NCBI GenBank assembly: GCA_963836205.1
Contig: CAWIIV010000017.1
Span: forward strand, 1 to 64,000
Reading direction: 5' to 3'
Length of the DNA stretch: 64,000 nucleotides
Origin: an uncultured Acidimicrobiia bacterium
Lineage (GTDB): Bacteria; Actinomycetota; Acidimicrobiia; Acidimicrobiales; AC-14
The notes below the pieces were generated by a model. That model did not search any database. It was given only the letters and a program-made list of their open reading frames with translations, and was not told the origin of the DNA. A program made the translations under genes and the position numbers. Below, piece by piece: positions 1 to 64,000 of the stretch (positions are counted from its first letter, which is position 1; every line of letters starts with the position of its first letter).

Positions 1-897
1 ATCCCCACCCACAACGACGGCGGCACCATCGAGCCCCTCCTGCGGCGGGTGCTGGCGGAGCCCGGCGTGGGCGACGTGGTGGTGGTGGCCAGCGGCTGCG
101 ACGACGACACCGTCTCGCTGGTGGCGGAGGCGGCCGCGGGCGACTCCCGGGTCCAGCTGTTCGTGGAGGCGGAGCGCTCGGGCAAGGCGTCCGCCATCAA
201 CTTCGCCATGGAGCAGCGCCTGCGCCTGCCCTACGTGGTCATCATCTCGGGCGACGTCCTACCCGCGCCCGGGGCGGTATCGCTGCTGGTCACGGCCCTG
301 GCCCAGCCGGGCGTGGGCCTGGCCGGCGGTCGGCCCGTCCCCGACAACCCGCCGACCACCGCCATGGGCCACGCCTCCCACCTCCTGTGGCGCCTGCACC
401 ACCGGCTGGCCCTCCAGCAGCCCAAGCTGGGCGAGATGATCGCCATCCGGGCCGAGGCCGTCGTCGCCCTGCCCCGCACCTCGGTCGACGAGGCCTGCTT
501 CCAGTCCCTGCTGGAGACAGCCGGCTGGAAGGCCCGCTACGTCCCCGAGGCCCTGGTGGCCAACCGGGGCCCGTGCACGGTGCGCGACTTCGTCCGCCAG
601 CGGCGCCAGATCCACACCGGCCACCTGTGGCTGCGCCACCGCGAGCACTACTCCGTGCCCAGCCTCCGCCTGGGCCTGCTGCTGCGGGAGTTCTGGCGCG
701 ACCTGGCCGAGGAGCCCCGGGGCCGCCGCCCGCGACCGCTAGCCTTCACCGTAGGCACCGTGGCGCTGGAGGCTACCGCCCGCCTCCTGGCCCGCCTCGA
801 CTACCTGAAGGGAAGGGAAAACGTTGTCTGGGCCATGGTCAAGAGCACCAAAGGCGGCCCGGCTGGCCCGGACGGGCTGGGCCCTGGCCGCGGCTAG
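1..897 (+). CDS. Glycosyltransferase family 2 (5' end outside window)
   Basis: Frame open from base 1 (IPTHNDGGTI); SGCDDDT, GKASAIN, SGDV and RQRRQI (QxxRW-like) motifs. Confidence 0.85.
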   Translation: MPTHNDGGTIEPLLRRVLAEPGVGDVVVVASGCDDDTVSLVAEAAAGDSRVQLFVEAERSGKASAINFAMEQRLRLPYVVIISGDVLPAPGAVSLLVTALAQPGVGLAGGRPVPDNPPTTAMGHASHLLWRLHHRLALQQPKLGEMIAIRAEAVVALPRTSVDEACFQSLLETAGWKARYVPEALVANRGPCTVRDFVRQRRQIHTGHLWLRHREHYSVPSLRLGLLLREFWRDLAEEPRGRRPRPLAFTVGTVALEATARLLARLDYLKGRENVVWAMVKSTKGGPAGPDGLGPGRG

Positions 898-1987
898 CTC
901 CTGGCGCTCGAAGGGTCACCCCCGCCTCCTGCCCGTCAACGTCACCATCAGCACCAACTTCCGCTGCAACTTCAAGTGCCTGAGCTGCAACGTCTACGAG
1001 CGCAAGGTCAAGGAGCTCGACGCCGAGGAGTGGACCCGGGTCTTCAAGTCCCTGGGCCGGGCGCCGGCGTGGATGACCTTCAGCGGGGGCGAGCCGTTCC
1101 TGCGGGGTGACCTGCCCGACATCATCGGCTCGGCCGTCGAGCACTGCCGGCCGGCGGTGGTGAACATCCCCACCAACGGCTGGTTCACCGACCGGGTGGT
1201 GGCGGGGGTCAGGCAGATCTGCACCACCCACCCCGACATCCAGCTGGTGATCAATCTGAGCGTCGACCACCACATCCCCGAGCGCCACGACGTGCTGCGG
1301 GGGGCGGCCGGGTCCTACCAGCGGCTGATGGCCACCCTGGCCGGGCTGCGGGCGCTGCAGCTGCCCAACCTCACCGTCGGGGTCCACACCGTCGTCTCCA
1401 ACGCCAACGTGGCCGACTTTCCGGCGGTGGCCCAGGGGTTGGCCGCCCTGGGCGCCGACTCCTACATCGCCGAGCCGGCCGAGGAGCGGGTGGAGCTGCA
1501 GACGATGGACACCGGCATCACGCCCGGCGGGGCCGGCTTCAGCCGGGCCGCGGCGGCCGTCCTGGTCAACGAGAAGGAAGCCAAGGGAACGGTGGCCAAG
1601 ATGGCCCGGGCCCTGCGGGGCGAGTACTACGGGCGGGTGGTGCGCTTCCTCGACGGCGACGTCACCGCCATGCCGGTGTGCCACGCCGGGTTCCTGTCGG
1701 TGCACATCGTGGCCGACGGCGAGGTGTGGTCGTGCTGCGTGCTGGCCCGGTCGTTCGGCAACCTGCGCGACCACGACTTCGACTTCAAGAAGGTGTGGTT
1801 CTCCCCCGCGGCGGAGGAGTTCCGCTCGTGGATGCGGGAGCGCCGCTGCGCCTGCCCCCTGGCCAACGCCGCTTACACGAACATGCTGGTGGAGCCGGGG
1901 GCTGCGTCCCGGATGGCGGTCAGCATGGTGCGCAAGCCGACCAAGGTCCCCATGCCAGCCTCAATGGGGGGGAGCGGGGACTCCTGA
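824..1987 (+). CDS. Radical SAM protein with SPASM/twitch domain
   Basis: CNFKCLSC (CxxxCxxC), FSGGEPF, PTNG; C-terminal CHAG...VWSCC...CAC. Confidence 0.9.
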   Translation: MSGPWSRAPKAARLARTGWALAAASSWRSKGHPRLLPVNVTISTNFRCNFKCLSCNVYERKVKELDAEEWTRVFKSLGRAPAWMTFSGGEPFLRGDLPDIIGSAVEHCRPAVVNIPTNGWFTDRVVAGVRQICTTHPDIQLVINLSVDHHIPERHDVLRGAAGSYQRLMATLAGLRALQLPNLTVGVHTVVSNANVADFPAVAQGLAALGADSYIAEPAEERVELQTMDTGITPGGAGFSRAAAAVLVNEKEAKGTVAKMARALRGEYYGRVVRFLDGDVTAMPVCHAGFLSVHIVADGEVWSCCVLARSFGNLRDHDFDFKKVWFSPAAEEFRSWMRERRCACPLANAAYTNMLVEPGAASRMAVSMVRKPTKVPMPASMGGSGDS

Positions 1988-3882
1988 GCGACTTGGGGGT
2001 CGTTCTGGTCACGGGCGGGTCGGGGTTCATCGGGTCGCACCTGGTCACGGCCCTGTCGGCCGGGGGCCGGACGGTGCGGGTGCTGGTGCGCTCGGAGGCC
2101 GCCGCGGCCAAGGTACGAGTGGCGGCGCCGGGGGCGGAGATCGCGTTCGACGTGGGCGAAGCGGCCCGGGGCTGCCGGCTCGTCTACCACCTGGCCGGCA
2201 CCTACCGGGGCTCGCCGGACGAGCTGCGGGCGATGCACGTCGACGGGACGGCCGCGCTGCTGGCGGCCGTCGAGCCCGACGCCCGGGTGGTGCTGCTGAG
2301 CTCCACGTCGGTCTACGGGTGGGACCAGGCGTGGCCGGCCGACCACGCCACGCCCCCCGACCCGTCGTCGGCCTACGGGCGGGCCAAGCTGGCCGCCGAG
2401 TCTCTGGTGGCGGCCCGGGCCGGCTCGGTGATCGCCCGCTCCACCATCGTCTACGGGCCGGGCGACGTCGACGGGATGCTGGCCCGGGTGGCCAAGCTGC
2501 TCGCCCGCCACGTGCGCTGGTTCCCGGGCGACGGGTTGAACCGGGTCCACCTCATCCACGTCGACGACCTGGTGGCGGCCCTGGTGGCCCTGGGTGAGCG
2601 GGGGGACGGGGTGTTCGTGCTCGGCGGTCCCACGGCCACGCCCATCCGCCGCATCTTCGGGCTGCTGGCCGACGGCGCCGGGCTGCCCCGGCCCGTGTTC
2701 GGGGTGCCCACCGCCCCGGTGGCGGGCGCGGCCCGGGCGGTGGAGGGCCTCTGGGTCCGCACCGGGCGGTCGGGCGAGCCCCCGCTGAACCGCCACAGCC
2801 TCGACGTCGCAACCCGCGACCGGGCCTACTCGTCGGCCCGGGCCACCGAGGACCTCGGCTGGACGCCGAAGGTGATGCTGGAGGACGGCGTGCCCGCGGT
2901 GGGGGCGTGGCTGGCGGCCAACGTCCTCGCCAAGCCCGCCAAGCCCGCGAGGACAGTTCCCGGCTTCGAGGCCGGCCACGACCCCGACGCGCCGGCGGCG
3001 GGCGGGTTCGACTGGCGGGGCTACTTCGTCGACCCCGACGAGGGCCTGGGAACCGTCTACGAGCGCTTCGCCCTCGACAAGGTGCTCGAGTCGGCCATCG
3101 CCGCCACCGGGGCCACCAGCGTCCTCCACGCCCCCTTGTTCGGGATGATGGGCATCCCCGGCCTCGACGCCGTCTTCCTCGCCCGCCGGGGCATGCGGGT
3201 GGGCCTGCTCGACGTCGACGGCGAGCGGCTGGAGGCGGTCCACAACCAGTGGCGCGGCCTCGGCCTCGACCCCGAGGTCCACCTGGTCGACGGTCTCGAC
3301 CCTGCGGGCTGGCCCGACACCCTGCCCGTCCGCTACGACCTGGCCTTTTCCTTCGCCGCCCTGTGGTGGTTCGAGGACCCGTGGGCCGTCCAGGCCGCCC
3401 TCGCCCGGTGGGCCGACAAGGGCGTGCTCACGTGCGTCCCCAACCGCAACGTTTTCATGCGCATGCGGGCTCGCCTGTGGCACAAGGACCTGTTCGAGCG
3501 CCTGAACGAGGACGCCCTCGACGCCAAGGCCGCCACCCGGGCCGCGGCCGCCTCGGGGCTGAAGGCGGTCGACACCGGCCTGTTCGACATCCCGCCGTTC
3601 CCCGACACGTCCGTCCCCCTGGCCAAGCTCCTCCGGGCCCGCAAGGGCAAGCCGGCCGCGACAGGGACCGACGGCGTGGGCGAGGGCGAGCAGGCGTGGG
3701 CGTGGTCGATCCTGCCCTTCCTCACCGGCGACGACCCGGGGATGGAGGACCGGGTCGCCCGATTGTCACGGTGGGAGCGCTTCCTGCCGGGGCCGATCCA
3801 GCCGGCCCTGGCCCACCACCGTTACGTCTTGTTCACTCCCACGGCCGGTGCGCCGGTGGGCGCGGCCACCCATACCCAGTAG
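1984..3882 (+). CDS. NAD-dependent epimerase/dehydratase fused to a SAM methyltransferase-like domain
   Basis: VTGGSGFIG and YGRAK (YxxxK); C-terminal half VGLLDVD...YDLAFSFAAL; start is CTG 1984 or TTG 1993. Confidence 0.75.
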   Translation: MSDLGVVLVTGGSGFIGSHLVTALSAGGRTVRVLVRSEAAAAKVRVAAPGAEIAFDVGEAARGCRLVYHLAGTYRGSPDELRAMHVDGTAALLAAVEPDARVVLLSSTSVYGWDQAWPADHATPPDPSSAYGRAKLAAESLVAARAGSVIARSTIVYGPGDVDGMLARVAKLLARHVRWFPGDGLNRVHLIHVDDLVAALVALGERGDGVFVLGGPTATPIRRIFGLLADGAGLPRPVFGVPTAPVAGAARAVEGLWVRTGRSGEPPLNRHSLDVATRDRAYSSARATEDLGWTPKVMLEDGVPAVGAWLAANVLAKPAKPARTVPGFEAGHDPDAPAAGGFDWRGYFVDPDEGLGTVYERFALDKVLESAIAATGATSVLHAPLFGMMGIPGLDAVFLARRGMRVGLLDVDGERLEAVHNQWRGLGLDPEVHLVDGLDPAGWPDTLPVRYDLAFSFAALWWFEDPWAVQAALARWADKGVLTCVPNRNVFMRMRARLWHKDLFERLNEDALDAKAATRAAAASGLKAVDTGLFDIPPFPDTSVPLAKLLRARKGKPAATGTDGVGEGEQAWAWSILPFLTGDDPGMEDRVARLSRWERFLPGPIQPALAHHRYVLFTPTAGAPVGAATHTQ

Positions 3883-4670
3883 CTGGCCCAGAAGGGCAGG
3901 GCCTTGGCCAGGCCGTCGTCGAGCTTGCGGTAGCGGTCGAGGGCGGCGGGGTCGGAGGTGGAGAAGATCCGCCGCATGATGTTGGGCCGCGGCTGGAGGA
4001 ACAGCTCGTAGGGCAGGAAGCTGAACCGCTCCTGGTGCACCAGTTCCAAACCCGCCTTGGCGACCGCGGCCCGGTTGCGGCGGGTGCCGTAGAAGTAGAA
4101 CTTCTCCCGCTTGGGGGCGAGGGTGGCCAGGAGCATGAAGTGGGGGCAGCCCAGGCGGCCCTCGAGGATGACGATCCGTCCCGCCGGGCCCACCACCCGG
4201 CCCGCTTCCCGCAGCACGTCGGCCGGCGCGACCAGATGGTGGAGCAGGTTCTTGACGATCACAACGTCGGCCGAGCCGGCGGGCATGCCGCCCAGGACCT
4301 CGGTGGCGTCGCCCACCACCAGGTCGTCGCCCAGGATGGGCCGGGCCAGGTCGACCGCGGCCTGGCTCAGATCGGCGCCCGAGTAGCGCAGGTCGACGCC
4401 CCGCTCCTTGGCCACCCGCAGCAGAGCCGCAGCCAGGAAGCCCTCGCCGCAGGCGGGCTCGAAGACCCGCAGGGGGCGGGGGCCGTGGCCGTTGGTGGTG
4501 GGGTCGGCCGGGGCGTTGATCGGACCCACCCCGTCGAGCACCCGGCCCGCCAGGCGGTCGTTGAAGGCCCGGAACAGGGGGTGGTTGAGCTGCTCGCCCA
4601 CCACCGCCGCCCGCCGGGGATAGGTGCGGTCGTAGTAGTTCTGCTGGTACTCACGGTGGGCGTTCGTCAC
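3822..4670 (-). CDS. Class I SAM-dependent methyltransferase
   Basis: VFEPACGEG, GADLS, VVGDA, NLLHHL; overlaps the 3' end of the convergent gene by 61 nt. Confidence 0.85.
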   Translation of the reverse strand: MTNAHREYQQNYYDRTYPRRAAVVGEQLNHPLFRAFNDRLAGRVLDGVGPINAPADPTTNGHGPRPLRVFEPACGEGFLAAALLRVAKERGVDLRYSGADLSQAAVDLARPILGDDLVVGDATEVLGGMPAGSADVVIVKNLLHHLVAPADVLREAGRVVGPAGRIVILEGRLGCPHFMLLATLAPKREKFYFYGTRRNRAAVAKAGLELVHQERFSFLPYELFLQPRPNIMRRIFSTSDPAALDRYRKLDDGLAKALPFWASYWVWVAAPTGAPAVGVNKT

Positions 4671-4726
4671 GGCCCCCGATGGTAGTCTCGTTGCTTCGGA
4701 CCGCCGCATACCCGGGGATTCTCATA

Positions 4727-6373
4727 TTGCGCGTCAAGATGGTGTGTCTTGAGGACGGAATCACCTCGTGTGGTTTCCGCAAGATGGCGGGCTATGCCGC
4801 CCGTGTGAATCCCGACACCGAGTCGTGGTACGTGTCCACCAAGCGCTTCCGCGGCGTGATGAACAACATCACCGGCAAGATGGGCACCAAGGGCGACTTC
4901 GACGACGACGACGTAGACCAGATCGCCAAGTCGCTCGCCGGCAACGACCTCGTCGGCTTCTCCTCGATGACCGGTTACTCCGACCTCACCCGCCAGGTGA
5001 TCGGCCGGTTGCGGGCCATCGACCCGTCGACGTTCATCATCTGGGGCGGCATCCACCCGATCATCCACCCCGAGGACGCCATCCAGGCCGAGGTCGACGC
5101 CATCTGCACCGGCGAGGGTGAGTTCGCCTTCCACGAGTTCTACGACAAGTTCGACGCCGGGAAGGACTTCATCGACGTCAAGAACTTCTGGTTCAAGCGG
5201 GGAAACCAGATCACCCGCAACGACTTCCTGCCGCTCATGACGCCGGCCGACATGGACACCCTGCCCTTCCCCCAGTACGGGGCCAAGAGCGAGATGATCT
5301 ACGCCCCCCACCAGGGCTTCGTCCCCCTCGACAAGAACGACTACCTGCTCAACTTCAGCCTCGGCTACCAGACCGTGTGGTCGATCGGCTGCCCCTTCCA
5401 CTGCTCGTTCTGCGGCAACACCAAGTTCATCGCCAACGACCCGAGCTACAAGAAGGTGCGCCACCCGAGCCCCCGCTACGTGGTCGACGAGGTCAAGAGC
5501 GTCCGGGCCCGGTTCCCGTTCGTGAGCCACGTCAACTTCCACGACGACAGCTTCATGGCCATCCCGTACCGGGAGCTGGAGGAGTTCGCCGAGCTGTGGC
5601 GGGAGGAGCTGGGCATCCCATTCACCGTGTTCGGGGTCATTCCCAACTACGTGAAGCAGGAGAAGTTCGACCTGCTGAGTTGGGCCGGGATGAACCGGGT
5701 CCGCATGGGGATTCAGAGCGGCAGCCAGAACATCCTCGACTTCTACAAGCGGCCCACGCCGCCGGCACGGATCCTGGAAGCGGGCGAGGTCATCTCCTCG
5801 TTTTCGCCCAAATACCACATCCCGCCGGCCTACGACATCATCGTCGACAACCCAATCGAGACCCGCCAGGACGTCGTCGACACCCTCGAGTTGCTCTACA
5901 CGATGGCCCGGCCTTACACCCTGTACATCTACTCGCTGAAGGTCATCCCCAACACCCAGTTGGAGAAGGAGATGATCGAGCGGGGCATCGACGTCGAGCA
6001 CATCTCGTCGAGCTTCATGGTGGTGCCGCCCCGGTGGGCCAACCTCATGCTCTACGTGCTGGCCGTCTGGAAGCCGCCCCGCCGGATCTTCGACCGCATG
6101 CTCAAGCGGGTGAAGCCGAGCTCCGAGGAGCAGAAGTTCTACCCCCGCCTGGGGACGTTCCTGCGCTCGATCTACCTGCTCAAGCGGGTCCTCGACCACC
6201 TCCGGTCGATGGACTTCTCCGTCCTGCCGGGCCGGTCCGGGTACCTGTGCTGGCGGCTGGGCATCGTCGGCGCCACCCGCCGCTTCATCCGCCGTCCCCC
6301 CAAGCCGGAGAAGAAGAAGGGCCGGGCCGCGGTGGTCGCCATGCGCCTCCCCGTCGTCGAGAGCGACACCTAA
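4727..6373 (+). CDS. B12-binding radical SAM protein
   Basis: VGFSSMT, WGGIHP, GEGE, GCPFHCSFC, FHDDSF, MGIQSGS. Confidence 0.9.
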   Translation: MRVKMVCLEDGITSCGFRKMAGYAARVNPDTESWYVSTKRFRGVMNNITGKMGTKGDFDDDDVDQIAKSLAGNDLVGFSSMTGYSDLTRQVIGRLRAIDPSTFIIWGGIHPIIHPEDAIQAEVDAICTGEGEFAFHEFYDKFDAGKDFIDVKNFWFKRGNQITRNDFLPLMTPADMDTLPFPQYGAKSEMIYAPHQGFVPLDKNDYLLNFSLGYQTVWSIGCPFHCSFCGNTKFIANDPSYKKVRHPSPRYVVDEVKSVRARFPFVSHVNFHDDSFMAIPYRELEEFAELWREELGIPFTVFGVIPNYVKQEKFDLLSWAGMNRVRMGIQSGSQNILDFYKRPTPPARILEAGEVISSFSPKYHIPPAYDIIVDNPIETRQDVVDTLELLYTMARPYTLYIYSLKVIPNTQLEKEMIERGIDVEHISSSFMVVPPRWANLMLYVLAVWKPPRRIFDRMLKRVKPSSEEQKFYPRLGTFLRSIYLLKRVLDHLRSMDFSVLPGRSGYLCWRLGIVGATRRFIRRPPKPEKKKGRAAVVAMRLPVVESDT

Positions 6374-6380
6374 CCAAGCT

Positions 6381-6431
6381 CCAACTGGTGACAGTTTCGG
6401 TCGCCAGGCGACCTTGAGCGTCACCAGTTGG
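6381..6431. terminator. Long hairpin between convergent genes
   Basis: CCAACTGGTGAC...GTCACCAGTTGG outer stem with inner GGTCGCC/GGCGACC stem. Confidence 0.6.
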
Positions 6432-6435
6432 CGGC

Positions 6436-7739
6436 TCAGGCCCAGGTGGGAGAGGCGCCGGAGGCCACGCCGGCGTAGATGGCTGCGCCCCTCGCCACGG
6501 CGCCCGGCACCCGCGAACGCCTCACCGGAATCGGGACATGGCGGGTCTTGGCCGCCAGCAGGGGCTCATTGACCGAGCCGCCACCGAACACGACCAGGCT
6601 CCGGCGGGGACCGAGGACGCCGGTGACCCGGGCCACGGCCGCAGCCGTCTCCGACGCCAGGGCGTCGAGCAGGGTGGCCCACACGTCGGCGGCATCGCCG
6701 GCGGGCAGGGCCGGGGGCTCTCGGCGGCGGAGGCTGTCGAGGAGTCCGGGCGCGTCGAGGACGGTGGCGCCCCCGGCCACCAGGCGGTCGAGCTCGGCAG
6801 GGGTCTGGCCGAGGACGGTGGCGGTGGCGTCGACCGCCTGCCCCGACCGGGCCCCGCTGGCCGACACCGCCCACCCGTCGCCACCGGGGAAGAGGCCGAC
6901 GGCCAGGCCTGGTCGAGCGCCGGGATACGACTCCGGACCGGCCCACCACCGTCTCCGCGGTTCCGACCGAATCGACGAGGTCGTCCTCCCCCGCGCCGCA
7001 GCCCACGAGGCCCACCAGGTGGTCGTGGCCGGCGACCGTCACCGGCACCCCGACGGCCAGGCCCGACCACGCAGACCCCTCGGCCGTGACCCGCCCCATC
7101 ACGTCGCCTGCGGCCAGCACCGGCGGGAACACGCCGACGTCGAACCCCGCGGCGTGGGCGACGTCGGGCAGCCACACCCGGCGGCCGACGTCGAAGCACC
7201 CGGTGCGGCCGGCCAGCGACCACTCGGTGGCCTCGGCACCGGTGAGCGCCCGCAGCACCAGCTCGGGAACGCCGAGCCACACCAGCGGGCCGGGCCGCGG
7301 CCGCCAGCCCGTTGTCGACCAGCCACGCCAGCTTGGCCACGGTGGCCACGTAGCGCAGGCGTTGGCCAAGAGCCCGGTCGAGGTCGGGCCCGAAGGAGGC
7401 GGTCAGCCGCTCGGCCACTGCCTCGCCCCGCCGGTCGTGCCAGGCGATGACCGGCGCCAGCGCCCGCCCTCCGGCATCGAACGGCGCCCCGCTCTCGGCG
7501 ATGCCCGCGATCCCCACACCCACGACCCGGGCCAGGTCGTCGCGCAGCGGGTCCAGCACGAGACGGACGACGTCGACAAGTGCGCCCACCGTCGCCTCCG
7601 ACCGAGCCCCCGAGGTCGTGAACGGGCTGGCCACGGCCGCGGTGCGGCGGACCTCGGCTCCCGTCGCCGTGTCCACCAGCATGGCCTTGGTCCTCGAGGA
7701 CCCGACGTCGATGCCCAGCAGCAAGGGACCGGCCGGCAC
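6436..7739 (-). pseudogene. FGGY-family carbohydrate kinase, frameshifted (pseudogene or sequencing error)
   Basis: GIDVGSSRTKA, VIAWHDRR, VAGHDH, SVGTAE and FGGGS motifs spread over three ORFs; shifts near 7290 and 6900-6935. Confidence 0.8.
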
Positions 7740-7906
7740 GGGGCACACGCAGAGAGGGTTGCACTCCGGGAGCCACCTAGATTCGTTCGATCGACACCGA
7801 CGGCTCCCCCGGCACCGGCCGGGCCCACTACGACCCGGCTCCGGAGCCCGCACTCGCCTCCCAACCGGCGCCTCGCCGACGGCTCCTCGGCCTCATCCGG
7901 GGATCG

Positions 7907-9650
7907 TTGGCGCTCGTGCGCCGGTCGGCCCCCCGGCGCTTCGCGGTCACCAGCGTCATCCAGCTCACGGCGGGCGCGGCCGCCGCCCTCACCCTCCTCT
8001 TCGGCCGGGACGCCCTCAACACCCTCCTGGCGGCCCAGCGCACGGGCGGGAGCCTGGGCGACATCGTCCCCCACCTCGTCCCCCTCGCCCTGATCGTGGC
8101 CTACCGCCGGGTCTCGGAATCGGTGCTGGCCAACGAGACCATCCTCCTCGGCTACCTGGTCAGCCGTACGGCCGACGATCAGGTGATCGACGTCGCCGCC
8201 GCCGTCGACTACGAGGCCTTCGAGGATCCGGACTTCCTGAACCGGCTCGAGCGGGCGACAAACAGCTCCGGCAAGGCGATGGACGTCGTCCAGGGGCTGA
8301 TGGCCATGGCCGGCAGCGGCTTCGCCCTCCTGGGCTTGGCGTGGGCGATGTTCACCCTCCAGCCGTTCCTCCTCCCCTGCCTGGCCGTCGGCGCCCTCCC
8401 CCTCTGGCGGACCTCGGTCCGCAACGCCCGGGACCTCTTCGCCACCGACGTCCGGATGGTCGAGGCCACCCGCCGCCGCCGGTACCTGCGGGAGGTCCTC
8501 ACGGGCAAGGACGAGGCCAAGGAGCTCCGCGATCTTCGGCGCCGCCGGCACCATCCGCCAGCGGTACGACCGCGCCTACGACGAGTGGATCGAGGAGCTG
8601 CGCCTGCTCCTCCGCCGGGCCCTCCGGCGCACGCTCCGGGGAGTAGCGACCGGCTGGCTGCTGGCCGTCGTGTTCGGCGGCCTCCTGCTCGTCCTGTTCC
8701 TCGACGCCCGCATCGGCCTGGCCGCGGCCGCGGCCGCGGCCTACGGAGCCCGCCAGCTCCGCAGCCGGGTCGACAGCCTCATCACCGGCGTGGCCCGGCT
8801 CTACCAGTCCGGCCTCTACCTCGACGACCTTCACGCCTTCGTCCTGCTCAAGCCGGTGGTCGAGGCAGCCCGACCGACGGCGAAGGCGGACGGGCCCTTC
8901 AGCCGCCTGACGGTCGAGAACGTGTCCTTCGCCTACCCCGGCACCGACCGGCTCGTGCTCCGGGACGTCTCCGTCGACATCGGGCGGGGCGAGGTGATCG
9001 CCCTGGTGGGGGAGAACGGCTGTGGCAAGACCACGCTGGCCAAGCTCCTCTGCCAGCTCTACCGGCCGCAGTCGGGCCGGATCCTGTGGGACGGGGAGGA
9101 CACCGCCACCGTCGACCCCCGCTCGCTGCAGGAATCGATCGCGGTCGTGTTCCAGGATTTCGTCCGCTACCAGCTCGACGCCCACAGCAATGTCGCCCTC
9201 GGCCGCCCGGAACGGATGGAGGACTGGGACGCGGTGGTCGACGCGGCCCGCGCCGCGGGCGCCCACGAGTTCCTGGCCACCCTGCCCCAGGGCTACGACA
9301 CCCTCCTCAGCCGGGCCTTCGCCGGCGGTGAGGACCTGTCGATCGGCCAGTGGCAACGGGTGGCCCTGGCCCGGGCCTTCTTCCGGGACGCCGAGTTCCT
9401 GGTCCTCGACGAGCCGACGGCCGCCCTCGACGCCAAGGCCGAGCACGACCTGTTCGAAAGCGTCCGGCGGCTGTGCCATGGACGCTCGGTGCTCCTGATC
9501 TCCCACCGTCTGTCGAGCGTGCGGTCCGCTGACCGCATCTACGTTCTCGACGGCGGCGAGGTGGTGGAGCAGGGATCGCACGACGAGCTGATGGCCGCCG
9601 GTCACCTCTACGCCCGCCTCTTCAACCTCCAGGCCGCGGCCTACGCCTGA
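7907..9650 (+). CDS. ABC transporter permease/ATPase, one frameshift near 8530
   Basis: TM helices, AKELR, GENGCGKT, LSIGQWQRVALAR, LDEPT, ISHR. Confidence 0.85.
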
Positions 9651-9783
9651 TCACGCCGACCCTCGGATCTTCGCGGTCATGCCGACGCACAACCAGGTCG
9701 AGCAGTCACTGCGCTGCCTGGCGGCCCCGCACACCAAACGCCCGTCGCACCACTGGATCCGATGACCCCCGGCAGTCGGGCCG

Positions 9784-9999
9784 GTGCCATCAACCGATTC
9801 GACCGAGCCGCTGGCCCGTGGTGCCGCGGAAGTGGGCGAGCTTCCGCCGGCGCAGCCGGTTCGAGCAGGTGTGCCCGACCTCGCGATATCGCTCGATAAC
9901 CTCGCCGATCAGCTCGTCGCCGTCGGTCGCCCGACGGAGGGCGAACAGGCGCGGGCGGAGGCCGAGCAGATCAACCGCCGCCTGCTGCGGAACCACTGA
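9784..9999 (+). pseudogene. TPR-protein C-terminal remnant
   Basis: PDLAISLDNLADQLVAVGRPTEG resembles one TPR repeat with no upstream gene body. Confidence 0.45.
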
Positions 10000-10005
10000 C
10001 GGGAC

Positions 10006-11406
<1,401 letters not shown>

Positions 11407-11542
11407 CAGCACACCAGCTTCCCAAAGAGAGACGTGGATTTCTCCTACGTAGATAGTAACAAACCCCCCCTCGCAGGTCATCCCCCGATCTGACGGCCGT
11501 TGAGCTACCGGGCGCAGGCCCCGCCCCTTAGCATGCCGCCCG

Positions 11543-14374
11543 GTGACCGAGGCGACGACGGGCGACGACCGGCCACCGGTCCGGGGGGCGACGGCCGGCG
11601 AGGTCCTGGCCGCGGCGGCCGTCCTGCTCGTGCTGCTGGCGATCTTCCTCTGGACGCCACTGACCTCGTCGGGGACGGCCTACTCGTCCGACGACCTCCT
11701 CCAGTCGTCTCCCCTCGTGCGCACGGTCCCCGCCGACTACCGCTTCGGCAACGTCATGCTCACCGATCCCGTCCTCCAGATGCACCCGTGGCTGGACTGG
11801 AACCGGGAGCAGATCCTCGACGGCGACATGCCCGTCTGGAACCCGTACAACGGCGCGGGGACACCCCACCTGGCCAATTTCGTGTCGGCCGTGCTGTCCC
11901 CGTTCAGCGCCCCCTTCTACGTGCTGCCGTGGCGGGCGGCGCTGCTGGTGTCGGCCGGGCTGAAGCTGTTCGTACTCGGCCTGTTCACCTACCTGTTCCT
12001 GCGCAAGGTGGCGGTATCGCACGTGGGGGGCCTGGTGGGAGCGGCCGGGTTCATGTTCGCCGCCTATAACGTGCTGTGGGTGGCCTGGCCCCACCCGGGC
12101 GCCGCCATCTGCCTGCCCATGGGGCTGTACTTCGCCGAGGTGGCCATGCAATCGGCCAGCCGGGTGCGCCAGCGGTGGGCGTGGTGCGGGTACGCGCTGG
12201 CAGTGCTGGGCGCGCTCCTGGCCGGGCACCCGGAGACGCTGTTCTTCTCCTGGGGCGTGGTGCTGGCCTACGTGCCGGTGCGGCTGCTGGTGTCCCGCGA
12301 CCTCGGCGGCGGGCGGGAACGGCTGGCCAAGGCGGGGCAGTTCGTGATCGCCAGCGTGCTGGCGATGGGGCTGGCCGCGGTGCAACTCCTGCCGTTCGTG
12401 GAGTACCTCCACCGGAGCACCGCCTACGCCGAGGGCGCGGAGCGGGCCCAGGCCCACTTCGCGCTGGCCTACTCGGGACTCCACGCCTTCCCCAACCTCT
12501 TCGGCGCCCCCAGCGAGACGTACTACCAGCCGTTGCAGCTGGTCGGGGGGCTGGAGCTGCCGAACGGCACCCGCCTGGCCTCGAACTACATCGAGTCGAA
12601 CGGGTTCTACGTCGGGTTGCTGGTGTTGCTCCTGGCGTTCGTGGGGCTGGTGGCGCTGGTGCGCCGGCGGACGTTCGTAGGGGTGTTCGCGGCCGTGGCG
12701 GCGGTGGTATGGGTGGTCTACGCCCACGACCTGGGCGGCATCGGCCACACCGTCGGGACCCTGCCCCTGGTGGAGCTGAGCGCCATCAACCGCAGCCATC
12801 CCATCTGGGCCTTTGCCGTCTGCTGCCTGGCCGCCCTCGGGGTCGACGCCCTGCTGCGGGCGGGCGGTGGTGGCTGGCGGCGGGCGTGGCTGGCCGCCGT
12901 GGGGGTGGCGGCGGGCGGGACGCTCCTCCTGGCCGGGGCCGTCCTCCTCGCCCGCGACACGCTGGACGCGGGGGGAAACCTGGGCGGACGGGTCCTCGAT
13001 CCCATCGGCAAGGCCGCGGTCGATGCCCACCTCAAGTTTGTGGCCTTCAGCTTCCTGGCCGGGGTGGCGGTGCTGGTGGCGCTGGTGGGGCTGGCGTCCC
13101 GGGGGCGGTGGGTGCGGGGCGTGGCCGGGCTGGCGGTGGTGGGCGTCGTCTTCGCCCAGGGGGGATGGCTGCTGCGGTCGCACAATCCCACCATCGACGC
13201 CGACCTCGAGGGAGGGGTCGCCTCGTCGCCGGGGCTGGCGGCGGTGGCCCGGGCGACCGGACCCACCGAGGAGACGGTGTCGCTGGGCCCGCTCCTGTCG
13301 GCCGACGCCAACCTCTGGTACCGGCTGCGGACGCCCGAGACGTACGACGGCGTGGGCGTCCGCCGCTACGAACAGCTCCAACGCGACCTGGCCGCCCTGC
13401 CCGAGCCGTTGCGGGGGAGGCGGACGCTCGACGTCCTCGGAATCCGCTATGTCGCCTCCGAGCAGGTGTACCCGACCGCCCTGCCCGCCGCCCGCCTGCC
13501 GGTGCCAGGACGGACGTTCGCCGCCATCATCAACGGTCTCCACTCGGTGACGGCGGTGCTCGGACCGTTACCCCCGGGTGGGAACTGCCAGGTGACGCTC
13601 GAGCTGGTCGACACCGGGACGGGGGCGGTGGCGGGGCAGTCGGCGGCACCCTGCCGCAAGCCGTTCACCGCCTTGTCGTTCCCGCCGATCGCCGCCAGCC
13701 AGGGGCGGACGTACTCGGTGATCTTCGGCGGCCAGGCCGAAGTGCTCGCCCTGGCGCCGTGGGCGCAGGGGTTGAGTGGGTTGGAGCAGGTGGACGGCAA
13801 CGACGCGGTGGCGCTGTTCCGGGCGCCCGGGACCCCGGGCCGGTACTTCTCCCCGGCCGACGCCCGGCCGGTGGCCGACGACGACGAGGCCCGCCGGATC
13901 CTGGCCTCGCCCGACTTCGCCATGGCCCAAACCGTCCTGGTCGACGACGACGAGGCCGCCACCGCGGGCACGGTGGGGACGGTCGAGCTGCTCGAGCAGC
14001 AGGCGACCAAGGTGCGGCTGCGGGTGACGCGGTCCGATCCGGGCTGGCTGGTGGCGATCCAGACGTCGTACCCGGGCTGGACCGCAACCGTCGACGGCAA
14101 GCGGGCCGACGTGGAGCGGGCCGACTACGCCTTCACCGCGGTGGAGGTGGGCGCCGGCACCCACGAGGTCGTCCTCCGCTACCGCCCGAAGTCGCTGCGC
14201 TACGGGATGATCGTCACCGCCGAGGCGCTGGTGCTGATGGTCATCTGGCTGGCCACTGCTCGGCCACGAACTCCACGAGCGCGTCGAGCTCGGATCCCGT
14301 GGGACCCGACCAAGGCGCCCCCTCCGCCGGATCCGGAGCCGGACCCGGAGCCACTGGGGTGGCCGAAATCCTGA
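11543..14374 (+). CDS. YfhO-family polytopic membrane protein (GT-C-like)
   Basis: [12 protein letters not shown], many TM segments, C-terminal [10 protein letters not shown]...[11 protein letters not shown]. Confidence 0.8.
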
Positions 14375-14549
14375 AGTAGGCCGCCCGCCCGGCGCCGGCG
14401 GAAGCCTCGATCTCGGCCAGCAGGGCGCCCGCGGCGGCCGCGTCGTCGCCCACCACCACGACCGTCGCCCCCTCCGCCGCCAACCGCCGGGCCACGTCGG
14501 CCTGGTCGAGCCCCACGATCGCCACCCGGCCGACCAGATCCCGAGTCAC
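14241..14549 (-). CDS. Small truncated SDR-like hypothetical protein
   Basis: LVGRVAIVG...ARRLAAEGATVVVV resembles an SDR N-terminus. Confidence 0.45.
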   Translation of the reverse strand: MTRDLVGRVAIVGLDQADVARRLAAEGATVVVVGDDAAAAGALLAEIEASAGAGRAAYFRISATPVAPGPAPDPAEGAPWSGPTGSELDALVEFVAEQWPAR

Positions 14550-14627
14550 GAACCCACGCTACGTCGCCGCCCACGAGCCGCCGCCCCCGAGCCGCCGCCC
14601 CCGACCGACCGCGCCGCCTGCCGCCTT

Positions 14628-14682
14628 CCCGTTGGTTGTGCAGCTCTGTCGGTATATCCCACACAACTGCACAACCATCGGG
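14628..14682. repeat. Imperfect palindrome in divergent intergenic region
   Basis: CCCGTTGGTTGTGCAG...CTGCACAACCATCGGG (15 of 16 positions pair). Confidence 0.7.
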
Positions 14683-14744
14683 GCTTCCGGGTTGCGGGGG
14701 ACATGCGTCTGAGGGCCACGCCACGTGGGGAGGAACCGGGACGA

Positions 14745-15242
14745 ATGTCCACCGCACCCGCTTCCGACGCCTTCCAACGCATCGCCGACGACCTCGACTA
14801 CCCGATGACGGTGGTGACGACGGCCGACGGCGACGAACGGGCCGGGTGCCTGGTGGGGTTCGCGGCCCAATGCAGCATCGACCCGCCCTTGCTGGTGGTG
14901 TGGCTGTCGAAGCAGAACCACACCGCTCGGGTCGCCCACCGGGCCTCCACCCTGGTCGTCCACTTCCTGGCATCCGACCAGGGCGAGCTGGCCGCCCTGT
15001 TCGGTGGCACCACGAGTGACGAGGTCGACAAGTTCGCCCGCTGCCGGTGGAAGCCGGGGCCCGACAGCGTCCCCGTCCTCTCCGACTGCCCCCGGTGGGT
15101 GGCCGGGCACGTCGTCGACCGGTTCGACACCGGCGACCACATCGGCCACCTGCTCGACCTCTTCGACGGCGCCGCCGGCGAATGGCCGGGCCAGCTCGGC
15201 TTCCAGCAGGTGAAGGACCTCGACCCCGGTCACCCCGCATAG
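14745..15242 (+). CDS. Flavin reductase family protein
   Basis: MTVVTT, CSIDPP, DTGDH. Confidence 0.85.
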   Translation: MSTAPASDAFQRIADDLDYPMTVVTTADGDERAGCLVGFAAQCSIDPPLLVVWLSKQNHTARVAHRASTLVVHFLASDQGELAALFGGTTSDEVDKFARCRWKPGPDSVPVLSDCPRWVAGHVVDRFDTGDHIGHLLDLFDGAAGEWPGQLGFQQVKDLDPGHPA

Positions 15243-15291
15243 CGAGGCCGCGGGAATACCCGACCAACGAAGTCGGGTTTACACTCTCACC

Positions 15292-15735
15292 ATGTCCGGC
15301 CCGCCTCCGCCCATCGACCCCAGAGGTCCCCGCTTCAACCAGGCGATCCTCGCCACCGGGCTGCTGGCCGGCTTCGTGCTGGACTGGAAGGCGGTGGTGC
15401 CCGTCCTCGCCGTCGTCCTCTTCCTGGGGGCAGCCTTCGGCGCCCGCTACGGGCCGTTCCTCCGCCTCTACGCCGAGGTGGTCAAGCCCCGCCTGGCGCC
15501 GCCGAAGGAGCTCGAGGACCCCCGCCCGCCCCGCTTCGCGTCCGCCGTCGGCGTGGCCTTCCTCACCGCCGCCACGATCGCCTTCGCCGCCGGCGCCTCC
15601 ACCCTCGGGTGGGTGTTGGCCCTGGTGGTGGCCGTCCTGGCCGGGCTATCCGCCGTCACCGGTATCTGCGTCGGCTGCGAGATGTGGCTCTTCGCCGCCC
15701 GCCGCCGGGGCGTCGCCCTCGAAAATGGGCGTTGA
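15292..15735 (+). CDS. DUF4395-family membrane protein
   Basis: IDPRGPRF, EDPRPPRFA, GICVGCE. Confidence 0.85.
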   Translation: MSGPPPPIDPRGPRFNQAILATGLLAGFVLDWKAVVPVLAVVLFLGAAFGARYGPFLRLYAEVVKPRLAPPKELEDPRPPRFASAVGVAFLTAATIAFAAGASTLGWVLALVVAVLAGLSAVTGICVGCEMWLFAARRRGVALENGR

Positions 15736-16132
15736 GCGGCTCATGATCCCCCTCCGACTGCTGGTGGCGGTCGTCCTCACCTTCGCCGTGCTGCTGGTCG
15801 CCCGGCTCTACCGCCAGTGGCGCCACACGGTGCGCACCGAGTCCCCGGCCACGCCCCTGATCCCGCTCTCCATCCGGGCCGGAGCCGAGCGCACGTGGGT
15901 GATCTTCACCACGCCCTTCTGCGCCAGTTGCGCACCCATCGAGGCCCGGCTGCGGGCGAACGATCCGGGCGCCAACGTGGTCCGCATCGACGCCACCGAG
16001 CAGCCCCAGCTGTCGAACGCGTTCAAGGTCCGCAGCGCGCCCACCGTACTGCTGGCCGACGGCGACGGGCGGGTGCAGGCCCGCCTCGTCGGCGCCGCGG
16101 CGTTCGAGCGCTACGTGCGCAACCCGGCGTAG
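15725..16132 (+). CDS. Membrane-anchored thioredoxin-family protein
   Basis: N-terminal TM, FTTPFCASC, VRSAPTV; adjacent to DUF4395 gene. Confidence 0.8.
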   Translation: MGVERLMIPLRLLVAVVLTFAVLLVARLYRQWRHTVRTESPATPLIPLSIRAGAERTWVIFTTPFCASCAPIEARLRANDPGANVVRIDATEQPQLSNAFKVRSAPTVLLADGDGRVQARLVGAAAFERYVRNPA

Positions 16133-16668
16133 GGACGGCGGCCGGCGGGGATGCCCGCCCGCGACGGGTTCTTGCGGTCGCGGTCCGACAGCACGGGGTC
16201 GGCCACGCCCCAGTCGGCGCCGATCTCGGGGTCGTCCCAGGCCACGCCCAGCTCGTCCTCCGGGTTGTAGTACTGGTCGACCAGGTAGGTGAGGGTGAGG
16301 TCGGTGAGGGCGGCGAAGCCGTGGGCCACGCCCGGGGGGATGAAAACGCCCCGCCCGTCCTCGTCGCCCAGGTCGAGCCCGAGGGTGGCGCCGTCGGTCG
16401 GCGAGCCCTCCCGCAGGTCGTGGAGGACGACCCGAGCCAGGCCCCGGGTCATGTACCAGTAGTCGGCCTGGTGGAGGTGGTAGTGGAGCCCGACGACCGC
16501 CCCCGCCTGCTTGTCGGACCGGTTGCCCTGCACCATCTCCCGCCCGTTCGGGAACCACGACCGGCGGTAGCTCTCGACGAAGCGACCGCGGGCGTCGCCG
16601 AACGTGGCCGGCTCCACGACGTAGACGCCAGCGATCACGTCGGACTCGGTGACTCGGGTGGCGGTCAT
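16111..16668 (-). CDS. rfbC: dTDP-4-dehydrorhamnose 3,5-epimerase
   Basis: FGDARGRF, GLHYH, DLREGSPT, GVAHGF, WDDPEIG, LSDRD. Confidence 0.92.
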   Translation of the reverse strand: MTATRVTESDVIAGVYVVEPATFGDARGRFVESYRRSWFPNGREMVQGNRSDKQAGAVVGLHYHLHQADYWYMTRGLARVVLHDLREGSPTDGATLGLDLGDEDGRGVFIPPGVAHGFAALTDLTLTYLVDQYYNPEDELGVAWDDPEIGADWGVADPVLSDRDRKNPSRAGIPAGRRPYAGLRT

Positions 16669-17156
16669 GATTCGAAGCGACCGTAGCCGCCCCGATAGAA
16701 CACCAGCGGAGCGCCCTCCCGACCCACGTCGAGCCCCGACACCCGGCCGATGACCATGACGTGGTCGCCGGCGTCGTGCTCGGCTTCGACGATGGCGTCG
16801 ATCCATGCCAGGGCACCCTCCACCACCGGGGAGCCGGACGGCGACGGGTGCCAGCCCACGCCCTCGAAGCGGTCGAACGGCTCAGGCCCGACGGTCGCGA
16901 ACCGCCGCGACAGCAACTCCTGGTCGTCGCTCAGGATGTTGACGGTGAACCGGCCGCCGCCGGACCGGATGCGGGGCCAGGTGGTGGACTCCCGGCTGAC
17001 GCAGAACGCCACCAGGGGCGGGTCGATCGACACCGACGTGAACGAGTTCACCGCCAGGCCCACCGGTCCCCCCGCCTCGTCGGAGCCGGTGACCACGGTC
17101 ACGCCGGTGGCGAAGTGCCCCAGGACCTGTCGGAAGCGGGCCTCGTCGACCGTCAC
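16665..17156 (-). CDS. Flavin reductase family protein
   Basis: FRQVLGHFATGVTVV, NSFTSVSIDPP, AGDH, PLVFYRG. Confidence 0.9.
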   Translation of the reverse strand: MTVDEARFRQVLGHFATGVTVVTGSDEAGGPVGLAVNSFTSVSIDPPLVAFCVSRESTTWPRIRSGGGRFTVNILSDDQELLSRRFATVGPEPFDRFEGVGWHPSPSGSPVVEGALAWIDAIVEAEHDAGDHVMVIGRVSGLDVGREGAPLVFYRGGYGRFES

Positions 17157-18007
17157 GCCCGCTCCAGGCTGACGGTGAGGCCCTCGTGGGCGCCGAGGAC
17201 CTCGTCGACACCAAGGTGGTCGGCGCTGCGACGGGCCACCTCCAGGAGGAGGTCGAGCTCGTCGTCGGGCCGGGCCGCGTCGTGGTGGAAGAGGGCCAGC
17301 CGGCGGGCGCCCGCCTCCTTCGCCACCAGGACGGCGTAGCCCACCGTCGAGTGGCCCCGGCCCGACCGACCGGGCCAGTCGGCCGCGCTCAGCTGGGCGT
17401 CGTGGATCAGCAGGTCGACCCCGTCGGCCAGCTCGAGGACGGCTCCCGGGACCCGGTCGAGGTCGGGCGGCGGGTCGTGGTCGGGGACATAGGCCAGGCT
17501 CAGCCCGTCCCAGTCCACCCGGTAGCCGTTGGTGGCCGCCTCCCCGTGGGGCACGGAGCGGACGGTGATCCGGGCCGCGCCGACGGAGAACTCCTCGTCG
17601 CGGACCTCGTTGAACCGGATCATCGCCGGCTTCTCGTCGAACCGCTGCCGGAACCAGGGCGGGCCGAGGGTGTCGGCCAGGAGCCGGCCGAGGTCGCCCT
17701 GGTCGGCCGGGGGGCCGAAGACCTCCAGCACCGTGCGGTGGTCGTCGAGGGGCTCGAAGTCGGGCAGCCCCTGGACGTGGCCCCAGTGCAGGTGGCTGAG
17801 CAGGGCAGATGCCCGCAGGGGCGTCTCCGGCGCCTCGGCCTCCATGAACTGGGCCCACCGGCGCAGGCCCGACCCGAGGTCGAGCACGAGGGGGTGTTCC
17901 TTGGGCGCCTCCACGACCACGCAGGCGGTGTGGGTGCCGTAACGGACGTTTCCCGGACCGGGCACGGGCGCAGCTCCCCGCACGCCGTGAAAGGTCACGT
18001 TCAGCAC
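17153..18007 (-). CDS. MBL-fold metallo-hydrolase
   Basis: GVRG, LDLGSG, SHLHWGH, LIHDAQ, GHST, LFHHD. Confidence 0.85.
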   Translation of the reverse strand: MLNVTFHGVRGAAPVPGPGNVRYGTHTACVVVEAPKEHPLVLDLGSGLRRWAQFMEAEAPETPLRASALLSHLHWGHVQGLPDFEPLDDHRTVLEVFGPPADQGDLGRLLADTLGPPWFRQRFDEKPAMIRFNEVRDEEFSVGAARITVRSVPHGEAATNGYRVDWDGLSLAYVPDHDPPPDLDRVPGAVLELADGVDLLIHDAQLSAADWPGRSGRGHSTVGYAVLVAKEAGARRLALFHHDAARPDDELDLLLEVARRSADHLGVDEVLGAHEGLTVSLERA

Positions 18008-18150
18008 GACGGCTGAGGCTACTGGCGGGGCGTGACCCCACCTCGCGCGGTGACGCGACTGTGACCTGGCTGAGAGGGAACGGTTGCACGGGAAGCGGAC
18101 GATGGGTTGCGAGAGGCCCGGCGGTCGGGCCCCGAACCGGAGGTTCCACG

Positions 18151-18717
18151 ATGTCTGCTCGTCTGTTCCGCTCGCTGGTGATGGTGGCCGTGGGGGCGGC
18201 CACGCTCGCCCTGCCCGCCCAGGTCTCGGCGGCCCCGTCGTGCGCCGCCACCTGGGGGAGTCTGGCCAAGGCCCACGCGACCACCAGCTCCTCGCTCATC
18301 TCCCTGACCCGGACCGGGCGCCACGACTGCTACGACCGGGTCGTCTTCGAGTTCGAAGGTGGGTTCGACGGCTACCGGATCGAGTACGTCGACCAGGTCG
18401 TTCCCGAATCCTCCGAGGAGGTCCTGCCCGTCGCCGGCGGGGCCAAGCTCCAGGTCACCCTCGTTGCTGGTCTCATCGACGACACCAGCCGGTGGACGTA
18501 CTCCCAGGGCTTTGCCGGCGACCACGTGGCCGACGTCGCCGGCTACCAGACCCTCCGCGACCTGGTGGTGGGCGGATCGAGCTCGATCGGGCACGACTCG
18601 GAGTGGCACACCACGTTCGGGATCGGTGTGCGGGCCCGCCTCCCGTTCCGGGCCTTCGTCCTGCCCGGACCGGGAACCCACAGCCGCCTCGTCGTCGACA
18701 TCGCCCACCGCTGGTAA
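18151..18717 (+). CDS. Secreted AMIN-like domain protein
   Basis: Signal peptide; GRHDCYDRVVFEF and RLVVDIAH. Confidence 0.7.
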   Translation: MSARLFRSLVMVAVGAATLALPAQVSAAPSCAATWGSLAKAHATTSSSLISLTRTGRHDCYDRVVFEFEGGFDGYRIEYVDQVVPESSEEVLPVAGGAKLQVTLVAGLIDDTSRWTYSQGFAGDHVADVAGYQTLRDLVVGGSSSIGHDSEWHTTFGIGVRARLPFRAFVLPGPGTHSRLVVDIAHRW

Positions 18718-18723
18718 CGCCCC

Positions 18724-18935
18724 TTACGGCAAGCGCAGCTCACCCTCGTGGCTGACCGCCAGTCCGTCGGCCACGAGGCGCGTCGCCACCCGGTGAGCCC
18801 GCTCCGGGTCGTCGGGCCAGCCGATCGCCATCGCGACGTCGACCGCCGCAACCGGCCCCAGGCGGAGAGCGTCGACCAGGCGGCCCCGTCCCTGGCGGTC
18901 GGAGCCGGCGAACGTCGACTGGACGCCGCCGGTGC
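18724..18935 (-). pseudogene. Displaced duplicate of the mutY 3' end (about 70 codons)
   Basis: Encodes TGGVQSTFAGSDRQGRGRLVDALR...LRLP*; 18851-18935 is identical to 22143-22227. Confidence 0.9.
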
Positions 18936-19107
18936 AGTGGCCCGATCGTCGCCTCGGACCATCGCTCATGGGTCGGCGCCGACACGGGAGCAGCGAGGCG
19001 TGCCAGGATCTGGACATCAACGAGCGTTGGGAGGTCGAGCCTCCTGCCGGCGGGCTTCTCGGACGAAGCAGGCGCACGGTGGGACGGGCGATCGCGTGCG
19101 AGCCGGG

Positions 19108-22007
19108 ATGGACCCAGTGAAGGTCTTCTTGTCGTCCACCGCCGTGGACCTGGTCGACCACCGCAAGATGGCCGACGACACAATCCTCCGGCTTTCCCAA
19201 CAGGCGATCGTCATGGAACGCTTCGGGCCACTTCCCGGCGAGCCCGTGACGGAGTGCGAGCGGAAGGCAGCCGAGTGCGACCTCGTCGTCTGCATCGTGG
19301 CGCACCGATACGGGTTCGTGCCAGAGGAGGGCCGCGGGTCCATCACCCGGCGGGAGGTCGAGGCGGCCAAGGCAGCGGGCAAGGACGTGCTGGTGTGGAT
19401 CGTGGCGGACGACCACCCATGGACGGAGAAGAAGGAGCAGGACCTCCTCACAGACCCAACCGTGCTGGCCGACTCTGCGCGGATTGAAGAGGTGACGCAG
19501 GGGGTCCGCGCTCTCATTGACTTCAAGGCCTGGTTGCGGGCGAAGTTCGTCCCCGAGACATTCACGACGCCGGAGGACCTCGCCAGGCGGATCGCGATCG
19601 CGCTGCCGAAACACATCTATGCGGGCGAGCAGGGCGTGATGGCGCCAAACCCGAAGCAAGGCGAGAAACGCATCGTCCACGCACTGCAGCCAGCACCCCA
19701 CCTCCACGGCCGGGGCGCCCTCGTCGCGGAGCTGACCGACTGGGCCGCGGACCTCGCGTCGCCAGACCGAGTGTGGTCGCTAGTCGCCGCCGGCGGCACC
19801 GGAAAGACGGCAGTCGTTGAGCGTGTCGTCCGGGATTTGAAGCCGGGCGAGGCGAACGTGCTCGTCTGGTCGTTCTACGAGAGGCCAGAAGCCGATGCCT
19901 TCCTAAGCGAGTGCAACCATCTCTTCCTCGGCGAGCCGGAGGACGCCCCCCCGGGCGGACGGCTCGAGCGTCTGGAGCGAGGCTTGCGCGATGGACGGCC
20001 GCACCTGATCGTCCTCGACGGCCTTGAGCGGGTGCAGGAGGACGCCGGCGCCGGACGCGTCCGCGGCGAGCTGTCTGATCAGACGCTCAAGCTGCTATTC
20101 ACGCGCCGTCGCCGGAGGTCTCGGCCGGGCACGTGCCCTCGTAACGTCGCGGTATCCGCTGGTTGACCTCCATGACTGGGATAGGCGCGGCTACCGGGCG
20201 ACGAATCTCGACGACCTGACACCCGAGGCCGCTGTAGCTGTCCTGCAGGGCTGGGGGGTCATCGGGGAGGCCGTCGAGCTCCGCTCCGCCGCTGAACAGG
20301 TCGGTCGCCACGCGCTCTCCGTAGCGGTGATCGGATCCTACCTTCAGTCCTTCGCCGGGGGACGGGTCGAAGAGGCGGCCCACTTTGAGCTTGACGCCGT
20401 CACCGGCGACGACCCGAAGGCAGCGAAGCTGGCGCGCGTCCTGGCCTTCTACGCCGAGCGCCTGCCACCCGAGGAGCGCGACCTGCTCGTCCGACTCTCA
20501 GTGTTCCCCCGAGGCGTGACACTCGATCTTCTAGGAGTCCTTGTCGATGCAGGAGGCGACGTGGCCGGGGTACTCGTCGAGGCCAAGTCCCGGCTGGTCA
20601 ACCTGCTGACCAGCCTGAAGTGGCGCGGGCTCGTCTTCCAATACGGGACAAATTCGAGCGTGAGGTGGACCGCTCACCCGTTTCTGCGCGACAAATTCCG
20701 GGAGCTGCTCGCCTGCCGCGTCGGAGGACGTCTTCGGTGTCGTAGCCGACTCTCTCGGCGCTGGCCTCGACAAGCAGCCGGCGACGAATCCGCGCGATCC
20801 GGCCATTCTCGACCGCTATGAGCGCTTGATCGAGGCGACGCGCTTGGCTGGGCGCGACGAGCAGGCAGTTGCACTGTACTGGTCCGGGCTGGGGAACTTT
20901 CGCAACCTCGGTTGGATTCTCGGCGACTTCGAGCGCGGTTACCGAATCCTGTCGGCGTTTAGCGTGACTGGTCGCCCGGACGACTTCGCGCCGCGGGTCG
21001 AACTGCCGTTACGGTCGCGCCTTTTGAACGAGCTCGGCCTCTTCGCCCTGCGATTAGGACGCTTGGCCGAGGCATGGTCAATCCGGCGAGTAGACGACGT
21101 CTGGAAGAGCGCTCTGTCCGGGTCCAGTGTGCGAGCGGGCCTCAGGAACTCAAGCGAGGTCGATTTCAAACGAGGCCGCGTGCCGGCCTCCCGAGCGCAC
21201 GCTAACAACGCTGTGCGTCAGGGCGAAGCAACGGCCGAAACACCCGGGGATAGTGACTCAAGAATCGCGCTTTCCCTCGCCTGGCGGGCGAACGCAGCGC
21301 ACGCCATGGGCGACATCGCTGCGGCTCGGACGGACTTCGCTACCGCCACGGAGCGCGGAGGAGATCCACTTACCTCCCTACGCGGATCGCAGCACGCACG
21401 CCACCACCTCGATCTCGGCGACCTGGTAGCCGCCACAACGCTCTGTGACTACGGCATCTCGACCGCTTTGCGTACCGGATGGACCCAAGACCTGGCCCCG
21501 TTTCGTGCGCTCCTCGCCCGGATCGATCTCGTCGCCGCGAAAGATCCGACGACTAACCTTGATGAGGTTCGCGCCTGGACGTGGCGGTCCGGCGACATGC
21601 GGCACATCATCGAGGCCCACGACCTTGATGCCCGCCACCTCCTCGCCTCCGGCGACCTCCAAGGGGCGCTCGGCGAAGCGAAGGTCGGTCTTCAACACGC
21701 CTCCTCGTGTGGCTACGGCCTCCGCCGCATCGAGCTGCTCGTCACACTCGCGCGGATTCGGCTGGCGTGGCCCGACCCGGCGAAGGCCATCCAGGCTGCC
21801 CGAGCGGCGCTCGACCTCGCGTCGCACGAAGAGTGCCGCTACGCGTGGGGGGAAGCGGACGCCGCGCACGTGTGGGGCGAGGCGTACTTCGCGAACCACG
21901 AGCTCGCGCTCGCCAAGCGCGCCTTCGAGCGGGCGCTCGAGGTGCGACGGCGAATCGAGCATCCCGGTATCGCCGACACGGAGGCGTGGCTCGCCCGCTG
22001 CCCGTAG
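19108..22007 (+). CDS. DUF4062 + STAND (NB-ARC-like) NTPase + TPR protein, two frameshifts (near 20100 and 20720)
   Basis: VFLSST...MERF...RYG...SITRRE (DUF4062); GGTGKT, LIVLDG, LVTSR, GRHALS, HPFLRD; TPR-like helical C-terminus. Confidence 0.8.
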
Positions 22008-22015
22008 GCCGAGCG

Positions 22016-22888
22016 TCAGGGTAGGCGGAAGCTGTCTCGGTCGCTGACGGCCAGTCCGTCGGCCACGAGGCCCGTCGCCACCCGCTGGGCCCGCGCCGGG
22101 TCGCCGGGCCAACCGGTCGCCCTCGGGACGTCGGCCGCCGCCACCGGCCCCAGGCGGAGAGCGTCGACCAGGCGGCCCCGTCCCTGGCGGTCGGAGCCGG
22201 CGAACGTCGACTGGACGCCGCCGGTGCCGGCCGACCCGTCGGCGGGGTCGGGCGCCGTCCGCCCCCCGTCCGCCCACGAGCACCACGGCCGCAGCGGACA
22301 GTCGGCGCACGCCTGCACCCGCTTGGTGCACAGGGTGGCGCCCACGTCGAGGAGGGCCTGGTTCCACGCCCAGCCCTCGCCGGCGGGCACCAACCCGTCG
22401 GCCAACGCCTGGGCCTCGGCCCCGGCCAGCCGGCGGCCGGCGAAGGCCCGGGCCAGGACCCGGGCGGTGTTCACCTCCACCACGCCCACGTCGGCGCCGT
22501 AGGCGAAGGCCATCACGGCCCGGGCGGTGTACGGCCCCACGCCGGGCAGGTCCAACAACGCACTCAGGTCGGATGGCAACCGGCCACCGTGGCGGTCGAC
22601 CACTGCCGTCGCCGCCCGGTGCAGGTTCAGCGCCCGCCGGTTGTAGCCGAGGCCGGCCCACTCGGTGATGACGTCGGCTACGGGTGCGGCGGCGCAGGCG
22701 GCCGGCGTCGGGAAGAGCTCCAGGAAGCGGTAATACCGAGGTACGACCCGCGCCACCTGCGTCTGCTGGGTCATGACCTCGCTGACCAGCACCGCCCAGG
22801 GGTCCCTCGTCCGCCGCCACGGGAGGTCGCGCCGGTGACGCTCGCCCCACTCGAGGACCGCCTCCTGGGCGGACGTGCGGCCGGCCAC
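22016..22888 (-). CDS. mutY: A/G-specific adenine glycosylase
   Basis: RDLPWR, VSEVMTQQTQ, WAGLGYNRRA, LPGVGPYTA, C-x6-C-xx-C-x5-C cluster. Confidence 0.93.
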   Translation of the reverse strand: MAGRTSAQEAVLEWGERHRRDLPWRRTRDPWAVLVSEVMTQQTQVARVVPRYYRFLELFPTPAACAAAPVADVITEWAGLGYNRRALNLHRAATAVVDRHGGRLPSDLSALLDLPGVGPYTARAVMAFAYGADVGVVEVNTARVLARAFAGRRLAGAEAQALADGLVPAGEGWAWNQALLDVGATLCTKRVQACADCPLRPWCSWADGGRTAPDPADGSAGTGGVQSTFAGSDRQGRGRLVDALRLGPVAAADVPRATGWPGDPARAQRVATGLVADGLAVSDRDSFRLP

Positions 22889-22915
22889 CGGCCGGAGCGT
22901 AACGTCGGCGTCGGC

Positions 22916-23569
22916 ATGCTCGAGTTCGCCCTCCGCAACGACGTCTACCGCCGGCCGCTCATGACAGCCCTCGACCGCCTCGGGCTGCGCGAAGGATGGC
23001 TGTGCGTCGACGTCGGCGCCGGCCAGGGCGACGTGAGCGTGGCCCTGGCCGAGGTCGTCGGGCGGGACGGCCGGGTCTACGCCGTCGACAGCGACCCCCG
23101 GGCCCGGGACGCGGCCGCCGCCGCGGCCGCCGCCGCCGGCCAGGGCCAGGTCGTCGCCATCACCCAGGCGGCCGAGGACCTCCTCCTCCCCGAGCCGGTC
23201 GACCTCGCCTTCTGCCGGTTCGTCCTCATGCACGTCCACGACCCCGCCGTCGTGCTCGGGCGCATGGGCGCCGCCGTCCGCCCCGGGGGATGGGTCGTCG
23301 CCCAGGAGCCGATCACGTCGGCGGGGAGGGTCGGGGGCCGGCCGCTGTCGATGCCCGACGCCCGCCATCCCGACGTCGGCGCCGACCTACCCACCCTGGC
23401 CCTGGCCGCGGGGCTGGAGGTGCTGGACGCGTGGGCCGAGTCCCAGGCCGGCGCCGGCCCCGGCCCGGTGGCCGACTACCTGGCCTCCCTCACGGGGGTC
23501 CATCCGGGCGACGACGCAGTGGTCCTCCCGCCCCTGGTCACGGTCGTGGCCCGGCGGCCCCTCCACTGA
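22916..23569 (+). CDS. Class I SAM-dependent methyltransferase
   Basis: VDVGAGQG, AVDSD, RFVLMHV, RPGG. Confidence 0.85.
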   Translation: MLEFALRNDVYRRPLMTALDRLGLREGWLCVDVGAGQGDVSVALAEVVGRDGRVYAVDSDPRARDAAAAAAAAAGQGQVVAITQAAEDLLLPEPVDLAFCRFVLMHVHDPAVVLGRMGAAVRPGGWVVAQEPITSAGRVGGRPLSMPDARHPDVGADLPTLALAAGLEVLDAWAESQAGAGPGPVADYLASLTGVHPGDDAVVLPPLVTVVARRPLH

Positions 23570-23633
23570 CCGGCCCGCCGCGCCATACTGCTGAGCCGAT
23601 GGGACTGGGGCACATAACACAGGGACGGCGGAC

Positions 23634-24434
23634 GTGAGCGACTGGCTGCTGGAGGCCGACGGCCTGCGCAAGGCCTACGCCGCCGGCCGTCACGCGGTGG
23701 CCGACGCGGTGCGCGACGTGAGCATCAGCATCCGTCCCGGCGAGAACGTCGGCCTGGTGGGCGATGTCGGGGCCGGCAAGAGCACCGTCGCCCGCATGCT
23801 CACCGGGTTCCTGGCCCCCGACAGTGGTTCGGTCCGGATCGAGGGGGCCGAGGTGGCCACCCTCGGGCGCAAGGACCTGCTGGCCCTGCCCAGCCGCGTC
23901 CACCTCATCCCCCAGGACATCGACACCGTCGCCCCGCCGAAGGCCAGGGTCGGCAAGGTCATCGAGGAGCCCCTCGACTGGGTCAAGACCGGCTCCGACC
24001 TGCGCCGGCCGCTGGTGCTGGCCGCCCTGACCGCAGTCAACCTCCCGGCCGAGCAGGCGATGGGCCTGCGGATCTCGGCCCTGGCCGCCTCCGACCGGGC
24101 TCGGGTGGCGCTGGCCCGGGCCCTGATCCTGCGCCCCAAGCTGGTTGTCGCCGACGACCTCATCGGTCCCCTCGACCCGACCTCGGCCGCCGACATCGTC
24201 CAGCTCATGGCCGAGTTGGGGATCCTCCACGGCGTGGGCTACCTGTTCGTCACCCGCGACCTGGGCCTGGCCGAGTTCCTCTGCGACCGGCTGGTGGTGC
24301 TGCACGAGGGGCGGATCGTCGACCAGGGCCAGACCGACCAGGTGATGGCCCGGCCCCTCCATCCCCGTTCAGCCGAGTTGGTGGAGGCCGCCCGCCGCCA
24401 GCGCCACCCCGAGTCCGAGGCCGACACCGGCTAA
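23634..24434 (+). CDS. OppF/DppF-like ABC ATPase with degenerate motifs
   Basis: GDVGAGKS intact; signature LAASD, Walker B VVADD, H-loop VTRD; PLHP tail. Confidence 0.8.
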   Translation: MSDWLLEADGLRKAYAAGRHAVADAVRDVSISIRPGENVGLVGDVGAGKSTVARMLTGFLAPDSGSVRIEGAEVATLGRKDLLALPSRVHLIPQDIDTVAPPKARVGKVIEEPLDWVKTGSDLRRPLVLAALTAVNLPAEQAMGLRISALAASDRARVALARALILRPKLVVADDLIGPLDPTSAADIVQLMAELGILHGVGYLFVTRDLGLAEFLCDRLVVLHEGRIVDQGQTDQVMARPLHPRSAELVEAARRQRHPESEADTG

Positions 24435-24679
24435 GGCCCACGCTCCCGCTTGCCCGACCGCCACCAGCCGAGAGCCAGGCCGGCCGCCCCGGCGGCGTTG
24501 ATGGCCGCCGGGAGAGCGCGGTTGCCCAGGAGGTAGCCGACGACAATGGCGGCCATGCCCGCCATGAGGACGGCGAACCAATGGCGGCGGCGCTCGGCGA
24601 GGACCGCCCGTATCCGGACGATGACCGGCAGCGCGGCCGCGTACCCGAGCACGAGAAGCACCGCCCCGAGCAGGTCCAC
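24431..24679 (-). CDS. Small membrane protein
   Basis: 82 aa with three hydrophobic segments, GTG start. Confidence 0.6.
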   Translation of the reverse strand: MDLLGAVLLVLGYAAALPVIVRIRAVLAERRRHWFAVLMAGMAAIVVGYLLGNRALPAAINAAGAAGLALGWWRSGKRERGP

Positions 24680-24815
24680 GGACGCCGTCCCTACCGGCGG
24701 ACCACGGCCAGCAGGCTCGCGTACGACCCGACGAGCATGGTCCAGAGCAGGTCCACGGACGCCGTCTCTACCGGTGGACCGCGGCCAGCAGGCTCGCGTA
24801 TGAGCGGACGAGCAG
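24668..24815. repeat. Tandem duplication with 77-bp period spanning a stop-start junction
   Basis: GAGCAGGTCCACGGACGCCGTC...GGCCAGCAGGCTCGCGTA at 24668 and 24745. Confidence 0.85.
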
Positions 24816-25370
24816 GGCCCGTTCCTCGGCCACGAGCGGGCTCTCCAGGAGGCAGCCCTCGGCCACCCAGCGGTCGGACACGTCCATGGCCCGGGCCCGG
24901 AGGTCGGCCGCGGGCCGCACCTCGGCCGGCGGGCAGCGGTAGACGAAGGCGTACAGGGCGGCGAGGGAGTCGACAAGGGCGTCGGCCGGATCGTCGCTCC
25001 CCGCGTGCTGGTGCTCACGGTGAACCCGCCACCACTCGACCTCCAGCCGGGCCGCCTCCACTGTGTCGAGCGTCTCCCCCGAGTCGGCCGCCACCAGCCG
25101 GTAGAAGCGCTCCATGCACCGGCGGGCGCGGTCAGGGTCGTTGACCGGCTCCCTCGCCCACAGCTGGTTGGCCCGCAGCACGAGCCACGCCCCGTGGACG
25201 GTGCGGTCGCACCGCATCCGGAACCCGGCCCGCACCAGGCCGACCGACGCCAGCAGCATCCGGCCCCACTCCCGGCGGTAGTACGTGACCCACGCCCGGC
25301 ACTCGTACGCCCCCACCCGGTTGGGGACGAAGGACCGGGCAGGCACCGGGCGGTCGGCGGCCACCGTCAA
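24768..25370 (-). CDS. Conserved hypothetical protein
   Basis: GC3-biased ORF; AWVTYYRR, AARLEVEWW, SYASL. Confidence 0.7.
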   Translation of the reverse strand: MTVAADRPVPARSFVPNRVGAYECRAWVTYYRREWGRMLLASVGLVRAGFRMRCDRTVHGAWLVLRANQLWAREPVNDPDRARRCMERFYRLVAADSGETLDTVEAARLEVEWWRVHREHQHAGSDDPADALVDSLAALYAFVYRCPPAEVRPAADLRARAMDVSDRWVAEGCLLESPLVAEERALLVRSYASLLAAVHR

Positions 25371-25395
25371 CCCACGCCGATCAGATCTCGGCCCA

Positions 25396-26082
25396 TCAGA
25401 TCTCGACCGTGAGGTCCCGCCAGTAGAACCACATCGTCCGCCACCGGACCACGCCCGTCACCGGCAGCCCGATCAGGTGCCAGAACATTCGCCACGTCTC
25501 CCGGTAGCCGGTGCGGCGGCCGAGCTTGTCGCGCTTGGTGCGGTGGTTGACGCCGTGGAGGATGCGGGCCGTTGTCGGGAAGTGCCCCTCGGCGATGACC
25601 TCGTTGATCATGACCTCGATCGAGTAGCCCTGGCGCTTGTGGGGAGGGACGGCGTCCCACACCCACCGGGGCACCAGCCGCTCGCCGGTGGTCGGTGCCA
25701 GCCGCAGCACCAGCGGATTCCACAGCCCGTAGTCGAACCACCCCACCGACAGGGTGGCCCGGCCCTCCACGTAGGGCCGGCAGATCCCGTCCAGGTGGGC
25801 GGCGGTGAGGCCGACCAGGTCGGCGTCGCAGAAGAGGAAGGCGTCGGCGTCGCTCGCCTCCACCCCCGCCTCCAGGGCATGGGCCTTCGACCCGGTCCCC
25901 TCCCGGCGGACGACCTTGGCCCCCGCGGCCGTGGCTGCGTCGCCGGTGCCGTCGGTAGACCCGTCGTCCACCACCAGCACCTCCCGGGCGAACCGGCAGC
26001 CGCGGGCGGCCTCCACCACGCTCGCCACCGTCGGCGCCTCGTTCCGGGCCGGGATGACGATGTCGATCACCGGACGGGTCAC
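25396..26082 (-). CDS. Glycosyltransferase family 2
   Basis: IPARNE, VDDGSTD, FCDADL, GER. Confidence 0.88.
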   Translation of the reverse strand: MTRPVIDIVIPARNEAPTVASVVEAARGCRFAREVLVVDDGSTDGTGDAATAAGAKVVRREGTGSKAHALEAGVEASDADAFLFCDADLVGLTAAHLDGICRPYVEGRATLSVGWFDYGLWNPLVLRLAPTTGERLVPRWVWDAVPPHKRQGYSIEVMINEVIAEGHFPTTARILHGVNHRTKRDKLGRRTGYRETWRMFWHLIGLPVTGVVRWRTMWFYWRDLTVEI

Positions 26083-26093
26083 GGCCGGAGGCG

Positions 26094-26792
26094 TCAACCG
26101 AGCTGGGCGCGCAGGAACTCGAGGGTGCGGACCCACGCCACCCGGGCCGCATCCTCGTCGAAGACCTCGGGACGGGTGTCGTTGAAGAAGGCGTGGTGAG
26201 TCCCCGGGTAGAGGAACGTCTTCACGCTCTTGCCCAGGTCGGTGAGCGTGGCCTCCAACTTCTCCACCGCCGGCGGGCCGGCCATGTCGTCGTCCTCCGC
26301 GTAGTGGCCCTCCACTGCTCCTGCCAGGCGGGAGTAGTCGGGCTGGACGGCGTCCCACGGGATGAGGCCGTAGAACGGCACCGCCGCCGCGACCACGTCG
26401 GGGCGCAGGGTGGCCAGCCACAGGGCAAGGCCGCCGCCGATGCAGAACCCGACCACGCCGACCGTCTTCCCCCGTGTCGACGGGTGCTCGAGGAGGAAGT
26501 CGACCACCGCCGAGAGCTCCGCCGCCGCCCGTCCGGTGTCGAGGGCCTTGGCCGACCGGGCCGCCTCGTCGGGCTCCTTGAGGGGGACGACCTTTCCGTC
26601 GTAGAGGTCGGGTGCCACGGCCGTGAAGCCCTCGGCCGCGAACCGGTCGCAGACGTCCTTGATGTGGTCGTCGACGCCCCACCACTCCTGGATCACCACC
26701 AGGGCCAGGCCCGCCCCCTCGTGGGCCGGGGCCAGGTAGCCGCGACCGCGGCCGGAACCGCCGTCGACCGGGAACTCGACCATGTCACCCAT
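26094..26792 (-). CDS. Dienelactone hydrolase family protein
   Basis: IQEWWG, APDLY, GFCIGG, HAFFND. Confidence 0.92.
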   Translation of the reverse strand: MGDMVEFPVDGGSGRGRGYLAPAHEGAGLALVVIQEWWGVDDHIKDVCDRFAAEGFTAVAPDLYDGKVVPLKEPDEAARSAKALDTGRAAAELSAVVDFLLEHPSTRGKTVGVVGFCIGGGLALWLATLRPDVVAAAVPFYGLIPWDAVQPDYSRLAGAVEGHYAEDDDMAGPPAVEKLEATLTDLGKSVKTFLYPGTHHAFFNDTRPEVFDEDAARVAWVRTLEFLRAQLG

Positions 26793-26837
26793 TCGGGTCA
26801 CCCATTGAGGGGGAAGCTACCCGCGCTACCGCGCCTC

Positions 26838-27632
26838 TTACCGCCGGGTGAGCTCGGAGACGGCCACGCACCCGGCCCGGGCCAGGGCCTGGTCGAGGGT
26901 CTCGGGCCCGGTGGGCCCCACGATCACGTCGACGAGATCGATCGGCACCCGCTCCGACGGCCGGGCCCAGGGCTCCGGCACCTGGTCGAGACGGGCGGCG
27001 AGCGCCGCCCACAGCCCCTCGGGCAGGACCCGACCCACGCCCGCCACCGCCCACACGGGGACGCCGGCGTGGGTGGCCACCGCGGCCGCGGCCCGGGACC
27101 CGGCCATCGCCACCAGCCCGTCGGGGCCGAGGGCGTCGGCCTCCAGCAGGACCACATCGCTGGCCAGCACCGCCGCCCCCAGGCCGGACTCGGCCACCGC
27201 GGCCACGTCGGCCCCCTCCTCGTCGAGCTCGTAGAGCAGGCGCCCGCCCTCGCCCCGGGCGTCGACCACGAGCACCCGGACGTCGCCCCGCCGGGCCAGC
27301 GCCCATCCCGCCTGCCGGGGCGAGCCGAGGACGGTGACGGTGGCGGCCGCGGGCAGGGCGTCGGCGAGGGACCGGGGGGTGGGGTCGTGGCGTAACTCGT
27401 CGGCCGCCCGCCAGGCCTCGTTGGGCGGGTCGGCCGCGGCCAGCACCCGGGCCGCCAGCCACCAGAGAGGCCCGCACCCCGGCTGGCGGTCGACCAGCCG
27501 CCGGCACGCCGTCACCACCGCCGCCGGCTCGCCCGCGATGGCCGCCAGCGCCGACGCCGCCTGCCTGGCCACCAGCCCCGGATCCTCGCCTCCCGCCCGG
27601 GCCGCCATCCGCAGCCGCTCGAACGGGTGCAC
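26838..27632 (-). CDS. IF-2B (eIF-2B/isomerase)-like hypothetical protein
   Basis: MHPFERLR; SDVVLLEADALGPDG...GSRAAA...VPVW resembles the IF-2B C-terminal fold. Confidence 0.55.
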   Translation of the reverse strand: MHPFERLRMAARAGGEDPGLVARQAASALAAIAGEPAAVVTACRRLVDRQPGCGPLWWLAARVLAAADPPNEAWRAADELRHDPTPRSLADALPAAATVTVLGSPRQAGWALARRGDVRVLVVDARGEGGRLLYELDEEGADVAAVAESGLGAAVLASDVVLLEADALGPDGLVAMAGSRAAAAVATHAGVPVWAVAGVGRVLPEGLWAALAARLDQVPEPWARPSERVPIDLVDVIVGPTGPETLDQALARAGCVAVSELTRR

Positions 27633-27680
27633 CGTCAGATCCGGCCCAGACAGATCCGGCGGGGACTGGTCACGACGGGC

Positions 27681-28169
27681 TCACGGGAAGCCGGGCTTGA
27701 ACACCATCAGCACGACGATGGCCGCCGTGATCAGGTTGAGGAGGCCACCCGCCATCCCCGCCTTGGTGCCCAGCCTGTCGAGCTCCCCGGCCGAGGCCTC
27801 CGACCCGCCCCCGGTCTCCTGGAGGATGGCGTTGATGCGGCGGACGGTCGGGAGGTGGAGGGCGTGGAAGATCCCGATGGCCGCGATGTAGAGGACGAAC
27901 GACAGCGACACCCACAGCTGGCTGAAGGCGAAGACGTCCTCGCTCACCAGGACGAGCACGATGCCGAGCACCGGCACCGCGTAGATGAACCATTCGGAGA
28001 ACGTGTAGGCCTTGTCGACCACCTCGCCGATGGCCGCCCCTTCCCGCCCTTTCCTGGCCGCCGCCTGGGCCCCGAAGTAGCCGGTGACCACCACGCCACC
28101 GAAGCCGATGATGGCGGTGACGAGGTGCAGCACCAACACGACCTTGTAGATCCCGCTGTCCGGTCCCAT
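27681..28169 (-). CDS. DUF2269-like membrane protein
   Basis: LHLVTAIIGFG, FSQLWV, LMVFKPG. Confidence 0.75.
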   Translation of the reverse strand: MGPDSGIYKVVLVLHLVTAIIGFGGVVVTGYFGAQAAARKGREGAAIGEVVDKAYTFSEWFIYAVPVLGIVLVLVSEDVFAFSQLWVSLSFVLYIAAIGIFHALHLPTVRRINAILQETGGGSEASAGELDRLGTKAGMAGGLLNLITAAIVVLMVFKPGFP

Positions 28170-28233
28170 GCGGCCCCCTCCGACGAGCCGACCAGGCTCG
28201 CTGTGCCGAAGATAGCTGGGGTACCGTCCCGCC

Positions 28234-28731
28234 GTGGCCACCAACCCCCCGCCCACCCTGGTGCTCTCCGCCCTCAACGGCCGGACCCACACCGTCCGCG
28301 AGTGGTTGACCACCTTCCACCTGCTGTTCGTGGCCATCGGCACCCGCGGCCCGAGCGAGTGGATCGTCCCCACCGCCCGCCGGGTGCTCTACGACTACGA
28401 GCAGGCCGACTGCCGGGTGGCGTGGCTGGTGGCGGGGGAAGAGGGCGACGCCCGCCGCCTGCTGGGCTCGAAGGCCGCCCTCGACGACCTCGTCTTCCTC
28501 GACCCCGACCTCAAGGCGATACGGGCCTTCGGCCTGTCCACCCTGCCCGCCATCGTCCACCTGGGCATCGACGGCACCGTGGTCAACGCGGTCGAGGGGT
28601 GGGACCCCATGGCCTGGCGGGCGCTCACCACCGAGCTCTCCCGGCAGGTGGGCTGGAGCCGTCCACAGCTGCCCGGTCCCAAGGACCCCGGCCCGTTCAA
28701 GGGTGCCCCGCTGCCGGCCCGCGCCGGCTGA
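28234..28731 (+). CDS. Thioredoxin-fold (peroxiredoxin-like) protein
   Basis: DPDLKAIRAFGLSTLPAIV, VEGWD. Confidence 0.65.
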   Translation: MATNPPPTLVLSALNGRTHTVREWLTTFHLLFVAIGTRGPSEWIVPTARRVLYDYEQADCRVAWLVAGEEGDARRLLGSKAALDDLVFLDPDLKAIRAFGLSTLPAIVHLGIDGTVVNAVEGWDPMAWRALTTELSRQVGWSRPQLPGPKDPGPFKGAPLPARAG

Positions 28732-28737
28732 GGGGGG

Positions 28738-28938
28738 TCAAGCCAAGCGGCGGGCCTCGGCGGCGGGGTCGCTGGTGAGCGAGAGGGCGGCGAGGACAAG
28801 TATCGACGTGGGCGCGTTCCGCAACTCGCCCAGGACCCACGTCGAGCGGTCGACCGCCTCGAGGGCGTCGACCATCGACCGGGGCCCGACACGACGGCGC
28901 CGCAACTCCGACGCCAGCATGGCCGCCTCCACCTGCAT
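28738..28938 (-). CDS. Small hypothetical protein
   Basis: GGAGG RBS followed by ATG, 66 aa. Confidence 0.5.
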   Translation of the reverse strand: MQVEAAMLASELRRRRVGPRSMVDALEAVDRSTWVLGELRNAPTSILVLAALSLTSDPAAEARRLA

Positions 28939-29064
28939 CCGCTGCCTCCCTCTTCCTTGCCTCCCAACCCTCGCCCCTCGGGCCTGTGGAGCACAAGACC
29001 GCAAAACCTGGGCACAACTCGCCTCCGAGGGGGGTCGGGTGGGGAAAACCGCAGGTGGGGCGGG

Positions 29065-30445
29065 TCAGCGGGCGATGCCACCCCTCGTCATGGCGTCGAC
29101 GTCGAGGACGCGGTCGACGTCGGCCGCGGCCATCAGTCCCCGCTCGACGACGACGTCGCGCAGGGTGCGGTGCTCGGCCAGGGCCTGGCGCACGACGGCC
29201 GCCGCCTCCTCGTACCCGAGGTGGGGGACAAGGGCGGTGGCCAGGGCGGGGGACGACTCCGCGTACCGGCGGCAACGGGCCTCGTCGGCCTGCATCTCGG
29301 CCACGCACCGGTCGGCCAGCACCCGGGCGGCGGCGGCCAGCAGGCGGACCGACTCCAGCAGGTTGCGGGCCATCACCGGCACGGCCACGTTCAGCTCGAA
29401 CGACCCGGTGGTGCCGGCGAAGGCCACCGCGGCGTCGTTGCCGATGACCTGGGCCGCCACCTGCACCACCACCTCGGGGATGACGGGGTTGACCTTGCCC
29501 GGCATGATCGAGCTGCCCGGCTGGAGGTCGGGCAGGTGGACCTCGGCCAGCCCCGACGCCGGCCCGCTCGACATCCAGCGCAGGTCGTTGGCCATCTTCA
29601 CCAGGGACACGGCCACCGTCCGCAGCATCCCCGACGCCTCCACCAGGGCATCCCGTCCGCCCTGGGCCTCGAAGTGGTCACGGGCCTCCCGCAGGGGCAA
29701 CCCCGTCTCGCCGGCCAGGCGGGCGATGACGGCCGCTGCGAACCCGGGCGGGGCGTTGATCCCGGTGCCCACCGCGGTGCCCCCCAGGGCCAGCTCCCCC
29801 AGGCGGGGCAGGGTCGACTCCAGCCGCTCGATGCCGTGCTCCATGGCGGTGGCGTAGCCGCCCAACTCCTGGCCGAGCGTGACGGGCGTGGCGTCCATGA
29901 GGTGGGTGCGGCCGGCCTTGACGACGCCGGCCAGCTCGACCTGGCGCCGGCGGAGGACGTCGGCCAGGTGGCGGAGGGCGGGCACCAGGGTGGTGGCCAC
30001 CGCCGACACCGCGGCCAGGTGGACGGCCGACGGGAACACGTCGTTCGACGACTGCGACGCGTTGACCTGGTCATTGGGGTGGACGTGGCCGGCCCATGCG
30101 CTCGGCGGCGAGGCCCGCGATCACCTCGTTGGCGTTCATGTTCGACGACGTGCCGGATCCCGTCTGGAACACGTCGACCGGGAAGTGGGCGTCCCAGGTC
30201 CCGGCGGCCACCTCCTCGGCGGCACTGGCGATGGCGGCGGCCACGTCGGGCTCGACCACCCCCAGATCGGCGTTCACCGCCGCCGCCGCGGCCTTGATCC
30301 GGCCCAGGGCTCCGATCAGCTCCCTGCCGATGCCCTGCCCGGAGATGGGAAAGTTCTCCACCGCCCGCTGGGTGGACGCCCCCCACCGGGCTTCGGCCGG
30401 CACCTCGACGTCGCCCATCGAGTCGTGTTCCCGACGGGAGGCCAT
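29065..30445 (-). CDS. fumC: Class II fumarate hydratase, frameshift near 30090
   Basis: [46 protein letters not shown]. Confidence 0.92.
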
Positions 30446-30526
30446 AGGGAGGGGATTGTTGCACCCTCCCGGGACCGGGGTTAGGGTTCGGCGGAACCGA
30501 GGACCCCCCCGGCGTAAGTGAGGCTG

Positions 30527-31660
30527 ATGACCCCACGTCACCGAAGGCTGCTCGGCGTTTGCGTCGGGTTCGCGCTGCTGCTCCCACTGGTGGGGCAGCC
30601 ATTGGCGTCGGCCGCGCCCATCGACGACAAGCGAGCCGAAGCGGCCCGCCTCCAGGACGAGCTCGAAGCCCAGGGGGAACAGGTCAGCGTCCTCGCCGAG
30701 CGCTACAACCGGGCCCGCCTGAAGGTGGACGAGGTCGAGCAGAGCATCGTCCAGACCGAGGCCGACGTGGCCCGGTCCGACGAGCGCCTGAAGCTGGTCA
30801 AGGGTCGCCTGGCCGCGGCCGCGGTGGCCGCCTACATGCACGGCGGGGTGACGTCGTTCATCGGCAACATCGCCCGGTCCGACGGCAACAACATGATCGT
30901 GCGCCAGCAGTACCTGCGGGTCACCGCCTCCGACCAGCGCGAGATCCTCGGCGAGCTGCGCCTGGCCAAGGAGGACCTGTCCCTCCGGCGGGGCGAGCTC
31001 GACGCCGAGCGCAAGGCTGCTCGGGACGCGTCGGCCGACGCGGCCGACGCCAGCCACGAGGCGGAAGCGGCCCAGGCGGCCCAGGCCGCCCTCCTGTCGT
31101 CGGTGCAGGGCGACATCTCCGGGCTGGTGGCCGAGGAAGCCGCCCGCCGGGAGGCAGCCGACGCCGAGCAACGGCGCCTGGCGGCAGTGATCCCGCCCAC
31201 CGCCACCGCCAACGCCCCGGCCGCCGTCCGGCTGGCCGCACCTCCCCTGATCGAGGACGAAGAAGAGGCGGCCCTGCCGGCCACCCGCATCCTGCCGTCA
31301 TCGGGGCTGGGCGGCGTCGCCGTCGACCGGGCCATGACCCACCTGGGCAAGCCCTATGAGTACGGCGGGTCGGGCCCCGGCTCCTTCGACTGCTCGGGCC
31401 TCACCCAGGACGCCTGGGCCGCGGCGGGCGTGAGCCTGTCCCACGCGGCCGACATCCAGTACTACGAGAGCACCCGGGTCTCGGTCGACGAGGTCATCCC
31501 CGGCGACCTGCTCTTCTTCGGCGACTCGGTGGAGGGCATCCACCACGTCACCATGTACATCGGCGACGGGCAGATGATCGAGGCGTCCACCACCGGCACG
31601 CCCATCCGCATCCGGGGCTGGCGCTCGGGCGACCTGGTCGGAGCGGGCCGACCGGGCTGA
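30527..31660 (+). CDS. Secreted coiled-coil NlpC/P60 peptidoglycan hydrolase
   Basis: Signal peptide, coiled coil, GKPY...FDCSGL, HVTMYIG. Confidence 0.92.
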
Positions 31661-32838
31661 TCAGCAGTACCGGGTGAGGGTCGGGTACGGATTCTCGTAC
31701 CCGCTGCCGCCGGGGTGGATCTCGAAGTGCAGGTGGGGAGCGGTGCTGGCCGCGTCGCCGGTGTTGCCCACGTAGCCGACCACCGTCCCCTGGGTCACCC
31801 GCCCGCTGGCGCCGTACTCGTCGAGGTGGGCGCCGAAGTACTCGTTGCCGTCGTCGCCGTCGAGGTAGTAGGCCAGCCCGCTGACGGCGCCGGAGCGGTG
31901 CCGCACCTCCCCGTCGACGCTGGCCACCACCGGAGTCCCCCGGGCAGCCAGGATGTCGTTGCCCTGGTGGGAGAACCCTCCCCCCGGGGAGCGCCGTAGT
32001 CGTCGCTGAAGGCGTGCGGCCCCTGGACAGGACAGAGCCAGTCCGACGGCTCCGGTTCCACGGGGTCGTCGGCCGGAGGGGCCGTCGTGGGGGTGGTCGG
32101 GGTCGTCCGCCTGGTCGGGGTGGTCGGTGTGGTCGTCGGGCTGGGCGTGGCCGGCGCGGGGGTGGCGGTGAGGGGGCCGGCGGTGGACTGACCGCTGGAG
32201 GATGCCTGCTGCGACCCGCCGCTGGTGGCGGCCGCGGAGGCCGCCCGCCCCTCCGCCTCCTGCCTCTCCGCCGCCTCGGCCGCTTCGGCCGCGGCCCTGG
32301 CCACCTCCTCGGTCAGCCGGTCGAGCTCCTCGATGGCGTCGGCCTGGCGGGCGCGGTGGTCCTCGAGGGTCTCGGCGTGGGACTCCTGTTGCCGTTCGAG
32401 ATCGGCCTGTTCCCGGCGCAGGTCCTCCCGGTCGGCTCGGAACTGCTGGAGGGCGTCGGTGGAGGCGGCCGCGACCACGTGGCTGTACTGCTGCGCCCGC
32501 ACGACGTCGTTGGCGTCGGCCATGCGCAGGATGCGGAGGACCGGAGCCGCCCCGCCCACGTACAGCCGGATGGCGAGCTCGCGGACCCGCTCCCGGGTGG
32601 CGCCCACGCGGGCGTCGACGGCGTCCACCCGGGCCTGGACGTGGGCGACCGCGTCCTCCGCCCGGGCGATCGCCGACTCCGCCTCGGCCAGCTCGGCGGC
32701 AGCCCGGTTGGCCCGGGCCTGGGCCTCCTCCAGGTCGTCCTCCGGCGCAGCCGACGCCACCATCGGCAGCCACATGAGGGCGACCACGACGACGAGAAGC
32801 CGCGTCGAGCAGGCGCGAAACCGTCGGCGACCCCCCAT
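31661..32838 (-). CDS. Secreted coiled-coil M23 peptidase, frameshift near 31985
   Basis: Signal peptide, coiled coil, Thr/Pro linker, CPV, HQGND, AHL, GNTG, PHLHFE; shift lies in a G/C run. Confidence 0.88.
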
Positions 32839-32860
32839 GACCCGCCCGACTGTAGGCCAG

Positions 32861-32869
32861 TTATCCACA
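32861..32869 (+). promoter_or_regulatory. DnaA box consensus
   Basis: TTATCCACA about 23 nt upstream of the M23 ATG, next to a TACAGT -10-like hexamer on the minus strand. Confidence 0.35.
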
Positions 32870-32960
32870 GGAGACCCGTCAGGCAGGAGGCCCGACCGCC
32901 GAGTGCTGCACGGATGCCGCCGTCGTGGATGGCCACGCGGCGATCACCCGCCGGACCTGC

Positions 32961-33297
32961 CGAGCAGTGGCACATAGGGCCCCCGAAGGGCCCACTCGTG
33001 CCACCTGCTCGCCGAAACCGGGGGCTGCGGCCCCGAGCGAGTGGCACTACCGGGCCCTCGGAGGGACCTCTGTGCCTCTTGCACGCTCGGCCCCGGCAGC
33101 CCTGCCGAGCAGAGGCGCGGCAGATCTCGGGCTGGACTCCTCACCCGCTCGCCGGGGCCGGCGGCTGCCGAGCGATTGGCACGGAAACCCCGTGGAGGGG
33201 GCACTCGTGGCGATCGCTCGCAGGGCTCGGGCGGCGTTTCGAGCGATTGGCACGGAACCCCCGTGGAGGGGGCACTCGTGGCGATCGCTCGCAGGGC
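32961..33297. repeat. Cluster of REP-like palindromic units
   Basis: 57-nt direct repeat 33170-33226 / 33241-33297 (1 mismatch) and related hairpins at 32961-33011 and 33034-33089. Confidence 0.8.
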
Positions 33298-33491
33298 GAA
33301 GGCAGGCAGCCCCAAGGGCTTCGGAGTGCTCGGGGCGAGGGGTGGTCGGGCGAGGCCACGCCCGCCGCGCGCGTCGAACGGCCAACCGACCACCCAACCA
33401 CTCGGCTCAAGAACAGCTCCGGCAAAGATCGGCGACTCGACTGCGATAACCCATTCGGTCGCCCGACGGGAGCGGCCGGTACCCTCCTTTG

Positions 33492-34002
33492 GTGACCATC
33501 GCCCGCCTGCCCCACGTGGCGGTCGTCGGCGGCAGCGAGGCCGGCCCGGTCGACCTGAAAGGTGGCCGAGGACCTCGGCCGGGAGTTGGCCACCCGGGGT
33601 GCGGTGGTGGTGTGCGGCGGCCTCGGCGGGGTGATGGAGGCGGCCTGCCGGGGCGCCCGCGAGGCCGGTGGCCACACCATCGGCATCCTCCCCGGCCACG
33701 ACCGCGGCCAGGCCAACCCCCACGTCGAGATAGCGGTGGCCACCGGCCTGGGCGAGGGCCGGAACCTGGTCGTCGTCCGCACCGCCGACGTGGTGGTGGC
33801 GGTCGGCGGCGAGTTCGGCACCCTCTCCGAGATCGCCTTCGCCCTCCGCCTCGGCACCCCGGTGGTGGGCATCGACACCTGGGAACTGGCCAAGGACGGT
33901 CGTCCCGTCGACGCCGTGGTCCGGGTCGACACCGCCGCGGCCGCCGCTGAGGTGGCCGTGGCGCGGGCTCAGGCGATCTTGCGCAGCACCACCAGGGAGT
34001 AG
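33492..34002 (+). CDS. TIGR00725/LOG-family protein, frameshift near 33560
   Basis: VAVVGG, CGGLGGVMEA, GILPG, RN, GTLSEIA. Confidence 0.85.
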
Positions 34003-36116
34003 GCGAGCAGGCCCACCTCGTCCCCGGCGGGGAAGACCACCCCGTCGCGATGGTCGGCGGTGTCGAGCACCAGCTCGAACGACGACGCCCAGCCCTTGCC
34101 CGGCAGGCGGAACTCCACCGGGTTGGGACCGTTGAGCAGCACCAGGAAGCTGTCGTCGACGATCTGCTGGCCCCGCGGTCCCGGCTCCGAGATCTCGTCG
34201 CCGTTGAGGAACATGCCCAGCGCCCGCACCGTGCTCTCGGCCCACTGCCGTTCGGTCATCTCCCGGCCGTCGGGACCGAACCAGCCGATGTCGGCCAGGC
34301 CCGCTTCGCCGAGCGGCCGGCCGTGGATGGGACGGCCTTGGAAGAACCGCCGCCGCCGGAACACGGGATGGTCGTGCCGCAGCCGGAGGAGACGCCGGGT
34401 GTAGTCGCGGAGGTCGGATGCGGCCGGGCCCAGGTCCCAGTCGACCCACGACAGGGGGTTGTCCTGGCAGTAGCCGTTGTTGTTGCCCCGTTGCGTGCGG
34501 CCCATCTCGTCTCCCGCCACCAGCATCGGCACCCCCTGCGAAAGCAGGAGCGTGGCCAGGAAGTTCCGCTGCTGGCGGGCCCGCAGGGCGAGCACCTCGG
34601 TGTCGTCGGTATCGCCCTCCACCCCGCAGTTCCACGATCGGTTGTCGTCGGACCCGTCCCGGTTGTGCTCGCCGTTGCCCTCGTTGTGCTTCCGGTCGTA
34701 CGACACCAGGTCCCGCAACGTGAACCCGTCGTGGGCGGTGACGAAGTTGATCGACGCCGACGGCTTGCGGGCGCTGCCCTGGTAGAGGTCGCTCGACCCG
34801 GTGAGGCGGTAGCCCATCTCGGCCAGGCTGGCGCCCTTCCCCCGCCAGAAGTCCCTCACCGCGTCCCGGTACTTCCCGTTCCATTCCGTCCACAGGACAG
34901 GGAAGTTTCCGACCTGGTAGCCGCCCTCCCCCAGGTCCCACGGCTCGGCGATGAGCTTGACCGCGGACACGACCGGGTCCTGGTGGATGAGGTCGAAGAA
35001 CGAGCTCAGGCGGTCGGCCGCGTGCATGCCCCGGGCCAGAGCGGAGGCGAGGTCGAAGCGGAAGCCGTCGACGTGCATGTCGGTGACCCAGTAGCGCAGG
35101 CTGTCGAGGATGAGGTGGAGGACCTCGGGGTGGCCGGCGTTGAGGGTGTTGCCGCAGCCGGTGAAGTCGACGTAGCGGCGCTGGTCGCCCGCCGCCAGCC
35201 GGTAGTAGGAGGGGTTGTCGATCCCCCGCAGGCTGAGGGTGGGGCCGAACTGGTCGCCCTCGGCCGTGTGGTTGTAGACGACGTCGAGGATGACCTCGAT
35301 GCCCGCCGCGTGCAGGGCCCGCACCATCGACTTGAACTCCCGCACCTGCTCGCCCCGGGTGCCGGACGACGAGTACTCGGTGTGGGGGGCGAAGTAGCCG
35401 AGGGTGTTGTAGCCCCAGTAATTGGTCAGGCCCCGACGGAGCAGGTGGGGCTCCGACACGAAGTGGTGGACGGGCATCAACTCCACCGCGGTGACCCCGA
35501 GCCCGACCAGGTAGTCGATCACCGGCGGGCTGGCCAGGCCGGCGTAGGTGCCCCGCAGGCGGGGAGGGACGTCGGGGTGGAGGGCGGTGAACCCCTTGAC
35601 GTGCAGCTCGTAGATCACGGTGTCGTGCCACGGGGTGCGGGGATGGGTGTCGTCGCCCCACGGGAAGAGGGGGTCGGCCACCACCGATCGGGGGACGTGG
35701 GCGGCCGAGTCGCGCCGGTCGCGCTGGTCGTCGGAGCCGCCCGTGCTGTGGCCGAAGACGGCCTCGTGCCAGTCGAGGCGGCCGTCGATGGCCAGGGCGT
35801 AGGGGTCGACGAGGAGCTTGGACGGGTTGAAGCGCAGGCCCCGCGCCGGGTCCCATGGGCCCTCGACCCGGTAGCCGTAACGCTGGCCCGGCATCACCCC
35901 GGGGAGGTAGCCGTGCCACACATGGCCGTCGACCTCGGTCAGGGGAAGGCGCAGCTCGACGCTCGCCGGGAGCCGCCCGAGAGACCCGCTCAGAGCGTCT
36001 TCGTCGAAGAGACAGAGCTCCACCGAGGAGGCGCGCTCGCTGAAGAGGGCGAAGTTGGTACCCTGGCCATCCCAGGTGGCTCCCGGAGGTGACGGGTTGC
36101 CAGGCCAGAGCTCCAT
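33969..36116 (-). CDS. glgX: Glycogen debranching enzyme
   Basis: NYWGYN, DVVYNHTAEG, DGFRFDLA, IAEPWD, TAHDGFTL, GNNNGYCQDN. Confidence 0.96.
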   Translation of the reverse strand: MELWPGNPSPPGATWDGQGTNFALFSERASSVELCLFDEDALSGSLGRLPASVELRLPLTEVDGHVWHGYLPGVMPGQRYGYRVEGPWDPARGLRFNPSKLLVDPYALAIDGRLDWHEAVFGHSTGGSDDQRDRRDSAAHVPRSVVADPLFPWGDDTHPRTPWHDTVIYELHVKGFTALHPDVPPRLRGTYAGLASPPVIDYLVGLGVTAVELMPVHHFVSEPHLLRRGLTNYWGYNTLGYFAPHTEYSSSGTRGEQVREFKSMVRALHAAGIEVILDVVYNHTAEGDQFGPTLSLRGIDNPSYYRLAAGDQRRYVDFTGCGNTLNAGHPEVLHLILDSLRYWVTDMHVDGFRFDLASALARGMHAADRLSSFFDLIHQDPVVSAVKLIAEPWDLGEGGYQVGNFPVLWTEWNGKYRDAVRDFWRGKGASLAEMGYRLTGSSDLYQGSARKPSASINFVTAHDGFTLRDLVSYDRKHNEGNGEHNRDGSDDNRSWNCGVEGDTDDTEVLALRARQQRNFLATLLLSQGVPMLVAGDEMGRTQRGNNNGYCQDNPLSWVDWDLGPAASDLRDYTRRLLRLRHDHPVFRRRRFFQGRPIHGRPLGEAGLADIGWFGPDGREMTERQWAESTVRALGMFLNGDEISEPGPRGQQIVDDSFLVLLNGPNPVEFRLPGKGWASSFELVLDTADHRDGVVFPAGDEVGLLAYSLVVLRKIA

Positions 36117-36168
36117 GACGGGTAGCTAAGCCCACGGGGGCACGCAACCGCACGGGGAGGGGAACTTT

Positions 36169-36657
36169 TTGGCGAGCAACCCGGCGCAAGGACCCGGCGG
36201 GCTCCAGGGACTGGCAACGCGGTGGAACCATCTGGCTCGGCCGTGGCGGGTGAACGTGGCCCTCTACGGCCTCACCGCCTTGTCGCTCATCGCCCTGTTG
36301 TTCGAGCTGGTCTCGGGGGGCGACCCCGCGCCGTCGGTCAACCTGGCCAGCCAGAATCCCACCACCACCATCGCCACCTCGTCGGTGCCGACGACGAGGC
36401 CGAGCACCACCACCTCCACGTCGGCCAGCTCCACCACCAGCACCACCCAGGCGGTGACCGTCACGACCAGGCGCCCGGTGATCACCGAGCCCGAGCCCGA
36501 ACCGGAGCCCGAGCCCGAGCCGGAGGAGACGACCACGACCAGCGAGGTGATCGAGGAGACGACCACGTCGTCGATCCCCGAGGAGACCACCACCATCCCC
36601 CCGGAGACGACGACCTCGGTGGTAGCCCAGGAACCCACCACGACCGCGCCCGCGTAG
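36169..36657 (+). CDS. Single-TM protein with Thr/Pro/Glu-rich tail
   Basis: One TM helix, then T-rich and EP-repeat low-complexity region. Confidence 0.6.
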   Translation: MASNPAQGPGGLQGLATRWNHLARPWRVNVALYGLTALSLIALLFELVSGGDPAPSVNLASQNPTTTIATSSVPTTRPSTTTSTSASSTTSTTQAVTVTTRRPVITEPEPEPEPEPEPEETTTTSEVIEETTTSSIPEETTTIPPETTTSVVAQEPTTTAPA

Positions 36658-36678
36658 TTTGAAGCCGAGGATCGCACC

Positions 36679-37317
36679 ATGGGCATGAACCCGGAAGACT
36701 TCTGGCACCCGCAGCCGGACTACGGCTACGACGACGAGTACGCGCCCGCGTGGTGGCATTTCCGCGCCCGGTGGTCGTTGATGCCCAACGCCTACCGCCT
36801 CAACTCGGTGCTCTACGTGCTGGGCGCCGTGTCCCTGGTGGTGCTCCTCCTCGAGCTCACCATCGGTGGCGGTGACGGGGGCGACACCGACCTCGACTCC
36901 GCCAGCAGGGTGGCAGCCGTGCCTACCAGCACCACCACCACCACCATCCGCGCCGCCCGCACCACCACCAGCCGGGTGGTGCCGAGCAGCACCACGTCGA
37001 CGGTGGCCCGGTCGACACCCACCACCCGCCGGACGGCGACGGGGGGCGGTGGCACCGGGGGCGGGACGACCCCGGCCCCGGCGCCGCCCGCAGCGTCCGA
37101 CGACGAGCCCGGAGACACCACCCCGCCGGACGGCGTCAGCGACACCAGCCCGCCCGACACCACCGAGCCCACGTCGCCGCCGAACACCTCACCGGCATCG
37201 ACGTCACCGACCACGCCGCCGACGACCTCCGATGACGGACCCCCGCCCACCCTGCCACCCATCACCCGGCCCGACATCACCTTTCCCACCTTCACCATCC
37301 CGACCCCCAGGAGGTAA
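36679..37317 (+). CDS. Single-TM protein with Thr/Pro-rich tail (paralog of previous gene)
   Basis: RLNSVLYVLGAVSLVVLLLEL aligns with RVNVALYGLTALSLIALLFEL. Confidence 0.65.
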   Translation: MGMNPEDFWHPQPDYGYDDEYAPAWWHFRARWSLMPNAYRLNSVLYVLGAVSLVVLLLELTIGGGDGGDTDLDSASRVAAVPTSTTTTTIRAARTTTSRVVPSSTTSTVARSTPTTRRTATGGGGTGGGTTPAPAPPAASDDEPGDTTPPDGVSDTSPPDTTEPTSPPNTSPASTSPTTPPTTSDDGPPPTLPPITRPDITFPTFTIPTPRR

Positions 37318-37323
37318 CGCCCA

Positions 37324-37518
37324 ATGGACCTCGGCGACCTGGCCAAGAAGGCCAAGGACCTGGCCGAAGAGCACGGCGACAAGCTCGACGGCGTGGTCGA
37401 CAAGGTGGCCGACGTGGCCAAGGACCGCATCGACGGCCACGACGACCAGATCGACTCCGCCGCGTCCAAGGTCAAGGGCCTCCTTGGCCAGAGCGACCCC
37501 AAGGACCCCGAGGAGTAG
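37324..37518 (+). CDS. Rv0909/MT0933-like small protein
   Basis: KKAKDLAEEHGDKLDGVVDKVAD...HDDQID; AGGAGG RBS. Confidence 0.7.
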   Translation: MDLGDLAKKAKDLAEEHGDKLDGVVDKVADVAKDRIDGHDDQIDSAASKVKGLLGQSDPKDPEE

Positions 37519-37547
37519 ACCCCGCCGCCGTCGCGGGCAGAACCTGG

Positions 37548-38408
37548 TCAGGGCGCCGGTTCGTCCGCGGCCGCGAGGGGACGGGTGCCGCCGCGGCGGC
37601 GGGCGTCGACCACCGCCAGGGCCGCCACCGCCAGAGCCGGCACCCCTACGACCCCGGCCAGCCCGAGGGGGAGGGCGAACCGGCCGTGGGCCGCGCTTCC
37701 CACTCCGGCGTAGACCACCGCCAGGCCGACGTTGGCCAGCCCGCACACCGCCGCCGTCCGGCCGACCGGAGCCCGAGCCGCGCCGGCCAGCACCACCGCC
37801 GCCTCGCTCAGGATCGGCACCGGGCGGGTGAGGAACAGCGTGATCACGCCCGGACGGCTGCCCGCCCGGGCCCACGCCCGCCGATCCCGGCCGACCACCC
37901 GTTCGACGACGGGCGCGCCGGCCAGCCGACCGATCAGGTACCCGAGCACGTTGCCGAGGCACAGCCCGGCGCCGATGGCGGCGCTGGCGGTCACGAAGCC
38001 CAGCCGCTGGCCGGCGACGGTGGCCAGGACGCTGGACGGCACCGGCAGCACCGTGTCCAGCCCGAGGAGGGCGACGACCAGCCCGGCGACCCCCGCGGCA
38101 CCGGTCGTCGACTCCAGCACCCGTTCGGCCCACGTGTCGACGCGGGTGCCGAGGAGCAGGATCGGAAGGGAGCAGAAGACGACCGCGCCGGCGCCGATCA
38201 GAACCCATCGCAGGCGAACGCGGTCGGGCGGGCGGCGCCCGATCGGAGCCGACGATCGCACGTCGCCGCCGGTGGCGGTCAACTGTCCCGGTCCCGTCGG
38301 CGGGTTCAACGTCCGTGCACCGGTCCTCCTCGGACATGCACCGAACTCCAGTGGAAATGTAGCCCCGGGCCCTTCGCGCCGGCCTCGGACGCTCGACGAC
38401 GAGTGCAT
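37548..38408 (-). CDS. DedA/VTT-domain membrane protein (start uncertain)
   Basis: DTVLPVPSS, GYLIGR, TRPVPILSE. Confidence 0.75.
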   Translation of the reverse strand: MHSSSSVRGRREGPGATFPLEFGACPRRTGARTLNPPTGPGQLTATGGDVRSSAPIGRRPPDRVRLRWVLIGAGAVVFCSLPILLLGTRVDTWAERVLESTTGAAGVAGLVVALLGLDTVLPVPSSVLATVAGQRLGFVTASAAIGAGLCLGNVLGYLIGRLAGAPVVERVVGRDRRAWARAGSRPGVITLFLTRPVPILSEAAVVLAGAARAPVGRTAAVCGLANVGLAVVYAGVGSAAHGRFALPLGLAGVVGVPALAVAALAVVDARRRGGTRPLAAADEPAP

Positions 38409-38606
38409 GAAAGCGGGGGGCTAGCACCCGCGCCGCGGTGACGTGCCTCCACCCTTTTCTCGTCGCCGGTCCCTTGCGACGATGTCGCGGTCCTGCGGCG
38501 GAGGGTACGGAGATCGTTCTCAACGAGGAGGAGTCCCCGATCCCGAAACACCATCCCTGTCCTGCTTCCCGCCCGGGCCGCGGTCCGGGCGCCGGGCGGT
38601 GAGGAG

Positions 38607-40199
38607 ATGAAACCCACCGCACGTATCCCCAGCGTCGCCGTCCTCGTCCTGAGTTGCCTGGCGTTCGCCACCAGCCTCATCGTGGCGACGGCACCGGCGG
38701 CCTCGGCGCTGAGCACGGTGACCCTGCGGGTCGTGATCGAACGGGTCGACGAGCAGGGCTGCACCGACAACCTCAGCGGCTCCGACTTCTACGGCCAGAT
38801 CGACATCGAGGGCCAGGCCTTCGACTTCGGCCGGATCGACGGCGAGGACACGATCACGCCCAACTGGACGGCGGAGAAGGTGCTCGACGCCAACACGGTG
38901 TCGTCCGCCACGGTCGTCATCCGGGTCGCCGACTACGACACCTTCCTGAAGTTCGGCGACGACGTCTGCGACATCAGCCGCAACGACGGCACCGATCTCG
39001 ACCTGGAGATCCCCCTGTTCCCGTGCTCGGTCACCGGGGACGCCACCGGCAGCTGCGCCACCTCCATCGACACCGGCGGCAGCGGTGGCGGCCAGGGCGA
39101 CGTCGACTTGCGGTTCCGGGTCGAGGTCGACCTGCCGGCGTCCACCCCGGGGCTCACCGTGCGGTGCACCCACGCCCCGCTGTGGCCCCAACCAGGCGAC
39201 AACGTCACCATCACCGTCGAGTCGTTCGACGGCTCGGTGCAGGTCGGAGACACCCAGGCGGACACCTCGAGTGGGGCCGCGCCGCCCCTCGTCGACCACA
39301 CCAAGATCGCCGATCACGTCGAGATCTGGGTGGGCGACCGGACGGGTCCCGACGTCGACCTCACCAACAAGACCACGGCCACCTTCGTGGTCAACAACGT
39401 CGCCGCCGGTGACCTCCTCTACAGCTGCCGGGTGCAGGACGACGGCGACACCGTCTTCACCGGCTGGCGGCGAACCCGGGTGGGTGCTCCCGCCGAGGGC
39501 AACGCGGTGCCGGTCATGTTCCTCGGAGAGCGGGCCAACCGGGCCGACATCGTCTTCATCCCCGACATGGACAGCTACACCGGGGCGACCGACCCCACCT
39601 TCCTCAGCGATGCCGCCGATGTGATCAAGGGTGCCTACTACGGCCAGGACTACTTCCTCACCAACCAGCAGAACATCAACTTCTGGCTGGCCGACCAGAC
39701 CGGTGACGCCGACCGGGTGGCGGCGCCCACGCCGGCCGATCCGAGCAACACCAACTGCGTGCTCACCCTCCCCGGCAACTGGGGCGACTACAGCTGGCGG
39801 GACAGCGGTGCCATCCTGCACCGCGACACGTTCCGGGACTGCGCCAACAGCGGTGTCTTCTCGACGGAGCCGACATCGCTCGGCACCGTGTTGCACGAGT
39901 CGGGTCACTCCCCGTTCGGGCTGGCCGACGAGTACTGCTGCGACGGCGGCTACTTCGAGAACGGTCCGAACCCGAACATGTTCGACTCGATGGCCGAGTG
40001 CCAGGCCGACGCGCCGGGGCTCGGGCGGATGGCTTCCGCCTGCCGCACCGTCACCGACCCCGGGCCACCGTCGGTCAGCTGGTTCCTCTCCGAACCCACC
40101 CCGAACGACCTCATGAACAGCGACCGCCGACCACCACAGGCGGCCGACATTCGACGAATGAACTGGTTCATGGACAACTGCCGGGCCGGAAAGTGCTGA
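38607..40199 (+). CDS. Secreted Cys-rich zinc metallopeptidase (M64-like)
   Basis: Signal peptide; DIVFIPD, INFW, VLHESGHSPFGLADEY, PN, LM. Confidence 0.7.
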   Translation: MKPTARIPSVAVLVLSCLAFATSLIVATAPAASALSTVTLRVVIERVDEQGCTDNLSGSDFYGQIDIEGQAFDFGRIDGEDTITPNWTAEKVLDANTVSSATVVIRVADYDTFLKFGDDVCDISRNDGTDLDLEIPLFPCSVTGDATGSCATSIDTGGSGGGQGDVDLRFRVEVDLPASTPGLTVRCTHAPLWPQPGDNVTITVESFDGSVQVGDTQADTSSGAAPPLVDHTKIADHVEIWVGDRTGPDVDLTNKTTATFVVNNVAAGDLLYSCRVQDDGDTVFTGWRRTRVGAPAEGNAVPVMFLGERANRADIVFIPDMDSYTGATDPTFLSDAADVIKGAYYGQDYFLTNQQNINFWLADQTGDADRVAAPTPADPSNTNCVLTLPGNWGDYSWRDSGAILHRDTFRDCANSGVFSTEPTSLGTVLHESGHSPFGLADEYCCDGGYFENGPNPNMFDSMAECQADAPGLGRMASACRTVTDPGPPSVSWFLSEPTPNDLMNSDRRPPQAADIRRMNWFMDNCRAGKC

Positions 40200-40212
40200 G
40201 GGAGATCACACG

Positions 40213-41505
40213 ATGAAACTTCGACACACCTTCGCCGTGGTCGGCGCCCTCGCCGCCACCCTCGCAGTCGCCTCGTTGCCGACCTCGGCCACGATCGTCG
40301 ACGACACCAACCCGGCCACCGCGCCGCAGCCCGAGTACGACTACGCCGACACCTCCAAGTCATTCCTCGTCGACCTCCAGTTCGGAGACAGCTCGGCGAC
40401 GCTGGTGCAGGCCGCAGTCGGCAACGAGCGCTCCTACTCCCATCTGGGTGACCCCCCGTTGCTCCGGGTGTCGCTCACCGACGAGGACGGTGCCGCCGCC
40501 GGTTCGTTCAACGCCTGGGACCCGCGCTGGGTCCTCGACGAGGTCCCCGGCGGTGGCGAGCGGTTGGTCGTCCGCCCCGGAGCGGGCCAGATCACGACCG
40601 CCTTCGACGGTGACGTGGCGACGATGCTCGTCCACGACCAGGTGGCCGGCACCGACCTGGCCACCGTCGACCTGCGCCCGACCGTTCGGGAGTTCTGCAC
40701 CGACCATCCTGACGACCCCGAGTGCGTCGAGGCCGACCTCGTGGTCACCTCGACCACGGCGACGGGTGACCCGCTCGGCGTCGTGGGCCAAGCCGTGCCC
40801 GTGACGGTTGCGGCGACAGTTGCCAACCTCGGACCCGATGGGCCCGTCGACGGCGACGTGACGCAGACGGCGGTCGCCTCCGCCGGCGCCACCGTCACCC
40901 CCGGGAGTCAGGCCATCGACGCCGACGGGCTGGCGGTGGGCAGCCCGGTGACCCTGAGCAGGCAGTACTCGGTCACCTGCGACACGCCGGGGGCCAAGAC
41001 GGTGGAGGTGACGACGTCGATCGTGCCGGAGAAGGCCAAGGTCGTCGATCTCGTCGCCGCCAACAACAGCCGGTCGGCGAGCTTCTCCGTCGACTGTGCG
41101 GTGCCGGTGACGTTGAACGTGAAGCCGGGCAGCCTGCGCAACCCGGTGAACATGAACAACGGCGCCATCCCGATGGCCGTCCTCACCACGCAGGCGGGCG
41201 AGTACGGCAACCCACTGGCCTTCGACGCCTCCGCCATCCAGGCGTCGACGGTGCGGGTCGGTTCCCGGACCGATCTCGTGGCCACGAACACCGGAGCCCC
41301 CGAGACGCACGGCAAGGTCCACCTCGAGAAGTCCCTCGAGCTCGACGAGACGACGAAGGATGGCGATCTGGACGCGGTGCTCCACGCCCGGTCGTCGGAG
41401 ATCCCGGTGGTGTCGACCACCACCGAGCTCTGCGTGCGGGGCCGCTTCGGCCCCGGCTCGGGCACCACGTTCTTCGGCTGCGACCACGTGGAGGTCGTCC
41501 CCTAA
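40213..41505 (+). CDS. Secreted beta-rich (CARDB/Ig-like) protein
   Basis: Signal peptide; ADLVVT...VANLGP; C-terminal VKPGS...NPVN...IPMAVL...DGDLD. Confidence 0.65.
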   Translation: MKLRHTFAVVGALAATLAVASLPTSATIVDDTNPATAPQPEYDYADTSKSFLVDLQFGDSSATLVQAAVGNERSYSHLGDPPLLRVSLTDEDGAAAGSFNAWDPRWVLDEVPGGGERLVVRPGAGQITTAFDGDVATMLVHDQVAGTDLATVDLRPTVREFCTDHPDDPECVEADLVVTSTTATGDPLGVVGQAVPVTVAATVANLGPDGPVDGDVTQTAVASAGATVTPGSQAIDADGLAVGSPVTLSRQYSVTCDTPGAKTVEVTTSIVPEKAKVVDLVAANNSRSASFSVDCAVPVTLNVKPGSLRNPVNMNNGAIPMAVLTTQAGEYGNPLAFDASAIQASTVRVGSRTDLVATNTGAPETHGKVHLEKSLELDETTKDGDLDAVLHARSSEIPVVSTTTELCVRGRFGPGSGTTFFGCDHVEVVP

Positions 41506-41531
41506 CGCCGACCGACCTGCTCTGACAAAGG

Positions 41532-41576
41532 CTCACGCGCTCTCGGAGCTGTTCGCCGAGAGCGCGTGAGTCTTTT
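41532..41576 (+). terminator. Intrinsic terminator between convergent operons
   Basis: 15-bp perfect stem CTCACGCGCTCTCGG/CCGAGAGCGCGTGAG followed by TCTTTT. Confidence 0.8.
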
Positions 41577-41675
41577 CACGGTGGTTGGGCCTCTGCCCCG
41601 GAGGACTCATGGAAGGCTCAACGCACATCGGGCGCGACCCGAGGTGGCGCCGCCGGCCTGATGGCAGGACCGTGC

Positions 41676-41888
41676 TCAGCGGGCACTCGCGTGATGGAGC
41701 CACCGCATCGTCCAGTCGTGACGGAACGCGGCGTGCAGCTCCGCCTGCGAGAACGCACACCCAAGCTGGCTGGCGAGCTCGATCAGCTGGCTGAGTGACG
41801 GCGCCGGCCCCCACGACTCGATCTGCTCCTGGACGTCTGGGCGCCGGCGCACCAGATGAAAGAAGTCGAGGGCGTCTTGGATCGGCAT
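41676..41888 (-). CDS. Nif11-like leader-family peptide (70 aa)
   Basis: MPIQDALDFF...PDVQEQI...LIELASQLGCAFSQAEL matches the Nif11 pattern; GAGGG RBS; 8 nt after the previous stop. Confidence 0.75.
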   Translation of the reverse strand: MPIQDALDFFHLVRRRPDVQEQIESWGPAPSLSQLIELASQLGCAFSQAELHAAFRHDWTMRWLHHASAR

Positions 41889-41896
41889 CCCTCGCG

Positions 41897-43966
41897 TCAC
41901 CGCCTCACACGGGCACTGGTGGCGAGTGCAGCCGCTACCGCCGCGGTCGTGAACACGCGGTTCTGGTCGAGCGCGTCGATCGTCCGCTCCTGTCCGGCCC
42001 CGACAAGCTGTCCGGGCATGGGCACGCGAAGGCGCGCCGAGGCAGGCCAGCTTCCGTCCACGTGTTGCGCGCCCAAGAGCCACCGCACCGCCCGCGCCTC
42101 GTCCGCCCCGAACGTTGTCTCGTGCCCCAGGATTCGCAGGCACCACGCGGTCGCCCACGCCGACGGTTCTCCGTCGACGCTGTGGACCGCGCCCGATGCG
42201 GTGAGCCGGGTCCGCGCCCAACCGGCGGCAGTGGCGCGCGAGGCGGGCAGCACGTCGGCAGCGAGTGCGGTCGTGTACTCGTCGTCCCACCACCAGTAGC
42301 TCTGCCAGTTGCCGGCGTCGCCCTGCTGGCGGCCCAGGTAGTCGACGGTCACCGGGCCGAGGAGCGGCGCCGCGGCGGCGGTCACGCAGTCGTGCGTCGC
42401 CTGCCAGCCCGCGAACGACGCGTCCTCCGGCAGGCGCGTGAAGCGCCGAATGGCGTCTCGCTCGGCGTAGGTCGTGATACCGCCCTCGGCCGAGACGTGC
42501 CCGGCGAGAAAGGCGTAGGCCGCAGCGACACGTCCGTGATCGAGGACACGAAGGCCGCCGGCCAGCCGCAGGGCCCACGCGGTGCTGTCGGCGTCGGCGG
42601 GCGTCAGCCGGTTGTAGCCCCAGCCCGGCTCGTCGGGGCGCCGGCGGAGCAGCGCCTCCCACGCCCGTCGGGCCGCTCGGCAGGTCTTCTCGCCCGGCGC
42701 CTCCAGCAGGCAGGCGCCCACGAACGCGGTCACCCACTCGTCGCTCGGACCGGCCGGCAGGAGGAAATCGGACCAGCGCCCCGTGTGCGCCTGCCGGGAG
42801 AGCAGGAAGTCGATCGCACCGGATAGCGCCTGGGCGACCGGGCGCTCCGAGCTCCCCGAAACGGCCGCGTGAGCCCCCGGGCGAGGCGTCCGCCAGACAT
42901 GCCCCGCACCCCAATACCCCTTGGCGACAGCCTGCTGCCCGGCGACCGTGAGCTTGACGTGGGACAACTGGCGCTCGGTCGTGGAGAAGTGATCAGCGGG
43001 GGCGGCGAGTGTCGCCGCGATCCACGCCGCCGGCCACTCCCCGGGCGCTTCGGGCGGGGTCAGCACACCAGGCACGTCAAGCAACGCTGCCGCATTGGCG
43101 GCCGTGCAGAGCCCCTCAGCCGTGAGTTCTTCGAGGAGCTCGCGCCAGCGGGGCTCTTGCGGCGGCTGGATGGCGAGCACACATTCCAGGCCGAGGTGCG
43201 GGTAGACGACGGGGCCGACGTCGAGGCAGACGGTGACCCGGTCGACGCGGTCGTACGCCCACCCGGCCCAGTGCTCGACGGCCCCCAGCGGGCCGTTCCA
43301 GCCGACCGCCTCCAGGAACGGGGCGAGCTCGTCGAGCCGTAGCCGCTTGACGTTCACCCGCACGGCTTCGGTCGTGCGGCCCAGCATGGCGCCGAGAAAG
43401 CTCACCGAGGCGCCCGTGGGGCACGCGGCAAAGCAGCCCGCCAGGCTGTCGGCCAGAGCTGGCGGCCACGGCGCAGGCAGCAGGAGCGCGAGGGCGGCCT
43501 CCGCCACTGCTTCACCGTCGGCCTCGGGGACGGAGAGGAAGACCGATGGGGTCAAGGCGGGCTGAGGGGCGGGGTCGAGGTCGTGCTCCAGGAAGACCTC
43601 GGCGATCCCGCGGTGCACCAACGTCGTGGGGTCGGCCCAGGCCGCGCTGAAGCGGTGGAGCCGCGCCCACGCGCCATCACCCACCCTCGCCGCCGGCTGG
43701 GTCGCGAGCAGAAAGTCACGGAGCAGCGCGGGCTCTCCGTCGTCACGCCGAATGCACTGCTGAAGCTCGATCGTGGGCGCGGGGTCGGCCAACCGGCACT
43801 CCAGGGCGACCCGTGGGATGGGCGCCAAGCGCCGGGTCAGGTCGGCCAGGTTGCGTCGATTGACGGGCGTGTCCCAGGCTGCCGGGAGGGCAGGCAGAGT
43901 GTGGGCCAGTAGTCCGCCAGCGCCGCGGTCAACCTCGCAGCCGCCCCATCTCGGCCAGCATCGCAT
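41897..43966 (-). CDS. Fusion of prenyltransferase-like domain and class II terpene cyclase (prenyltransferase/squalene-cyclase repeat) domain
   Basis: C-half: RQAHTGRW, WGYN...DADSTA, QQGDAGNW, QHVDGSW; N-half: LECRL, FLEHDL, CLDV, GLEC, SHVK, AKGY. Confidence 0.7.
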   Translation of the reverse strand: MRCWPRWGGCEVDRGAGGLLAHTLPALPAAWDTPVNRRNLADLTRRLAPIPRVALECRLADPAPTIELQQCIRRDDGEPALLRDFLLATQPAARVGDGAWARLHRFSAAWADPTTLVHRGIAEVFLEHDLDPAPQPALTPSVFLSVPEADGEAVAEAALALLLPAPWPPALADSLAGCFAACPTGASVSFLGAMLGRTTEAVRVNVKRLRLDELAPFLEAVGWNGPLGAVEHWAGWAYDRVDRVTVCLDVGPVVYPHLGLECVLAIQPPQEPRWRELLEELTAEGLCTAANAAALLDVPGVLTPPEAPGEWPAAWIAATLAAPADHFSTTERQLSHVKLTVAGQQAVAKGYWGAGHVWRTPRPGAHAAVSGSSERPVAQALSGAIDFLLSRQAHTGRWSDFLLPAGPSDEWVTAFVGACLLEAPGEKTCRAARRAWEALLRRRPDEPGWGYNRLTPADADSTAWALRLAGGLRVLDHGRVAAAYAFLAGHVSAEGGITTYAERDAIRRFTRLPEDASFAGWQATHDCVTAAAAPLLGPVTVDYLGRQQGDAGNWQSYWWWDDEYTTALAADVLPASRATAAGWARTRLTASGAVHSVDGEPSAWATAWCLRILGHETTFGADEARAVRWLLGAQHVDGSWPASARLRVPMPGQLVGAGQERTIDALDQNRVFTTAAVAAALATSARVRR

Positions 43967-44948
43967 CGCAGATGCGGGGGAGGGCCGCCAAGCTGTCGGG
44001 TCGTTCCACCGTGCGGACCGGCGTCACGCCCACCAGGTCGGCCAGGGTCGACAAGCGCTGGGCGTCGATCGTGGGGACGAGCCAGGCCGGAGTGAGGAGC
44101 TGGGCGACCACGTGCGGCACGGCTGCCGCTGGGGAAAGGGCCGTGACCCGGGGCTCCTGCAGCAGTTCGGCGCGCGGGGGCAGCAGGAAGATGCCTGCCA
44201 AGGGGATCGGCGCGGCGCCGGCGGAGTGATCCGCGCCCTCGGCGAAGGAGACGACTCCCTTGTCCTCGAGTCGCTCGTAGTCCACCCCGGGGAGCTCGGG
44301 CGAGCGCGGCCAAAGCGGCGTCGCGACCACCTCGGGGATCCCGAGCGCCTCCCGGGCCTGAGGCATCAGCCGGATGGCAGGTATGCCGGGGAAGATGACC
44401 CAGCCGCGGGCCTCCCGGGCGAGGACGGCCACGTCGTCGCTGATCGCGGCGCAGCCCCGCTGGATCAGCGCGGTGACGGTCGTGGATTTGCCCGCTCCCT
44501 GCACGCCCGCAACGACGAAGGCGGCGCCCCGCCACCCGATGACACCGGCATGGAGCGCAAGACGTCCGAGCCGGGACAGCAGGTAGCCCATCACGGTGCT
44601 GAGCAGGAGGGTGGAGACATGAACTGGCGGGATCTCCTGCGTCCAGGTGACGACGACACGTGTCCCGGCGGGTTCGACGTCGAACTGGACGTGATGGCGG
44701 CCGTACCCGAAGCGGAGTCGGGTCCAGCCCTCCGTATACCCAGGAGCAGCTGAAACCGTCAACCACCCGCCGGTCTCCTCGACGATCGTGCGCGACCCGG
44801 GCGCCGTCGGGTCTCCTTCGGCAGCGACTCCGGCCCAGTCGACGACCACGTCCGGTGACCCCGTGCGCACCGCGCGGAGGCCCGACGAATGAAGGGGGAC
44901 GTTGCACTCCAGCGTCAACCCGTAGACCGCGTAGCGGTACGGGCCCAA
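43929..44948 (-). CDS. HPr-kinase-like lasso peptide kinase
   Basis: LHAG, GVQGAGKST, SDD; abuts the precursor. Confidence 0.85.
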   Translation of the reverse strand: MGPYRYAVYGLTLECNVPLHSSGLRAVRTGSPDVVVDWAGVAAEGDPTAPGSRTIVEETGGWLTVSAAPGYTEGWTRLRFGYGRHHVQFDVEPAGTRVVVTWTQEIPPVHVSTLLLSTVMGYLLSRLGRLALHAGVIGWRGAAFVVAGVQGAGKSTTVTALIQRGCAAISDDVAVLAREARGWVIFPGIPAIRLMPQAREALGIPEVVATPLWPRSPELPGVDYERLEDKGVVSFAEGADHSAGAAPIPLAGIFLLPPRAELLQEPRVTALSPAAAVPHVVAQLLTPAWLVPTIDAQRLSTLADLVGVTPVRTVERPDSLAALPRICDAMLAEMGRLRG

Positions 44949-45128
44949 CTACGAAGCGTAGATGTCGGCGCCGCCGCCGCCGTCGAAGTTCGGCCCTGCC
45001 GCGTTGGTCAGGGTCAGATCGCGCACGCTGCCGTAGGACCGCACCGTCGGTGGCTGGTAACGCTTCCTCGTGGGAATCTCGGCGTCGCCGTGGGCGCCGT
45101 CCGTTGATTCATCGGCCGAATGCGGCAT
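44949..45128 (-). CDS. Lasso peptide precursor (59 aa, absent from ORF track)
   Basis: GGAGG RBS; MPHSADESTDGAHGDAEIPTRKRYQPPTVRSYGSVRDLTL|TNAAGPNFDGGGGADIYAS; YxxPxVxxxGxxxxxT leader; Asp at core position 9. Confidence 0.92.
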   Translation of the reverse strand: MPHSADESTDGAHGDAEIPTRKRYQPPTVRSYGSVRDLTLTNAAGPNFDGGGGADIYAS

Positions 45129-45171
45129 TCACGCCTCCAGGTGCGAGCGATCCGCCGACGGCCAAATGATG

Positions 45172-46953
45172 CTACTTCGCGCCGGCGCTGCGGTGCCAGC
45201 AGCGCCGGTGGCGCAGCCAGTACGCGAGTTCGACGGGTGGACGCTGCTTCGCCCAGATCTCTGCTTGCACAACCGCGGACGCACGTTGCACGGCGCCAAG
45301 CCAGCGCGAGTCGACGTGGCCGGCCATCTCCGGCGCGGCCAGAAGGTCGATCTGCCAGCCGGGCACGCCCGACTGCCTCTGCTGTTCGAGGGTCACGTTT
45401 CCGGGCATCACGGTCTTGGGTCGCGTGCGTACGCCCTCCGGCAAGCGCTCGCCCATGGCGACGCGCAGCAGGCGCTTGTCTTCGAGCCATGGCACCGGCG
45501 GGATGGCCAGCACGAACTCGAGTAGGCGCAGGTCGAAGAAGGGGAAGCGGATCGAGAGGGGGCGACCGTTGTAGCCGGCGTCCGACCACGCGAAGAGCGC
45601 TCTCCAGAGCGGCGCACCGGCCATGCCGGCCTGCTCGCGCCGGGACATTTGCCGGAGGAGAGTGGCGCGGTCGGCCAGGTCCAGGTCGCGGGCCCACTGC
45701 CCGTTGACCCAGGCCGGGAGTGGGTCGGGCTGACGCAGTCGCCGCCGCTCTCGACCGCTGTCGGCCAACCGGCGCAGGGGCCATTTCCAGGAACCGTGGC
45801 GCAGCGCGGCCCGGACGCGGGGCCACGACAGCTCAGGCGGCGCGAGGAGTGGGTCGCCGCCGTACCCCGTCAGCAGCACCGGGGCGAAGGCTGCGGTGCG
45901 CCGGCAGACCTCCTCCATAACCCACAGCGTGGCGGCTCCGGGTTCCGGCGGCACCCAGGCGGGCTCGGCTGGGGGCTCGGCGCGCAGGTACGTCTCGCCG
46001 TTGAGCAGCTCGACGGGAAAGCCCGAATGAGCGGCCACCTGCGCCGCCAAACGGCCTTCTTGGTCGTGGATCAGCGTGGGGTACTCGATGGAGAACGCCC
46101 GCAGGTCGAAGGGCTGACCGTTCGCCTTGAGTCGACGGTGGGCGGTCACAGCGATGCTCGACGAGTCCATCCCCCCGCTCAGCTGGCTCCCGGCGCGTTG
46201 GGTGCGCAGGCGGTCCCCCACCGCCTGGTCGAAGAGCAGCCGGAAGTGCTCGGCGTACTCCTCCGGCCTGCGGTACCGGAGGGGGCGAGCAGGCCGGGGC
46301 AACCTCCAGTAACGGTCGACGCGCAGCCCACCTCTGTCGCAGGTGAGCTTGTGGCCTGCGGGCACGCGCCGAATGGCCGAGTACCCGGTGGCCGCGTCGT
46401 CGAGCGTCACCTGGAACAGGGCGACCTCGGCCAGAGTCTGTTCGTCGAGGGTGTCGGGGACACGGGGATGGAGCAGCAGGCTGTGCAGGGTGTTGCCGAC
46501 GAGCAGGGTGCCGCCGGGTTGCGAGTAGAAGAGTTGGGCCACGCCGAGCTGATCCCGTGCCGCCAGGAGGCGCTCCTGGCGCCCGTCCCACAAGACGAAG
46601 GCAAAGTCACCGATCAGGTGGTCCAGGCACTCGTCGCCCCACACGAGGTAGGCGTGCAGGATCAACTCGACATCGGTTGCGCCCGCCGAGACATCGCAGC
46701 TCCGTTCGCGCAAACGCTGGACGAGGGAGGCACGCCCGTCGATGCGGGCATCGGCTGTGATCCACACACCACCGCCGAGGCTGCACGGCTGGCATTCCTG
46801 TTCGGACTCGACGCTGGTGCGGAAGAGCGTGTGGCCGAGCCCCACGTGATCGTCCGCCCAGACGTTCCGGGCATCCGGGCCACGAAAGGCCATAGCGGCC
46901 GTCATTCCGGTGAGCAGTGCAACGTCGAGGGGGGCGCCGTCGGAGTTGAGCAT
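45172..46953 (-). CDS. Lasso peptide cyclase (asparagine synthetase-like)
   Basis: RGPD, ARID, GDFAF, RDQLG, LSGGMDSS, TGYGGD, RFPFFD; no N-terminal Cys. Confidence 0.9.
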   Translation of the reverse strand: MLNSDGAPLDVALLTGMTAAMAFRGPDARNVWADDHVGLGHTLFRTSVESEQECQPCSLGGGVWITADARIDGRASLVQRLRERSCDVSAGATDVELILHAYLVWGDECLDHLIGDFAFVLWDGRQERLLAARDQLGVAQLFYSQPGGTLLVGNTLHSLLLHPRVPDTLDEQTLAEVALFQVTLDDAATGYSAIRRVPAGHKLTCDRGGLRVDRYWRLPRPARPLRYRRPEEYAEHFRLLFDQAVGDRLRTQRAGSQLSGGMDSSSIAVTAHRRLKANGQPFDLRAFSIEYPTLIHDQEGRLAAQVAAHSGFPVELLNGETYLRAEPPAEPAWVPPEPGAATLWVMEEVCRRTAAFAPVLLTGYGGDPLLAPPELSWPRVRAALRHGSWKWPLRRLADSGRERRRLRQPDPLPAWVNGQWARDLDLADRATLLRQMSRREQAGMAGAPLWRALFAWSDAGYNGRPLSIRFPFFDLRLLEFVLAIPPVPWLEDKRLLRVAMGERLPEGVRTRPKTVMPGNVTLEQQRQSGVPGWQIDLLAAPEMAGHVDSRWLGAVQRASAVVQAEIWAKQRPPVELAYWLRHRRCWHRSAGAK

Positions 46954-46970
46954 GCCGACGATCCTCCCCT

Positions 46971-47038
46971 CCCGCTCATCCGCTAGGCCCGCTCATCCGC
47001 TAGGCCCGCTCATCCGCGAGGCCCGCTCATCGGCTAGG
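46971..47038. repeat. Four 17-bp tandem repeats between RRE and cyclase genes
   Basis: CCCGCTCATCCGCTAGG twice, then CCCGCTCATCCGCGAGG and CCCGCTCATCGGCTAGG. Confidence 0.9.
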
Positions 47039-47312
47039 TCCGTTCGACGTGGATCAACCCGAGATCGGCGAGTTCATCGAGCATCCGTTCGAGGTCGCGG
47101 CGCAGCGTCGTCTCCTCGACCTCGTACTCGCTCAGCAGAGCCGCCACGATGGGATCGAGGGTCCGGTGCTCCCGCAGCAGTTGCCAGACGCGACTTCCGA
47201 CTTCGTCCAAGCCGTAGTAGCGCTCGGTGCCCAGGTGAAGGAGGACGGTCTCCTCCCCGAGCTGTTGGTGAAGAACGGCGTTGGGGACCGTGATCTGCTC
47301 GGGAAGACTCAC
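47034..47312 (-). CDS. PqqD-family RiPP recognition element (lasso B1)
   Basis: ETVLLHLGTERYYGLDEVGSRVWQLL...EYEV...DL...L...GLI. Confidence 0.92.
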   Translation of the reverse strand: MSLPEQITVPNAVLHQQLGEETVLLHLGTERYYGLDEVGSRVWQLLREHRTLDPIVAALLSEYEVEETTLRRDLERMLDELADLGLIHVERT

Positions 47313-48676
47313 GAAAACGTACCTAGCACCGTGAAACGTTCGAGGTTCTCTCCTCCCGCCACCACGACGTCGCCGCTGTGAAGCCAGGCGTGAGCCTCCA
47401 GCTGCGTCTCCCCGTCCTTGGCGACGCCCAGAGAGAGGGTGCTGGCAATCCCCCGGCGTCGCAGCATGTATTTGCCCGCGAGCGCCTCAGCCAGGCAATG
47501 GCCGCGCCAGGGCACGCGCCGGCGCATCCTCTCCAGCGCCCACGCGACGCGCTCCCGGTCGGCGAGCGTCGCGGCGTCGTTCTGACTGGGGGTCTCACCG
47601 ACCCGTTGGCGGAGGGCGCGGGTAAGCCAACGAAAGGGCAGGGCGGCAACACCCAGTCGCGCCACCGCCAGGCACACAGCTGTGTCGAGGAGCAGCAAGC
47701 GGTTGCTGCCGGCCACCCGTCGGGCCACGACGAACCGAGCTGCGGGGCCGATCGACGTGGCCAACCCCCGCCAGTAGACGGCGTAGCCGGCGACGAGGGA
47801 CGGCGTCTGGGCTGACACGTAGCGAACCTTGGCCGGGGATGGGATGAGGGTCCACCGCACGATCCGGACCTTGTCACGGATGGTGGGGGCCGTGCGCAGG
47901 CGGGAGAGTGACATCACCCCTCGAGGCGCCCACGGGCGTTTGCGGTGGTAGGCAGAGTCGGCAAATGCCATGTGAGGAAGGCCGAGGCGGCCGGCGAGAT
48001 CCACACCCTCGGGGAGCCGGCGGAGGCTCAACCCGACGACGCCGGCTATCCCGAGCCGCTCCGCCAGCTGGACCACCTCTTGCCATCCTTCGAGTGGCAG
48101 CGCATCGAGGGCGCGGCGGAGGTCCTCCGCAGTGTGAAGGGTGAACCCGTGCTGCATCGCATGCACGACGATGTGGAGCGCAATGCCGATGCGGTCGAGG
48201 ACCCGCACCTCGACGCCGCCCACCAGCATCGCTTCACACCGGGCGTCGAACGCATCCCACAAGAGGCTGTCCGGAACGTTCAGGTCCGGGATGTTGCGAT
48301 GGAGGTCGACCTTGCCGCCTGGACGCGCCCCCGAGTCCGGAGCACGGGTGAAAGGGCTCTCGACGGCCTGGGTGCTTCGCTCCCAGGGGTGGAAGTCCTC
48401 GAGCAGCTCGGTGAATCCGAGCGACCGAAGCACCGAGCCCGCGTTGACGAACTGCGACGGCGGGACCAGGAGGTCGGTGTCGCGGTACAGGCGACCCCCC
48501 GCCGGGTAGAGCCAGCGTGCGATCGACGGGCCTTTGAGGAGGATCGCGGGGATGCCGGCATCGTCGAAGGCGGCGATGACCTCGCCAGTCACGCGATCGA
48601 CGTAGAGGGCGCAGGCGGCGTGCAGCGCCGTCTGGTCGGGCCTCGCGTCCGCGACGGCGCCGTCGGATTGCCCCAC
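47309..48676 (-). CDS. Nucleotidyltransferase fused to lasso B2 leader peptidase (start uncertain)
   Basis: LLKGPS...R...DTDLLV, VDLH; C-terminal CLAEALA...LSLGV...EAHAW. Confidence 0.82.
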   Translation of the reverse strand: MGQSDGAVADARPDQTALHAACALYVDRVTGEVIAAFDDAGIPAILLKGPSIARWLYPAGGRLYRDTDLLVPPSQFVNAGSVLRSLGFTELLEDFHPWERSTQAVESPFTRAPDSGARPGGKVDLHRNIPDLNVPDSLLWDAFDARCEAMLVGGVEVRVLDRIGIALHIVVHAMQHGFTLHTAEDLRRALDALPLEGWQEVVQLAERLGIAGVVGLSLRRLPEGVDLAGRLGLPHMAFADSAYHRKRPWAPRGVMSLSRLRTAPTIRDKVRIVRWTLIPSPAKVRYVSAQTPSLVAGYAVYWRGLATSIGPAARFVVARRVAGSNRLLLLDTAVCLAVARLGVAALPFRWLTRALRQRVGETPSQNDAATLADRERVAWALERMRRRVPWRGHCLAEALAGKYMLRRRGIASTLSLGVAKDGETQLEAHAWLHSGDVVVAGGENLERFTVLGTFS

Positions 48677-49095
48677 CAGGGCCGAAGCCCCGCCACGCGC
48701 CACGCCGAATCGTATCGGCTGACAGGGAGGGCCTGCGAGATTCGCGAACTGCGGTGCGGATCCGTCGGACACCCCGGAGGACACCGCGACGTGAGAGGGC
48801 GGCAACGGTTCCCCGCCACTTGCCTCGGCGAGGTTGCGCTGCCGCCGGCTGGATGTGATGCAACAATCGAGGGGCGGTCGGGGGACCGCATCGCTGAGCA
48901 CACGCGAAAGGAGTGGGCGTCCGTGATTCCCGGCCAACGCTGACGTCACTGAACGACGTGGTGGTTCCGCTGAGGGGGTAGCACGCCGGGGCCGACGAAG
49001 GCAGCGACGGTCAACGCCTCCGCAGCAGAGCGAGGGTCGTGCAGGTTCCGGAGCCGCAGGAGCCGCGTCCGAGGAATGGGCCGGCGGGGCAGTCG

Positions 49096-49176
49096 TTTCA
49101 ATGCATTCCACACGGAGCCGCAACGCCCTGACCAGCACTCTCGCGCTGAACAGGGGGGTGCCCGGGGTGGGATTCG
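49096..49176. repeat. att-like duplicate of the tRNA-Leu 3' end and downstream flank
   Basis: About 80-bp imperfect direct repeat of 50646-50725, ending in GGTGCCCGGGGTGGGATTCG. Confidence 0.85.
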
Positions 49177-49569
49177 CGAACTCTCACCGGGACTGATTTT
49201 CGCTGTGTTGCAGAGTCCGCCTCGTAGGCTCTGACCAGCACTTTCGCGTTTCCGAAGCCTGGCCGTGCCGTCCCGTGGTGGCTGATCTGAGGGAGTTTGT
49301 GACCAGGCTTTTGACCAGCGAGGCGCCAAGTCCGCCGTCTCGCTAGGGCCTCAGCGGCCTTCCTGGACCCCTCTACCTACCCGACGGGTCAAAGACCGCG
49401 ATCTGGCGGCCGCCGAGGGCAGCCTTGACGGCCCGGGCTCGCGTTCGCCCTGGAGGCTTTCGACAACTACAAGCCCGGGACGTTCTTCGATGCCGAGGGT
49501 GGCTGCCCTCATCGACGAATCGAGGATCTAAATGGCCGGCCTCGGTTGTTGCACCTCGATCAGAGAGCC

Positions 49570-50130
49570 TCACAGCGTGGCCGGGCGAAGGGCGGCGACG
49601 GACTCGTGAAGGCCGACGATCGCGAGCCCGTCGAGCACCTCGGTGGTGGTCATCGGCGGGTTACGCAAGGCGGCAGCCTGCTGTTCGATCACGGCGGCCA
49701 CCGCCTCCAGATCGGCGTGGATCAGTCTGAGGATGAAGTCATCTGGCGATAGAACGGTGATGCTGGGTGGGACGGCAGCCGCTGGGAAGTCACCCAGGTT
49801 CGATGTCACCACGATGTCGGCGCTGGCAACTATGGCGGCGGCGACTACCTGTCGATCGGACGGGTCGGGCAGGTCGAGCTGTTCGATCAGGTGCTCGTAG
49901 TCCCGGACGATCGCATCCGGAACGGCGACGTTCACGAGGCCACGGGTCCGGTCGAGGCGTTCGGCAGGAAGGTCCGGTCGGTCGGCGAGGAGGTTGCTGA
50001 AGCACTCGTCGAGGATCTGCTCGGTCCAGAGCGCCTGGTAGTGGCCTGCGATGGCGAGGCGGAGGAGAAAGTCGCGCACACGGGCGGGGTAGAGCACGTT
50101 GGCGTCCAGCACCGCCACTGGGCGGGCCAC
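49570..50130 (-). CDS. PIN-domain (VapC-like) toxin
   Basis: VLDANVL, ILDE, PDPSDRQV, VTSNLGDF, PDDF. Confidence 0.88.
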   Translation of the reverse strand: MARPVAVLDANVLYPARVRDFLLRLAIAGHYQALWTEQILDECFSNLLADRPDLPAERLDRTRGLVNVAVPDAIVRDYEHLIEQLDLPDPSDRQVVAAAIVASADIVVTSNLGDFPAAAVPPSITVLSPDDFILRLIHADLEAVAAVIEQQAAALRNPPMTTTEVLDGLAIVGLHESVAALRPATL

Positions 50131-50132
50131 GG

Positions 50133-50543
50133 TCAGTACAGGCCCAGGTCCTGCGCTTCGGCGGCCAGGTCGGCGACCGCTTGGAGGCGTCGGGCCTGGT
50201 CGACCTCCCGGTAGAGGAGCACGTCGGCCAGCTTCATACGCCGCCGCGTGCCGACCTTCCGGGACGGGATCTCGCCTCGATCGACGAGGCCAACCACGTA
50301 CGGGCGCGACACGTTGAGCAGGTCCGCTGCCTGCTGGGTGGTGATCTCCTCATCGTCAGCAATAACCCGAACGTGCTCGCCTCGTCGTACGTGATCGAGC
50401 ACATCGGCCAGCACTAACACGGCCGATGCGGGCAGCTCGATGGGCTCACGGTCCGGACCGCTCGGCAGCACCACCACCCGACCACCGCGCAAGGCGACGG
50501 CCGCTGCGGCTGCCTGTTCGGACTCTGACAGGACACTCGGCAT
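50133..50543 (-). CDS. Excisionase-type HTH (HTH_17) antitoxin
   Basis: ITTQQAADLLNVSRPYV...GEIP...VGTRRR; C-terminal AQDLGLY; coupled to the PIN gene. Confidence 0.88.
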   Translation of the reverse strand: MPSVLSESEQAAAAAVALRGGRVVVLPSGPDREPIELPASAVLVLADVLDHVRRGEHVRVIADDEEITTQQAADLLNVSRPYVVGLVDRGEIPSRKVGTRRRMKLADVLLYREVDQARRLQAVADLAAEAQDLGLY

Positions 50544-50707
50544 CCCGACAGGATACGAAATAAACGAAGCGAACGAAACAAGCGTGAGGATTTCCGTCAC
50601 GAAACAGGCGCATGATTGTGACCAAACTCGTGACCACAACGGTCATTTCAATGCATTTCACACGGAGCGGCAACGCCCTGACCAGCACTTTCGCGCCGCA
50701 CAGGGGG

Positions 50708-50794
50708 TGCCCGGGGTGGGATTCGAACCCACACGGCCCATGCGGGCCAAAGGGGTTTAAGCCCTTCGCGTCTGACCAGTTCCGCCACCCGGGC
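50708..50794 (-). tRNA. tRNA-Leu(TAA)
   Basis: GCCCGGG/CCCGGGC acceptor stem, AAGGG-CTTAAAC-CCCTT anticodon arm, long variable arm, GGTTCGAATCC T-arm; CCA not encoded. Confidence 0.95.
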
Positions 50795-50808
50795 CGGCGG
50801 CGCTCACG

Positions 50809-51297
50809 CTAGCCGTCGAGGTCGAGGGCGTAGCCGAGAAGTTGGATGTCGCCGTCGACGACGAGGTCGCGGTCGGGGCGGCGGTGGAAGCCCTCCCGTT
50901 GGTAGAGGTGCTGCGCAGTGCGCATCGACTCGGCGGTGTGGAGGGTGACCTCCCGCTTGCCGTCGGCGCGGGCCTGATCGATGCACGCCCGGACGAGACC
51001 GGTGCCGATGCCTCGGCCCTGGGCCTCGGGGGTGACGGCCAGCATGCGCAGCTCGGCCTGATCGGGACGGTCGATGGTGGCCAGCCGGCCCGGTCGGCCG
51101 ACGTAGGTGATGCCGCCGAGCACGGTGGCCTCGTCGTCGACGGCCACCAGCACGAGCGACTCGTCCAGCCGGCCCCGGACGTCGGACAGCTCGGCCACGT
51201 AGTCGTCGGGCAGGGTCCCGAACACCTCGATGTAGACGTCGAGCGTGATCCGGCCGAGGGTGTCGGCCTCGTGGTCGCGGATCGGGCGGATGGTCAG
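50809..51297 (-). CDS. GNAT N-acetyltransferase
   Basis: LTIRPI, LAVTPEAQGRGIG, LYQREGF; frame open to CTG 51297, which overlaps the upstream TGA. Confidence 0.88.
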   Translation of the reverse strand: MTIRPIRDHEADTLGRITLDVYIEVFGTLPDDYVAELSDVRGRLDESLVLVAVDDEATVLGGITYVGRPGRLATIDRPDQAELRMLAVTPEAQGRGIGTGLVRACIDQARADGKREVTLHTAESMRTAQHLYQREGFHRRPDRDLVVDGDIQLLGYALDLDG

Positions 51298-51608
51298 GCC
51301 GCCGATGCCTCCTCCTCCCCGAGCACGCTCGCCAGCAACGCCGCCCGTAGCTCCGACGGGTCGCCCGCAGCCGACCGGTTGGCGGCCAGGACGCCCTCGA
51401 CCATGTCGGTGACCACCGCATCCAGGGGCCGGCCGTGCACCCGGACGGCGACCACCGCCGCCCCGTCGGGTCGGCGCCGGATGCTGCGCTCGGCTCCGGG
51501 GAGGCGGGGCGGGCTCCGAAAGCCGGGCACCGCCAGCCCTCGCCGGCGGGCCTCGACGCCCAACCGGCGGGCGGCGGCAGCGAAGCGAACGGGGTCGGCG
51601 GGCACCAT
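51294..51608 (-). CDS. Hypothetical protein
   Basis: PGFRSPPR...RSIRR...DMVEGV; coupled to GNAT gene. Confidence 0.65.
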   Translation of the reverse strand: MVPADPVRFAAAARRLGVEARRRGLAVPGFRSPPRLPGAERSIRRRPDGAAVVAVRVHGRPLDAVVTDMVEGVLAANRSAAGDPSELRAALLASVLGEEEASAA

Positions 51609-51667
51609 CAGCGTCCAGGATGGCACCAGGGTGTGACAGCGGTCGCCAAACACGTCAGGCTAGGGAC

Positions 51668-52480
51668 ATGACCGAGCCCGACGAGGACCGCCCCGGCGGC
51701 CCGGACACACCGCCGTCCGCCACCCCGACCCCGCCGGCCCACAGCCCCGGATCGGAGATGCAGGGCGACGACACCGTCGTCCTGCCCGCGACCGCCCCCC
51801 CACCGTCGGCTCCGGCGGCGCCCACGCCGCCGCCCGCACCGGCCCCCGTCCCTCCGCCGACGCCCGTGCCGGCCCCGTCGTCGACCCCCGCCCCGATGGT
51901 CACGACCGCCCCGGCGCCTGTCGCCAGCGCCCCCGCTTCCCCCGACATCCTCGACGACGACCTCGACGACTTCGACGACTTCGACGACTACGGGGCCCCC
52001 CGATGGGTGAGCCTGGTCACCGTGGTCGGTGCCGGCCTCATCGGCGTGGTTGCCCTCCAGGTACTGTTGAGCCTGGTCGAGGGCGTGAGTGTGAAGGAAG
52101 GCCAGAAGTTCGGCGTCCCCGACGACCTCCTCCACCGCCTCGGGTATCCGTTCGGCAGCCTCGGCTCAACCGCCATCTTCTTCGTCCTCCTCGGGGTCAT
52201 CCTCCTCGCCCTGCCGGCGATCCTCGGCGAGGAGGTCACCGACCGCCAGTACTCCATCGCCGGTGCCGCCACGCGCACCGCCCTCGTCGTCGGGGTGATC
52301 ATCGGCCTCGGCAGCCTCCTGGCGGTGCGGGGCAGCCTCCACGAGTACTCGGCCAAGAACGTCGCCGTCCCCGGCTACGTCCAGATCCAGTTCGTGAGCT
52401 TCATGCTGGCGACGGTGGCGGCGTCGGCCCTCACCGTCTTCGGCGCCATCACCGCCTTGGCCGCCCGCGACGAGGGCTGA
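51668..52480 (+). CDS. Membrane protein with Pro-rich N-terminus
   Basis: Pro/Ala-rich region followed by four TM segments. Confidence 0.7.
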   Translation: MTEPDEDRPGGPDTPPSATPTPPAHSPGSEMQGDDTVVLPATAPPPSAPAAPTPPPAPAPVPPPTPVPAPSSTPAPMVTTAPAPVASAPASPDILDDDLDDFDDFDDYGAPRWVSLVTVVGAGLIGVVALQVLLSLVEGVSVKEGQKFGVPDDLLHRLGYPFGSLGSTAIFFVLLGVILLALPAILGEEVTDRQYSIAGAATRTALVVGVIIGLGSLLAVRGSLHEYSAKNVAVPGYVQIQFVSFMLATVAASALTVFGAITALAARDEG

Positions 52481-52490
52481 CCGCCCGCAG

Positions 52491-53465
52491 GTGATCGAGG
52501 GGACGCCGGGCGGCTTCCCGCCCACGCCGGCCCAGCAACGCGTCCTCACCGACCTCCTGGCGCTGGGGCAGCCCCGGCCCCGCTTCGACCCCGACCTCGG
52601 CCATCACCTCCGCCGCCAACTGGAGACGGCCCTGGGCCCCGTGGCCGACGCCCTCCCGGTGGAAGAGCTGTTGGTCGGGAAGCGTCAACTGGGCCAGATC
52701 CACGCCTGTGAAGCCCACTGGCGGGCGGAATGGGAAGAGTCCGGGTTCGACTGGTCGGCCCGCTCTGCGGTCGGCTCGGTGGTGCACAAGGCCATCGAGC
52801 TGTCGATCTCGTCCCGGACGGAGACGATCGCCCTCGATCTGGTCGACCACGCGATGGCCACCCTGGCCGAGGACACCCGCCGGGCCAGTCCCCGGCCCTG
52901 GCTGCTGACGGCGACGCCGCTGGAGCTGGCCGACCTCCGGGGGCGGGCCCACGACACGGTGGTGAAGTTCCAGGAGTGCTGGCCCCGGCTCCAGGCGGCG
53001 TGGGCGCCCCGCACCGAAACCGGCATCGGTGCCGAGCTGTGCGCCAGCCGCATCGTCCTGTGGGGGAAGGTCGACCTCGTGCTCGGTGTGGCCCGAGGCG
53101 ACGAGGCCCGCTCCCTCATCGTCGACCTCAAGACCGGCCGCAGCTACCCCGGGCACCTCGACGACCTGCGCTTCTACGCCCTGGTCCAGACGCTGCGCAT
53201 CGGCGTCCCCCCGTTCCGGGTGGCCAGCTACTACCTCGACACGGCCACGTTCCACGGCGAGGACGTCACCGTCGAGATGCTGGCGGTCGCGGTCCGCCGC
53301 ACCGTCGACGGGGCGACGAAGATGGCCCGCCTCCTCGAGCGGGACGAGCCTGCCGCCATCTCCCCCGGCCCCACGTGCACGTGGTGCACCCTCCGCCTCC
53401 ACTGCGAGGGCCCGGCGAGATACCAGGCCAGCCGGGCCGACCCCGACGACGACCTTCCCCTCTGA
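52491..53465 (+). CDS. PD-(D/E)XK nuclease family protein
   Basis: GSVVH, GKVDL, IVDLKTG, FYAL, CTWC...C. Confidence 0.85.
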   Translation: MIEGTPGGFPPTPAQQRVLTDLLALGQPRPRFDPDLGHHLRRQLETALGPVADALPVEELLVGKRQLGQIHACEAHWRAEWEESGFDWSARSAVGSVVHKAIELSISSRTETIALDLVDHAMATLAEDTRRASPRPWLLTATPLELADLRGRAHDTVVKFQECWPRLQAAWAPRTETGIGAELCASRIVLWGKVDLVLGVARGDEARSLIVDLKTGRSYPGHLDDLRFYALVQTLRIGVPPFRVASYYLDTATFHGEDVTVEMLAVAVRRTVDGATKMARLLERDEPAAISPGPTCTWCTLRLHCEGPARYQASRADPDDDLPL

Positions 53466-53472
53466 CCGCTCC

Positions 53473-53596
53473 GAGCGATCGCCAGGAACGCCCCCTCTGC
53501 GGGGGTATCCGCGCCAATCGCTCGACCCCGGCGCCACTATCCGATCGAGCGATCGCCACGAACACCCCCTCAGAAGGGGTACTCGCGCCAATCGAC
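53473..53596. repeat. Two REP-like palindromic units (inverted homologs of 33170-33297)
   Basis: GAGCGATCGCCA...CCCCCTC...GGGGT...CGCGCCAATCG twice. Confidence 0.8.
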
Positions 53597-53606
53597 CGGG
53601 AGTCAG

Positions 53607-54137
53607 TCAGTCGTCGCCGAGGGACGAGATGATCTCGGAGGCCTCGCGGAAGCGCCAGCGGGTCATGCTGCCGGGGAAGTCGGCCAGGTCCCAGGCGAAG
53701 ACGACGATGGGCTCGACCGCGTAGAGGTTGTCGGCGGACGGGGGGAAGTAGCCGTCGTACTTCGGCTTGTACGACTCCTGCAGCTTGGCGAACAGGGTGG
53801 CGCCGGGGACCGCGGTGCGGGCCAGGCCCTCGATGATGACGACCTGCTCGCCGCTGATCAGGTGGATGACCACGGCCGGGTTCTGGCGCAGGTTGCGGCC
53901 ACCGCGGGTGGTGGGGGCGGTCTCGAAATAGAGGACGTCGTCGACGAACGCGCCCCAGTAGGGCACTGCGTGGGGCTCACCCTTGGGTCCGGTGGTGGCC
54001 ACCCAGTACATCAGCGCCCGCGACAGCCGCTCGGTGACGTACTCCCACGCCAGCATGCCCTCCGGCTCCTCCGGAACCCCGTAATCGGGGATGTGGGGGC
54101 GGCTGCGGATGGGCGACGACGGGCTCATCTCCGTCAT
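53607..54137 (-). CDS. Pyridoxamine 5'-phosphate oxidase family protein
   Basis: YWVATT...GEPHAVP, RNLRQNP, IIEG, TRWRF; ATGA overlap with mazG. Confidence 0.82.
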   Translation of the reverse strand: MTEMSPSSPIRSRPHIPDYGVPEEPEGMLAWEYVTERLSRALMYWVATTGPKGEPHAVPYWGAFVDDVLYFETAPTTRGGRNLRQNPAVVIHLISGEQVVIIEGLARTAVPGATLFAKLQESYKPKYDGYFPPSADNLYAVEPIVVFAWDLADFPGSMTRWRFREASEIISSLGDD

Positions 54138-55537
54138 TCTCTCCCAGTCGGTTTCGCGAATTGCCACAGCCCGGTGACCGTAGCCGGGTCGAGGGTGCCC
54201 AGGTCGAACCCACGCTCGGCGGCGGCCCGTTCGGTGGCGATGAAGCGGTCCCGGAACCGGGCGGTGGCCGACCGCAGGGCGGCTTCGGGGTCGATGCCGC
54301 CCCGGCGGATGCGGTCGACGGCCTCGAACAGCAACCGCCCGGCCGCCTCGGCGTCGGTGACGGGGGCCGACGCCTTGGCCGGGGCGTCGCCGTCCGCCTG
54401 CTCCACCGGCTCCAATCCGACCGAGTGAGCCTTGCGCTGCACCTTGTGGGCGTAGAGCAGCGACGGCAGGTCGGCCGCGATCCCGTCCATCATCGACGCC
54501 CGGCCCTTCTCCGCCTGCTTGATCTGCTCCCAGTTGCGGATCACCTCACCGGTGGTGGCCGCGGCAACGTCGCCGAAGACATGCGGATGCCGGTGGACGA
54601 GCTTGTCGTGGATGCCCCGGGCCACGTCGGCGAGGGTGAAATGTCCCTCCTCGGCGGCCAGGGTGGCGTGGAAGACGACCTGGAACAGGAGGTCGCCCAA
54701 CTCCTCCTCCAAGTGCTCGAAGCCCTCGCCCGCCTCGACGTCGAGCGCCCCGATCGCCTCCAACACCTCGTACGTCTCCTCCAGCAGGTGGCGGGTGAGG
54801 GTGGCGTGGGTCTGCTCCCGGTCCCACGGGCATCGCTCTCGCAGGGTGCGCACCAGTTCGGCGAAGCGGGCCACCTCGCCCGCCACCGGCGCCGCCAGAA
54901 CCGGGATGTACACCGACGTGAGGTGGTCGGGGTCGACCTCCCGGTCGAGGTCGTCCCAGGCCACCGTGCGCACCGACTCGTCGGGCAGGCCCAGCCGGCA
55001 CAGGACGACGACCTCCGGCCCGTCGTCGACCGCCAGCTTGATGTCGGACAACACCGCCTTGGAGTCGCACTGGGCCACCAGCAGCGGCCCCCGCTCGCCC
55101 GCCGCCTCGACCGCGAACCGGTGCCCGTCGACCAAACGGACCCCGGCCGCCACCGGGTCGATCCCCACCCGGGCCCAGGCCAGGTCGGCGAACGACATCC
55201 CCGGCACCAGCTCCACCGTCACCCGGGGGTCGGCCAGCAGCAGCTCCACCGTCCGCTCCGCCACCAGGGGCGACCCCGGCACCGCGTACAACACCTCCGA
55301 CGAATCCCCGTCCCCCGCCGCGGCCACCAGGGCCTCCACGATCGCGGGGTAGACCTCGTCGACCGTCGACGCCCGGTCGTACATCCGGTCGAAGGAGGCC
55401 ACGCCCTCCCCGAGGGCGACCGCAGCCGGGTGGCGGACGGTGCGGAGGAAGCGGCGCCCGGGGGGCACCCGGTCGATGGCCGCCACCGCGGCCACGGTGA
55501 GGTGGTCGGGCCCGGCGGGACCGAGGCCCACCACCAC
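54134..55537 (-). CDS. mazG: Tetrapyrrole methylase/MazG fusion (YabN-type)
   Basis: VGLGP, YAVPGSP, CPWDREQT, EETYE, EELGDLL, RHPHVF. Confidence 0.92.
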   Translation of the reverse strand: MVVGLGPAGPDHLTVAAVAAIDRVPPGRRFLRTVRHPAAVALGEGVASFDRMYDRASTVDEVYPAIVEALVAAAGDGDSSEVLYAVPGSPLVAERTVELLLADPRVTVELVPGMSFADLAWARVGIDPVAAGVRLVDGHRFAVEAAGERGPLLVAQCDSKAVLSDIKLAVDDGPEVVVLCRLGLPDESVRTVAWDDLDREVDPDHLTSVYIPVLAAPVAGEVARFAELVRTLRERCPWDREQTHATLTRHLLEETYEVLEAIGALDVEAGEGFEHLEEELGDLLFQVVFHATLAAEEGHFTLADVARGIHDKLVHRHPHVFGDVAAATTGEVIRNWEQIKQAEKGRASMMDGIAADLPSLLYAHKVQRKAHSVGLEPVEQADGDAPAKASAPVTDAEAAGRLLFEAVDRIRRGGIDPEAALRSATARFRDRFIATERAAAERGFDLGTLDPATVTGLWQFAKPTGRE

Positions 55538-55569
55538 GACCCTGCCGCCTGGACCCGGCGTGGCGGGAC

Positions 55570-56616
55570 CTACGGGTTCGATGGGGCCGGTTCCGAGGGC
55601 ACGGGCTCGGGCTCCAAACCCGCCCCGCCCGTCGGCGTGGCGCCGCTCTCCGGCGGGACCACCCCCGGCGAGCCGCCCGTCTTGCGGAACGACCCGTACT
55701 TCGGGTTGATCTCGATGCGGGCCTTCTGCACCGTCTCCTGCAACAGGGCGAGGACCTTCTCCTGGCCGGCGTCGGTGACCTTCTGCCGGGCGGTCGCAGA
55801 CACCTGGTCGTAGGGGGCCACGTCGCGCTTGGTGACCTTGATCAGGTGGTAGCCGAACTCGGTCTTCACCGGCGCCCCCACCTCGCCCACCGGCTGGGTG
55901 AACACCGCCAGCTTGAACTCGGGGACGAAGTTGGTCTCGGGCGTGATGTCACAGCCGAGGTCGCCGCCCGTGGGCTTGGACCCGTCGTCGATGCTGTCGG
56001 TGCGGGCGATGGTGGCGAAGTCCTCGCCTGCGGCCAGCCGGCCCCGCAGCTCGTTGGCCTTGGCCTCCTCGGTGACGAGGATGTGGCTCACGCAGGCGGT
56101 GGAGAAGTCGTTGGGGTTGTGGTCGTAGTAGGTCCGGGCCGCCTGCTCGGGCGTGCCCAGCTCGTTGACCGACAGGGTGAGCAGGTCGAGCTCGGCCTGC
56201 CGGCGGACGAGGTCGTCCTGATAGCCCTTGGGGAACTTGTTGAACACCTCTTCGCCGCTGAGCTGCTGCACCACCAGCGCCTTGGCCGCGGCCAGGTCGT
56301 CGGCGCCCACCGACAGCTTGCGCCGGGTGAGCTCGGTCTCGATGAGGGTGTAATAGATCTGGCGGGTGAGGGCGAGGGCGGTGAAGGCGGAGTCGAACGT
56401 GCCCTGGCCGCTACCCCGCACCGGCTGGCGTTCCTCGACCAGCTTCAGGTAATCCTCGTTGGCGGCGATCGAACGCAGCTCGCCGACCAGGGTGTCCTCG
56501 CTGATCCGCTGGCCGTCGACCTTGGCCGCATACGGCGAGACCGAGCTGCAGGCCGCGGTGACGACCAGGGCGACACCGACGACGGACGCGACAAAGGCAG
56601 TTCTCTTCGTTTTCAC
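55570..56616 (-). CDS. Lipoprotein parvulin PPIase (PrsA/SurA-like)
   Basis: Lipobox VTAAC, SHILV, GGDLG, VPEF, TEFGYHLI. Confidence 0.9.
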   Translation of the reverse strand: MKTKRTAFVASVVGVALVVTAACSSVSPYAAKVDGQRISEDTLVGELRSIAANEDYLKLVEERQPVRGSGQGTFDSAFTALALTRQIYYTLIETELTRRKLSVGADDLAAAKALVVQQLSGEEVFNKFPKGYQDDLVRRQAELDLLTLSVNELGTPEQAARTYYDHNPNDFSTACVSHILVTEEAKANELRGRLAAGEDFATIARTDSIDDGSKPTGGDLGCDITPETNFVPEFKLAVFTQPVGEVGAPVKTEFGYHLIKVTKRDVAPYDQVSATARQKVTDAGQEKVLALLQETVQKARIEINPKYGSFRKTGGSPGVVPPESGATPTGGAGLEPEPVPSEPAPSNP

Positions 56617-59600
56617 GGTGCCACCGACACTACTGGCGCCGGCTCGTCGGGAACCAACAGCCGCAGCAGCTGGACGACCGCCCACACCGGGTCGACGCCC
56701 CGGGCGAGGGGTGCGACCAGCTGCTGGAGGTCGTCCTTGTAGACCGCGTCGCGGGCCTTCCGCTGGAGTCGGATCTGCTGGCTCATGCGCAGCTCGAGGG
56801 GCGAGATGCGGGCCGTCCCCCGGGCCACGGTGACCTCCCGCACCCCCGTGCGCACGCACTCCGCCCGCAGCCCGGCCACCCCCAGCAGGGCCTCGGCGGC
56901 CGGAGGCATGGGGCCGTAGCGGTCGAGCCACTCGGCCCGGATGTCGTCGACCTCGGTCTGGGTGGTGACCGCCGCCAGCCGCCGGTAGGCCTCCAGCCGC
57001 TGCTCGCCACCGGTCACGTAGTCGGGCGGGAGGTGGGCGACCACCGGGATGTCGATCTTGATCTCGGCCGGCTGGCGGACCTCCTCGCCCTTGAGGTCGG
57101 CCACCGCCTCGCTCACCATCTGGACGTAGAGGTCGTAGCCGACGGCCGCGATGTGCCCGGACTGGTTGGCGCCGAGGAGGTTGCCCGCGCCCCGGATCTC
57201 GAGGTCGCGCATGGCGATCTTGAACCCCGATCCCAGCTCGGTGTGCTCGCCGATGGTCTTGAGCCGCTCGTACGCGGTCTCCGTCAGCGACCGCTCGGGG
57301 GGGAAGAAGAGGTAGGCGTAGGCCCGCTGGCCGGCCCGGCCCACGCGGCCCCGGAGCTGGTGGAGCTGCCCCAGGCCCATCATGTCGGCCCGGTCGACGA
57401 CCAGGGTGTTCACGGTGGGCATGTCGATGCCCGACTCGATGATCGTCGTGCAGACGAGAACGTCGTACTGGCCTTCCCAGAAGTCGAGGACGATCCGCTC
57501 CAGCCGGCCCTCGTCCATCTGCCCGTGGGCCACCGCCACCCGGGCCTCAGGCACCAGCTCCCGCAGCCGCTGGGCCACCCGGTCGATGTCCTGCACCCGG
57601 TTGTGGACGAAGAAGACCTGTCCCTCACGGAGCAGCTCCCGGCGGATCGACTCGCCCACCGCCCGCTCGTCGTAGGGGCCGACGTAGGTGAGGATCGGTT
57701 GGCGTTCGGCGGGGGCGGTGTTGAGGATGGTGAGGTCGCGGATGCCGGTGAGGCTCATCTCCAGGGTGCGGGGGATGGGCGTGGCCGTGAGGGTGAGCAC
57801 GTCGACGTCGGCTCGAAAGCGCTTGATCGCCTCCTTGTGGGTGACGCCGAAGCGCTGCTCCTCGTCGACCACCAACAGCCCCAGGTTCTTGAACGTGATG
57901 TCGTGGGACAGGAGCCGGTGGGTGCCGATGACCACGTCGACGCTGCCGTCGGCCAGCCCGTCGACCACCTTCTTGGCCTGGCCCGGCGTGAGGAACCGGG
58001 ACAGGACCTCCACCCGCACCGGGTAGCCGGCGAAGCGTTCGGAGAAGGTGCCGAAGTGCTGCTGGGCGAGCAGGGTCGTCGGCACCAGGACGGCCGCCTG
58101 CATCCCGTCCTGCACCGCCTTGAACGCGGCCCGGATGGCCACCTCGGTCTTACCGAAGCCCACGTCGCCGCAGACCAGGCGGTCCATGGGGCTGTCGTCC
58201 TCCATGTCGGCCTTGACGTCGCGGATGGCCTTGAGCTGGTCGGGCGTCTCCTGGTAGGGGAAGGCGTCCTCCAGCTCCCTCTGCCAGGGGGTGTCGGGGG
58301 GGAAGGCGTGGCCCGGGGCGGTGACCCGCTGGCGGTAGAGGGCGACGAGCTCCTCGGCGATGTCGCGGACCGCGACCCGGACCTTGGCCTTTGTCCGTCC
58401 CCACTCGGAGCCGCCCAGGCGGTTGAGGGTGGGGGTGTCGCCGCCGGTGTAGTGGCGGACGGCGTCGATCTGGTCGGACGGGACGTAGAGCTTGTCGCCC
58501 CCCCGGAACTCGAGGAGGAGGTAGTCGCGCTCGGCCCCGCCCATGGCCTGCTTGACCATCCCCGCGTACCGGCCCACGCCGTGCTGGTGGTGGACGACGT
58601 AATCGCCCGGGTTGAGGTCGTCGAAGAAGCCCTGGGCGTCGGTGCGCCGGGGCCTCGGCGCCCGGTGGGCCCGCCGACGCCCGGTGACGTCGCTCTCGAC
58701 GAGGACGGCGAGCTTGACCTCGGGGAGGACGAAACCCCGTTCGAGCGACTGGACCTGCACCCGGCTGGAGCCGGGTCTGGCTGCGGTCGCACCCTCGTCG
58801 ATCACCGGGAGGGCGACGCCCCCCTCCCGGAGCATGCCCGCCAGGCGGGCGGCGCTGCCCTTGCCTTCGGCCGCCACCACCAGCTGGTAGCCCTTGCCCA
58901 CCAGGTCGGCCACCTGGCGGGTGAGGCGGTCGGCGTCGCCCATGACCGGGTCCCAGCCCCGGGACTCGATGGTGGTGACGTCGGGGCCCTCGGCGGCGCC
59001 GGTGACGGTCCAGGCCGGGGCCGGGGTGTGGGCCAGGAGGCGGTCGAAGGGGAGGTGGAGGCGGGGCCACTCCCGGTCCTTGGCCGCCCCCCAGGTGGTG
59101 GCCAGGCTGGCGGCCAGCGACGCCTCCTCGTCGAGCAGGTCGGCGGCCCGGTCGCGCATGCGGCGGGGTTCCACCAGCAGGACCAGGGCGTCGGGTCCGA
59201 GCAGGTCGAAGAGGGTGTGGTCGCCGGCGGTGAGCCACGGCAGCCACGACTCCATGCCCTCGAACACGGCCCCCTCGGCCAGCCGTTCCCACTGCTCCCG
59301 GCCCCACGGCTCGGCGCCGACCAGCTCCGCCGCCCTCGCCCTCACCTCCGCCGTGGGCAGGAGCTCGCGGCTGGGGAACAGCTCCACGCAGTCGACGTCG
59401 CCCGTCGAGCGCTGGTCGGTGACCGAGAAGCGGGTGAGGCGGTCGACCTCGTCGCCCCACAGGTCGATGCGGACGGGATGGGCGCCAGATGAGTTGTCGG
59501 TGGACGGGAACACGTCGACGATCGACCCTCGCCGGGCCACCTGGCCCCGGTGCTCGACCTGCACCTCCCGCCGGTAGCCGACGGCGACCAGCCGCTCGAC

Positions 59601-60077
59601 CAGGTCGACGGGGTCGAGGCGGTCGCCGGGCTTGACGATGACGGGCTCGACGTCCTCCACGTGGGGGCCGAGGCGCTGGACGAGCGAGCGCACGGGGGCG
59701 ACGAGGACGCGGGGCATGCGGGAGCCAGGCTGGGTGCCCGAACGAATTGGCTGGCGGAGGCGCCACATGGCCCGCAGCCGGCGGCCCATGGTCTCGGTGC
59801 TGGGACTGACCCGCTCGAACGGGAGCGTCTCCCAGGCGGGGACCACGTCGACCTCGTCGGGGCCGAGGAAGGCCCGCAGGTCGTGGGCCAGGCGCTCGGC
59901 GTCGGGGCTGGTGGGTACGGCGACGACCAGCGGGTGGCGTCCGGTGAGCCCGGCCAGGCCGGCGATGGCGAAGGCCCGGGCCGGCTCGGCCACGGCCAGC
60001 ACTGCCGACGACACGCCCGCCAGCCCTGACAGCCCCGGATGGCGGCGCAGGAGAGGCGGAAGGTCGTGCAGGGTCAC
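56613..60077 (-). CDS. mfd: Transcription-repair coupling factor
   Basis: HGVGRY, ETPDQ, CGDVGFGKT, DEEQRFG, TATPIPRT, QLRGRVGR, RDLEIRGAG. Confidence 0.98.
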   Translation of the reverse strand: MTLHDLPPLLRRHPGLSGLAGVSSAVLAVAEPARAFAIAGLAGLTGRHPLVVAVPTSPDAERLAHDLRAFLGPDEVDVVPAWETLPFERVSPSTETMGRRLRAMWRLRQPIRSGTQPGSRMPRVLVAPVRSLVQRLGPHVEDVEPVIVKPGDRLDPVDLVERLVAVGYRREVQVEHRGQVARRGSIVDVFPSTDNSSGAHPVRIDLWGDEVDRLTRFSVTDQRSTGDVDCVELFPSRELLPTAEVRARAAELVGAEPWGREQWERLAEGAVFEGMESWLPWLTAGDHTLFDLLGPDALVLLVEPRRMRDRAADLLDEEASLAASLATTWGAAKDREWPRLHLPFDRLLAHTPAPAWTVTGAAEGPDVTTIESRGWDPVMGDADRLTRQVADLVGKGYQLVVAAEGKGSAARLAGMLREGGVALPVIDEGATAARPGSSRVQVQSLERGFVLPEVKLAVLVESDVTGRRRAHRAPRPRRTDAQGFFDDLNPGDYVVHHQHGVGRYAGMVKQAMGGAERDYLLLEFRGGDKLYVPSDQIDAVRHYTGGDTPTLNRLGGSEWGRTKAKVRVAVRDIAEELVALYRQRVTAPGHAFPPDTPWQRELEDAFPYQETPDQLKAIRDVKADMEDDSPMDRLVCGDVGFGKTEVAIRAAFKAVQDGMQAAVLVPTTLLAQQHFGTFSERFAGYPVRVEVLSRFLTPGQAKKVVDGLADGSVDVVIGTHRLLSHDITFKNLGLLVVDEEQRFGVTHKEAIKRFRADVDVLTLTATPIPRTLEMSLTGIRDLTILNTAPAERQPILTYVGPYDERAVGESIRRELLREGQVFFVHNRVQDIDRVAQRLRELVPEARVAVAHGQMDEGRLERIVLDFWEGQYDVLVCTTIIESGIDMPTVNTLVVDRADMMGLGQLHQLRGRVGRAGQRAYAYLFFPPERSLTETAYERLKTIGEHTELGSGFKIAMRDLEIRGAGNLLGANQSGHIAAVGYDLYVQMVSEAVADLKGEEVRQPAEIKIDIPVVAHLPPDYVTGGEQRLEAYRRLAAVTTQTEVDDIRAEWLDRYGPMPPAAEALLGVAGLRAECVRTGVREVTVARGTARISPLELRMSQQIRLQRKARDAVYKDDLQQLVAPLARGVDPVWAVVQLLRLLVPDEPAPVVSVAP

Positions 60078-60131
60078 CCGACGAGGGTACCGGCGGGTCC
60101 GCGCCTACTCCGGAGGTCGCGAGGGTCGCGA

Positions 60132-60596
60132 TCAGCGCAGCGGCCGCGGTGCGTCCACCAGGATCCCGCCCGGTCGGGTGAGGTCGTCCACCAGCCAGAG
60201 GCCGGCTGCGAACCACCACAGCGCGGCCAGGACCAGCACGACGACGGCTGCGACCACGAACCAGGCCGGGCCGCCGCGGGGATGGGGGACGAAGCGGGGA
60301 TCGGCCCGCCGGCCGAGGAGGGGGAGGGCGTAGAACCGCCCGAGGGGGCCGAAGACGATGCCCGCCCCGCTGGTGGCGGCGATGGCAAGCTGACCGGTCG
60401 CCCAGGCGACGCCCACCGCCAGCTGCCCCACCGAGACCAGGCCCAGGGCCAGCTGCCCGATCGCCAGCCCGCCCCGGGCCAGCTGGCCGACGGCGATCAC
60501 GCCGGTGGCCAGCTCCCCGATGGCGACGATGCCCGTGGCGTTGGCCCCGATGGCGATCACCCCGACCGGCTGCACCCCCACGGCAAGCACGCGCAC
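60132..60596 (-). CDS. Membrane protein with Gly-rich decapeptide repeats
   Basis: Repeated (A)IG-x-LAxG-xx units followed by a TM helix. Confidence 0.65.
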   Translation of the reverse strand: MRVLAVGVQPVGVIAIGANATGIVAIGELATGVIAVGQLARGGLAIGQLALGLVSVGQLAVGVAWATGQLAIAATSGAGIVFGPLGRFYALPLLGRRADPRFVPHPRGGPAWFVVAAVVVLVLAALWWFAAGLWLVDDLTRPGGILVDAPRPLR

Positions 60597-60641
60597 GGCG
60601 GGCAGCGTACGGCGTTCGACTGGGGCGAGTGACGGCTCGGC

Positions 60642-61766
60642 TCAGCCGGGAAGGGCCGGAGTGGCCGGCCGGGCCGTCTCCGCGAGCACCAGGTCGACCA
60701 CGTCGATGAGCCGTCGGCGACGCCCGAAGGCCCTCCGTTGGCGGACGGCGCCCGTGCCGCCGGTCACGACGCCCGCAACCAGCGCCCGAACGCGGTCCCA
60801 GTCCCCGAGGTCGATCAGCGCCGGTCGGACGACGTCGAGGAGGCGGCCGACCATCTCTCCCGCCGGGCGCGACCGGCAGCCGTCCAGGTCCACCAGCGGA
60901 CCGTCGAGCCCGAAGCGGGCCGCCTTCCACATCGCCGCCCGACGCAGCTCAGGCCGGGTATCGGCCCATGGCTGCCCGTCGAGCGCCTGACGGTGGCAGG
61001 TCACGACCAGGCCCCGGACCAGGCCCGCGGTCATGACCGCCTCGTCCACGGTGAGGTTGGCATCGGCGACCCGGAACTCGACAGTGTCGAACTTGGCCGA
61101 GGGCCGGACGTCCCAATAGATGCGGGCGGGATCGTCGATGGCGCCGGTCGCCAAGAGCGAGCGGACCAGATCCTCGTACTCGGAACGATCGGCGAAGGTG
61201 CCGGGCGTACCGGCCATCGGCCACCGCTGCCAGACCTCGGTGCGGAAGCTGGCGTAGCCGCTGTCGGCGCCCTGCCAGAACGGAGAGTTGCCGGTGAGGG
61301 CGAGCAGCGTCGGCAGCCACGACCGGGCCCGGTTCACGACCTGGATGGCCACCTCGGGGTCGGCGATGCCGACGTGGACGTGGCACCCACAGACCAGTTG
61401 CTCGTGCGTGACCAGCCGGTACTCGCGCTCCAGCCGCAGGTAGGCGGGCTTGGGGGTGACCCGGCTGGCCTCGTCGTCGAAGCCGAGGGGGTGGGTGCCG
61501 CTCGAGGCGATGGCGCAGCCCGTCGCCCGGGCCGCGTCCGCCACCGCCCGTCGCAGCCGCCCGGCCTCGTCCGCCACATCGTCGAGCGTGCGGCAGATGC
61601 CAGTGCCGGTCTCGACCTGGCACAGCTGCAGTTCAGGACCCACCTCCCCGTTGCCGGTCGGCACCGCTCCGGGGACCACGTCGCCCGCCGCCGGTCGCAG
61701 CCGGCGGGACTCGAGGTCGACGAGAAAGAACTCCTCCTCGACGCCGATGGTGAAGTCGTCGGGCAT
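60642..61766 (-). CDS. YbdK-family glutamate-cysteine/carboxylate-amine ligase
   Basis: TIGVEEEF, GCHVHVG, NSPFW, YWDVRPS, TVEFRVAD. Confidence 0.92.
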   Translation of the reverse strand: MPDDFTIGVEEEFFLVDLESRRLRPAAGDVVPGAVPTGNGEVGPELQLCQVETGTGICRTLDDVADEAGRLRRAVADAARATGCAIASSGTHPLGFDDEASRVTPKPAYLRLEREYRLVTHEQLVCGCHVHVGIADPEVAIQVVNRARSWLPTLLALTGNSPFWQGADSGYASFRTEVWQRWPMAGTPGTFADRSEYEDLVRSLLATGAIDDPARIYWDVRPSAKFDTVEFRVADANLTVDEAVMTAGLVRGLVVTCHRQALDGQPWADTRPELRRAAMWKAARFGLDGPLVDLDGCRSRPAGEMVGRLLDVVRPALIDLGDWDRVRALVAGVVTGGTGAVRQRRAFGRRRRLIDVVDLVLAETARPATPALPG

Positions 61767-61803
61767 CCCCGGCGATGTTCCCCGACACCGGCCGGGGGAA
61801 CCG

Positions 61804-62412
61804 TCAGGCGGGACGGGGCGAGTTGAACCGGAGCATGGCCGCAGCCGCGCCCTCGCGGAAGAGCAGGTCGACCGCGTCCGCCGCCTCCTCCACCGCCACG
61901 TCGATCTCCGTGCGTTGGGCCTTGCCCAGGCGGCGCAGGACGTAGTCGGCGCCGTCCTGGCGCCCCGGCGGCTTGCCGATCCCGATCCGGACCCGCACGA
62001 AGGCGCCCGAGTGCAGGTGATCGCGGATGGACTCGAGCCCGTTGTGGCCGGCCGTGCCCCCGCCCTCCTTCACCTTCACCCGTCCCGGGGGCAGGTCGAG
62101 CTCGTCGTGGACGACCACCAGCCGCCCGAGGTCACCGTCCACCCCGTAGCGCCGGACCAGGCGGTTGACCGACTCCCCCGACAGGTTGACGTAGGTCTGG
62201 GGAAAGGCCAGGGCCAGCAGCCGCCCGTCGACGCGGGCCTCGCCCACCAGCGCCCGCTCCTTGCTCTTGCGCAGGACGGTGCCGTGGCGGGACGCCAGCG
62301 CGGACACGACTTCCGCCCCCAGGTTGTGGCGGGTGCCGTCGTACTCGGGGCCGGGGTTGCCCAGGCCGACGACCAGGAGGTCGGCGGCCTCACCCGTCCG
62401 AGGGGGTGGCAG
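61804..62412 (-). CDS. pth: Peptidyl-tRNA hydrolase
   Basis: LVVGLGNPG...TRHNLG lies upstream of the track start; VHDELD, GHNG, RIGIG. Confidence 0.93.
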   Translation of the reverse strand: MPPPRTGEAADLLVVGLGNPGPEYDGTRHNLGAEVVSALASRHGTVLRKSKERALVGEARVDGRLLALAFPQTYVNLSGESVNRLVRRYGVDGDLGRLVVVHDELDLPPGRVKVKEGGGTAGHNGLESIRDHLHSGAFVRVRIGIGKPPGRQDGADYVLRRLGKAQRTEIDVAVEEAADAVDLLFREGAAAAMLRFNSPRPA

Positions 62413-62415
62413 GGC

Positions 62416-63048
62416 CTATCCCTCGGTGGTGCCACCGGCGGACGCGTCGTCGGCGTCGTCGGCGGCTTCCTCTGCCTCTTCCTCGACCGCCAACCTCGTC
62501 GACTGGCCCAGGACGACCGGCTCCTCGCCGTCGACGTCGGTGGTGACGCCCTCCGGCAGCTTGAGATCGCTGACCCGGATGGCGTCGCCGATCGTGAGGT
62601 CGGTGATGTCGACCTCGATCGAGGACGGGATGTCGGCCGGCTTGGCGTGGATGGTGAGCTCGAAGAGCTGCTGCTCGACCATGCCGTCGGCGTGCTCGAC
62701 CCCGAGGGCCTCGCCCACCAGGTGGACGGGCACTTCGACGCTCACGATCTCGTCGCGGCGGACGATCACGAAGTCGACATGGGACACCGACCGCTTGAGG
62801 GCGTCGCGCTGGAGCTGGCGGGCCATGGCCAGGTGCCGGGTGCCGTCGACCTCGAGGGCGAAGAGGGCGTTGAGGCCGGCCTCGTGGGCCAGGGCCGCCC
62901 GCAGGGCCTTGCGGTCGACGCTGATCGGTTGGGGGTCGATGCCGTGCCCGTAGAGGACGGCCGGGATCTTCCCTTCCGTCCGCAGGCGCCGCGCCGCCGC
63001 GCTTCCAGTGGTACGACCAACTTCGGCAACCAGCGAGACCTCAGCCAT
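62416..63048 (-). CDS. rplY: 50S ribosomal protein L25/Ctc
   Basis: RRLRTEGKIPAVLYG, HVDF, IEVDITDL. Confidence 0.95.
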   Translation of the reverse strand: MAEVSLVAEVGRTTGSAAARRLRTEGKIPAVLYGHGIDPQPISVDRKALRAALAHEAGLNALFALEVDGTRHLAMARQLQRDALKRSVSHVDFVIVRRDEIVSVEVPVHLVGEALGVEHADGMVEQQLFELTIHAKPADIPSSIEVDITDLTIGDAIRVSDLKLPEGVTTDVDGEEPVVLGQSTRLAVEEEAEEAADDADDASAGGTTEG

Positions 63049-63098
63049 AGACCGTCGAGTCTACGTGGTCGGGGCGGGACCCCCGGCCGGGCGATCGC

Positions 63099-64000
63099 TC
63101 AGCTCTGGTTGTCGCCGCCGAAGATCTCGGACACCGACGTGTCCTCGAAGACGGCGTCGAGGGCGTCGGCGATGATGCCCGCGACCGACAGGACCTCGAT
63201 CTTGTCGATGCGGCGGTCGTCGTCGAGGGGGAGGGTGTCGGTGATGACCACCTTGGTGAGCTGCGAGTTCTTCAGCCGGTCGAGGGCGGGGTCGGAGAGC
63301 ACGCCGTGGGTGGCGATGGCGTGGACCTCGGCCGCCCCGTGGTCGATGAGCAGGTCGGCGGCGGCGCAGATGGTGCCGGCGGTGTCGATCATGTCGTCGA
63401 CCAGCACGCACACCCGTCCGCTCACGTCGCCCACCACCTGCAGGGCCTGGACCTGGCCGGTCGCGCCCCGGACCCGGCGCTTGTGGACCATGGCCAGGTC
63501 CTCGGTGTGGACGTTCTGGGCGAAACGCTCGGCCGTCTTCACCCGGCCCGCGTCGGGGGACACGATCACCACGTCGTCGCCCAGGTTGCGGATGACGTAG
63601 TCGGCCAGGACGGGCATCGCTGTGAGGTGGTCGACGGGGACGTCGAAGAAGCCCTGGATCTGGCCCGAGTGCAGGTCGACGCTCACCACCCGGTCGACGC
63701 CCGCGGTCATGAGCATGTTGGCCAGCAACTTTGCGGTAATCGGCTCCCGGCCGGCGGCCTTGCGGTCCTGGCGGGAGTACCCGTAGAAGGGGCACACGGC
63801 GGTGATGCGCTTGGCCGAGGCCCGCTTGGCGGCGTCGATCATGATCAGCTGCTCCATGATCGAGTCGTTCACCGGGCCGCAGTGGGTCTGGATGATGAAG
63901 GCGTCGGAGCCGCGGATCGACTCGTCGAACCGGCAGTAGATCTCGCCGCTCGGGAACTGGGAGAGGTTGGCTTCCCCCAGGTCGACGCCGAGGTGAGCAG
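63099..64000 (-). CDS. prs: Ribose-phosphate pyrophosphokinase (5' end outside window)
   Basis: YGYSRQD, DLHSGQIQGFF, SPDAG, DDMIDTAGT. Confidence 0.97.
   Translation of the reverse strand, partial: AHLGVDLGEANLSQFPSGEIYCRFDESIRGSDAFIIQTHCGPVNDSIMEQLIMIDAAKRASAKRITAVCPFYGYSRQDRKAAGREPITAKLLANMLMTAGVDRVVSVDLHSGQIQGFFDVPVDHLTAMPVLADYVIRNLGDDVVIVSPDAGRVKTAERFAQNVHTEDLAMVHKRRVRGATGQVQALQVVGDVSGRVCVLVDDMIDTAGTICAAADLLIDHGAAEVHAIATHGVLSDPALDRLKNSQLTKVVITDTLPLDDDRRIDKIEVLSVAGIIADALDAVFEDTSVSEIFGGDNQS

Follow-up and report, generated by a model that had tools for sequence, protein, structure and literature searches.

A putative prenyltransferase-terpene cyclase fusion enzyme encoded within a kinase-type lasso peptide cluster of an uncultured Acidimicrobiia bacterium

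Gene content and distribution of the cluster

The window (the whole stretch of DNA analysed here, 64,000 nucleotides from an uncultured Acidimicrobiia bacterium) harbors a kinase-type lasso peptide cluster in which the genes follow the order B2, B1, C, precursor, HPr-kinase-like gene, fusion gene and the gene for a 70-aa Nif11-like protein (Table 1). The product of the B2 gene also matches NF033537 with 100 bits, the cut-off being 33. The lasso precursor, the HPr-kinase-like gene and the Nif11-like peptide which a first-pass annotation had named as neighbors of the fusion gene are all real, and the core peptide, TNAAGPNFDGGGGADIYAS, possesses F8 and Y17 and no Trp, precisely as that annotation had read it, with S19 as its last residue.

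Table 1. Features of the cluster, with their positions in the window and the evidence for their assignment
Feature	Coordinates	Strand	Basis
Prenyltransferase-terpene cyclase fusion gene (putative)	41897..43966	-	689-aa ORF as called
P domain (residues ~23-360), predicted ten-strand ABBA-type barrel	42887..43900	-	AF2, Foldseek, conservation in 140 relatives
C domain (residues ~375-689), predicted MstE-like monodomain class II terpene cyclase with three QxxxGxW repeats	41900..42844	-	Profile and Foldseek
D458-A-D460-S-T462 motif	42581..42595	-	MstE alignment; D458 and D460 invariant in 42 sequences
Nif11-like protein, 70 aa, tail motif AFRHDW59xMR62	41676..41888	-	PF07862 in orthologues
HPr-kinase-like lasso peptide kinase	43929..44948	-	PF07475 E 8e-4; TIGR04352 E 4e-8, under cut-off
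Lasso precursor, 59 aa, leader YxxPxVxxxGxxxxxT, core TNAAGPNFDGGGGADIYAS	44949..45128	-	NF033521 22.4 bits, cut-off 19
Lasso cyclase C, Asn-synthase-like	45172..46953	-	PF00733 E 1e-26; NF033535 E 3e-81, under cut-off
PqqD-like leader-recognition protein B1	47034..47312	-	NF033536 E 5e-15, under cut-off
NTP_transf_5 nucleotidyltransferase fused to leader peptidase B2, start codon uncertain	47309..49138	-	PF14907 E 1e-23; PF13471 E 8e-27

Kinase-type lasso clusters, as described in the available portion of PMC8498205, carry B1, B2 and C together with a homologue of HPr kinase, a precursor whose last residue is Ser and a nucleotidyltransferase joined to B2; the window cluster likewise carries all of these, its core ending in S19. 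The paeninodin, pseudomycoidin and Sphingobium yanoikuyae clusters share this gene set according to the same text, which, in the portion available, mentions no prenyltransferase or terpene cyclase in such clusters, in contrast to what is found in the window.

The association of the fusion enzyme with the kinase and lasso genes is tight and extends across phyla. Among 62 loci encoding the two-domain protein, which derive from Acidimicrobiia, cyanobacteria, Bacteroidota, sphingomonads, Acidobacteriota and others, the kinase gene is present in 61 (directly upstream and on the same strand in 45), the lasso cyclase gene in 54 and the B1 gene in 48; none of the 18 cyclase-only loci harbors a kinase, lasso cyclase or B1 gene. 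No prenyl diphosphate (polyprenyl) synthase is encoded within the 64-kb window, the three of this genome being located on other contigs (C7 and C20), and the flanking genes (GNAT, PIN/HTH, MazG, Mfd, amylase-like and NlpC/P60) display no isoprenoid link.

An apparent frameshift was observed close to the start of the fusion gene. The start used by the family is probably the TTG at 43932-43930, which overlaps the kinase stop codon and at which two relatives possess a TTG or GTG start, while the C-run at 43894-43893 of the window is 1 nt shorter than in two relatives. Because of this shorter run and the downstream family start, the first ~23 residues of the ORF that opens at ATG-43966 are not homologous to the family; the missing C reflects an error of assembly or else a genuine frameshift.

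Domain architecture of the fusion protein

Two domains make up the 689-aa product of the fusion gene. When the whole protein was compared with Pfam and NCBIfam, just a weak TED_complement match and a squalene-cyclase match with an E value of 0.07 were returned, both of which reflect the alpha/alpha toroid and are uninformative on the N-half.

Profile and model comparisons identify the C-half as an MstE-type class II terpene cyclase consisting of one barrel, in agreement with the single alpha/alpha barrel that had been read from its motifs. A profile built from 42 homologues matched MstE across residues 360-677 (E 6e-91) and also 6ij1 (E 2e-84), while MstE was recovered by a single-sequence search with an E value of 2e-51 and by Foldseek comparison of the C-half model with an E value of 6.5e-23, a TMt of 0.84 and 37% identity over ~345 columns. 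The three QxxxGxW repeats previously quoted (RQAHTGRW at 391-398, QQGDAGNW at 547-554 and QHVDGSW at 634-640) are present, their Q, G and W columns being invariant or nearly so in the 42 homologues, as is the DADSTA sequence at 458-463, within and next to which D458, D460, T462 and W464 are invariant in the same set. D460 aligns with the residue altered in the D109N and D109A chains of MstE, where the motif reads DANTT and DAATT, respectively; we take D109 of MstE, and hence its counterpart D460, to mark the position of the catalytic acid.

The Scytonema enzyme MstE (PDB 6sbb-6sbg) thus shares with the C-half a single alpha/alpha barrel, QW-like repeats and a D-A-D-[ST]-T motif containing the D109 equivalent, yet it stands alone and, according to the PDB titles, acts on geranylgeranyl dihydroxybenzoate, whereas the C domain in the window is fused to a P domain. 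The two also differ in detail: Y157 and R337, which are mutated in PDB entries 6sbf and 6sbg, are not matched in the window protein, where F509 occupies the place of Y157 (most close relatives have Tyr there) and where R337 falls in an insertion missing from the family profile.

For the N-half, modelling gives a prenyltransferase barrel of the ABBA/DMATS type. Two models, with pLDDT values of 91.0 and 92.2 (the latter from AF2), contain ten strands by DSSP, arranged as five strand pairs with flanking helices, and the sequences LECRL, FLEHDL, LGAML, VRVNV, CLDV, GLEC, SHVK and AKGY, on which the first-pass annotation had based its proposal of an ABBA/DMATS-like fold, all lie on predicted beta-strands. 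A Foldseek search of the PDB with the N-half model gave 55 matches at E<=1e-3; the 36 of these that were listed are all aromatic ABBA prenyltransferases, this being the sole fold class among them, so that the predicted fold was upheld and a non-prenyltransferase fold was not seen. The best match had an E value of 7e-7 and a TM of ~0.5. Like the N-half, the ABBA enzymes 6-DMATS (6zrx), DMATS1 (8day), IptA (7w8u) and Orf2/NphB (1zcw) comprise ten antiparallel strands in five alpha-beta-beta-alpha units; the N-half differs from the solved enzymes in its low identity (9-16% for the Foldseek matches listed), in the lack of a Pfam or NCBIfam match and in a set of conserved residues of its own.

In the window protein and its 42 homologues, residues 1-370 returned no Pfam or NCBIfam match at E<=10, and a PDB sequence search with the N-half yielded nothing beyond one chance-level DnaD-like match (E 0.42). 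As no ABBA sequence family matches the N-half, its placement among the ABBA enzymes is made on the basis of fold only. The P-domain family nevertheless comprises at least 2038 cluster representatives at E<=1e-3, so that thousands of relatives exist in spite of the lack of a Pfam or NCBIfam family model. Among 140 P-domain relatives, whether stand-alone or fused, E56, E127, D129, R197, R203, D249, E261, H336, K338, K349 and Y351 are 94-100% conserved, and the basic and Tyr residues on strands (R197, R203, H336, K338, K349 and Y351) 98-100%; our guess is that the conserved strand residues serve as diphosphate or Mg ligands. The conserved charged residues lie inside the N-half sequences quoted above, and this conservation, like the profile match of the C-half to MstE, goes beyond what chance would give.

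The best 150 P-domain relatives include 70 proteins in which the P domain stands alone, 65 in which it is joined to a cyclase and 12 in which it is joined to a CMAS-like SAM methyltransferase, together with single cases of fusion to a CrtC-like hydratase domain, to a lasso kinase and to half a lasso cyclase. C=C bonds are the target of all three enzyme families concerned, the cyclases, the methyltransferases and the hydratases. On a broad and tentative view, the P domain, paired as it is with class II cyclases, CMAS-like methyltransferases and CrtC-like hydratases and, in single instances, with a kinase or lasso cyclase, may be a general module by which peptides receive an alkene-bearing chain.

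The absence of a sequence match between the N-half and the prenyltransferase families, the TM of about 0.5 to solved ABBA enzymes and the lack of a prenyl diphosphate synthase nearby would suit an inert barrel which binds a peptide or partner protein, the cyclase then acting, in the manner of MstE, on a free prenylated small molecule from another source. We regard this as highly improbable. The conservation of a dozen charged or Tyr strand residues, which extends to the 70 stand-alone proteins, is the pattern of an active site and argues against an inert barrel; the insertion bearing R337 of MstE, an Arg which, from the R337A entry, we take to be a substrate contact, is missing from the window family; and the P domain is also fused to other domains of alkene-acting families. 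The same architecture is, moreover, reported to be active in NctPC in the available text of PMC13290415.

Proposed function and relation to NctPC

What the present analysis establishes is how each half folds, which residues are conserved and how tightly, across phyla, the gene is linked to those for the kinase and the lasso peptide. It is proposed that the fusion protein is, with good probability, a bifunctional maturase whose P domain prenylates a peptide of the cluster and whose C domain cyclises the attached chain. Such a prenylate-then-cyclise function, which the first-pass annotation had also put forward, would match the precedent of NctPC (Hubrich et al., Chem 2024), in which, as described in the accessible part of PMC13290415, an ABBA P domain is fused to an MstE-like C domain, and which puts geranylgeranyl on Trp and then cyclises it. 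All characterised fused enzymes named in that text act on Trp, a residue absent from the lasso cores, which counts against the proposed scheme.

By the same partial description, NctPC resembles the window protein in combining an MstE-like C domain with an ABBA P domain within a RiPP cluster; the window fusion is encoded beside a RiPP precursor, together with lasso B1, B2 and C. The NctPC P domain is stated to have low similarity to known peptide prenyltransferases (PMC13290415, in the part available), and that of the window has no family match at all. The two nevertheless differ in that the acceptor of NctPC is Trp, whereas the lasso cores linked to the window subfamily contain a conserved Tyr and no Trp, and in that the window subfamily goes together with an HPr-kinase-like gene and, in many loci, with a Nif11-like docking protein.

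No fused prenyltransferase-cyclase was found in the PDB by structure search. The abstract of Hubrich et al. reportedly predicts, on the basis of genome data, that proteusin, Nif11 and lasso peptides bear cyclic isoprenoid units, and that study may already list similar clusters, with the Nif11-like peptides treated as precursors. Since a fused ABBA/MstE-like peptide maturase has been in print since 2024, the window gene represents a new, uncharacterised representative of an enzyme kind first described in that year, the lasso-peptide members of which are not yet studied.

Under the proposed scheme, the ABBA-barrel P domain would attach to a peptide of the kinase-type lasso cluster a long allylic isoprenoid, probably of C15-C20 and made by enzymes encoded outside the cluster, following which the MstE-like C domain would protonate the distal double bond via D460 and cyclise the chain. 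The kinase would probably phosphorylate Ser19 on the linear precursor, as related kinases do, and this phosphate may then serve in recognition or as a nucleophile. Prenyl transfer itself, the donor, its chain length, the acceptor and the role of the Nif11-like protein are what we infer from these data. Known ABBA enzymes mostly take free aromatic small molecules and C5-C10 donors.

Candidate acceptors and the Nif11-like protein

As the automatic precursor screen was noisy, with many false small ORFs, a strict leader-motif screen was used for all core counts, giving 50 lasso cores with a ring-forming D/E from two-domain loci. Trp occurs in none of these cores, while Tyr is present in 49 and a terminal Ser likewise in 49; in 36 of the 50, the last Tyr is followed by one or two residues. 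Twenty Actinomycetota loci that lack the fusion gene but encode distant homologues of the kinase yielded 14 credible cores, of which one contains Tyr and three end in Ser, a contrast which spans distantly related clusters with remote kinase homologues, the related loci being non-independent. Lasso kinases need only a C-terminal Ser (PMC8498205, in the text available), so the kinase leaves the conserved Tyr unexplained. At a non-lasso locus, L015, where the fusion gene occurs without a kinase, the upstream peptide ends in NQYTP, and the lasso core of locus L007 ends in TYVP. Paeninodin, from a cluster without the fusion enzyme, presumably also ends in Y-D-S, and the conserved Tyr may thus have another reason. 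If the enzyme works as proposed, we consider there to be an approximately even chance that the acceptor is the Tyr conserved close to the C-terminal end of the lasso tail (Tyr17 in the window peptide), and the conserved Y-x-S tail provides a concrete acceptor hypothesis.

A non-aromatic acceptor would be either the C-terminal carboxylate or the phosphate which the kinase adds to the C-terminal Ser, the product in the latter case being a phosphodiester-linked terpenoid. Such an acceptor would be in keeping with the near-universal presence of the kinase gene and its frequent position directly upstream, with the one representative in which the kinase is fused to the P domain and with the terminal Ser of 49/50 cores. 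In pseudomycoidin, furthermore, the terminal Ser carries a phosphate that is itself modified again, and the kinases of proteobacteria attach more than one phosphate, as reported in the available part of PMC8498205. The peptides of L015, which lacks a kinase, and of L007 nonetheless keep Tyr and do not end in Ser, and a non-aromatic acceptor gives no reason why Tyr should be conserved equally to Ser. Cyanobactin prenyltransferases do form prenyl esters on a C-terminal carboxylate, but a phosphate is not, to our knowledge, prenylated by any ABBA enzyme. Taken as a whole this alternative is quite improbable, and, granted that the enzyme works as proposed, the terminal Ser is unlikely to be the acceptor through either its phosphate or its carboxylate.

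The Nif11-like gene starts 8 nt past the stop codon of the fusion gene and was seen in 37 of the 62 two-domain loci; it was not found in the other 25, which include all of the sphingomonad loci, and its product consequently cannot be essential everywhere. PF07862 matches 24 of 32 orthologues, and a Trp is present in 30 of the 32 aligned sequences, with Cys or Phe in its place in two. The tail beyond the conserved motif varies, and several alphaproteobacterial tails contain no aromatic residue there.

Complex prediction, for which the alignment and model covered 69 of the 70 residues, placed the Nif11-like protein against the outer face of the P-domain barrel. The docking with the P domain received an ipSAE of 0.68 (0.65, 0.69 and 0.68 in individual runs), the best control reaching 0.26; the mark applied to this score is reached by 58 of 80 solved complexes and by 2 of 110 mismatched pairs. 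The runs had at least 86% of contacts in common, with a partner pLDDT of at least 85. The predicted interface is formed by P-domain residues 303-328 and 360-362, away from the conserved strand residues, and the motif residues A54, D58, W59 and R62 pack there against residues 303-305 and 327, H336 and K338 being located at the other end of strand 9.

It could be argued that the enzyme in fact acts on the Nif11-like protein, which would then be a second precursor whose Trp59 (or Trp63) is geranylgeranylated and cyclised while the lasso peptide forms a separate product. Its gene position, its membership of the Nif11 leader family, the near-constant Trp and the RiPP-core-like variability of the tail after the motif are all compatible with this, as is the predicted binding to the P domain, which a leader would be expected to show; the characterised fused enzymes named in the available part of PMC13290415 also act on Trp. 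This Trp, however, forms part of the conserved A54/D58/W59/R62 motif which is modelled as an interface far from H336/K338, it is replaced by Cys or Phe in two orthologues, and the tails without an aromatic residue and the 25 loci in which the gene was not found likewise speak against this reading. Such a reading would also leave unexplained the kinase in 61/62 loci and the fusion of the P domain to a kinase or lasso cyclase. We therefore deem it fairly improbable overall, and Trp59 a doubtful acceptor even where the enzyme works as proposed. The evidence favours the lasso-tail Tyr and disfavours the Nif11-like peptide as substrate; the Nif11-like protein would, in our interpretation, dock on the P domain as a subunit and act as a leader-like element in trans, and would not be a second precursor. 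If true, this would represent an unusual means by which a leader-dependent enzyme gains access to a leaderless product.

The fullest form of the proposal, in which a polycyclic terpenoid linked to Tyr, and not to Trp, is installed on a phosphorylated lasso peptide with a required Nif11-like leader in trans, the P domain acting as a general alkene-chain module, is advanced tentatively and is perhaps possible. No lasso peptide carrying a terpenoid was found in the literature searched, and a lasso peptide that carried a cyclised C15-C20 unit in addition to a phosphate would, if true, constitute a new natural-product scaffold, namely, a knotted, amphiphilic peptide whose anchor is sterol-like. The subfamily occurs widely, and its cultured carriers among the 62 loci include strains of Chitinophaga, Pedobacter, Sphingomonas, Nostoc and Terriglobus, which renders the prediction testable at the bench.

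Fusion gene and lasso cluster

The fusion gene, which is present as a single copy in the source genome (4.05 Mb, 25 contigs), lies within a lasso peptide cluster, with convergent, unrelated genes beyond the Nif11-like gene. Its third-position G+C of 0.87 is as high as in real genes of this window, whose G+C is approximately 72%.

Lasso cluster of the window and the two genes directly upstream of it
Feature	Position	Strand	Remarks
HTH_17 gene	50133-50639	-	
PIN-domain gene	49570-50130	-	
Nucleotidyltransferase (NTP_transf_5) fused to lasso B2	47309-49138	-	
B1	47034-47312	-	PqqD-like
Lasso cyclase C	45172-46953	-	
Lasso precursor	44949-45128	-	59 aa; leader motif YxxPxVxxxGxxxxxT; core TNAAGPNFDGGGGADIYAS
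HPr-kinase-like gene	43929-44948	-	
Fusion gene	41897-43966	-	689 aa; between kinase and Nif11-like gene
Nif11-like gene	41676-41888	-	70 aa; 8 nt after fusion gene

In two relatives, whose proteins are 90% and 82% identical, the fusion gene starts at a TTG or GTG which overlaps the kinase stop codon, the window equivalent being TTG 43932-43930. Comparison of region 43885-43935 with these close relatives revealed one C fewer in the window, in the C-run at 43894-43893 (minus strand), which places the first 13 codons of the family out of frame with the remainder of the gene. In the ORF read from ATG 43966, approximately 23 unrelated, poorly modeled residues (pLDDT 35-64) replace the N terminus of the family. 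The missing C is likely a homopolymer assembly error, although it may represent a genuine frameshift lesion.

The first approximately 180 residues of the B2-nucleotidyltransferase ORF were without a match, and the true start of this gene may lie further downstream than called. The same domain type (NTP_transf_5) adds hexoses to phosphoserine in pseudomycoidin, according to an excerpt of a 2021 lasso review (PMC8498205), so that, by analogy, the window lasso product may carry an additional group on its phosphate. Directly upstream of the cluster, the HTH_17 gene followed by the PIN-domain gene looks like a toxin-antitoxin-type pair.

The two halves of the fusion protein

Every sequence string quoted in the first-pass annotation was located in the fusion protein, including three QxxxGxW repeats (residues 391-398, 547-554, and 634-640) and DADSTA (residues 458-463), the key columns of which show little or no variation when 42 homologues are aligned. 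The sole Pfam match of the fusion protein was TED_complement (E 4.7e-5, residues 598-685), NCBIfam returned a squalene cyclase match at E 0.07, and SQHop_cyclase_C was touched by 36 of the 42 homologues; for the N-terminal half, none of the 42 had any curated-library match.

When a profile of the 42 sequences was compared with the PDB, the monodomain class II terpene cyclase MstE was matched at E 6e-91 (positions 360-677), the Actinoplanes "prenylcyclase" 6ij1 at E 2e-84, two single-barrel cyclases of myxobacteria at about E 1e-57, and, far more weakly, squalene-hopene cyclase at E 4e-20. The AlphaFold2 model of the fusion protein (pLDDT 91.0, pTM 0.91) similarly matched MstE in Foldseek (E 6.5e-23, TMt 0.84, 37% identity). 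Individual residues were placed by alignment to MstE variant chains in the PDB (D109N, D109A, and Y157F). Because the window DADST aligns with DANTT of the D109N chain and DAATT of the D109A chain, MstE D109 corresponds to D460. IRAF of the Y157F chain is aligned with IRRF of the window, so that the fusion protein carries Phe (F509) at a site which is Tyr in most of its close relatives, while MstE R337 sits in an insertion missing from the fusion-family profile. In this alignment, D460, the presumed proton donor, is preserved and the presumed substrate contacts of MstE differ, a combination which fits a different, peptide-borne substrate.

The N-terminal half (P domain) was modeled as five strand pairs (52-58/66-73, 123-128/141-145, 187-194/202-207, 243-250/254-263, and 327-342/345-359) alternating with helix pairs, and residues 23-365, modeled separately, reached a pLDDT of 92.2. 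Foldseek returned 55 PDB matches at E<=1e-3, and ABBA-fold aromatic prenyltransferases accounted for 36 of the 36 among the matches listed (6-DMATS, DMATS1 with L-Tyr, IptA, MpnD, TleC, PriB, CymD, FunA, AnaPT, Orf2/NphB, and EpzP), with a best E of 7e-7, a TM of approximately 0.5, and 9-16% identity. As modeled, the N-terminal half is an ABBA prenyltransferase by fold and not by sequence family; the structural reading proposed previously, an ABBA barrel preceding a class II cyclase barrel, is thereby supported for both halves, the latter being MstE-like. When 1.84 billion representatives were searched with phmmer, 2038 P-domain relatives passed E<=1e-3, of which 201 also passed E<=1e-30. Across 140 of the best, E56, E127, D129, R197, R203, D249, E261, H336, K338, K349, and Y351 are 94-100% conserved, all on or beside barrel strands and several as i/i+2 pairs, a pattern of conservation more suggestive of an active site than of a scaffold.

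A precedent for this architecture is NctPC, attributed to Hubrich et al. (Chem 2024) in an excerpt of a 2026 review (PMC13290415), in which an ABBA-fold prenyltransferase that bears little similarity to cyanobactin enzymes is reported to be fused to an MstE-like cyclase, geranylgeranyl being placed on Trp and then cyclized. The fusion protein is assigned to the fused prenyltransferase-cyclase RiPP maturases, and each function ascribed to it here is one that we infer. The PDB was found to contain no fused prenyltransferase-cyclase. The abstract of Hubrich et al. reportedly states that genome data predict such cyclic isoprenoid units for proteusin, Nif11, and lasso peptides, in which case the lasso link has already been published as a prediction. 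No characterized terpenoid lasso peptide was found in the literature searched, and the words prenyl, squalene, and terpen are absent from the 2021 review (PMC8498205).

Among the best 150 of the 2038 P-domain relatives, the P domain is stand-alone (<=460 aa) in 70, joined to a cyclase in 65, and joined to a SAM methyltransferase with CMAS-type matches in 12 (e.g., P0065 and P0103). Three further fusions were each seen in a single representative and are possibly gene-calling or assembly artefacts. In P0084, CrtC N-terminal lipocalin and lipocalin-like domains (a CrtC-like hydratase) are attached to the P domain; in P0178, the P domain comes after a lasso kinase that shares 30% identity with the kinase of the window (E 1e-36); and in P0175, it precedes the C-terminal half of a lasso cyclase (38% identity). 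Electrophilic attack on a C=C bond is common to class II cyclases, CrtC hydratases, and CMAS-type methyltransferases, which lends indirect support, by analogy, to the installation of an unsaturated chain by the P domain. Such a variety of alkene-modifying domains fused to this unnamed domain is seemingly new.

Lasso association and proposed prenyl acceptor

Scanning of one genome per species identified 118 relatives, and window proteins were compared with the best 80 of these loci by tblastn. The kinase is present in 61 of the 62 two-domain loci (directly upstream and on the same strand in 45), the lasso cyclase in 54, and B1 in 48, the last two counts being lowered by contig ends which cut several loci. 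Neither kinase nor lasso cyclase was found in the 18 cyclase-domain-only loci, which include the Scytonema locus of MstE itself. This near-obligate tie of the fusion gene to a lasso kinase is seemingly new; carriers belong to Acidimicrobiia, cyanobacteria, Bacteroidota, sphingomonads, Acidobacteriota, and candidate phyla. The only two-domain locus without the kinase, L015 (Iningainema tapete, 8885-12187), is also without lasso genes. Upstream of its fusion gene lie the gene of a 76-aa peptide, whose leader ends in Gly-Gly and whose C terminus is NQYTP, and a 190-aa ORF with no Pfam match; the same enzyme may there serve another RiPP class. In the sphingomonad loci L027-L037, L044, L068, and L075, the lasso cyclase and B1 are on the strand opposite the kinase and fusion gene, and the cores are near-identical (GGGGPAAQPDGAVYNS in 8 loci).

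Application of the strict leader motif to the 80 loci gave 56 matches, one being plain noise (a Trp-bearing ORF of L020), and the 50 with a ring-forming D/E at positions 7-10 were counted. Trp occurs in none of these 50 lasso cores, Tyr in 49, and Ser as the C-terminal residue in 49, with only 1-2 residues following the last Tyr in 36; the Trp-free, Tyr-x-Ser nature of the linked cores also appears to be new. A kinase search of 401 Actinomycetota genomes matched 35 (a tally including five unpublished genomes), and 20 published Actinomycetota loci with distant kinase homologues formed a contrast set. The fusion gene was found in none of these 20, and their 14 credible lasso cores contain Tyr in 1 case and end in Ser in 3, a weak contrast given that the kinases are remote homologues and related loci are not independent.

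Characterized lasso kinases, as described in an excerpt of the 2021 review (PMC8498205), require the C-terminal Ser alone and phosphorylate the linear precursor; the conserved Tyr is therefore unexplained by the kinase. Furthermore, Tyr is kept where the terminal Ser is absent, namely, in the L015 peptide and in the core of locus L007, which ends TYVP. Together, these sequence features favor Tyr17 of the window core as the prenyl acceptor, the phosphate or carboxylate of Ser19 being the second candidate.

The Nif11-like protein

Orthologues of the Nif11-like protein were found in 37 of the 62 two-domain loci, of which tblastn (E<=1e-2) gave 32 and the motif the other 5, and neither approach detected such a gene within the flanks of the sphingomonad loci. 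A54 and R62 show no variation among 32 aligned proteins, at least 90% of which also retain D58 and W59 (full 70-aa numbering); the tail past the conserved motif is short and variable and, in some alphaproteobacterial copies, lacks aromatic residues.

Prediction of the complex with the P domain, using alignments of both partners, gave an ipSAE of 0.68 (runs 0.65, 0.69, and 0.68; best control, 0.26). Of 80 solved complexes, 58 attained this mark, as did 2 of 110 mismatched pairs, a calibration which holds roughly because the analysis's own alignments were used. At least 86% of contacts were common to the runs, and partner pLDDT was at least 85. The predicted interface on the P domain (residues 48-49, 81, 303-328, and 360-362) comprises helix 313-321 and the base of the last hairpin, including conserved P304 and W311; W59 contacts residues 303-305 and 327, and the conserved strand residues lie outside it. 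We read the Nif11-like protein, from this model, as a probable docking subunit of the P domain, a seemingly new partner, and perhaps as a leader supplied in trans. It may alternatively be a substrate of the fusion enzyme, as the leader of a substrate would dock on the P domain likewise. Three orthologues of Actinomycetota/Solirubrobacteraceae (L016:11755-12039, L055:11997-12278, and L057:12007-12297) possess an extra C-terminal tail with a common STVAVVN-like stretch which is missing from the other orthologues.
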